From: a virus
Taxonomy: Duplodnaviria; Caudoviricetes
Length of the DNA: 34,762 bases
Reading direction: 5' to 3' (one strand)
IMG/VR virus record: IMGVR_UViG_3300020045_003800
Span: 1-34,762 of that record
This document shows, piece after piece, positions 1-34,762 of the stretch. Every line of letters begins with the position of its first letter. Position 1 is the stretch's first letter. The position numbers and the translations under genes are program-made. A model generated the notes under the pieces. That model saw nothing but the letters and a program-made list of their open reading frames with translations. It made no database searches and was not told the DNA's origin.

Positions 1-121
1 TCGTTTGCATAGTCAAAAAGACACACTTTTAATTCTTTGTGCCAACCCGCCATATTTTCACCACCTAGCAAAAATAAATTAACCGCTGCACCTGTCGGAT
101 AGGTATGAATTTCAGTAATAA
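1..121. repeat. Terminal direct repeat (copy 1), circular-assembly overlap
   Basis: 1-121 is identical to 34642-34762 (tcgtttgcatag...ttcagtaataa). Confidence 0.97.
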
Positions 122-317
122 AGACCGCTGCCATTTCGCCCTTTACTTCGTCAAATATCATCCACGCCTGACGAGTGCCATCAATCAAAGATAAGAGAAT
201 CACATCGACGGGAAAACGCTCTATTGTCGAACCCCTGACCAATGGTTTCATAATGTTTTCTCGAATAGCGAGCCAGATATTAGCAACCTCACTTTTGTCG
301 ATTTTGTAAATCATCAT
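1..317 (-). CDS. 5' part of a junction-spanning ~141 aa protein, GNAT-like fold probable, late operon
   Basis: Manual translation: ATG at 317 (ATGA overlap with upstream stop), MMIYKIDKSEVANIWLAIRENIM...LFLLGGENMAGWHKEL..., continuing through the repeat into 34641-34533 (GARWLDTYSRRGFWK..SIEL*). Absent from the ORF track because it is split. Confidence 0.8.
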   Translation of the reverse strand, partial: MMIYKIDKSEVANIWLAIRENIMKPLVRGSTIERFPVDVILLSLIDGTRQAWMIFDEVKGEMAAVFITEIHTYPTGAAVNLFLLGGENMAGWHKELKVCLFDYAN

Positions 318-586
318 CCTAAATCCACCCACGCGCCACCACGATAACCCACGAACCGCTTGCCTAGTGCAACTGGATTCCAATTTGCACCGTCAGCAAG
401 TCGAATATCACCTTCTCGCGGCTTTGTTGGTGCAACATTCGTCACATCAATATGACCTGTTGCCAGTTGCATGATTGCGTTTTGAATTGCTTGAAACTCG
501 CCTTGTAAATACCGCTGCAAATCTGCCGTGTTTAGCGGTACAGGTGCAGGGGAATAAAAAACACTGTTGCTGTTGTTTGCTTGCAT
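314..586 (-). CDS. Small virion/tail-associated protein
   Basis: 90 aa ORF translationally coupled to both neighbours in the tail module; PTKPREGDIRLADGANWNP motif. Confidence 0.7.
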   Translation of the reverse strand: MQANNSNSVFYSPAPVPLNTADLQRYLQGEFQAIQNAIMQLATGHIDVTNVAPTKPREGDIRLADGANWNPVALGKRFVGYRGGAWVDLG

Positions 587-2136
587 TACCAGTTGCCTTG
601 TTGTTCTACGTCAATATCTAAAGAATCCAACCGCCATTGATAGGCAGTTCCCGTTGAAAATCGAATTGCAATGTAACGCCCATTAACTAAACAATCATTC
701 GCAATCGTTTGACCGATAACGTGATTCATGACTTCGCCCCAGACGGGTTCAGTAAACGGGTCGGTTTGTGAACCCACTTGAATTTGTACCGTTTCGCCTA
801 CACCGCCTCGAATGCGTGGGCGAATGCCGCGCACTAATTTCATACCTTCGGGCATATCAAACGACAAGCCACGCCGTTCTAAATACGCATTCGGAATCAC
901 GCCATCAAACGAACTCGACGCATCGAGCATATAGAGTTTAGTGTTAGAACTGCCTGAAATAATTCGCGCTGATGACGGAACGAAATCGCCACCGTCCCAC
1001 AGTGACAAATCCGAACCCCAAGGCGAACTGTCTTGCGACCAATTACCAGTTAAGCCGTTATCAACCGAGCCATAAGCGGCATGGTTTAAATTAGGCAAAT
1101 CACGCGCCGAAACGGTTTTATCTTTGTAATTATAAACGATTGCTTTATCGCATGATGTTGAACCGATTTGTGGATAACAAATATAAACTTCATTAAAGAA
1201 CGGGTTCGAAAATACAAAGCATTTACCGTAACTGTTCACGTCTATGTTTTGAAATAACCAACGTCGCGTGGCTTTATCCAGTACAGAATCAGCCTGATTG
1301 CCATCGTGAATGATAATGTCATTATTGGTTAAAACCACATGAGAACCGTCGATGTCAGCAATGCAATTTCGATTCATTGCGCCCGATTTGCCGAGGACTT
1401 TGGTGAATTTGAAAATGTAATTGCCACCAATAAAGTCCATGCGCCAAACGGATTGCTCTTTGTAGATAATGAACGAATCACGCAATTGCATTCCGTCCAC
1501 AATCGGATCATATCCTTCTGCAATATCGGCTTCACCTGCTTGCTTGGTTGCATCTGCTTCATTCCATGATGACGGCAATCCACCTGGGTCGGCAGGATGT
1601 GACCATTTCACCATGTAAGGATAAGAAACGCCCGACTTCGTGATATTTAACGCAATCAAGAAATTCTTAAATGCGCGAAGTGATTTACACGAAACCCCTG
1701 CTTGCCAGTTAGTCAAATCAACAAATTTTGCGCCCAAACTTAATGACCACGCCATCGGAACGGATGTATCACCTGCGTTCACGATAGGCACACCTGAAAG
1801 CAATGTGCTTGTCCATTGATTTGTTACGCCTGTGCGTGGTGTTAAATGCGTAATATCGGTATGAACTGAAACGCCAGCCGTATTGGTTACTGCAAAGGCT
1901 TTAGTTGGTGTTAAATAAACCCAATAACGACCACCAGCCACATTGCACGGTAAAACGTGTTGTGGTTCATAGGTTGGTGAATTATAAACCTCGCCATGAC
2001 CTAGAAATTGATAAGCATAACCGTCTAAAAACCGTATATTTTGACAATCCGTCCACGCGCCTAATGGCAATTCATGTGCGGACAAGTCACGGTTTAAGCC
2101 GATTGCACCCGCGTTTTTAATCTTAACGAGTGGCAT
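586..2136 (-). CDS. Tail tube/nozzle (P22 gp10-like DNA stabilisation) protein
   Basis: 516 aa, beta-rich, with VKWS..DP..W, GEADI..IVDG and CFVFSNPFFNEVYICYP patterns typical of podovirus nozzle proteins; position. Confidence 0.7.
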   Translation of the reverse strand: MPLVKIKNAGAIGLNRDLSAHELPLGAWTDCQNIRFLDGYAYQFLGHGEVYNSPTYEPQHVLPCNVAGGRYWVYLTPTKAFAVTNTAGVSVHTDITHLTPRTGVTNQWTSTLLSGVPIVNAGDTSVPMAWSLSLGAKFVDLTNWQAGVSCKSLRAFKNFLIALNITKSGVSYPYMVKWSHPADPGGLPSSWNEADATKQAGEADIAEGYDPIVDGMQLRDSFIIYKEQSVWRMDFIGGNYIFKFTKVLGKSGAMNRNCIADIDGSHVVLTNNDIIIHDGNQADSVLDKATRRWLFQNIDVNSYGKCFVFSNPFFNEVYICYPQIGSTSCDKAIVYNYKDKTVSARDLPNLNHAAYGSVDNGLTGNWSQDSSPWGSDLSLWDGGDFVPSSARIISGSSNTKLYMLDASSSFDGVIPNAYLERRGLSFDMPEGMKLVRGIRPRIRGGVGETVQIQVGSQTDPFTEPVWGEVMNHVIGQTIANDCLVNGRYIAIRFSTGTAYQWRLDSLDIDVEQQGNW

Positions 2137-2431
2137 AAGCGATTGCTCGAATTGGTAAATAAAGCAACAAACAGCCTAAGCGAGCAATGACGGAAACACG
2201 TTTGAAATTATCTGTGTAATCAGTATCGTTATCAGCTAAAAACGAATCTTCACAATGATTCAGTTCGATTGGTGCAAATGTGTAATCGACAAGCCATTTA
2301 ATTTCATGCCATTTATCATCATTGATTGCCATTGCGCCGATATGCCCCGAAATAGTGCAGTCACAATTCCCACCAGCCAGCGTATTAAAAAACTGGTCAA
2401 TACTGACTAAAAGATTAAGCCAGAATTTCAT
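2123..2431 (-). CDS. Hypothetical phage protein
   Basis: 102 aa; SIDQFFNTLAGG..DCTIS...HC pattern common in small tail-region genes; overlapping start/stop with neighbours. Confidence 0.7.
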   Translation of the reverse strand: MKFWLNLLVSIDQFFNTLAGGNCDCTISGHIGAMAINDDKWHEIKWLVDYTFAPIELNHCEDSFLADNDTDYTDNFKRVSVIARLGCLLLYLPIRAIAYATR

Positions 2432-2946
2432 AATTTAGCCGCCTCAATAAAAAACAAATCCATTTCACTATCCGTCATACTTAAAGCCGATTGCAAATGT
2501 AAAACCAGCGGATTATCACGCCTAACATCCGCTGCGAACTCCCACTCGATTTGTGCCGATTGTGACATTGCCATAATAGACGAGTTCACAGTGTCTAAAA
2601 GGTTCATTGCTAAGAGTTGCAATCGTGCTTGACGCATGGAAATTGAATGAGGTGTTGGATGTGCTAATTTATAATTCGCGGCAATTTCGGCTTGTGTAAG
2701 CGCAACAATTTCATGTGTGACAGATACGGTTTTTGTTTCAAAATTAGGCGTTAGGATTTCATTGCCGTACTTGTATGTTTCGTTGTTAATCGGCGCATCA
2801 TCATACGTTTCTTGCCACCATGCACAATCTTGAACGCCGAGCTGTTCGTCTGTCCACGTTAAATCAACGAGTGATTCTGGTAATAAACCTTGTAAGAAAA
2901 CAGGTATCGGTTCGCGTGTTGCTGTGTTATTTTGTATTTTTATCAT
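2428..2946 (-). CDS. Tail fibre assembly/chaperone-like protein
   Basis: 172 aa directly after the fibre genes; C-terminal SISMRQARLQL...IEWEFA..V.R..PLV...MDLFFIEAAKL pattern. Confidence 0.65.
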   Translation of the reverse strand: MIKIQNNTATREPIPVFLQGLLPESLVDLTWTDEQLGVQDCAWWQETYDDAPINNETYKYGNEILTPNFETKTVSVTHEIVALTQAEIAANYKLAHPTPHSISMRQARLQLLAMNLLDTVNSSIMAMSQSAQIEWEFAADVRRDNPLVLHLQSALSMTDSEMDLFFIEAAKL

Positions 2947-2947
2947 C

Positions 2948-4237
2948 TTAACCCGTTGTCGCTAGACATAATCTAAAAAGTTGCATCACGCCCGCTAAGT
3001 CAATCATTCCAATAAAAGATGATTTTAATTTAGCACCTGTTAATAGCTTGGGAATAAAAATTCGACTAATTGATTCCGTTATTATTTTCTTTGGCTTTAT
3101 AGAAAAACTAACCGTATTTGACGCATCTATTTTCAGCGTTGAGCAAATTAAAGACGATGTTGTTAAGTAACCACCGAGCAAATAAGTTCCGTCGATACAC
3201 GGTATTAAAAAACTCTGACATCTTCCATTTTGCAATAAATAATAAGATGGCGTAATAACTGTGTCGCTTATTGTATTTACCGTGCTACCCGTGAATTCAA
3301 CGATTTTAGCACCTGTGATAACAGTCGGGGTTTGCCCTAAGTCTGCTCGGACATATACAACCAGTGCTGCAATGTCTGATATTCTGCATGGTATTGGAGG
3401 GGTGGTACTTGATGAATTTAGAGGTAATGCGACTGATGTAGATTTCGTTATCGTTGTTCCAGAAAGCGTAAATGCTTGCATATAACAAGTCGTCGCTGAT
3501 GATACAACTGTATATAAAAAAGAGGTATTCGACAGTTTTATCAAATTAGATTTGTTGTCGGTATCCCCATTCGTTAAACAGGTTGCAAACGCACTTCCAC
3601 TATTTGTAGCAAGCGTGATAACAGGTGTTGCGCCGTTGCAGTCAATTATTCTTACTTCTGGTGTTGTTGAAGCGTATGGAAATGACATCAAAAGAGCTGT
3701 GTTATTGCCAATTTCAATCAGGTGATACGGATAAACAGATATAGCGGCTGTTTCTGTGATAGTACCGACTGTTGGTGTTGTTGTGGATGTGTATAAAATC
3801 CACGCGCCTAGCTTATTAGTATTTTCAGTTGCAACAAGCAACACCTTGTTATTTCCTAAATTACATAATAATGCGCTCGCGCCTGTTCCGCTAGTTAGTG
3901 GAACAGTTATGGGGCTTCCCAGTAAAATTAAGCTCGGATTGAAAGACCCTCCCGCTCCAGTAGATGAATTATCATAAGTAAATCTCCTGAGAGATAAGTT
4001 TGTAATGTTAGGGAGTGAAGCTGCAAGATAGGTTCCATCGCCTAATTCAATGCAAGATGGTACTCCAGCCATAGTTCCGCCGCCGCCCTCGCTTACAATG
4101 GTTGATGTGGGCGACTCAAAAACAAAGCTATCGGCTGTTGATGCTACCGTCGAAATCACGCTTTTCCTCACAGGCAATCCACCAAAACCCCCACCTACAT
4201 TCGCACTCAACTGCCCCGTATAAGGATAAGCACTCAT
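2948..4237 (-). CDS. Putative receptor-binding/tail fibre protein (Ser/Thr-rich, beta-rich)
   Basis: Long ORF; likely start MSAYPYTG at 4237, just after the upstream stop; repeated beta-strand blocks; located in tail module. Confidence 0.6.
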   Translation of the reverse strand: MSAYPYTGQLSANVGGGFGGLPVRKSVISTVASTADSFVFESPTSTIVSEGGGGTMAGVPSCIELGDGTYLAASLPNITNLSLRRFTYDNSSTGAGGSFNPSLILLGSPITVPLTSGTGASALLCNLGNNKVLLVATENTNKLGAWILYTSTTTPTVGTITETAAISVYPYHLIEIGNNTALLMSFPYASTTPEVRIIDCNGATPVITLATNSGSAFATCLTNGDTDNKSNLIKLSNTSFLYTVVSSATTCYMQAFTLSGTTITKSTSVALPLNSSSTTPPIPCRISDIAALVVYVRADLGQTPTVITGAKIVEFTGSTVNTISDTVITPSYYLLQNGRCQSFLIPCIDGTYLLGGYLTTSSLICSTLKIDASNTVSFSIKPKKIITESISRIFIPKLLTGAKLKSSFIGMIDLAGVMQLFRLCLATTG

Positions 4238-4238
4238 C

Positions 4239-4685
4239 TTAGAAATCCGTGTAACGTGCGTTGAACATGATGCCAGCCGCCAATGTGACGCCAATACCGA
4301 CATAGAGTTTTTCATTTGCCGCCAAGCGCATTGGTGCAGATTCGCTAATTACTGTGCCGTCTGCGTGCTTAAACACAGTTCGAGCATTTTCAGTTGTTGC
4401 GGCAAGCGTATAGGCAGGTAATAGCGCGGATGCAATCAAGTTTTTAGTTGTGCCGCCGTCCGTTGATGACCATAACCATAATGCCGTTGCCGTCACCGTT
4501 GCGCGTGGAATTGCTGTCAAACTTGAAAGAATCGAACCGTCTGCTCCAGCCGTGCATAACAAAACTGAATTAGTGACGGTTGTAGATTGCTCAACGCCAT
4601 TTGTTGTTAGTGATACTGCTGTTGTAGCGACTGCACTAGCCGTCTGTGGTGTTTGTGCAAAAGGTGCTGTAAATGTTTTAGCCAT
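4239..4685 (-). CDS. Tail-associated structural protein
   Basis: 148 aa with AAGGA SD; TAGADGS and terminal YTDF pattern; tail module. Confidence 0.7.
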   Translation of the reverse strand: MAKTFTAPFAQTPQTASAVATTAVSLTTNGVEQSTTVTNSVLLCTAGADGSILSSLTAIPRATVTATALWLWSSTDGGTTKNLIASALLPAYTLAATTENARTVFKHADGTVISESAPMRLAANEKLYVGIGVTLAAGIMFNARYTDF

Positions 4686-4695
4686 GATTTAATCC

Positions 4696-5097
4696 TTAAA
4701 AATAAAGTGCGACCGCGTGAAATTGTGGCGTTAAATCCTGCCAGCTTGCTATTGTGCCGTCTGTTTTAATAACTTTTCCTGCGTTGCCAGCTTGACCAGG
4801 TAATGCGGTAGACATTGCAATTCCTGCAACATAAGTTTGCGTTGCTAAATCGTTAATATCTGCGGTTGTTCGCGTAACGCCATTTAATTTATTTAATTCG
4901 GCGGTTGTGCTTAATAATCCGCTTAATTTATTGATTTCGGTATGCGTTGCTGTAATCGCACCAGTAATTGCCGTGAATGTATTTTTAATTGCTGATTTAA
5001 TCAGTCGTAAATGGTCATCACCCTGCGATTTCGCATCGGCGGCAGTTGGATTGGTAACGACTAAATCACTAATGTATGTGCCTGTTTCAAGTGCCAT
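4696..5097 (-). CDS. Tail fibre N-terminal/attachment protein
   Basis: MALETGTYISDLVVTNPT..D.KSQGDDHLRLIKS resembles fibre N-termini in this phage type; TAELNKL-like repeats. Confidence 0.7.
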   Translation of the reverse strand: MALETGTYISDLVVTNPTAADAKSQGDDHLRLIKSAIKNTFTAITGAITATHTEINKLSGLLSTTAELNKLNGVTRTTADINDLATQTYVAGIAMSTALPGQAGNAGKVIKTDGTIASWQDLTPQFHAVALYF

Positions 5098-5101
5098 TTA
5101 T

Positions 5102-5728
5102 TTACCCCGCAATGATACTAAAGCGTGAATGTCTGACGTTTTCAGTCGTCAATAGTGTATTTTTTGAGCTGTTTTCGTTGGTTTGCGCTTCGACAATCGC
5201 CGTATCAAACTTTTGTTGCCAAATCGGTAACTGCGCTGAATCACGAATAAAACTAGCTGCTTCAATCAATGCCCCGAATAAATAAATGTCGGGGTAATTT
5301 GTCAAAATGTAGTTAGTATTCGTGGCGGCGATGTTGACATCTTGAACATAACGCAACGTCAACGGATAAGCTGCGTCCGCAATTCTATCGAGTTGAATTT
5401 GACCGTCTTTGATTGCCCAATACGTCGGATAAGCTGCAATCGGAACGTAACCAAGCTCAACGGGAAGTTTCAAAATCAATGCTTGACGCGGTACAAATGA
5501 TTCAAGCCATAACGCAATCGGCGCACCAAAATCGGCGGGTAAATCAATAAACGCACTGCCTGATGTTGCAGTCAATGTGCTGTCGATTTCAGTACCACGA
5601 GCCGTAAATAATCGGTTAATCCGTGATTCTGCCAACGCAATAAAATCAGGAATTACCGCCGTTAAATCGCTACGATGCAGCCAATTCGCTATCGACGTTT
5701 GCAGTTCCGAGTAATTCGCCATTGCCAT
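5102..5728 (-). CDS. Head-tail adaptor protein
   Basis: NYSELQTSIANWLHRSDLT..IPDFIALAESRINR and TNYILTNYPDIYLFGALIEAA motifs; GGAG SD 6 nt before ATG 5728. Confidence 0.8.
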   Translation of the reverse strand: MAMANYSELQTSIANWLHRSDLTAVIPDFIALAESRINRLFTARGTEIDSTLTATSGSAFIDLPADFGAPIALWLESFVPRQALILKLPVELGYVPIAAYPTYWAIKDGQIQLDRIADAAYPLTLRYVQDVNIAATNTNYILTNYPDIYLFGALIEAASFIRDSAQLPIWQQKFDTAIVEAQTNENSSKNTLLTTENVRHSRFSIIAG

Positions 5729-5900
5729 CGTCAACTCCTAATGCGGTTTGTTTTTTTGATTTTTTAACGGGTTCTTTTAAATCGCTGTAATTCACAAAAC
5801 CGTCTTGTTGTGCAGCGAATTCTTGTTCCGAATCGTCAACAACTTTTGTGGTGTAGTTTTCGGGTTCGCCTTTGTATAAAGCCTTTGGATATTCAATCAT
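5670..5900 (-). CDS. Small hypothetical protein downstream of coat
   Basis: GAGGA SD; MIEYPKALYKG start; typical post-capsid small gene. Confidence 0.65.
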   Translation of the reverse strand: MIEYPKALYKGEPENYTTKVVDDSEQEFAAQQDGFVNYSDLKEPVKKSKKQTALGVDDGNGELLGTANVDSELAAS

Positions 5901-5912
5901 TTTCAATTCCTC

Positions 5913-5940
5913 AAAAACGGGCGTAGTCGAAACTACGCCC
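5913..5940 (-). terminator. Rho-independent terminator after coat gene
   Basis: Minus strand GGGCGTAGT-TTCG-ACTACGCCC-GTTTTT. Confidence 0.85.
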
Positions 5941-5948
5941 TAATTAAC

Positions 5949-7148
5949 TTAGTTGGTGATACGGCACGCCATTTGCGGACGCAGTGTTTTATAACCGTAC
6001 AACACGTCAATACGGCATGGCATCGCATCGTTGTTGATGTCGTAATCACGCACGATACGCATTGAAATGCCGTCATAAACTTCGCGTCGAGCGAAATCTA
6101 CGCCGCTTGGCATAATCAAATCAGCAGTCGCAAAGGCGAAAGCATCTTTATGGAATGCTAAGTTTTGACCGTAACCTGTTGAAGCCGCGCCCACAAAAGT
6201 AATTGCCGCCGCATTAGCTGGTGATGCACTAACCGTTTGTGCTGCACCTGTTACAGTAATCGGTGGGCTAATTGAAAGTGCTTGCGTTACACCCGTCGCC
6301 GTCACGTCAGCCGTTACAACAAATTGCTGTAAGTTAGGCATAGCCGCTTTAGTTTCAGCGTGAACTTGATAAACGCCCGCAATGGTAAAGACCGTTCCCG
6401 CTTTGAACGTATCTGCTGCAACCGATACAACTGTCAAACTTGAACCTGTTTGTGCCGCACCCGAAACCGTCACGCCCGCTACTTTGTTGCCGACAGTATG
6501 CGTTGGTAATAAGGTGTTTTCGTACCAGTCGAAACCAGCCGAACGACCCATCATGCCTTCACGGTATTGTTCCGTAATCGCTTTGGAATCTTGAAACAAA
6601 CCTTTTAACGAGTTCACAATTTCAACGCTTGAAGTGGGTAACAAATGCAACGTGCGATTGTTGTCCATCGGCGTTAGAAATTCGTTTAGTTTTTGTCGTG
6701 CCTGTAAATACACTTTAAGCGCGTCCGTGCCTGTCGGTACTGTACCAGCCGTACCAACTAAGCTGTAAACATCTTTGTACATATTCAGCGCGTCAGCTTC
6801 GATGTTTGCCGCTAAAACTGCCATAGCAGGGTCTAAAATGCGCGAACTAAAGTCGTCAAGTGACATCGTTAATTCAGCACTCGAAAAGTTAATATCCACG
6901 CCTTTTTGCGTTGCAACCTGCAAAGTAGTGCTAGTTTCAGTCGTATCTTGAGCCGCTAAGGTTTTGCCCGTGCGAACCGTGTATTGGTTTGGCAATCTGA
7001 TTTTTAACGTATCGCCAATTTTTGCGCCCGATTTTGCAAACGAGCTGTCGTAAGTTTTGTTAATGTTTCCAATGAAGGTGAGCTTTGAATGAAGCAATCT
7101 CAAGGCTTCTTTGGTAATAATGCTTGATGTTAGTAATGCGTTTGCCAT
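5949..7148 (-). CDS. Major capsid protein (P22 coat-like)
   Basis: 399 aa; MANALLT..IITKEAL, KIGDTLKIRLP, QNLAFHKDAFAFATADL, CRIDVLYG motifs. Confidence 0.92.
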   Translation of the reverse strand: MANALLTSSIITKEALRLLHSKLTFIGNINKTYDSSFAKSGAKIGDTLKIRLPNQYTVRTGKTLAAQDTTETSTTLQVATQKGVDINFSSAELTMSLDDFSSRILDPAMAVLAANIEADALNMYKDVYSLVGTAGTVPTGTDALKVYLQARQKLNEFLTPMDNNRTLHLLPTSSVEIVNSLKGLFQDSKAITEQYREGMMGRSAGFDWYENTLLPTHTVGNKVAGVTVSGAAQTGSSLTVVSVAADTFKAGTVFTIAGVYQVHAETKAAMPNLQQFVVTADVTATGVTQALSISPPITVTGAAQTVSASPANAAAITFVGAASTGYGQNLAFHKDAFAFATADLIMPSGVDFARREVYDGISMRIVRDYDINNDAMPCRIDVLYGYKTLRPQMACRITN

Positions 7149-7174
7149 TTTTTGAAATCCTTAATATGGAATTT

Positions 7175-7188
7175 CTGTCTCTCGACAG
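7175..7188 (-). promoter_or_regulatory. Late-gene leader hairpin (coat)
   Basis: CTGTC-GAGA-GACAG on minus strand, 26 nt before the ATG. Confidence 0.75.
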
Positions 7189-7224
7189 TAGGTGCGCGTG
7201 CCTCGCAGCATGACGCGATTATTT

Positions 7225-8079
7225 TTAACGCTTGTTTTTTCTCAACTGCTGATTTCGTGCTTTCATGAATTCATCGGGTGACATTCGTTCTAAACTTTTT
7301 GCCACGGGTGATCCACTTTTGCCGACTGTTTTTACGGGTGCAGCAGGTGTTGCAGGTGCTTTTGTCATTCCTGCCTTTTGCTTGCTCATTACTTGATGCC
7401 CAATCATTGCCGCGTGTAACGTCTTGATGATTCGCGGGTCGGTAATGGCTTGCAGATGCTCAACTTCATAACCCAGTTCTTTGTGTCCAAAATCAAGAAT
7501 TTTTGCTGCCATGTCAGCACCCCAGCCTGGCAACTCTTTTGATAAAACGGCATGACCTTCTGCGGATGCTTTTGACAATTGAGCGTTGCGTGCCTGTTCA
7601 GCTTGCGCCTCGCTTTGTTGCATCTTGGAAATTGTCGTCTGACGTGTTTCTTTTAACCCTTGAAATTCAAACCAAAGTTGTTGCGCTTGATGCGGGTCTT
7701 GTGCGCTTAACGCTTGCCAGTTCACCTGCTGGAATTGCTGGAGGCGTTCATCAATCTGCATTACTCGCGCAACTTCCTGTACGTTTTCACGCAATACTGT
7801 TTGCAATTGCGCTTGTTGCGCTTCAAAAGATTTGCGTTGCTCTGCTAATGCTTGCGTTTTTTGTGTGTAATCCGCTTGCATCATCAATGCAGGTTTTAAC
7901 GCTTTTGGTACTTTGTACTTCTGCCCGTCGTGTTCGATTTCTTCTTCGTCATCGTCTTCTTCGGATTGCGCGTCATCGTCTAGTTGTTCATCGTCAGAAT
8001 CTAAGTCAATGTCGCTTGCGTCATCGTCTTCGACTGTGTCAAACAATAAATCATCATCGTTTTCTACTTGGTCGCTCAT
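7225..8079 (-). CDS. Scaffolding protein
   Basis: Acidic N-terminus, MMQADYTQKTQALAEQR motif, basic C-terminus; between portal and coat; AAGGA SD before ATG 8079. Confidence 0.85.
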   Translation of the reverse strand: MSDQVENDDDLLFDTVEDDDASDIDLDSDDEQLDDDAQSEEDDDEEEIEHDGQKYKVPKALKPALMMQADYTQKTQALAEQRKSFEAQQAQLQTVLRENVQEVARVMQIDERLQQFQQVNWQALSAQDPHQAQQLWFEFQGLKETRQTTISKMQQSEAQAEQARNAQLSKASAEGHAVLSKELPGWGADMAAKILDFGHKELGYEVEHLQAITDPRIIKTLHAAMIGHQVMSKQKAGMTKAPATPAAPVKTVGKSGSPVAKSLERMSPDEFMKARNQQLRKNKR

Positions 8080-8090
8080 GGTGTTTCCTT

Positions 8091-8105
8091 CTGTCATCTC
8101 GACAG
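8091..8105 (-). promoter_or_regulatory. Late-gene leader hairpin (scaffold)
   Basis: CTGTC-GAGAT-GACAG, 11 nt before the ATG. Confidence 0.75.
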
Positions 8106-8117
8106 TAGTTAAAAAAA

Positions 8118-10190
8118 TTAGTGTTGCGGTGGATTCATATTGACTGGTGGCGGCGGTTGATACGGCTGAATCGCTGGCACAATCGGTTGATTACCTAAAA
8201 CGTCTGGTGACGTTAAAGTTTGTTGAAGCGTTTGCATCACAATCGCTTGTATTTGTTCAGGATTCATTGCGCCTTGCGTGACTTTCAATCTGTCCGTTTC
8301 AGCTTTGAATCCGTCAATCTTGAGTTTTTCAGCGTCAATCATGTGGTCAAGCTGCAACGCCTGTAATTGTTGTGAGGCTTGAGATAATTGCGCTTGAGTT
8401 GCCTGTAGCTGTTGCTGCATTCCCTGCATTTGTTGCTGAAATTGCATTTTCATTTGTTCAGCTTGTGGATTTTTACCTTTGATTTCTGGCGGTAACATCG
8501 TCGCTAATCGTTCGGCAATTTCTTCGCTGCCATTCCAATCAAGATTTTTCACCAACAAATCACTAATCAGCCCAGCGGCTTGTGGCATAACGCGAATCAG
8601 TTCAAGCATTTGATTTGCAGCTTCTTCGCGCTTAGTGCTAAATGACGCGCCGCATTCAACAGTTACGTCGTACTTGCCAATCGTTAAATCAAATACTTTT
8701 TCGACACCTTTTGGCGTTTGCGTTGGTGTACCCAGCGGAACGTTTTGCGGCTTTTTGTCTTCGCCCAAAATTCGCACGATACGTTGCCCGTTGTACACGC
8801 TAGGGATTAGGTCAACTAAGATTCTGCCCGTGTGACGAATCGCCCGTGACAAATTGTCGATGAAATGAAACGTGCTTGTGTCGCTCTCGCGTTGACGCGC
8901 CAAGATTGCTTTGCCGCTGGTTTCATTGCCTTGCGCTCCCATGCCAGCATCGAAAATTCCGATGATTGCTTTAATATCATCACTGGCATTCATAGCCTCT
9001 TGAATCATGCCTACGGGCGGTTGTGGGAACGCTTGACGCATAGGCGGCTCAAGACCATCGTACTCAATAAACGGATGATTCTTAGTGTTAGCCGTATTCC
9101 ATTTTTCTACGTCAGAATTGAACGCGCCTTTTTTGCCAACCCAAGGCGTACGAGGTGCTAACGCCATCATTTCAGTCGCATTGGTACGCCAAAAGTTGAA
9201 CTGTCTTTGACTGTCTTTCGCGTCACGAATGAGCGAGCGAAAATAACGTTTTCCTTCAACGTTCACTTCGTCACCGTACACGGGAACAATCGGAATATAA
9301 CGACCTGCCCATTCCTTCTTTTCGAGAACTTCGGCACCCGTCAAAATGTACTGCGTGACTTTGTTTGATTTGGTTTCACGTTGGTTAGTGACGGTGATAC
9401 CAACTGCATCGAACATATCTTTGTGTTCGTTATAAACGTCTTCATCCAATACCATGCCGTCCGATAATTGCATGATTTGGCGCATGGATGATTCGCGTTT
9501 CCAATACTCGCAAACCAATACCTTTTCGCCATCAGTCCACGGGTGAGCCAAATTCTCGTAAGAATCCCAGTTGACTGCTTCTTTATCCTGCCAACGTGCT
9601 TCAAATTCGTCTTTAGTGACTAATTCCGTCACAAAGGCGCAATTCCAATCGCTTGAATCCGCGCTATCGCTGTCAGGGTCACCATAAACGCTAAATGGAT
9701 TCGCTACGCGCTCAATACATAAATCCATGTCGAATGTGTCGTCGTGTGCGTAGTCGATATTAACGCGCCAATAACCAAACCCCATCGTTACAGCGTCTTC
9801 GAGCGCAGTATCGTAGGCAATGTCGGCGTTTGACGTGTATTCGATGTTGCGAATCAATCCGTTTAGAATTTCTGCCGTGTCAGTATCTGAATTAGAATCG
9901 ACAGGGTGACAATGAATCGACGGTTTGTTTTGACGCGAATCATTCACGACTTGACGAATATAAGCGGGCAGCTTATTGATTGTTAAGCACGGTCTGCCGT
10001 CGATTTCACGCTGACGTTTAACTGAATCGTCCCATTGTTCGCTAAGACGGGCGAAACGTTTATCTTCAAGTCCTTCACGGCGATTGTCGGCTTCAACCTC
10101 AGCCGCACGCTCAAAGAGTTCTTTGGCATCTTCGAGAATATCGTCATCCGAATTTTCGTCTTCGTTTTCTTTGATTGCGATGTTTAACAT
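8118..10190 (-). CDS. Portal protein (P22-like)
   Basis: 690 aa; GRPCLTINKL, GFGYWRV, IPIVPVYG, SGKAILARQ, GKYDVTV motifs; Gln-rich coiled-coil barrel. Confidence 0.93.
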   Translation of the reverse strand: MLNIAIKENEDENSDDDILEDAKELFERAAEVEADNRREGLEDKRFARLSEQWDDSVKRQREIDGRPCLTINKLPAYIRQVVNDSRQNKPSIHCHPVDSNSDTDTAEILNGLIRNIEYTSNADIAYDTALEDAVTMGFGYWRVNIDYAHDDTFDMDLCIERVANPFSVYGDPDSDSADSSDWNCAFVTELVTKDEFEARWQDKEAVNWDSYENLAHPWTDGEKVLVCEYWKRESSMRQIMQLSDGMVLDEDVYNEHKDMFDAVGITVTNQRETKSNKVTQYILTGAEVLEKKEWAGRYIPIVPVYGDEVNVEGKRYFRSLIRDAKDSQRQFNFWRTNATEMMALAPRTPWVGKKGAFNSDVEKWNTANTKNHPFIEYDGLEPPMRQAFPQPPVGMIQEAMNASDDIKAIIGIFDAGMGAQGNETSGKAILARQRESDTSTFHFIDNLSRAIRHTGRILVDLIPSVYNGQRIVRILGEDKKPQNVPLGTPTQTPKGVEKVFDLTIGKYDVTVECGASFSTKREEAANQMLELIRVMPQAAGLISDLLVKNLDWNGSEEIAERLATMLPPEIKGKNPQAEQMKMQFQQQMQGMQQQLQATQAQLSQASQQLQALQLDHMIDAEKLKIDGFKAETDRLKVTQGAMNPEQIQAIVMQTLQQTLTSPDVLGNQPIVPAIQPYQPPPPVNMNPPQH

Positions 10191-10212
10191 CTTAAATCCT
10201 TAAAGGAACTTG

Positions 10213-10227
10213 CTGTCATCACGACAG
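10213..10227 (-). promoter_or_regulatory. Late-gene leader hairpin (portal)
   Basis: CTGTC-GTGAT-GACAG, 22 nt before the ATG. Confidence 0.75.
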
Positions 10228-10241
10228 TAATTTTTTAAAAC

Positions 10242-11657
10242 TTAACCCATCCATCCACCCGCACCATGCGAGTTATGTTGTGATTTCTTTTTTGGTTCAG
10301 TTGATGCAATGTCAATGCCCGACATAATCAGATAGCGGCTTGCGTCCATAATGTGGTCGTTTTCTTTTACAATCGCGCCCTTTTCGTCACGTCGATAAAG
10401 CCTAAATTCACTTAACCAATTCGACATCGATTTAAACACTTTGAGCTTGCCGCTCGAAAGCCGTTGCCATACTGCATAAAGCCCCGCTTCTCTCGCATTC
10501 ATAGCAGGTTGTAATTGCAAACCCATTTGCGTGTATTGTTCATAAATCTGCATCCCGTCGATTTGACTGCGACCTCGTGACGCTGGGTCGATAACGCCAG
10601 GAATCCATTCACCACGACTTTTAATCGATTCCGCATGGATAACTAATTCGGCTTGACCACGATAATGTTCGCTAAATAAATAAACTGTGTCCGTGTCACG
10701 GTCGATTGCTCCCCACACAACAGCGGTCCTATTCCAACCAACGTCCATGCCGTAGACTTTCGCCCAATGTTCAGGAATCGGGAAGTCGTCCACAACAATG
10801 TCAGATTCGGGAACAGGATAAATTGCACCCGCGCCTAATTGCGGCACACCTTTTGACCTTGCATCACGTTGGAACGGTGGAATCGAATCCCATAGCTCTT
10901 TTTTAACTTTGTCATCTAAATGCGGCACGTCGTCCCATGTTGCCATCACGACAAACTTTGAGCTGCTCGATTCGCCGTCTAATTTTCCGTTCGGCAAAAA
11001 CGACAACACGACTTGCGACATCCCCCGCAACGGCGTAAATGTCAGCATCAACATTCCATTATTCGTCATCGTTCGCAAAAGACATTCTGTGTACACGTCC
11101 ATCGGTGGCTCTTCGTCAAGTAAGATAATATCCTGCTCACTACCCTGGAATGATTCGCGCCCTTGCTCATACGATTTAAACGCTAAAACCGACGTGCCGC
11201 CTGATTTGTGTTTGATATAAACAGAATCAATTGCTTCGCTCACGCCCGCTTTGCGTGTTGTTTTAATGATGCTATCGAAAGGAATAACACCCGTTCCGAA
11301 ATGACCAACAACGCCTAACGCCTTTTCTTGTAAGATTTCTCGCACAGTTTGATTTGTATCGCCAGCCGCCCATGCTTTGATTGCCTTATCGAATCGCCGA
11401 CCATTCCACCATTCGGGATAATCGCCCGTTAAGTGCATCGTCAACTCGTATACACCAACCGATTCAGTCTTACCAACCCGATTCGCCGCTAACATTAAGC
11501 GTTCTCGAAAAGATTTACCTGCTTCAAAGAAGGATAAATGCTTTGGATAAAGCTCACGACGTAACGCGCCATCGTCAGGGAAATAGGTTTTGATTTTGCG
11601 CCGACTAATCCGCAAGGCTTTTTCTTCTAATGCGGCTATCAGTTCAGAGTCTGACAT
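10242..11657 (-). CDS. terL: Terminase large subunit (P22-like)
   Basis: Walker A AANRVGKT, Walker B ILLDEEPP, LTFTP coupling motif, nuclease GMDVGW and NDHIMDASRY. Confidence 0.95.
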   Translation of the reverse strand: MSDSELIAALEEKALRISRRKIKTYFPDDGALRRELYPKHLSFFEAGKSFRERLMLAANRVGKTESVGVYELTMHLTGDYPEWWNGRRFDKAIKAWAAGDTNQTVREILQEKALGVVGHFGTGVIPFDSIIKTTRKAGVSEAIDSVYIKHKSGGTSVLAFKSYEQGRESFQGSEQDIILLDEEPPMDVYTECLLRTMTNNGMLMLTFTPLRGMSQVVLSFLPNGKLDGESSSSKFVVMATWDDVPHLDDKVKKELWDSIPPFQRDARSKGVPQLGAGAIYPVPESDIVVDDFPIPEHWAKVYGMDVGWNRTAVVWGAIDRDTDTVYLFSEHYRGQAELVIHAESIKSRGEWIPGVIDPASRGRSQIDGMQIYEQYTQMGLQLQPAMNAREAGLYAVWQRLSSGKLKVFKSMSNWLSEFRLYRRDEKGAIVKENDHIMDASRYLIMSGIDIASTEPKKKSQHNSHGAGGWMG

Positions 11658-12057
11658 TTGTTTTTTCCAACAAGTCTGCGATTTTTAATTCAAGTTCTTC
11701 GTCGCTTAACGTATCGAGTTTGATTTCTCCCGATACTTCTAATTTTGTAATAAAATCGCCTTGTGCTTTACCAAGCGAATCAGCCGCTTTAAGTTGTCTA
11801 TCATTAACATCGACTTCACCGCGCATAACGCTCGTCCAAAACTCTTGACGTTCAGTCGCTGTAGCAATGCGTTTGTTTTCTAAAATAGCTGCTAATTCCA
11901 CGATATATTCTGCAATCCTAGGTTTTCCTAGGTTTTCAAGCCCGATTGCTTCTGCTGTTTTGTTGCTATAACCCGCTAAACGCGCTGATTCCGTAGCATT
12001 ACCGTTACCTGCATAAAACTGACAGAATGCTTTTTGTTTAGGTGTTAAGTCAGCCAT
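11644..12057 (-). CDS. terS: Terminase small subunit
   Basis: LTPKQKAFC..Y...GNATESARLAGYS.KTA..IG.ENL.KP HTH signature; upstream of terL. Confidence 0.93.
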   Translation of the reverse strand: MADLTPKQKAFCQFYAGNGNATESARLAGYSNKTAEAIGLENLGKPRIAEYIVELAAILENKRIATATERQEFWTSVMRGEVDVNDRQLKAADSLGKAQGDFITKLEVSGEIKLDTLSDEELELKIADLLEKTNVRL

Positions 12058-12060
12058 TAG

Positions 12061-12432
12061 CTAACCTTCCCATCGTGCAGCGTTTCCACTTCTAACATCA
12101 ATGTGCGTGAAGTTTTTATACTTACCCAGTCCTTTTGCGCGTTGATTAAAGTGTGACGCAATGTAATCGTGAACGATGTGAGCATTAACCCCTGCAACTT
12201 TAATATCAGCCGCGTTACCTAGGACGTGTTGGGAATGTTTTGCGCCATTAACCTTAGGTGAACTATTGTGCTTTTGGCAGCGATAGCCGCTAACAATCAC
12301 AATTGATTTGCCGAGTTTTTCTCGAATCGCCTGTAATAATTCAATCAAATGCGGGTTCATACCATGCTCAGGCAATTTACCGCAGCACTTGCACTTGAAT
12401 TCATTGCTGTCGAAATTTTCTGATAATTTCAT
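12061..12432 (-). CDS. Endolysin, peptidase M15 family
   Basis: LSENF...EFKCKCCG, VSGYRC..HN, SQHVLGNAAD, FTHIDVR zinc-peptidase motifs. Confidence 0.92.
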   Translation of the reverse strand: MKLSENFDSNEFKCKCCGKLPEHGMNPHLIELLQAIREKLGKSIVIVSGYRCQKHNSSPKVNGAKHSQHVLGNAADIKVAGVNAHIVHDYIASHFNQRAKGLGKYKNFTHIDVRSGNAARWEG

Positions 12433-12680
12433 TTCATTCTCATTTCAAATTGAGCTGACAAAGTGCGAATTAAATCGCCGACTTTTTCAAACGTTTCAAT
12501 CCATTGTTTGCGCTCATTAGCGTGTGATTCGCTTTGTTTTTGTATTTGTGAAACAAACGAATCATGTAATTGTTTTTGTGAATTGATGAACGTAAAAACA
12601 AGATAAAACAGGGCGAGAATAACTAACCCTGCTAATCCGAATTGCGCGAATGCGCTAATAGTTGAATCTGGTGCTGGCAT
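12429..12680 (-). CDS. Putative holin
   Basis: One hydrophobic helix (FGLAGLVILALFYLVFTFI) plus a charged coiled tail; ATGA overlap with endolysin; likely ATG at 12680. Confidence 0.6.
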   Translation of the reverse strand: MPAPDSTISAFAQFGLAGLVILALFYLVFTFINSQKQLHDSFVSQIQKQSESHANERKQWIETFEKVGDLIRTLSAQFEMRMK

Positions 12681-12686
12681 AACTTG

Positions 12687-12701
12687 ACATCGTCTCGACG
12701 T
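12687..12701 (-). promoter_or_regulatory. Late-gene leader hairpin (holin, first late gene)
   Basis: ACGTC-GAGAC-GATGT with one G.U pair, 6 nt before the ATG. Confidence 0.65.
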
Positions 12702-12772
12702 GAATTTATGGCAACAATACATGAAAAAAAAACTCATGTTCACTAGCAACGTGAAAATAATTAACTGCTCAA

Positions 12773-12813
12773 TAGAAAATAGTTGTTGATTTTAGAAAAT
12801 AGTTGTTTATAAT
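12773..12813 (+). promoter_or_regulatory. Sigma70-type promoter of accessory operon overlapped by 15-bp direct repeats
   Basis: TTGATT(12786)-16 bp-TATAAT(12808); TAGAAAATAGTTGTT at 12773-12787 and 12793-12807. Confidence 0.75.
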
Positions 12814-12858
12814 GAGTCAACTTTTACAGAAACTCAAAACAAAAAAACGGTGAGCGAC

Positions 12859-13200
12859 ATGACAACAATTGAAGACGCTAAAAAGGCATTGAAAATCGCA
12901 AAAAAAGAAAAAACCGTTTCAGCCTTTAAAAAAGCAATTGCATTGCACGAATCTTTCAATGCTGGCGTTGAATACAGCGAACAAATTGTTGTTCCTTACA
13001 TCAAAGACGGAAAAGGCTTTTGGTTTTTCGCTAATTGGAATGAAATTATTTTGACTGACGATACAAAAGCATCGGAAAAAAAAGACAAAAAAGCAGTTAT
13101 GACACGCGCTTGGGTTATCGCAAAAGCAGCGGCTGCAAAATTCGGCGGCAAAGCAAGTCAGTATCTTTCGGGTGCTTTAAAAGCAGCTTGGGCAGAATAA
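12859..13200 (+). CDS. Hypothetical protein (accessory operon gene 1)
   Basis: Lys/Ala-rich ORF with SD; C-terminal MTRAWVIAK....FGG...YLS.ALK.AW helical motif. Confidence 0.8.
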   Translation: MTTIEDAKKALKIAKKEKTVSAFKKAIALHESFNAGVEYSEQIVVPYIKDGKGFWFFANWNEIILTDDTKASEKKDKKAVMTRAWVIAKAAAAKFGGKASQYLSGALKAAWAE

Positions 13201-13254
13201 TTTTAGGGTTTTGCAAAGTCCCTATAAAACTTTGCAAATTTCGAGGATAGGAAA

Positions 13255-13704
13255 ATGTATGCGATTTTAGATAAAGGTTTCGCAGTAGAAGTGGCTGGAG
13301 ATTGTATTGAGGGCGATACAGTGCAAGGCTGGCGTTTTGATATGGACATGAGCAAAGACCTAGGGCGAGGTGAAAAAATCTTTTTTACAGGAAAAGTCGT
13401 TGATATATTGGACTGTGTGTATGAAGGATCTTTGATTGAGACTGGCGACCACCTTTATGCAGCCGACACGGAAGACAGAGGGGTGTGGTTAAAAATTGTC
13501 GAACGGGAAGATATTATGGGGCGGCGCGTTTGGTCATGTGAATTTCAGTGCTTCAATAATGAAACTGGCGAGGAAGACGGTGAAATTCATGTCGCCAACA
13601 TCGACCAAGACTTTAATTTTTGGACTGCACCCAACAGCTTAGACATCCCACGCCCCGTGATAAAAAGAGTTATCGATACCTACAGGGTGCAGCATGGAAT
13701 CTAA
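13255..13704 (+). CDS. Acidic hypothetical protein (accessory operon gene 2)
   Basis: 149 aa, strong SD (GAGGATAGGA), Asp/Glu-rich. Confidence 0.8.
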   Translation: MYAILDKGFAVEVAGDCIEGDTVQGWRFDMDMSKDLGRGEKIFFTGKVVDILDCVYEGSLIETGDHLYAADTEDRGVWLKIVEREDIMGRRVWSCEFQCFNNETGEEDGEIHVANIDQDFNFWTAPNSLDIPRPVIKRVIDTYRVQHGI

Positions 13705-13855
13705 AAAAACGCTGCTCGAAACTGTGCGCGAGTATGGGATTTTTGATGTTAAAAGTGTCATTGAAGCCACTGGAAAATCACGACAAACACTGCAAAACTG
13801 GTTAAAAACGGATGAAAAACTTTTGCGACTTGTACTAAAAGGAATGCAAAAGTAA
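13694..13855 (+). CDS. Small HTH DNA-binding protein (53 aa)
   Basis: Manual translation MESKKTLLETVREYGIFDVKSVIEATGKSRQTLQNWLKTDEKLLRLVLKGMQK*; V..ATGKSRQTLQNW is an HTH pattern; below the ORF-track cutoff. Confidence 0.75.
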   Translation: MESKKTLLETVREYGIFDVKSVIEATGKSRQTLQNWLKTDEKLLRLVLKGMQK

Positions 13856-13859
13856 CACC

Positions 13860-13887
13860 AAGCCGCTCTAATCAGCGGCTTTTTTTT
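13860..13887 (+). terminator. Terminator of accessory operon
   Basis: AAGCCGCT-CTAATC-AGCGGCTT followed by a T tract. Confidence 0.85.
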
Positions 13888-14030
13888 CGGCAATTCGGCG
13901 AGATATTGATGCGAACGTATGGATATTGTCCCGCATATTTTTTCGATATTTCAGTCAGCACAACATTTATTTCATCTTTTTTAATAGACGTTTTTTCAAG
14001 CGTTGCTTTCAAGTCATCAATCAAGCTCAT
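13872..14030 (-). CDS. 52 aa protein resembling the N-terminal half of Mor/C activators
   Basis: Manual translation MSLIDDLKATLEKTSIKKDEINVVLTEISKKYAGQYPYVRINISPNCRKKSR*; ATGA-coupled to the upstream gene. Confidence 0.5.
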   Translation of the reverse strand: MSLIDDLKATLEKTSIKKDEINVVLTEISKKYAGQYPYVRINISPNCRKKSR

Positions 14031-14323
14031 CTGCCACCCACACAAACCAACTCCCCATTATTAAACGCTGCTCGAATGAACTTTAAAAAGTAATGTGTTT
14101 GATTAAACTCTATTGGGTCAGTGTGCAATAAAGCGTGACAAATCCGACATAATGGAATCGTCATTGCATCCGTGTCCTTTGTTCCCATACCGCCATTGCC
14201 AATTGAGATTAGATGATGTGCGTCAGAAGGTGAGGGGTGTCCGCACGCGATACAGGATTTTGAGCGTACCCAATCAAGATGCTTTTGATTTCGGTAACTT
14301 TTGATTTTTTTTAATTCAAACAT
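14027..14323 (-). CDS. DUF968-like zinc-binding HNH-type protein (nin region)
   Basis: CIACG...DAHH...G.GGMGTK..D..TIPLCRICH. Confidence 0.8.
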   Translation of the reverse strand: MFELKKIKSYRNQKHLDWVRSKSCIACGHPSPSDAHHLISIGNGGMGTKDTDAMTIPLCRICHALLHTDPIEFNQTHYFLKFIRAAFNNGELVCVGGR

Positions 14324-14711
14324 CGTGATAATTTTCGTTAGGTGACGGGATATAAAGCCCTAGTGATTCTGTGCAAAATTGCTGAATATCTGAAATGTAT
14401 TGCTCAAACTCGATGGTTGATAACTTAGTGGTACTTTTAACTATCTTTCGTGAATGCGTGCCAATCGTTACGGTTTCATACGGCAATAACACACTGGCAA
14501 ACAGCTCGTGTGCTTCGTGTGGGTGGTAGCCCGTATATTCACTCACTGTTTTAATGACCACACCCCAATAAAAATCGTTCTGCCTGTTGGTTCGTGATTT
14601 CTTGAATGGCAAAATATCAACAGTTTGAATCGGTTTTTTACTCAAATCTATGTTCAAAATATGTTCCACACAGGCGGTTTTTGCTTTCTGACAGTTCAAT
14701 GTGTACCTCAT
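14316..14711 (-). CDS. NinB-like recombination protein
   Basis: KSRTNRQNDFYWG and STTKLSTIEFEQYI...LYIPSP motifs; nin-region position. Confidence 0.75.
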   Translation of the reverse strand: MRYTLNCQKAKTACVEHILNIDLSKKPIQTVDILPFKKSRTNRQNDFYWGVVIKTVSEYTGYHPHEAHELFASVLLPYETVTIGTHSRKIVKSTTKLSTIEFEQYISDIQQFCTESLGLYIPSPNENYHDV

Positions 14712-15046
14712 GAATTTAGATACTCAATGATAGATTTTTTAGCGTCCTCGAACCCAAAGCACACCACCGCCTTATATCCATTGTTTGATAACCTTCCCAG
14801 CCAAATTGTTTGAACGTCTGACAACCTGCCTTTGGGTGCTTTCATTTCAATAAACATTCCATTGAACCCACCCCGCGCAATCGGTAGCATTAAATCTGGC
14901 ACACCTGCTTTCACGCCTTCGCGCTTTAACTTCGCAGCAACCGCAACGTGTCTGTGTCCACCGTTTGGCACTGAGAACAAACAATTAAGCTCAGGGATTA
15001 AACTTGCCCACTTGATTAACAAGCATTGCTCGATATGTTCACTCAT
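14708..15046 (-). CDS. VRR-NUC domain nuclease
   Basis: SEH.EQ, PNGGHR, EGVKAGVPDL, FIEMKAPKGRLS..Q..W. Confidence 0.9.
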   Translation of the reverse strand: MSEHIEQCLLIKWASLIPELNCLFSVPNGGHRHVAVAAKLKREGVKAGVPDLMLPIARGGFNGMFIEMKAPKGRLSDVQTIWLGRLSNNGYKAVVCFGFEDAKKSIIEYLNS

Positions 15047-15270
15047 TTTTTCCCCATTACTTTTGATTCATTCATTCGACGCGCCACCACTGCCTCCGCT
15101 ATTCGCTTACGACACATGATTAAATGCGCTTGTTGATCTGCGTCACGCTCTGATAATCCACCGTCAAATTGCATAATTGCCGCCCGTTCGTTTTGTTCGT
15201 AATAGTCCTCGTTTTGATGTTCAATCGGTTTGTAATGCTCAGGCATCAACCAAACCCGTTGGAATTTCAA
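15043..15270 (-). CDS. Hypothetical protein
   Basis: ERAAIMQFDGGLSERDAD motif, frequent in phage replication regions. Confidence 0.7.
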   Translation of the reverse strand: MKFQRVWLMPEHYKPIEHQNEDYYEQNERAAIMQFDGGLSERDADQQAHLIMCRKRIAEAVVARRMNESKVMGKK

Positions 15271-16066
15271 AACTACTCAAATGTGCGTCTAGGACGGCTT
15301 TTAATTCTTTAGGCGACAAACTCTCAGCCAATTTGTTAAACGCCGCGTCAATGACAAAATTACGCTTGTCTTGCATGGATTTGAGCTTTTCATCCGCTGC
15401 TTTTTTATCTTTCTCCATTTCAGCATCTAAAAATGAAATTAACTCACGAGCGCGAGCCGCATTCTTTTTGCCAATATCACCATCAATTTTTCCCGTCAGT
15501 AATCCAACAATGCCACTCGTTGCGGGTTTAGGTGCTGACAACATAATGTTTTGAGCTGATTGCGGTGATAAACGTCCTTGTGAAACCGCGCGATCCGTTA
15601 CGGTTTGATACAAATGCTTATCCGTGCCATGACTAAAGAACCACTTAATCGGTTTATTTTGCACAACGTTTTCTTGAGTAATTCTTTCATAGGCGGCTTT
15701 GAATCCCATTCGCGCCCCAATTCTGTCGGTTTTATACAAATCACTCACCAAACACCATGCCGCCATTGATTCCTCACTGACTACTGCACATGAATCGTTA
15801 TCCTTTGGGATTTCTGCCCACATTTCATCCGCACTAGGACGAGTATTCCCCACGTTAAGCAGTTTGATAATGTCCGACACTTGCGGCGCAAATTGCGCGA
15901 TTGCCATGTGTTTATTCACAGCTTGTTTAATAATCTCAAGTGGGTAAGGTGCAAGTAAGTTAAACATTGCTTTCATTGCCATATTTGAGAACTGGCGACC
16001 ACCCGCCATGATTTCATGTGCAACCGCCCATGTTTCGATAAACTCGTTAAATTCTTCGCGTTGCAT
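15239..16066 (-). CDS. Putative helicase loader/replication accessory protein
   Basis: Directly downstream of the initiator; N-terminal L..YPLE.IKQA..KH....FAP..SDII pattern; lambda P position. Confidence 0.55.
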   Translation of the reverse strand: MQREEFNEFIETWAVAHEIMAGGRQFSNMAMKAMFNLLAPYPLEIIKQAVNKHMAIAQFAPQVSDIIKLLNVGNTRPSADEMWAEIPKDNDSCAVVSEESMAAWCLVSDLYKTDRIGARMGFKAAYERITQENVVQNKPIKWFFSHGTDKHLYQTVTDRAVSQGRLSPQSAQNIMLSAPKPATSGIVGLLTGKIDGDIGKKNAARARELISFLDAEMEKDKKAADEKLKSMQDKRNFVIDAAFNKLAESLSPKELKAVLDAHLSSFEIPTGLVDA

Positions 16067-16068
16067 GA

Positions 16069-16992
16069 TTAAGCTCCAATTTGCATAAAGGCTTGAGTAG
16101 GTACAACGTAAGAATCGATTGCACCGAAATTAAAACCATCGTCATCGTCTAATGTGTAACGTGAGTAATCCGCTGGTGTTGATGATTTGTTGACTCGAGC
16201 CTTGTTAATTTTGGGTTTCATTTTTTCAATGTAATGCCCTAATCCTGTCCAATTGTTTTTGATTGCGTCAGCCATTGCAGCATTTGCATCCATCCCTGTG
16301 TTTGTTATTTCGATTAGGATTTGGAACTGCCCGTTCATTGCTGTTTGCGTATTAGCCACTCGTTTTTCTTTTCTAACTTCCATCCAATCGTGCCATAAGT
16401 TCATATCGATACCGTCAATGATTGAATCTTTGTTGATGCGGTTTTTTGAAATCAAATAAGCCAACGCAAAAGTGAAATCGAAGTCTGTTTTCCAGTTCCA
16501 TTTTTTAGCAGGTTTTTCCTCAGTAACTTTTGGTTCTGTGGGTGTGGCGTTCTCTTGTTTACTATCTGGTTTATTATTTGTGTTTATATCTGGTATAGGT
16601 GAGACATTTTGTCCAATGGCTGAGACATTTTGTCCAATGGCTGAGACATTTTGTCCAATGGTGTCATTGCTAGAATCATTTGAAGCTGACGCAAATTCCA
16701 TTGGTATCGTGTACCACTGCGTTCTGTCATATCCTTTTTGATTGTAGTTACCAATAACAACCACACCTGCAATCATTAGTTTCTGCAAATTACGCGATAT
16801 TGTTCGACGGTTCATATATGGGAACAATTTCTCAAACGCCGCCGCGCTGTTGTATGTCCAAAAAAAGCCATCGTGTTCATGCTTGCCATTCGCTTTATTT
16901 TTTTCGAGCCAATGACGCAAGTTGTAAAGGATTACCGCCGATTCAACGCCATATTTTTCAGCGTCTTTTGTATCAAAACTATGTGTTGCCAT
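16069..16992 (-). CDS. Replication initiator (lambda O-analogue)
   Basis: N-terminal wHTH-type (AEKYGV..AVIL...W..KN...WTYNS...FPY...TI.R...DRT.WY); internal iterons; C-terminal W.DW...RK.K helical domain; alternative start 17031. Confidence 0.8.
   Translation of the reverse strand: MATHSFDTKDAEKYGVESAVILYNLRHWLEKNKANGKHEHDGFFWTYNSAAAFEKLFPYMNRRTISRNLQKLMIAGVVVIGNYNQKGYDRTQWYTIPMEFASASNDSSNDTIGQNVSAIGQNVSAIGQNVSPIPDINTNNKPDSKQENATPTEPKVTEEKPAKKWNWKTDFDFTFALAYLISKNRINKDSIIDGIDMNLWHDWMEVRKEKRVANTQTAMNGQFQILIEITNTGMDANAAMADAIKNNWTGLGHYIEKMKPKINKARVNKSSTPADYSRYTLDDDDGFNFGAIDSYVVPTQAFMQIGA
16600..16661. repeat. Iterons / probable origin of replication
   Basis: Three tandem TGAGACATTTTGTCCAATGG(C) 21-mers, each containing GACA-N3-TGTC, next to an AT-rich stretch inside the initiator gene. 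Confidence 0.85.
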
Positions 16993-17054
16993 TTGTTGAC
17001 CTATAATTTGTTTATGTGGCACAATTGCCATGTAATTAAAAAAACCTTTTTACT

Positions 17055-17088
17055 AACCCGCTTAACTGCCAAGCCTAGCGGGTTTTTT
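17055..17088 (+). terminator. Antisense-oriented terminator between cro and initiator (oop-like)
   Basis: AACCCGCT-14 nt-AGCGGGTT-TTTT on + strand. Confidence 0.65.
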
Positions 17089-17099
17089 ATTGTCTAAAA

Positions 17100-17294
17100 C
17101 TAAGCGAATACATCAGGACGAATCTCAGCCCGTGTAAATGCACCACCAGTTGCCTCTTCAATTCTTTTTGCCGTCTTTTGTGACGGTTTAATTTTCCCCG
17201 TTCTCCAATCGGAAACGGTTTGTTGTTTTACTTCAATAGCTATTGCCATTTTTTGCTGTGTGCCAAAATAGCCAATCAAACTATCAATAATCAT
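17100..17294 (-). CDS. cro: Cro-like repressor
   Basis: FGTQQKMA.AI.VKQQTVSDW...IEEATGG......IRPDVF; divergent from cI; AAGGAG SD. Confidence 0.88.
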   Translation of the reverse strand: MIIDSLIGYFGTQQKMAIAIEVKQQTVSDWRTGKIKPSQKTAKRIEEATGGAFTRAEIRPDVFA

Positions 17295-17323
17295 TGTAAA
17301 TCTCCTTTCTGTTACGGTTTTCG

Positions 17324-17393
17324 ATTTTACAGTTTAAAACTGTGAAGTCAACTCTAAACCTGTTTGAAACTGTACAGTTAAAAACTGTATGAT
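17324..17393. promoter_or_regulatory. OR operators with PR (leftward) and probable PRM (rightward)
   Basis: TACAGTTTAAAACTGTG 17328-17344 and TACAGTTAAAAACTGTA 17373-17389, with a degenerate site between them; PR TTGACT-16-TAAAAT on minus strand; TTGAAA-18-TATGAT on plus strand. Confidence 0.85.
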
Positions 17394-17443
17394 TGCATCT
17401 AATTTAGTGGTATAAGAAAGGCGTATTATTTAGGAGGTGCTTT

Positions 17444-17815
17444 ATGTTGGGTAATAGAATAAGGATAGCGCGTGAGCTTGCGGGATTATCACAAGAGCAA
17501 CTTGCTGAAAAAGTCGGCATTAGACAGCAATCATTACAGGCGGCAGAGGTCGGAGAAACCGCCATGCCTAGAAAAATAAAACAAATCGCATTGGTGTTGG
17601 ACGTGAATCTTAATTGGCTAATCACTGGCGAAGGCGACATAAAGTCCCACAAATCAGAAATAGATAGCGCAATTTTTAGGATAGTAGGGATATTAGCAAA
17701 TAGTCAAAAAATGGAAATTCTAAAACTGGCGGAAAACTTTAAAGCTAGGAACGAAGAACTATTCAATGAAATAGGTGAGATTATGACCGCCAATAAAAAA
17801 CACTCACACGCATAA
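17444..17815 (+). CDS. cI: CI-like XRE repressor (no peptidase domain)
   Basis: LGNRIRIARELAGLSQEQLAEKVGIRQQS...IA..L.V...WLITGEG; AGGAGG SD; 123 aa. Confidence 0.88.
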   Translation: MLGNRIRIARELAGLSQEQLAEKVGIRQQSLQAAEVGETAMPRKIKQIALVLDVNLNWLITGEGDIKSHKSEIDSAIFRIVGILANSQKMEILKLAENFKARNEELFNEIGEIMTANKKHSHA

Positions 17816-17823
17816 GGAATGAA

Positions 17824-18219
17824 ATGAAAAAGCTGGCTTTAGCGGTAACGGTGTTGGCGTTTAGTGTTGGAGTGAATGCCGCGTGTGATATTAAATCGCT
17901 CAAAGGAAACTACATCGTAAAAGCCACTTATACTGGATATAAAAGTGATTACCCAACAACCTGTGGCGACATCGGCTTACTTATTTTTGATGGGAAAGGT
18001 GGTGTTATTGGAGTTGGTTATGAGTCATGCGCTGGAAACACTTACGAGCTAGGGAAAAGTATTGGGAGCTACAACATAGACCCATATTGCTCTGGAGAAA
18101 TAGCGTTTGAAAGCATGAGAATTAAGTATATCTTGGACAGGACCATGAAAAATGGAGTTATTTTAGGTGGAAATCCAAGTTTAAAATCCAGTGGCATTGG
18201 AACAATCTCAAAGCAATAA
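17824..18219 (+). CDS. Secreted/periplasmic protein co-transcribed with cI
   Basis: Signal peptide MKKLALAVTVLAFSVGVNA; four Cys; followed by a terminator. Confidence 0.75.
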   Translation: MKKLALAVTVLAFSVGVNAACDIKSLKGNYIVKATYTGYKSDYPTTCGDIGLLIFDGKGGVIGVGYESCAGNTYELGKSIGSYNIDPYCSGEIAFESMRIKYILDRTMKNGVILGGNPSLKSSGIGTISKQ

Positions 18220-18237
18220 CCTTTATTAAATTGAATT

Positions 18238-18261
18238 AAACCCACTTCGGTGGGTTTTTTT
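18238..18261 (+). terminator. Terminator of immunity operon
   Basis: AAACCCAC-TTCG-GTGGGTTT-TTTT. Confidence 0.9.
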
Positions 18262-18302
18262 ATGCCCAATGGTTTTTGGGTAGGGATTTTATTTTGTATT
18301 TT

Positions 18303-18354
18303 TACAGTTTTTAACTGTTTTTATGTTTGACAATACAGTTTTTAACTGTAAAAT
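18303..18354 (+). promoter_or_regulatory. OL operators and PL promoter
   Basis: TACAGTTTTTAACTGTT 18303-18319 and TACAGTTTTTAACTGTA 18334-18350; TTGACA(18327)-16-TAAAAT(18349). Confidence 0.88.
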
Positions 18355-18362
18355 GAACCCGT

Positions 18363-18405
18363 CCTTTACAGAAAGGCGAAAGAAACATCACAAGCTCTTT
18401 AACAA
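18363..18405 (+). promoter_or_regulatory. boxB-like hairpin plus boxA antitermination site
   Basis: CCTTT-ACAG-AAAGG 18363-18376, then GCTCTTTAACAA 18394-18405 (boxA consensus). Confidence 0.75.
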
Positions 18406-18421
18406 AATGGAACTGAGTTAT

Positions 18422-18607
18422 CCCGTTGGGCTAAACACCAAAAAATCTATGGCACTAAAGAGGGTGCTTGCTGGTGAATAGTTCAACGGGCAGAAGTTGC
18501 AATTGGTGTAACCACTCAAAACAAGCTGGCATCGGCGGATAGATGTAGATGCAACCATTTTAGAGTAATGGGCGTTAAGGAATCGAGTGGTTACAACTAA
18601 TTACAAT
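18422..18607 (+). ncRNA. Candidate structured leader RNA (two large domains)
   Basis: 12-bp and 22-bp closing stems with G.U pairs and nested hairpins; no credible ORF. Confidence 0.65.
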
Positions 18608-18628
18608 TACAAAATGAGGATAAAAGAA

Positions 18629-18817
18629 ATGCGTAAATTCAGATTACAACTTACAAACGAACGCGAACCCATCTTAATCGTTGCGGATACAGATCGTGAC
18701 GCAATGGCGCAAATGAGAGAGTTAAAACGACATACCCGTGCCAATGTGGTGTCGTTCTTTGAAGTGTTTGATTCGCTACCGCGCTTTGAACAACAGTTCA
18801 ACAACATCTTTGCGTAA
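18629..18817 (+). CDS. Hypothetical protein, first gene of PL operon
   Basis: GAGGA SD before ATG 18629 (MRKFRLQL...). Confidence 0.7.
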   Translation: MRKFRLQLTNEREPILIVADTDRDAMAQMRELKRHTRANVVSFFEVFDSLPRFEQQFNNIFA

Positions 18818-18822
18818 CGCAC

Positions 18823-18856
18823 AAAAAAGCCCGAATTAGCACGAACTAAAACGGGC
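18823..18856 (-). terminator. Antisense-oriented terminator-like hairpin
   Basis: Minus strand GCCCG...CGGGC-TTTTTT with inner TTAG/CTAA pairing. Confidence 0.55.
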
Positions 18857-18888
18857 GAACTTCTTAAACTTTTCGAGAGAATCATAAC

Positions 18889-18996
18889 ATGAAAAACAAA
18901 AATGCCATCCGCGTTATCCGCAACTACAAATTCAAAGCCTTAACCAAACAGTTCTTTGCAGACATTGACAACATCGTCGGTGACTTTCGTGGCTAA
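18889..18996 (+). CDS. 35 aa basic peptide
   Basis: Manual translation MKNKNAIRVIRNYKFKALTKQFFADIDNIVGDFRG*; fills the operon gap. Confidence 0.5.
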   Translation: MKNKNAIRVIRNYKFKALTKQFFADIDNIVGDFRG

Positions 18997-19150
18997 GCTA
19001 ATTCAAGTCGCACAACTCATCACATGGTTAGCAGTTGCCACTTACTTCTCAATCCTTGCCGCTGACAAAATCAAACCTAAGCCCGTCAAAAGCGACATCG
19101 TGGCGCAGCTCGAAAACCAAAACAATTACGAGGTGTCTTATGTTCAATGA
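18989..19150 (+). CDS. Small membrane protein
   Basis: GTG start overlapping the previous ORF; N-terminal hydrophobic helix. Confidence 0.5.
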   Translation: MAKLIQVAQLITWLAVATYFSILAADKIKPKPVKSDIVAQLENQNNYEVSYVQ

Positions 19151-19280
19151 TCCTGATTTCGAACCCGAACAAAGCTACGAGGAATGGTGTTTAGAGCGCG
19201 ACGAAATGGAAGCATCTAAACAACGTTGTGCAATCAAACGCATGGCTCGTGAAATTCTCATATCTCTTTTAGAGATTTAA
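19140..19280 (+). CDS. Small hypothetical protein
   Basis: GAGGTG SD; MFNDPDFEPEQSYEEW... Confidence 0.6.
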   Translation: MFNDPDFEPEQSYEEWCLERDEMEASKQRCAIKRMAREILISLLEI

Positions 19281-19362
19281 CAAATATAAGTCCATTGACT
19301 TATCTCCTCGGCGTAAAGCCACACTCGAACCGCAGACGCGGATCATTTTTTTCGAGGTGTTT

Positions 19363-19563
19363 ATGAACGATTCAATGATTTTACTTTTATTTTTGGACGG
19401 CTTTGTCGCAGTCGTCGTCGCGTTACTTGTTACCCGTGAAGTCCGCTTATCTGCAATAGATAAAAAACGTCAATATCTGCGTAATAAAGCCTTTTTGGCT
19501 GTAAATCAAAACCCTGACGTGGAAACCTTGCAGGAAAGGCAAGTCCTGACGTTACAAGCGTGA
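19363..19563 (+). CDS. Small membrane protein
   Basis: GAGGTG SD; N-terminal TM helix. Confidence 0.6.
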   Translation: MNDSMILLLFLDGFVAVVVALLVTREVRLSAIDKKRQYLRNKAFLAVNQNPDVETLQERQVLTLQA

Positions 19564-19677
19564 AAGTGTGACGCATACGAAAAACACACGCAGTTGGGGC
19601 GGCTTAACCTCTCATTGTTAAGATTTTCCGAGCCGTGACCCAACACCTAACCCTAATTATTTTAAAGAGAGAACATT

Positions 19678-20136
19678 ATGAGCAGCACAAACGAAGCTAT
19701 CGACGCACAAAACACAGAATTGACAGCGCAACAACAAGCATCGTCAATCAGTATCACTACAAACTTGAATGATGCCGTTGAAAGCGATATGCCGCTTGGT
19801 GCAACGTACTGGACACCCGTAGACAAAGGCGAATTTAAACGCGGTGTGGTGGTTGGGCTGGAAGTGCAATCGTATGACAAGTTTGACGACAACACAGGCG
19901 AGCATTCGGTTTTGGAATTGCCCGTTGTGGTGTTGGCAGTACAAAAGCCTGATTTGAGCTGGGAACGAATCAGCAACGGCTCTAAGCGTTTAGTGGCAAC
20001 CATCGAACAAAGCGTTAAAAACGGTACAGTTTCATTATTCAAAACGCCGATCCAAGTTAAATATCTCGGAAAGGTTCGCAACACCACCAACGGCTTTTCT
20101 TCTGACACTTTTGAAGTAAAAACGTTGCTTGTTTAA
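19678..20136 (+). CDS. Putative ssDNA-binding/annealing protein (OB-fold-like)
   Basis: 152 aa beta-rich protein (YWTP..GE, I.V.YLGK...F.V) immediately upstream of the exonuclease. Confidence 0.5.
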   Translation: MSSTNEAIDAQNTELTAQQQASSISITTNLNDAVESDMPLGATYWTPVDKGEFKRGVVVGLEVQSYDKFDDNTGEHSVLELPVVVLAVQKPDLSWERISNGSKRLVATIEQSVKNGTVSLFKTPIQVKYLGKVRNTTNGFSSDTFEVKTLLV

Positions 20137-20171
20137 ATCTACCCCGCGCAAGGACGCGCAACTTTTGGAGA

Positions 20172-20885
20172 ATGAAAATGTATTTAGATATTGATTTATC
20201 AGGCGCAGGTATTGGCGCAACACTTAAAAGCACTGAAGAAACCCGTGAAACTGAGTGGCTCAAACAGCGATTAGGCAAGTTCACCGCGTCACAGTTCAGC
20301 AAGTTGATGACATATCCAAACAAAAACGAACTGCCAGCAGGTGCAATCACTTACATCATGGAAAAAGTGGTTGAAGTAGCAACCGATTTTGAACCCGAAC
20401 AAGGTTTTACCAGTGCAGCGATTCAATGGGGAAAGGATCACGAACTCGAAGCGGTTGAAAGATTCAGTGAATCACTTTTGCTTAATGTTGATTTCACGGG
20501 TGGCGCACAACAATTCATTGATTACCCATTGCTTAGAGCAGGTGCAACGCCAGACGGTTTGATTGATAGCTACGCAGGTTTAGAGGTGAAATGCCCAAAC
20601 AGTGCTACGCATCTATCTTATATGGCAATCAAGAACGCGGACGATTTAAAGCGAATTGCACCAAATTATTATTGGCAAGTGATGGGTAGCTTGATGATTA
20701 CGGGACGCGACCAATGGTTTTTCTGTTCTTACGATCCGAGATTCAAAGATGGAAACCTACAGCTCCACACAATAATCGTCGAACCCGTTTTGGCAGATAT
20801 TGAGTTTTTAAAAGAACGCCTTGCAATGGCAAAAGATTATTTTGAACAAGTGTGCAACTACAGAGGAATCAGTCATGCAGCATAA
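20172..20885 (+). CDS. YqaJ/lambda-exonuclease family protein
   Basis: EWLKQRLGKFTAS, WGKDHE..A, GATPDGLI, LEVKCP, YYWQV, FCSYDPR. Confidence 0.92.
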   Translation: MKMYLDIDLSGAGIGATLKSTEETRETEWLKQRLGKFTASQFSKLMTYPNKNELPAGAITYIMEKVVEVATDFEPEQGFTSAAIQWGKDHELEAVERFSESLLLNVDFTGGAQQFIDYPLLRAGATPDGLIDSYAGLEVKCPNSATHLSYMAIKNADDLKRIAPNYYWQVMGSLMITGRDQWFFCSYDPRFKDGNLQLHTIIVEPVLADIEFLKERLAMAKDYFEQVCNYRGISHAA

Positions 20886-20999
20886 AACCAAAAAGGCTTA
20901 TCGCAAACTTGCGTTGAAAAAGAAAGTTCAGATGTGGCGAAGCATCAAACAACTGTACTAAATCAATCACGCCACGGACGGCTTTTTTTAGGAGTGAAT

Positions 21000-21434
21000 A
21001 TGAGCAAAGAAGTAGCGGCAACAAAGAAACAGAAAGCGTTGGTATTTAATCAATTAACCCGCGAACAACGCGCATCATTAGATCGCAAAGCATCACACAC
21101 GATTTTAACAAATGCAGTTAGCGCGTTGCCTGACTATATCGACAAAAAAGGCGAACTTTCCAAACCAAACAAAGAAATGTTGGTGCGTAGTTTTTACAAG
21201 CGCATCAAAGATAAGTTTGAAATGTCGTGCGAAGAAATAGACGAAAGTGGCAATGTAATGATGTCAAACGCTGTGCGTGCTTTGCGTGAAGATGGTGAAT
21301 TTATCATTGGGCAATACTTGAAGGCTTGGAACGGTACACAGGAACAATACGACAACTTGAAAGCAAAACTTAGAGCATTGGTTGATTCAACTAAAACGGG
21401 TTTTGATTATCGAATGAAGGAATTGGAGTTTTAG
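21000..21434 (+). CDS. Hypothetical protein
   Basis: AGGAG SD before ATG 21000; helical, charged. Confidence 0.75.
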   Translation: MSKEVAATKKQKALVFNQLTREQRASLDRKASHTILTNAVSALPDYIDKKGELSKPNKEMLVRSFYKRIKDKFEMSCEEIDESGNVMMSNAVRALREDGEFIIGQYLKAWNGTQEQYDNLKAKLRALVDSTKTGFDYRMKELEF

Positions 21435-21436
21435 AA

Positions 21437-22465
21437 ATGGCGAATGAATTAACAACGCTTTTAACGCTTGCTGTTGAAATTGACGCACTTAACGAACAGG
21501 CGAATATCTTTGCAAATCAAGCAGTGATTTATGCAGCAAAAAGCGGTCAAAAATTATTGTTGGCAAAAGCACAATGCAATCACGGTCAATTCAAAAGTTG
21601 GCTAGATGAGAATTGCAAATTGCCATATTCAACAGCAAATAAATACATGAAATTGGCAACAGCACGACCTGAGCTTTTAACTTCAAATGTACCGTTGACG
21701 GTACTTTTGCCATCCATCACGCAAATGATGGAATTGATGACAGCCGACGAATCAGTAAATGAAGTCGTAACCGCAAAAATCGAATCAGGCGAAGATGTAA
21801 CCATCAAAGAAATCCAACGCTTGAAAAAAGAAGCTGCTGATTTATTAGCCGAAAAAGAATCTACTCAAAAAGACTTAATGTTCACAAAATCAATGCTTGA
21901 AGCAGAAAGCACAAAGTATCAAGCCGCAAGTCGCCAACGTGACGAACTTAGAGATAATCAACAGCAAATCATTGATGCAAAACTGAGCGAAGAACGCGCA
22001 AAGCTGGTGTTAGAGAATCATCAAGCCATTGCAGAAGCAAAGCGCGAACACGATAACACCAAAAGCGAAATTGAACGCCTTAAACGCGAACAAGCGAAAG
22101 CAATTTCAGACGGAATCGGTAAAAAGATGCTTGAACTTGACAACGAAATTCGCAGCAAGGAACAATCCGTTTTAACGCTTGAGAATCGCACTAATGAATT
22201 ACTTGAAACTAAGCGGTCACTCGATAAAGAAGTGGGGTTGATTCAAGTACACAAACAAGCATTTGAAGCGGCATCGAAAGAATTACACGCATTCACGACC
22301 AGTTTCGCAGAGGCACACGACACAAGAGAAATTCCAGCGGAGTGCTTTAATGATTGGCAATCTTTGTATTACGGGATTTCAAAACTCAAAAAACAAATGG
22401 GGCAATGGTTCGATGACAAAGCACCCAGAGATGCTGAAGCGTTAATCGGTGAACTGGTGAACTAA
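21437..22465 (+). CDS. DUF3102-like domain protein with coiled-coil
   Basis: GQKLLLAKAQCNHGQFKSWLDENCKLPYSTANKYMKLA signature; long heptad region. Confidence 0.8.
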   Translation: MANELTTLLTLAVEIDALNEQANIFANQAVIYAAKSGQKLLLAKAQCNHGQFKSWLDENCKLPYSTANKYMKLATARPELLTSNVPLTVLLPSITQMMELMTADESVNEVVTAKIESGEDVTIKEIQRLKKEAADLLAEKESTQKDLMFTKSMLEAESTKYQAASRQRDELRDNQQQIIDAKLSEERAKLVLENHQAIAEAKREHDNTKSEIERLKREQAKAISDGIGKKMLELDNEIRSKEQSVLTLENRTNELLETKRSLDKEVGLIQVHKQAFEAASKELHAFTTSFAEAHDTREIPAECFNDWQSLYYGISKLKKQMGQWFDDKAPRDAEALIGELVN

Positions 22466-22644
22466 TGCCAAGCTATTCAACCTGCCCGATTTGTAAGCAG
22501 CACCGAACAAGCCGATTTCACACGAACAAATGCAGCCAGTTAGCGCGTGAGATTGGCAGGGAGGAAACGCCGAAAGGTATCACGATAATAAAACCTGATT
22601 TTCATGTCTATAAACGCCGCGCAGGTTCACAAAGGAGTTATTGA
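22465..22644 (+). CDS. Small zinc-finger-like protein (59 aa)
   Basis: Manual translation MPSYSTCPICKQHRTSRFHTNKCSQ...; TAATG coupling. Confidence 0.55.
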   Translation: MPSYSTCPICKQHRTSRFHTNKCSQLAREIGREETPKGITIIKPDFHVYKRRAGSQRSY

Positions 22645-22817
22645 TGTACTTGTTAATTTTATTGCTCGTGAGTTTGATTTTTGTTGTGATTTTCTTTGTG
22701 GAGTACGCGGTAAATTTCACGGACTGCAAACACGCACACTGGGCGCAATACCAGTCAAAAAAATGCCGCGTCTGTATCGAATGCGGAAAAATCGAACCCA
22801 CTAAAAGACACTTATGA
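22644..22817 (+). CDS. Small membrane-anchored Cys-rich protein (57 aa)
   Basis: Manual translation MYLLILLLVSLIFVVIFFVEY...CKH.HW...RVCIECGKIE; AAGGAG SD; coupled on both sides. Confidence 0.6.
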   Translation: MYLLILLLVSLIFVVIFFVEYAVNFTDCKHAHWAQYQSKKCRVCIECGKIEPTKRHL

Positions 22818-23038
22818 AAAATACACTGACAGACCTAAATAACCACTTGTTCGCACAATTAGAGCGCATTAGTGAAGAAGGTATCACTGATGAACGATTG
22901 GTGATTGAAAGCGGACGCACCAAAGACATTACATTACTTGCGAAAGAAATCATTAACAACGCGCGTTTAGTATTGGATGCACAAACTCGAATCTGTGACA
23001 TTCCAGAACGTAAAGAACTACCTGCAATGCTCCAATGA
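22814..23038 (+). CDS. Conserved phage protein (HNH partner)
   Basis: MKNTLTDLNNHLFAQLERI motif, commonly adjacent to this HNH family. Confidence 0.8.
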   Translation: MKNTLTDLNNHLFAQLERISEEGITDERLVIESGRTKDITLLAKEIINNARLVLDAQTRICDIPERKELPAMLQ

Positions 23039-24090
23039 ACAGTGGTCAGTTTAAACGTGGTCAGTTAGCGTGGAATAAAGGCTTGAAAGGTTCGACAGGA
23101 TTTAGTGAGAGTCGATTTAAAAAAGGCAACATTCCACATCATAGGCGAGAAATTGGCGAGGAACGTATTGATTACGAAGGTTACACCTACACTAAAATTT
23201 CATGTGTGCGACATGGTTACAAGGATAAGTTTTGGCGGTTAAAACATCGTGAAATATGGGAAAGCGTTCATGGTGAAATACCGCCAAATTCAATTATTTG
23301 CTTTTACGACAACAACAAACAAAACTTTGAAATCAGTAACCTTTTTCGAATTACGCGAGCTGAAAACGTTATTTTGAACAAGCTAAAGTTTGCAAGTGAA
23401 CCTGTTGAACTCAAACCTACAATTCTGGCATTGGTACGGTTACAAATGGCAATGAAAGAATTATCAAAAAAAAAGGATAAGCGAGCTAGCTACACACCCG
23501 AACAAATTGAGTTTTTAAAATGTTATCCGTTATTAGATCGTGCGGTTTTGACTGAGAAGTTTAACGCACGATTTGGCACAACAAAGAGCATTGATGCTAT
23601 CCGCAACTATTGTCGCAATGGCTTAGGGATGAGGATGCCGCCATCGGGACAATTTAAAAAAGGGTCTGTGCCGATTAACGCAGGTAAAAAAGGCTTTTGT
23701 TTTGCTGGTTCAGAAAAAGGTTGGTTTAAAAAAGGACACGCAATGAACGAGTACGAAGTCGGTACGGAATTCATGAAAGAAGGAACGATATTCATTAAAT
23801 ACACAGACGAACACAAACTACCTCGTCACAACTTCGCGCCGAAACATCGAGTAATTTGGCGGAAATATCACGGTGAAATTGGACGCGACGACTTGATTAT
23901 TTTCAAAGACGGCAATCGCTTGAATTGCACCATTGAAAACCTTGAACGCGTCGATAGAGGTGTTTTTATGAAAGTGGCAAAAGAAGGTTTTTTACAAGAA
24001 CCCGTCGAACTAAGACCGACTATTTTAGCGGTTGCAAAACTGAGCATTAAGGCAAAAAAGATAACTAGCGAAAGAGGAATCAATGACTAA
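23035..24090 (+). CDS. Tandem-duplicated HNH-like protein
   Basis: Two units of GQFK.G...FKKG...KHR.IW...HGEI...II.F.D.N..N..I.NL...EPVEL.PTILA. Confidence 0.85.
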   Translation: MNSGQFKRGQLAWNKGLKGSTGFSESRFKKGNIPHHRREIGEERIDYEGYTYTKISCVRHGYKDKFWRLKHREIWESVHGEIPPNSIICFYDNNKQNFEISNLFRITRAENVILNKLKFASEPVELKPTILALVRLQMAMKELSKKKDKRASYTPEQIEFLKCYPLLDRAVLTEKFNARFGTTKSIDAIRNYCRNGLGMRMPPSGQFKKGSVPINAGKKGFCFAGSEKGWFKKGHAMNEYEVGTEFMKEGTIFIKYTDEHKLPRHNFAPKHRVIWRKYHGEIGRDDLIIFKDGNRLNCTIENLERVDRGVFMKVAKEGFLQEPVELRPTILAVAKLSIKAKKITSERGIND

Positions 24091-24180
24091 AAAAGAGTAT
24101 GACAGTATTTACAGAAAATTAAATCGTGACAAAGAAACGGCACGGGTTCAAAAATTTAGACAAAAGCAAAAGGAATCAAA

Positions 24181-24597
24181 ATGAGTAATGTTTTTAGTGG
24201 TGTGTGTACTGTTGGTAGAGACGCAGAGGTTCGTAGCTTGCCATCGGGTCAGTCAGTGTTAAATGTCACTGTCGCCAACAACGTTGGATTCGGGGATAAG
24301 CAACAGACTGTTTGGTTGCGTGTAGTTTTATGGGGAAAACGCGCAGAAGGATCGCTAAAAGATTTTCTAAAGAAAGGTCAGCAGGTTTTTGTATCTGGAG
24401 AAATTACAACAACTGAATATCAAAAAAACGATGGTACACAAGGATTTGCGCTTGAGCTTAACGCGAACATTATTGATTTAATAGGTAAGCGTTCAGACGT
24501 TCCAAAACCCGAAACCGTTGTGACGTATGCACCACCGCCAAGCGTTTCAAGTCATGCCCCCGCGCCAACGAAATACGACGATGATATTCCGTTTTAA
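24181..24597 (+). CDS. ssb: Single-stranded DNA-binding protein
   Basis: VGRDAEVR, W.RVVLWGKRAE, LKKGQQVFVSGE; C-terminal DDDIPF. Confidence 0.95.
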   Translation: MSNVFSGVCTVGRDAEVRSLPSGQSVLNVTVANNVGFGDKQQTVWLRVVLWGKRAEGSLKDFLKKGQQVFVSGEITTTEYQKNDGTQGFALELNANIIDLIGKRSDVPKPETVVTYAPPPSVSSHAPAPTKYDDDIPF

Positions 24598-24671
24598 CCG
24601 CTAAAAAACAACCTGTGTCCGATATTTCTCGGATTGTCGGACACAAACTTCAACTAAATCTAGGAATCAAA

Positions 24672-24998
24672 ATGAGTTTTAATTTATATCAAACGCAAGC
24701 TATGCGAACCGCAAAAATCGAAGGGTTTAAATTCAATATCGGACACGCCGCATTAGGCATTAGTGGTGAATCGGGTGAGTTTTCGGACTGTGTTAAAAAA
24801 TACCTCGTTTATGGTCAAGCATTAGATCGTGAAAATGCCGCTGAGGAATTAGGGGATTTGCTGTGGTACATTGCTTTGGGCTGTGAAACATTAGGCGTGT
24901 CAATGGCAGATGTAGCAATACAAAACATCAATAAATTACAGGCGCGTTATCCTGATAAATACAGTGATTTTCACGCAATCGAAAGGTTAGATAAATGA
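24672..24998 (+). CDS. MazG-like nucleotide pyrophosphohydrolase
   Basis: ALGISGESGEF.D.VKK, EELGDLLWY, NINKLQARYP; AGGA SD before ATG 24672. Confidence 0.9.
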   Translation: MSFNLYQTQAMRTAKIEGFKFNIGHAALGISGESGEFSDCVKKYLVYGQALDRENAAEELGDLLWYIALGCETLGVSMADVAIQNINKLQARYPDKYSDFHAIERLDK

Positions 24999-25201
24999 GT
25001 GGGATTGAACAGGCTGTAATCGACAAAATCAAAACCCGTGCTGAATTTGGCGAAAAGAAGTACAAAACCACGATGGAGCGTACCGATTTATCAAAACTCC
25101 AATGGCTTCAACACGCACAAGACGAAATGATGGACGCTGCTATTTATATGCAAAAACTCATTGAAGTTGAACAAAACTCACACGCGGCAAATTACGAATG
25201 A
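24995..25201 (+). CDS. Small all-alpha NTP-pyrophosphatase-like protein
   Basis: RAEFGEKKY.TT..R.DL...WLQHAQDEMMDAAIY (EE/DE..D pattern). Confidence 0.6.
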   Translation: MSGIEQAVIDKIKTRAEFGEKKYKTTMERTDLSKLQWLQHAQDEMMDAAIYMQKLIEVEQNSHAANYE

Positions 25202-25779
25202 AAGTAGAACTCTTACAGCACACGCCAAACCCAGAAGTTTTTATCGGTCAAATGGCGGGGATTTGCTACGGCAAAGAAAACAGCGACGATGCCACTTGCA
25301 TTAAGCGCGCCGCGCATTGCGTTGAAAAAGGGCATTTATCGACGCTTAGATTCGCACACGCCACGTTTCACATTAGCGGCATTAGTCGGGTGTGTTCGCA
25401 TCAACTGGTAAGATCAAAATTTATAGACGTTCTCCAGCGTTCACAGCGGTATTGCAATGAATCACAGTCGGACGTTGTGATCCCTGATTCAATCGTGAAT
25501 GATGCTAGAAAGTTAAATCGCTTCAACGAGGCTATGGAATACAGCTACGCTGTTTATGCCAACCTTATTGGTGACGGTATAAAAAAAGAAGATGCACGAA
25601 TGATTTTGCCCGCTTGCACCACTACTGAAATGGTTGTTACGGGTTCATTTCAAGCATGGCGTGATTTTATTCGCTTGCGTGATACGAAAGAAGCACAGCA
25701 AGAAATTCGTGAGTTAGCACAAGAAATAAAACGGCAACTTATTGAGATTGCACCTAACATTTTTGGAGGTGTGAAATGA
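25198..25779 (+). CDS. thyX: FAD-dependent thymidylate synthase
   Basis: AGICY, GHLSTL, ISGISRVCSHQLVR...QRSQRY, KEDARMILP, AQQEIRELA. Confidence 0.9.
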   Translation: MKVELLQHTPNPEVFIGQMAGICYGKENSDDATCIKRAAHCVEKGHLSTLRFAHATFHISGISRVCSHQLVRSKFIDVLQRSQRYCNESQSDVVIPDSIVNDARKLNRFNEAMEYSYAVYANLIGDGIKKEDARMILPACTTTEMVVTGSFQAWRDFIRLRDTKEAQQEIRELAQEIKRQLIEIAPNIFGGVK

Positions 25780-26120
25780 GCAAAGATCAGGATCAAGCAT
25801 TGCTAGAAATAAAACGCCTAATCAACACAAGTATGATTCAGTCCAGATTTGGAATTTTTGACAAGATATTAGATGTTATTGATGGTGTGCAAAACCCAAA
25901 GCCGCCCGCGCCCACCGTCGAGGTTGGGCAAGTTTGGCGGCATATCGGAGGCTTAACGACTGATAGTAATTATTATATAAAATCGCTAGGCACGGTAAAA
26001 GTTAATGAAGAATGGCAAGATTCGGTTACTTATTGGAAAACTATAGTTGAGTTAGATCCAAGAGAGTTCACCCGCGCATTATCTGATTTCATTGCGAAGT
26101 TCGAGCAGGTGCAACCATGA
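25776..26120 (+). CDS. Hypothetical protein (DUF1653-like C-terminus)
   Basis: GQVWRH..G...Y...V.Y...FTR.LSDF.AKFE pattern. Confidence 0.65.
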   Translation: MSKDQDQALLEIKRLINTSMIQSRFGIFDKILDVIDGVQNPKPPAPTVEVGQVWRHIGGLTTDSNYYIKSLGTVKVNEEWQDSVTYWKTIVELDPREFTRALSDFIAKFEQVQP

Positions 26121-26260
26121 AATTTGAAAGAGTTATAGATTACATCTGCTTTACAGCTGGAGCGTCTGTGGTTGTAGCGGTTAGCGTATGGGCAGTTAAA
26201 GCTATCTTGGTTTATGGGATTTTACAATGACTGCTAAGTTCAACCGCGTAGGAGGTTCAG

Positions 26261-26635
26261 ATGCACATAGTAATTAGACCATGTTTATCACTAAGGATGA
26301 AGGTATGTAGATTTGATGATTCAGTAGTAGATGGCTTTGTTTTTAAAATACCTTTCTTTTCCTGCTCTGTATTCTACACATCAGCGGATAGACTCCTGAT
26401 TGATACATTTAGTAGAACTCACAGGGGCTGTAAGTTTGTTGCGGTAGGTTCGGGAGATTGGGTTGATTCGTTTAACGAACGTACCGAGTCAATGCGTAAA
26501 TCCCACGCTATTGCGATGGATAACCGCTGGAAAGAAGAATTAAGACTTCGTGGAAGTGTTGACGAGCTTGAGAATGAAAATAGGATTCTCAAGAAAGCAA
26601 TTAAAATTATTGAAAGCGTGGGAAATTCAGAATGA
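26261..26635 (+). CDS. Hypothetical protein
   Basis: AGGAGG SD; 124 aa. Confidence 0.7.
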   Translation: MHIVIRPCLSLRMKVCRFDDSVVDGFVFKIPFFSCSVFYTSADRLLIDTFSRTHRGCKFVAVGSGDWVDSFNERTESMRKSHAIAMDNRWKEELRLRGSVDELENENRILKKAIKIIESVGNSE

Positions 26636-26835
26636 CAACTAAGCACCCGCTGAATTTAATGGCAGAACATCTTGCGGCAAGGTCAAAAGATATTGCAGAT
26701 AGAGATGTTATCATCGAGGAATTGGTTGAGGCTTTGATTGCTTGCGACGAAGCAATGGAATATATGAGTGAGTACGACATACCTATTACATTGCCGCAAC
26801 AAGTCAAAGATGCAATCGCCAAAGCCACATCTTAA
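26632..26835 (+). CDS. Hypothetical protein
   Basis: ATGA-coupled; ELVEAL...AIAKAT pattern common in phage early genes. Confidence 0.7.
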   Translation: MTTKHPLNLMAEHLAARSKDIADRDVIIEELVEALIACDEAMEYMSEYDIPITLPQQVKDAIAKATS

Positions 26836-26842
26836 TTAACCC

Positions 26843-26878
26843 AAACGCCGTAAAGTAATTTATGGCGTTTCTTATTTT
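26843..26878 (+). terminator. Terminator-like hairpin
   Basis: AAACGCCGTAAA-GTAA-TTTATGGCGTTT then a T-rich tract. Confidence 0.7.
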
Positions 26879-26896
26879 ACTTTTGGGGATTTAAAG

Positions 26897-27091
26897 ATGG
26901 GGCAAGCAAAATTGCGCGGTAATTTTGAAGAACGTAAAGCTAACGCAGAACCAAAAACAGAAAGGCAGCAATCACCAGATCGCGCATTTATTCGTGGTCA
27001 CGGTGTTGATAAACAGGAATTTAATCGTTCTTTGCTTTCGGCGCGTGCATCTGGTGGAAAAGCAAGGCTTCACAACAAAACAAATAATTAA
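26897..27091 (+). CDS. Small basic protein
   Basis: 64 aa; MGQAKLRGNFEERK start; flanked by hairpins. Confidence 0.65.
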   Translation: MGQAKLRGNFEERKANAEPKTERQQSPDRAFIRGHGVDKQEFNRSLLSARASGGKARLHNKTNN

Positions 27092-27097
27092 CTTTTG

Positions 27098-27129
27098 AAA
27101 GCCACGCGCCTTTGGTTCGTGGCTTTTTT
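27098..27129 (+). terminator. Terminator between convergent early and accessory genes
   Basis: AAAGCCACG-11 nt-CGTGGCTTT-TTT. Confidence 0.8.
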
Positions 27130-27133
27130 GTTT

Positions 27134-27754
27134 CTACCACTTCACTAAGTGCATACAATCCCGCAAAACCTTCTTCGCTTCACCACCTGTTAAGCCTTCC
27201 AAAATCGCCATAATCAAATCCTGTTTTGGTTTTTTTTCGGGAGAAAATACATTTTCTATTTTCTCCCTTTCTTCTTCAATCGGTCTGCCTGTAATCAAAG
27301 GCTTATCTGTTGGGATGATACGCACGGGGACAGGTTTATTTTTAGGAATTGGCAAACTTTCACCTTTTCGGATTGCAATCTGTTTGCGAATTTCTGCAAG
27401 CGGCAAATTTTTCCCCTTTGCATATTCATAAACTTCAACGGCAATATCAGAATTGATAGGCGCAGCGATTTCATAAGCAGCCGATATAGAAATTTTCTCT
27501 ATAGGGCGTTTTTCAAAAAAACGGGCTAGATTCATTAACTTAGTTCGATGTTGGCGACTGGTGGAATAAATTGCTCCACCTGTATTTTCAATCCATGCGC
27601 CGAATTCATTATCTGACTTAAACCTTTCACGCGCCTCTAACAAAATCTGACCTTGAAATAATTGCCCTTGCCGTTCAATTGATTCAAATCTATCCGCTAA
27701 CTGCTCAAGTGACAATGTTGTTAAATTATCTGAATTTGTCGTTAAATCTGACAT
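27134..27754 (-). CDS. DUF3102-like protein, separately promoted
   Basis: GQILLEARERF....EFGAWIE.......RTKLMNLARFF...ISAAYEIAAP resembles the N-terminus of 21437..22465. Confidence 0.7.
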   Translation of the reverse strand: MSDLTTNSDNLTTLSLEQLADRFESIERQGQLFQGQILLEARERFKSDNEFGAWIENTGGAIYSTSRQHRTKLMNLARFFEKRPIEKISISAAYEIAAPINSDIAVEVYEYAKGKNLPLAEIRKQIAIRKGESLPIPKNKPVPVRIIPTDKPLITGRPIEEEREKIENVFSPEKKPKQDLIMAILEGLTGGEAKKVLRDCMHLVKW

Positions 27755-27819
27755 AAAAAAACCCGCTCAAGTGTTAAAACCAAAGCGGGTGATTATAAGC
27801 GGGTTTGATGTTGCGTCAA
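27755..27819 (-). promoter_or_regulatory. Late-operon terminator with an overlapping sigma70 promoter
   Basis: TTGACG-16-TATAAT (27819-27792), then ACCCGCT-16 nt-AGCGGGT-TTTTTT directly before ATG 27754. Confidence 0.75.
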
Positions 27820-30102
27820 TTAGTCACGTTGATTTTGTATCGTATTTGAAACACCCATACCCAACAAACCGCCATATTTTTTATGGTCGTTTGCAACGTC
27901 AAGTAATCCGCGCTTTTTGCCCTCTTTCATGATCCGAGCAGCTTCTTTTGGGTTGAGTAGTGCGTCGGATAAAATGCCCTTCATGCGCTTTTCAGCCGAA
28001 TCATAAGCAGGTTCAACAATCAGCTTTTTAACTGCATTAACAGGAACATTGAGCAATCCTACACCTGGAATCGCACCTGCTAATTGGAATGCGCCAGATA
28101 GATACGACGGAATACCAGCCGCCTCCGCAATCCCATTCATAGACAGGTTTTTAGAAGTGTTTGAACCGCGTGAGCTTGCTAAAAATTCATGGCTTGATTT
28201 GCGCTGTAAATCCTCACCGATTCCGTTAATAATCGCCATTTGCTCAGGTGAATATAACTCATCAAGGCTGCTGTAATTTGCGCCACCCTTTAAAGTCTTT
28301 TTTAAAAACGTACCTTTAACGTCATCCAAAGCCCTTAAATACTGGTCTTTTTGTTCTTTACCAGGTGTGACATGGTTAGATTTATTGCCGTTCAATCGGT
28401 TTAGTAGTTCCTGCCCTGCTTCCATTTGGTTAATGGGTTGGCTCAGTTCTTTGTACCTTGTATTAACATCAAGCAATCCTGGTATCTTTTGTTCTAATGC
28501 GGACTGAAAATCACCGTACACATTGCCAATTGATTGCCGTAAAACGGGGTCTATATTTCTATCTGCTGCCGCCGCGCCAAGTGACCGATTGATATTATGT
28601 AAATCTTTTCCGTAATACGAAATTTCGGACGGGTCAGCTTTAACAGGCTCAATCCGTTTTTTGGGTGCATTTTGTTTTTCGATTGCGTCAGTTAATCGCC
28701 CTAATCGCTCCATTAGCAAATCTTTCTCAGATGGTCCTGGCGCACTATAAACATTATCAAATGATTGTTTGCCATTACTAAACATTTCATTGCCGCCGCC
28801 GCGATACAAGCCCATTGCTAAATCATTTGGGTTCGCTTCGCTTGCGTCTAAATAACCATGCTCATGTAGTCGCATCGCCATATCATCAAGCGACATTCCA
28901 CCATTATTGCGAAATAAACCATTACCTAAACCGTCGCGCCACATTTCATTGCCGTAAGTTTGCTGCGCCAAATCCTTGTTGATGCCGCCCAATTTACGAA
29001 TAGCGGTCAACATATTGTCGCGTTCATAATCAATCGGTTGCTGTGTCCAATGTGTGCGACTTGCGGCAATAATCGGGTCGGTACTTACAAAGGCTTGTTG
29101 TTCCGATTCGTTTGCAAAAGGTGTTTTTTCGCCAAATTGCCGATATTCATTACTGGCTAATTTTCGCGCATTTGCAACCGCCGATTTACCTGCGTTTGTG
29201 CCTAAGATTCGCTCCAAATCTGCGTCAGATTGCACCTTTGTGTCGTGAATAGTGGCGTAATCCGAGGCTGTTCCATCGTTCCGCGCTTGTTTTGCTGCAT
29301 TCATTCGACTTTCATTACCCGCAACTCCGCCGAGTGCTGATTGTCTTGCGCCCCAATTATCAAGCTCACGCTGCTTAAATGCGCTAGAGCCTTCCGCTGT
29401 GTCAGAAATGAAATTTTGCAACCCAGACAGTCCGCCATTATTTGCCACTTCGCCAGCCGTTAATTGCGTACCTGGCACATTTGAAAAGGTATTTTCAAGG
29501 CGAGAAATAGCGTCACTGGAATCACTTCCCACTACATGATTTAGTGCGCGTCCGACAGCTTTCTCTTTCGTTGCTGTCGAACCAAAAGGCGCGGCGATTT
29601 TATCCAGCAGATTTACGGCATACGGTAACGCACCACCCACTAGCCCACCGACACCACCCATTGCACCCGATTCTAAACGTTTGCCTAAATCCCCTTCAGT
29701 TGTTAATGCACCTGTTCCCGCGCCTATTGCTGCGCCGCCGACCAATGTGTTTGCACCAGGAATAAGCATAGCAGGAGATGTTGCAACCATATTGCCGACA
29801 ACTTGCCCAATTGTGCCACTGGTTGAATTGTTGATTGCGTCGTCAGCAGGTTTATAAGGCTCGATGCCCGTCCAGTTCGGATGACCGACCAATTCGCCAA
29901 CGCCACGCGCCACGTCATTCATGCCCTTGCCCATTCCGACAGCAAAGCCATTTAGCCCTGTTGGTTCTTCAATTTGTGGTTTTTGTTGCTTGGGCTGCCA
30001 TTGTGATTGAAAGTGACTTAATGCGTCAGATTCACTTGCTCCATCAGGCGCGGTGATTTCATAAGTAAAGCCATCGGGTGCTGTAACTTGAAATTTTGGC
30101 AT
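27820..30102 (-). CDS. Internal virion/DNA ejection protein
   Basis: 760 aa; F.VTAPDG..YEITAPDGA N-terminus, Gly/Ala-rich membrane-like segment; last late gene. Confidence 0.75.
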   Translation of the reverse strand: MPKFQVTAPDGFTYEITAPDGASESDALSHFQSQWQPKQQKPQIEEPTGLNGFAVGMGKGMNDVARGVGELVGHPNWTGIEPYKPADDAINNSTSGTIGQVVGNMVATSPAMLIPGANTLVGGAAIGAGTGALTTEGDLGKRLESGAMGGVGGLVGGALPYAVNLLDKIAAPFGSTATKEKAVGRALNHVVGSDSSDAISRLENTFSNVPGTQLTAGEVANNGGLSGLQNFISDTAEGSSAFKQRELDNWGARQSALGGVAGNESRMNAAKQARNDGTASDYATIHDTKVQSDADLERILGTNAGKSAVANARKLASNEYRQFGEKTPFANESEQQAFVSTDPIIAASRTHWTQQPIDYERDNMLTAIRKLGGINKDLAQQTYGNEMWRDGLGNGLFRNNGGMSLDDMAMRLHEHGYLDASEANPNDLAMGLYRGGGNEMFSNGKQSFDNVYSAPGPSEKDLLMERLGRLTDAIEKQNAPKKRIEPVKADPSEISYYGKDLHNINRSLGAAAADRNIDPVLRQSIGNVYGDFQSALEQKIPGLLDVNTRYKELSQPINQMEAGQELLNRLNGNKSNHVTPGKEQKDQYLRALDDVKGTFLKKTLKGGANYSSLDELYSPEQMAIINGIGEDLQRKSSHEFLASSRGSNTSKNLSMNGIAEAAGIPSYLSGAFQLAGAIPGVGLLNVPVNAVKKLIVEPAYDSAEKRMKGILSDALLNPKEAARIMKEGKKRGLLDVANDHKKYGGLLGMGVSNTIQNQRD

Positions 30103-31703
30103 TATTCGACCCTCTTAATTGACCAGCCACCGTTATTAGCTTGCGCTGTAGATTGATTATTTTGTGTGCTTACAGATTCAAGGTATTTGCTATTTAGTAA
30201 CTTGATGGTTTGTACTGCGGCTACCTTTTGACTTTTTGGAATCCACGGATCGCCAATTTGCCCTGCCATATCTTTATAAAGCTGCACATCTTTGTCGGAT
30301 TGTGGTCCTTCCATTCGTGGCATTTGCATAACAAGATTTGCGCTTAATGCCTTTAATGCCGCCGCCGAATCCGCACCTTTTGAGCTTTGACCAAAAAAAG
30401 ACAAAGCATTATCAGCTAAAGCCCCAATTCCGCTATTTGTAGCTGTTTGCAAAAGTGGTTCGGCTTGGTCGATGATTGAATTGGCTTGATTCGCGCTATT
30501 CGTTTTTTTATTAACGCCCTCAGCTTGCTTTTGGTTTAGCTCAATGTAGGATTTGTTTTCGTCCTGTTTTCTTTTTGCTTCTGTTTCAGCCGCTAGTTTT
30601 TGATTTAGATTTAAACCTTTATAAACAGGCGTACCGCTTGCAAAATTATCCGCGCCAGCTTGTAGTGATTCATGAATTAAACCTTTTGCCACTGTAGGAT
30701 TTGCCCCCGCATCAACCGCCGCTTGATAACCTTGTTGCGCGTTAGTTACCAATGCTTTACTTGCGGCAATTACTTTGTCATTCGGTGACGCTTTCATAAC
30801 CGCATCAACATAACCTTGATTGTCGATGCCGTCCTTGTTTAAGTTGCCTTGTCCTTGATTGTAAGCAGACAACGCACGATTCACGTCACCATTATTGTCT
30901 TTAAGCAATTGAGCGAAATAATCTGTGCCAAAACGTACATTTTCAGCATTAGATTTATTCTGTAATGGAATGACTACGCCGCCTGGACTTCTTCCCGTAT
31001 CGTCCATGATTTGCATTAAGCCCTTTGCGCCTTTGTTTGACACTGCGTTTGGGTTACCACCTGATTCAACACTCATAATGTTGGGTGTGAACTGTTGAGC
31101 AAAAGGAATGTAATCCGCTAAATCGTGATATTGACCGTCCTGTAAAACGCTTTGTGGCAAGGCTGACGGTTGCTGTGGTGCGGGTTGGTTTGATGGAATA
31201 CCGCCAAAAGCCGCGCCTTTGGTTGTTACATACGCATCGCCGCCATTCGGGTTTGGAATACTGACGGTTTCGGGTGCATTAGTGGCTGCTGATTTACGAT
31301 AAGCCAATGGCACGTCAGCCGAAACAGGCAAGGCAGGGTTTCCATCCAATCGAATTAACTCATATTCACCTGTGTTTTTGTTCCATTTCGCCCAGCCTTG
31401 TGACGTTTGAATTGGCTGATGATAACCATCACCTTGTTCACCACCCGTTAAATAATGCTGCGCCTGTGCTTGTTGCAATGCCAAATTCGATTCATCAAGT
31501 CGCGCTTGACGGGCATCTTGCAAGGATTGACGCGCATCGTCTTTTTCTTGTTTTTGTTGATCGAGCATACCTTGAGCAAATCCGAGCAAACCGTTTCCGA
31601 TTGCACCGAATCCGCCCTGATTGCGTGGTGTGTTCATCATTTGACCACCTGCCATGAGCAAACCCATTGCGGTTGATCTGTCCATATCCAATAATCCAGC
31701 CAT
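30102..31703 (-). CDS. Internal virion protein with lytic transglycosylase (SLT) domain
   Basis: VESGGNPNAVS.KGA.GLMQIM, ALSAYNQG, GYV motifs; C-terminal PRMEGPQSDKDV. Confidence 0.9.
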   Translation of the reverse strand: MAGLLDMDRSTAMGLLMAGGQMMNTPRNQGGFGAIGNGLLGFAQGMLDQQKQEKDDARQSLQDARQARLDESNLALQQAQAQHYLTGGEQGDGYHQPIQTSQGWAKWNKNTGEYELIRLDGNPALPVSADVPLAYRKSAATNAPETVSIPNPNGGDAYVTTKGAAFGGIPSNQPAPQQPSALPQSVLQDGQYHDLADYIPFAQQFTPNIMSVESGGNPNAVSNKGAKGLMQIMDDTGRSPGGVVIPLQNKSNAENVRFGTDYFAQLLKDNNGDVNRALSAYNQGQGNLNKDGIDNQGYVDAVMKASPNDKVIAASKALVTNAQQGYQAAVDAGANPTVAKGLIHESLQAGADNFASGTPVYKGLNLNQKLAAETEAKRKQDENKSYIELNQKQAEGVNKKTNSANQANSIIDQAEPLLQTATNSGIGALADNALSFFGQSSKGADSAAALKALSANLVMQMPRMEGPQSDKDVQLYKDMAGQIGDPWIPKSQKVAAVQTIKLLNSKYLESVSTQNNQSTAQANNGGWSIKRVE

Positions 31704-32371
31704 TAACCTGCACTCCGTCCAAATGTTCTTAATTGTGGTTTTTTGTAAGGTGTTTGTTGTGAATCGAGGTTCATCATCGGCGCAGGTGCAGCTTGTGGTT
31801 GGTCATTGCCGCCCATCATTTTCATGCCCGTTCCCAGTAAACCTAGTGCGTTTGCTGTGGACATTCCGCCTGTTGTGCCTAATGCTGCACCGCCTGTCAT
31901 TGCGCCGCCTGGTATTGCTGCTGCGCTTGCTGCCATCGGTAAAGCTGAACCCGCGCCCATTGCGCCCATTGCCGCGCCTAAACCTGGAGAAGCCGCTGCG
32001 CCTAAACCTGCTGCTGTACCCATTCCTGCGCCACCTGCTGCCATTGTGCCAGCACTGCCAAGCAATCCAGTTGCCGCAGCAGTACCAGCCGTGCCTAATG
32101 CCCCAGCACTTGCACCTGCCCCTAATGCACCAACTGCCCCAGCACCCATACCAGCACCTGCTGTACCTAACGCACCACCAGCCAAGCCAGCCGTCAATCC
32201 TGCTGTACCTGCGCCTGCCGCAGCCCCAGCACCTGCTGCCGCACCACCAATACCAAGTAATCCGCCCGCTGCCGAACCTGCTGCCGCCAATCCTGTACCA
32301 ACCGCACCCGCGCCAGCCGCGATTGCACTGCCCACTGTACCCAAACCCGCTGCTATTGCTACGAATGACAT
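31703..32371 (-). CDS. Gly/Ala-rich internal virion (ejection) protein
   Basis: MSFVAIAAG start, very high G/A content; position among ejection genes. Confidence 0.75.
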   Translation of the reverse strand: MSFVAIAAGLGTVGSAIAAGAGAVGTGLAAAGSAAGGLLGIGGAAAGAGAAAGAGTAGLTAGLAGGALGTAGAGMGAGAVGALGAGASAGALGTAGTAAATGLLGSAGTMAAGGAGMGTAAGLGAAASPGLGAAMGAMGAGSALPMAASAAAIPGGAMTGGAALGTTGGMSTANALGLLGTGMKMMGGNDQPQAAPAPMMNLDSQQTPYKKPQLRTFGRSAG

Positions 32372-32760
32372 AATAATTTCCTGTTTTCAAATTCTTCAAA
32401 AGTGGATGAAACCGCTTCGGCTTCAATTTCGGTTATTTCGGTTAAGTCAGTGCGAATCACGTTGATAAAGGTGCAATCAGTGACCGCATAAACCGCCCGT
32501 TTAGTCCCCGCTGGTGTGATACAAATATGCGGCGCGGTAAATTCTTCGTCAAAAATTCGCATTGTGCCTTGCGCTAAAATCGCAATATGCTCGTGATTGT
32601 GAACTTTACCGACGGCGCACATTCCCGCTGGAATAAACAACGAGCGACAATAAACGCCCTCAATCTGATAATGTTCAACAGGCATTTCAGTAACGTGATT
32701 GGGCATTTCGCGCAAAGCGTTTTCTAAGTCTGTGAGTCTTGATTGTTCGATTTGGTTCAT
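32359..32760 (-). CDS. Cupin-fold phage protein
   Basis: H...GVY.R.LFIPAG...VGKVH..EH...L..G and GTKRAVYAVTD motifs. Confidence 0.75.
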   Translation of the reverse strand: MNQIEQSRLTDLENALREMPNHVTEMPVEHYQIEGVYCRSLFIPAGMCAVGKVHNHEHIAILAQGTMRIFDEEFTAPHICITPAGTKRAVYAVTDCTFINVIRTDLTEITEIEAEAVSSTFEEFENRKLLCHS

Positions 32761-32762
32761 GA

Positions 32763-34493
32763 CTACCCCAAAAGTTTATAAAGTCCAGCCCCAGTCAATG
32801 CCGCGCCACCCAATTGACCAAATGGATTTGCACCGCCACCTGTACCATAAGTTGATGTGCTTCCGCCCGTTGTCATTCCAGCCGCTTGTTGTTGCAATGT
32901 AATGTTGTCGAGTTGTCGCTGGTTGTCGTATTGGTTTATGTCAGTTTGATTGTTGTAAAGCGCGTCCTGTCCTGCGTTGTAGTTCGTATTTGCTCCACTC
33001 AGTACATTCAAGCCACCCACCGCATTGTTTAGATTATTCTGCGTTTGCCCCATTTGCTGCGTGTTGTTTTGCAGTCCTAAATTCGCGTTAAACTGGCTGT
33101 TGGTGTTTGCATTACCAGCATTGAATTGGTTGTTGTTTAGCGTGTTACCTGCGTTGAACTGGTTGTTGTTCATTCCGTTACTGGCATTCGCTAATGAAAC
33201 ATTTGTATTCAATTGACTATTTGTTGTGCTTGCACCCGCTGCGCCGCTTGCGTTCGCTAAATTGAGCGCGTTTTCTTGTTGTGCGCCGAATTGGTTGTTT
33301 TGCAGTGTATTTCCCGCGTTGTACTTCGACATATCATTGATTTGGCTTGTGTCGTACTGATTACCTGCCATTTCATTGGTTGCGTTTTGCAATCCGATTT
33401 GATTAGCTTGCCCAACATTAAACTGTGCATTTTGCCCCGCTTGACTGTTTAGCTCACTTGCCACACTCAACATATTTTGCTGCGCGTTTTGATACGCTTG
33501 ACCATAAAGTTTTGTGCCTTGGTCGGCGTTGGATTGTGTTAAATCACGCGCATTTTTTTCGGCTTGTTGTAATGCTAATCCTTGTGCTACACCTTGACGA
33601 CTTGAACCATATTGTCCCGCCGCAAACGCATCGTTGTTGATACCTGGCATAACTTGTTGATTCAAGTTCTGCAGCATATCGCCATAGCCTTGCATCGATT
33701 GATTGATATTGGCTTGATTGATGCCTTCCAAATAAGGATTATCAATTTTTCCCGTTAGTAATTGCTGTAGTGAATTTGTCGGGTCAAGCGAACCTAATGC
33801 CTGACGCGCTTGTGTTAAATCACTTTCTGAAATACCAGCCGCTTGATAGGGTTGTGCTGTTTGAGCCGTTGCAGATTGATAACCAGGTAAGGCGGCAAGT
33901 TTCGCATCGGTATAACCTGCGCTACCTGCTGTGGCTTCTTTGGGTGCAACTGCGGTTGCATTTTGCGAGGTCGCTAGTGCTGCATTATCGACGGGTGCAA
34001 GATTCGTATCATATTTTCCGTCCATGATTGAATTGCCGAGCGTTGAACTGTCTTTGTAAAGCGCGTCTAAACCTTGTTGTCTTGTCGCAAGATTATCGGT
34101 GCGACCTTGATTCAAAGTCATTTGCTTTTGATAAATCGCGTTTTCGTTTTGACCTGTTGCTAAATTTGCTTGATAGTCCGACAAATCAGATTGTAACGAT
34201 TCGCGCTCTTTTTGTTGGCTTGCGCTTAACTTTTTGCCGCTGTCTAAAATGGCTTGAAACTTACTTAATTGTGATTGGTCGTCTGCAATGTGCGAGTTTG
34301 CCAATTCAATTTGTTTTTGCACCTCGGCAGGTGTGTTGTTATTGATAAAGTCCGTAATCATTGAGCGTGCTTTTTCACGCGAAAGTGTTGTGCCTTTATC
34401 GAATTTTTGGGTTGACGTGGTGTTTGCTGGTGCGCCGCCACCCATTGAAAACTTAGGTGAAACAACCGCCGCAATGTATTTGAATAATTTCAT
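32763..34493 (-). CDS. Internal virion/ejection protein with Asn/Gln-rich repeats
   Basis: 576 aa; GGG...TTSTQ N-terminus, NPYL, AGQYGSSRQGVAQG, repeated NQFNAGN. Confidence 0.75.
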   Translation of the reverse strand: MKLFKYIAAVVSPKFSMGGGAPANTTSTQKFDKGTTLSREKARSMITDFINNNTPAEVQKQIELANSHIADDQSQLSKFQAILDSGKKLSASQQKERESLQSDLSDYQANLATGQNENAIYQKQMTLNQGRTDNLATRQQGLDALYKDSSTLGNSIMDGKYDTNLAPVDNAALATSQNATAVAPKEATAGSAGYTDAKLAALPGYQSATAQTAQPYQAAGISESDLTQARQALGSLDPTNSLQQLLTGKIDNPYLEGINQANINQSMQGYGDMLQNLNQQVMPGINNDAFAAGQYGSSRQGVAQGLALQQAEKNARDLTQSNADQGTKLYGQAYQNAQQNMLSVASELNSQAGQNAQFNVGQANQIGLQNATNEMAGNQYDTSQINDMSKYNAGNTLQNNQFGAQQENALNLANASGAAGASTTNSQLNTNVSLANASNGMNNNQFNAGNTLNNNQFNAGNANTNSQFNANLGLQNNTQQMGQTQNNLNNAVGGLNVLSGANTNYNAGQDALYNNQTDINQYDNQRQLDNITLQQQAAGMTTGGSTSTYGTGGGANPFGQLGGAALTGAGLYKLLG

Positions 34494-34506
34494 GTTAAAG
34501 CCCTTT

Positions 34507-34519
34507 CGTCATCTCGACG
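34507..34519 (-). promoter_or_regulatory. Late-gene leader hairpin (first ejection gene)
   Basis: CGTC-GAGAT-GACG, 13 nt before ATG 34493. Confidence 0.7.
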
Positions 34520-34532
34520 TTAATGGTGTTTG

Positions 34533-34762
34533 TTAGAGTTCGATGCTGTAGTGCGTAGATTCTTCTTTAAATGCCAAGTTTGACAAAACCGCCTTCCAAA
34601 ATCCACGTCTTGAATAGGTATCAAGCCACCTTGCGCCAACCTCGTTTGCATAGTCAAAAAGACACACTTTTAATTCTTTGTGCCAACCCGCCATATTTTC
34701 ACCACCTAGCAAAAATAAATTAACCGCTGCACCTGTCGGATAGGTATGAATTTCAGTAATAA
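34533..34762 (-). CDS. 3' part of junction-spanning protein (see 1..317)
   Basis: Frame continues across the repeat to TAA at 34535-34533. Confidence 0.8.
   Translation of the reverse strand, partial: ITEIHTYPTGAAVNLFLLGGENMAGWHKELKVCLFDYANEVGARWLDTYSRRGFWKAVLSNLAFKEESTHYSIEL
34642..34762. repeat. Terminal direct repeat (copy 2)
   Basis: Identical to 1-121. Confidence 0.97.

What the first reader, a model, noticed from the sequence alone, without database searches (positions are those of the whole stretch)
18356..18628. Highly structured ~250-nt leader RNA behind PL and boxA
Seen: after PL come a small hairpin, boxA and two large domains. Domain 1: CCCGTTGGGCTA (18422-33) pairs with TAGTTCAACGGG (18479-90; two G.U), enclosing CACCA/TGGTG and GGCACT/GGTGCT. 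Domain 2: GTTGCAATTGGTGTAACCACTC (18496-517) pairs with GAGTGGTTACAACTAATTACAAT (18585-607; one mismatch, one bulge, two G.U), enclosing GCATC/GATGC and CCATT/AATGG hairpins as a multibranch junction. No credible ORF lies here and it ends just before the SD of the first gene. Established: the lambda PL leader has nut plus an RNase III stem, and HK022 uses a two-hairpin put RNA for protein-independent antitermination. Inference: this could be an RNA antiterminator or an RNase III-excised small RNA. I do not recognise it as a known family and see no obvious N gene.
Basis: partly seen in the sequence, partly recalled or inferred. Interest (0 to 1): 0.75.

Follow-up and report, generated by a model that had tools for sequence, protein, structure and literature searches.

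The report
Ribosomal-type boxA leader in N-less phage
The predicted early-left transcript of this lake phage starts with an exact copy of the ribosomal-RNA signal boxA, followed by two long predicted RNA stems; this lambda-like layout, with no recognisable N gene, likely lets host Nus factors keep transcription going while host RNase III likely cuts the stems, and similar boxA leaders are common in phages.

Summary
The structure is real: z -4.3 against shuffles, no Rfam match. It is the untranslated leader of PL in a complete lambda-type podophage whose host is probably a Methylococcaceae methanotroph. The leader has two kinds of part. (1) A 5' hairpin and boxA, whose 20 nt are identical to the 16S-23S spacer boxA of two host-family genomes; lake relatives keep boxA. 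(2) Two long stems that relatives keep (one contig, 2 of 3 stem changes break pairs) or replace. Only the 22-position base of domain 2 recurs, in one relative, with one compensatory change (model E 1e-4). No boxB, N-like gene or put similarity was found. Best reading (0.5): a lambda-style leader that uses host rRNA-type Nus antitermination without N, with RNase III-type stems before gene 1. An RNA-only antiterminator or an excised small RNA is not supported but not excluded. Promoter-plus-boxA leaders are common (about 640 IMG/VR stretches), and this scan has noted N-less ones before on other DNA. New variant of a known kind; interest 0.38.

The parts
17100..17294 (-). cro-like repressor, first gene of PR
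   Evidence: phrog_35, E 9e-16
17324..17393 (.). OR: divergent PR and PRM with two operator-like palindromes (17329, 17374)
17444..17815 (+). cI-like repressor (123 aa, HTH)
   Evidence: phrog_2328, E 1e-17
18238..18262 (+). predicted intrinsic terminator ending the cI operon
18304..18349 (.). OL: two operator-like palindromes overlapping PL
   Evidence: repeat families D6/D7, inverted repeat I11
18327..18354 (+). PL promoter (-35 / 16 nt / -10); start site predicted near 18360-62
   Evidence: 11 of 12 consensus; start site inferred
18360..18378 (+). 5' hairpin in the position of rrn boxB; identical in several lake contigs with other upstream promoter sequence, replaced in others
18393..18412 (+). 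boxA (18394-405) with its rRNA-spacer-type 3' extension; 20 of 20 identical to the 16S-23S spacer boxA of G163 (two places) and G164
   Evidence: fits the consensus quoted in PMC5725501; only exact copy in the window
18422..18490 (+). domain 1: 12-bp stem, 2x2 loop, 5 bp, asymmetric loop, 6-bp hairpin; sits where lambda has boxB; variable among relatives; possible RNase III site
   Evidence: z -5.4; RNase III score -25.3; absent from L008
18496..18607 (+). domain 2: 22-position basal helix (one mismatch, one 3'-arm A bulge) closing a variable interior; predicted RNase III site, best register giving new 5' ends near 18509 and 18596
   Evidence: z -4.7; basal helix found in L008 by a window-only model, 27.5 bits, E 1.2e-4; score -25.1
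18616..18817 (+). SD (18616-20) and gene 1 (18629-18817, 62 aa, unknown function, not N-like)
   Evidence: 6 homologues; no family hit

Best explanation
This is the untranslated leader of a lambda-type PL transcript: a 5' hairpin and a boxA identical to the rRNA-spacer boxA of the probable host family likely load the host Nus complex without any phage N protein, and the long stems that follow are predicted RNase III sites like the stem in the lambda N leader. Shown: the PL/operator/cI/cro layout, the folds, the boxA identity, the lack of boxB and of a recognisable N gene, and the lack of terminator-like hairpins on the PL strand for 8.5 kb. Inferred, step by step: (1) after induction, RNA polymerase starts near 18361; (2) NusB/NusE bind boxA and recruit NusA, NusG and SuhB as on rRNA operons, shielding the 8.5-kb early operon of small genes from Rho; (3) domains 1 and 2 fold co-transcriptionally, keeping about 220 untranslated bases compact and poor in Rho-loading single strand; (4) RNase III cuts the basal helix of domain 2, and perhaps domain 1, separating the Nus-bound 5' piece from the SD of gene 1 and so freeing its translation, as reported for lambda N. 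The two domains would be interchangeable spacer and processing modules, not the antiterminator.
For: boxA: 20 of 20 identical to the rRNA spacer boxA in 2 of 346 family genomes, 3 places. Of 117 metagenome loci with boxA plus AAAT-RR-AA, 54 lie next to rRNA, and all 54 have the window's GG variant (54 of 63 GG, 0 of 54 other variants). PMC2724277 states that rrn antitermination needs neither N nor boxB and suppresses Rho-dependent terminators; PMC13753749 states that boxA suffices to form the complex. NusB and RNase III are present in 5 of 5 family genomes tested. No N: 0 hits to N families among the 56 window ORFs given to PHROGs, Pfam or NCBIfam, while the same PHROG library called 2 of 2 control ORFs N-like. 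An arginine-rich-motif scan found no PL-strand ORF but caught 4 of 6 controls. No + strand terminator-like site lies between 18360 and 26843, where about 4 are expected from the shuffle rates. Modularity: contigs of runs X1 and X2 match hairpin plus boxA to 18412 with no differences, run on unlike for 267 letters and rejoin in gene 1; other contigs carry at least one further unlike sequence behind boxA. Geometry: lambda (L128) and two N-encoding prophages (L246, L281) show a long helix with a 1-nt 3'-arm bulge ending shortly before the first SD. The 22-position helix equals the two-turn ideal substrate (PMC3867540). Domains 2 and 1 and the L008 stem score -25.1, -25.3 and -22.2 on the published E. 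coli matrix, whose cut-off is -25.5; lambda scores -23.0.
Against: No expression, end-mapping or functional data. The RNase III scores come from helix length, not sequence: random pairs threaded on the same structure do as well (P 0.54, 0.41 and 0.11; lambda 0.002). I took the best of many registers, which is more lenient than the paper's use, and two T7-like stems missed the cut-off (-27.2, -28.4). Covariation rests on 2 sequences, and MAFFT did not align their 5' arms. In the close relative in run X6, 2 of 3 stem changes break + strand pairs, 1 improves a pair, and 2 further changes hit the boxA extension. boxA is only 57% unpaired in the ensemble. There is no boxA behind cro, whereas lambda has nut sites on both arms. 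boxA can also repress: in suhB it promotes Rho termination (PMC5725501). N proteins are short and divergent, so an unrecognised one is possible, and relative L008 has a GAAAA-loop hairpin behind an imperfect boxA. The host is inferred from relatives binned in metagenome-assembled genomes.
Confidence: 0.5

Rival explanations
1. boxA acts mainly as a brake: the Nus complex held at boxA represses translation of gene 1 across the compact leader and favours Rho polarity (as at suhB), and RNase III cleavage of domain 2 is the switch that releases it, tying early expression to host growth.
For: PMC5725501 passages: boxA represses over at least 100 nt, and lambda nutL represses N translation over about 200 structured nt. 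The boxA-to-SD distance here is 210 nt, and the stems shorten it.
Against: The boxA lies far from the SD at the head of a long operon of small genes; the same placement before a phage tRNA cluster (L005) and before T7-like ocr genes (L252) suits antitermination better.
Confidence: 0.14
2. A nut site for an unrecognised phage antiterminator protein: domain 1 (or the 5' hairpin) is a non-canonical boxB bound by one of the small unknown early proteins.
For: Domain 1 sits where lambda has boxB. L008 has boxA-like, 9 nt, then a GAAAA-loop hairpin. Many PL-operon ORFs have no family.
Against: No arginine-rich or N-family ORF. Gene 1 homologues sit at other positions: third gene behind the leader in L008, behind the replication genes in L171. 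No second site on the PR arm.
Confidence: 0.12
3. RNase III excises the inside of domain 2 (about 87 nt, near 18509-18595) as a stable small RNA that acts in trans (C4/CI-like antisense regulator, Hfq sRNA or protein decoy).
For: A basal helix closing two hairpins is the shape of such precursors (recalled), and a double cut would release the fragment.
Against: The interior differs in length and sequence in L008, where the model aligns only the basal helix. Its inner pairing is ambiguous. Complements of 10 nt or more elsewhere in the phage are few, 12 nt at most, and scattered as by chance.
Confidence: 0.1
4. Domains 1 and 2 form an RNA-only antiterminator that binds RNA polymerase (put-like), alone or extending the Nus complex to intrinsic terminators.
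For: Two adjacent stems in an N-less PL leader; its z (-5.4) is lower than that of all 73 comparable boxA leaders. N-less lambdoid phages are customarily assigned to put (PMC12315714).
Against: No similarity to HK022 putL (p 0.72), and the HK022 PL leader has no boxA within 2 mismatches. put is a 73-nt two-stem unit with sequence-critical bases (PMC9378689), whereas these domains span 186 nt and are replaced in relatives. No intrinsic terminator to overcome was found in the operon.
Confidence: 0.07
5. The stems are uncleaved structural filler that stabilises the message's 5' end and hides Rho-loading sites; only boxA is selected at sequence level.
For: Pair-breaking changes are tolerated in X6. 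Other boxA leaders range widely in structure (median z -1.9, 18 of 73 at or below -3).
Against: The basal helix, with its bulge and non-Watson-Crick fifth position, recurs in L008, which suggests a sequence-reading partner.
Confidence: 0.07

Closest known systems
Phage lambda PL / N leader (nutL plus the RNase III stem)
   Same: Operators over PL, 5' hairpin, boxA, then a long helix with a 1-nt 3'-arm bulge closing inner hairpins and ending just before the first SD.
   Different: No boxB and no N; boxA is the rRNA-type consensus; an extra 69-nt domain; no detectable sequence or model similarity (p 0.95; no lambda hit at E <= 5); no site on the PR arm.
rRNA operon antitermination signal (boxB hairpin, boxA; NusB/E/A/G, SuhB, S4)
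   Same: Hairpin-then-boxA order; 20 of 20 identity to the 16S-23S spacer boxA of G163 and G164; followed by RNase III-type helices.
   Different: Lies on a phage mRNA under repressor control; the helices are local rather than flanking an rRNA; no boxC tested.
HK022 put RNA
   Same: RNA structure in the PL leader of a phage with no N.
   Different: No sequence similarity; much larger; comes with a boxA that HK022's leader lacks.
boxA before suhB and CRISPR arrays; T7-like early leaders
   Same: Host-type boxA used outside rRNA (PMC5725501, PMC13753749 passages). T7-like records L244 and L252 carry promoter, boxA and a stem before the first gene, which in L252 is ocr-like.
   Different: Different stems. 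That T7 early stems are RNase III sites is recalled, not from a call.
P1 C4 / P4 CI antisense RNAs
   Same: A basal stem closing two hairpins inside an early leader (recalled).
   Different: No Rfam match, no target sites, interior not conserved.

Membership tests
lambda-type nut/N antitermination | boxA near an early promoter | tested here: met
   18394-405, about 33 nt after the predicted start
lambda-type nut/N antitermination | short boxB hairpin with a GNRA-like loop just after boxA | tested here: not met
   none in the fold; lambda, L246 and L281 show one
lambda-type nut/N antitermination | N gene (arginine-rich motif) first in the PL operon | tested here: not met
   controls recognised
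lambda-type nut/N antitermination | second nut site behind cro | tested here: not met
   no boxA within 2 mismatches near cro
rrn-type boxA antitermination signal | consensus boxA as in host rRNA operons | tested here: met
   20 of 20 with the G163/G164 spacer boxA; consensus from PMC5725501
rrn-type boxA antitermination signal | host encodes NusB | tested here: met
   5 of 5 family genomes; the host itself is inferred
rrn-type boxA antitermination signal | Nus-dependent read-through of Rho terminators | not testable with these tools
   needs a reporter or in vitro assay
RNase III substrate | helix of about 22 bp | tested here: met
   domain 2: 22 positions; criterion from PMC3867540
RNase III substrate | pair preferences around the cut | tested here: inconclusive
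   passes the -25.5 cut-off but no better than random pairs on the same structure; the matrix is from E. coli
RNase III substrate | rnc-dependent ends with 2-nt overhang | not testable with these tools
   needs end mapping
HK022 put RNA | about 73-nt two-stem unit with conserved critical bases | tested here: not met
   p 0.72 against putL; features from PMC9378689
HK022 put RNA | factor-independent binding to the beta-prime zinc-binding domain | not testable with these tools
   needs in vitro transcription
C4/CI-type antisense RNA | single-stranded segments complementary to sites in the same transcript | tested here: not met
   one 10-nt match in the PL operon, chance level; the feature is recalled
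any Rfam 15 family | match at the gathering score | tested here: not met
   0 hits at E <= 1 in the window; best local hit E 7.4

The most novel reading that the evidence does not exclude
The conserved bulged base of domain 2 is a processing or protein-recognition element of an undescribed class of methanotroph-phage leaders, in which host rRNA-maturation machinery (Nus complex plus RNase III) both antiterminates the early operon and cuts out interchangeable RNA cassettes that act as small RNAs: the phage treats its leader as a mini rRNA precursor that delivers variable RNA payloads.
Probability: 0.1. Interest if true: 0.75.

Novelty: new variant of a known kind. Interest (0 to 1): 0.38.

Why it matters
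N-less lambdoid phages are usually assumed to use put RNA. This leader, and the roughly 640 promoter-plus-boxA stretches estimated in IMG/VR, point to a simpler route: borrowing the host's rRNA antitermination signal unchanged. That can be tested with one point mutation. It would mean such phages depend on NusB/SuhB and tie early expression to ribosome-synthesis capacity. The particular stems here matter less: they look replaceable and are known from only one distant and one close relative.

Tried and rejected
No homologue in INPHARED phages (39 records, all matching only the upstream terminator) or in PLSDB. IMG/VR scans with cI, gene 1 and a domain 2 pattern found nothing. The hairpin-boxA pattern gave 1 chance hit in a portal gene. 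The basal-stem pattern gave 40 hits, none with boxA upstream, taken as chance. The exonuclease scan gave 4 distant phages with no boxA. The metagenome scan with gene 1 confirmed 0 of 258 candidates; none of the 117 boxA-pattern metagenome loci matched beyond the boxA region. In 346 family genomes, DNA search gave only short matches (16 genomes), and the stem pattern hit only L008 (used to build it) plus 1 other place, against 4 control hits, so it is not independent evidence. The model search of 151 of those genomes gave 1 hit, a hairpin between convergent chromosomal genes, and missed L008 under its stricter filters, so it is insensitive. The model found nothing at E < 0.2 in the 80 of 120 promoter-boxA loci that I gave it. 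A first model with one mistyped pair was not used. No RNA holder was listed among 18 runs; I laid 6 of the 18, and X4 and X5 gave identical rows, so they count once. Uncovered parts in X1, X2 and X4 are no evidence apart from the bridging contig. The Atlas search for gene 1 gave only unnamed clusters at 0.84. A 6-bp pairing between the domain 1 loop and the domain 2 interior is possible by eye, but is expected by chance and was not pursued. A minus-strand RNA was considered because all three X6 stem changes fit it; rejected because promoter, boxA and SD face + and the L008 match scores higher on + (27.5 against 21.4 bits). Literature searches found no paper describing boxA-only antitermination in an N-less temperate phage; the library holds only open-licence papers, and the classic lambda papers are not in it.

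Full report
Context. The window is a complete 34.8-kb virus record with direct terminal repeats: a P22-like podophage with portal, capsid, terminase and ejection proteins. It has a lambda-type switch: cro-like 17100-17294 (-), cI-like 17444-17815 (+), one accessory gene, a terminator at 18238, and operator-like palindromes over both PR/PRM and PL. Public DNA holders are lake and freshwater metagenomes. Gene 1 relatives lie in two metagenome-assembled genomes, one titled Methylococcaceae, and in 5 of 346 genomes of that family. The host is therefore probably a methanotroph; this is inferred.

Observation. All stated pairings are present. The leader folds far better than shuffles (z -4.31; domains -5.4 and -4.7). 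The reverse strand folds nearly as well, so strand rests on promoter, boxA and SD. The inner hairpins of domain 2 have two alternatives. There is no Rfam match. The 220 nt behind boxA give z -5.4; among 73 other promoter-boxA leaders the median is -1.9, 18 are at or below -3 and 2 at or below -5, and 10 of 73 have a helix of 20 pairs or more (73 distinct leaders with enough sequence among 80 of the 120 loci). So it is strongly structured but lies at the end of a continuum.

boxA is the conserved, host-like part. Window 18393-18412 is identical over 20 nt to the 16S-23S spacer boxA in G163 (two places) and G164. In metagenomes, 54 of 117 loci with boxA plus AAAT-RR-AA flank rRNA, and every one of them has the GG variant of the window. 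It fits the gammaproteobacterial consensus of PMC5725501 (passages) and is the only exact copy in the phage. Contigs from lake runs carry hairpin plus boxA unchanged behind other promoter sequences. One contig, seen in X1 and X2 (same study), matches 18357-18412 exactly, runs on unlike for 267 letters and rejoins within gene 1. I could see only 30 letters of such inserts, so whether they fold is open; the joint was found at 80% likeness.

The stems are variable, except the base of domain 2. The X6 contig covers 18379-18720 with 13 differences, 8 of them listed and 5 of those in the leader: two in the boxA extension, two that break pairs and one that turns G.U into G-C. The distant relative L008 shares the operator type and gene 1. 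Behind its first gene it has an imperfect boxA, a GAAAA-loop hairpin and a 19-bp helix. A model built from window domain 2 alone ranks this helix first among non-self hits in 76 kb (27.5 bits, E 1.2e-4, rough calibration) and aligns only the basal helix. Over its first 11 positions there is one compensatory change (U-A against C-G), one consistent change (G.U against G-C) and a non-Watson-Crick fifth position in both, followed by a 3'-arm A bulge; the upper helix pairs with different letters. The 5' arms share 12 of 14 letters, a level reached at 2 of 101,154 background positions, a set that includes L008 itself. In its full context L008 can also fold differently, with the GAAAA hairpin excluding this helix and the next gene's SD paired. 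Two sequences are suggestive, not a covariation proof.

No N, no put. None of the window ORFs tested hits an N family, although controls do. An arginine-rich scan finds no PL-strand candidate and recovers 4 of 6 controls. No boxB follows boxA. HK022 putL shows no similarity (p 0.72), and its leader has no boxA (put features from passages of PMC9378689). No terminator-like hairpin lies on the PL strand from 18360 to 26843, against about 4 expected. According to PMC2724277 (passages), rrn antitermination acts on Rho-dependent terminators and needs neither N nor boxB, which fits. PMC13753749 (passages) calls boxA sufficient for the complex. NusB and RNase III are present in 5 of 5 family genomes.

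RNase III. Lambda's leader (L128) and two N-encoding prophages have the same geometry: a long helix with a single 3'-arm bulge closing inner hairpins shortly before the first SD. There is no sequence or model similarity to lambda, so this is analogy. The 22-position helix matches the two-turn ideal substrate (passages of PMC3867540). Using the pair-count matrix of PMC6212723 (passages, section 27 and supplement part 1 of 25), the best registers score -25.1 (domain 2), -25.3 (domain 1), -22.2 (L008) and -23.0 (lambda) against a cut-off of -25.5. Only lambda beats random pairs on its own structure, and two T7-like stems fail. The result is compatible with cleavage but not diagnostic. That lambda N translation is repressed through nutL across a structured leader is from PMC5725501 (passages); the releasing role of RNase III is recalled, and I saw only the titles of the Wilson papers in that reference list.

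How common. A promoter-plus-consensus-boxA pattern has about 640 estimated stretches in IMG/VR. The 116 distinct ones read include N-type lambdoid leaders, T7-like early leaders and many with neither boxB nor an N-like first gene (7 of 116 showed a boxB-like hairpin in my scan). Other examples are L006 (repressor, then boxA and a long leader) and L227 (boxA behind cro in a family genome). I did not classify these systematically, and some are chance or rRNA matches. Earlier notes of this scan describe N-less boxA leaders in at least six other genomes; they are unchecked notes, and my reading was stated before I saw them. My literature searches found no paper on boxA-only antitermination in temperate phages; PMC12315714 (passages) and PMC7326022 (passages) show the usual guesses, put RNA or an unknown first gene. 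PMC12360218 and PMC2800207 were read as passages only. Subscription papers and bioRxiv supplements were out of reach and may bear on novelty.

Verdict. A real, uncatalogued structured leader. It works like the lambda N leader in layout and like an rRNA operon in its signal, but it is not a member of nut/N or put by the features tested. I give 0.5 to Nus-dependent, N-independent antitermination with RNase III-type spacer stems, and 0.1 or less each to an RNA-only antiterminator or a small-RNA payload. New variant of a known kind; interest 0.38.

Noticed in passing
window, whole record: The record is classed as complete and has cI, cro and OL/OR, but no integrase and no Q-like antiterminator hit among the ORFs scanned. 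How it lysogenises and turns on late genes is open; the cI is short (123 aa) with only an HTH hit.
   Followed up: partly
window 27134-27819 (-) and 21437-22465 (+): A 206-aa gene behind the ejection genes has its own near-consensus promoter (11 of 12); by eye its N-terminus resembles the DUF3102 protein at 21437. Possibly a moron or antirepressor.
   Followed up: no
window 18828-18908 (-) and 17045-17085: A hairpin with a T-run on the minus strand after gene 1, with a weak minus-strand promoter about 50 nt away, could give a short antisense RNA; similar A-tract hairpins follow gene 1 homologues in L009 and L171.
   Followed up: no
window 16595-16661: Three 21-nt-spaced repeats inside the O-like replication gene, likely origin iterons.
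   Followed up: no
L008 1234-1745: In this relative boxA lies behind a first gene (113 aa, beta-rich, KOW/SH3-like by eye, no confident family), and the leader has two mutually exclusive folds, one pairing the next SD: a possible RNA switch.
   Followed up: partly
L005 3001-5651: A phage contig has a consensus boxA 45 nt before a cluster of 11 tRNA genes.
   Followed up: partly
L244, L252 and similar loci: T7-like early promoters carry a consensus boxA before a stem and, in L252, an ocr-like gene; the stem shares 8 bp with window domain 2 in flipped orientation. The match may be chance.
   Followed up: partly
L227 (G320:C28) 1055-1810: A family prophage has boxA behind cro, followed by a structured stretch and two inserted genes before the replication gene.
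   Followed up: partly
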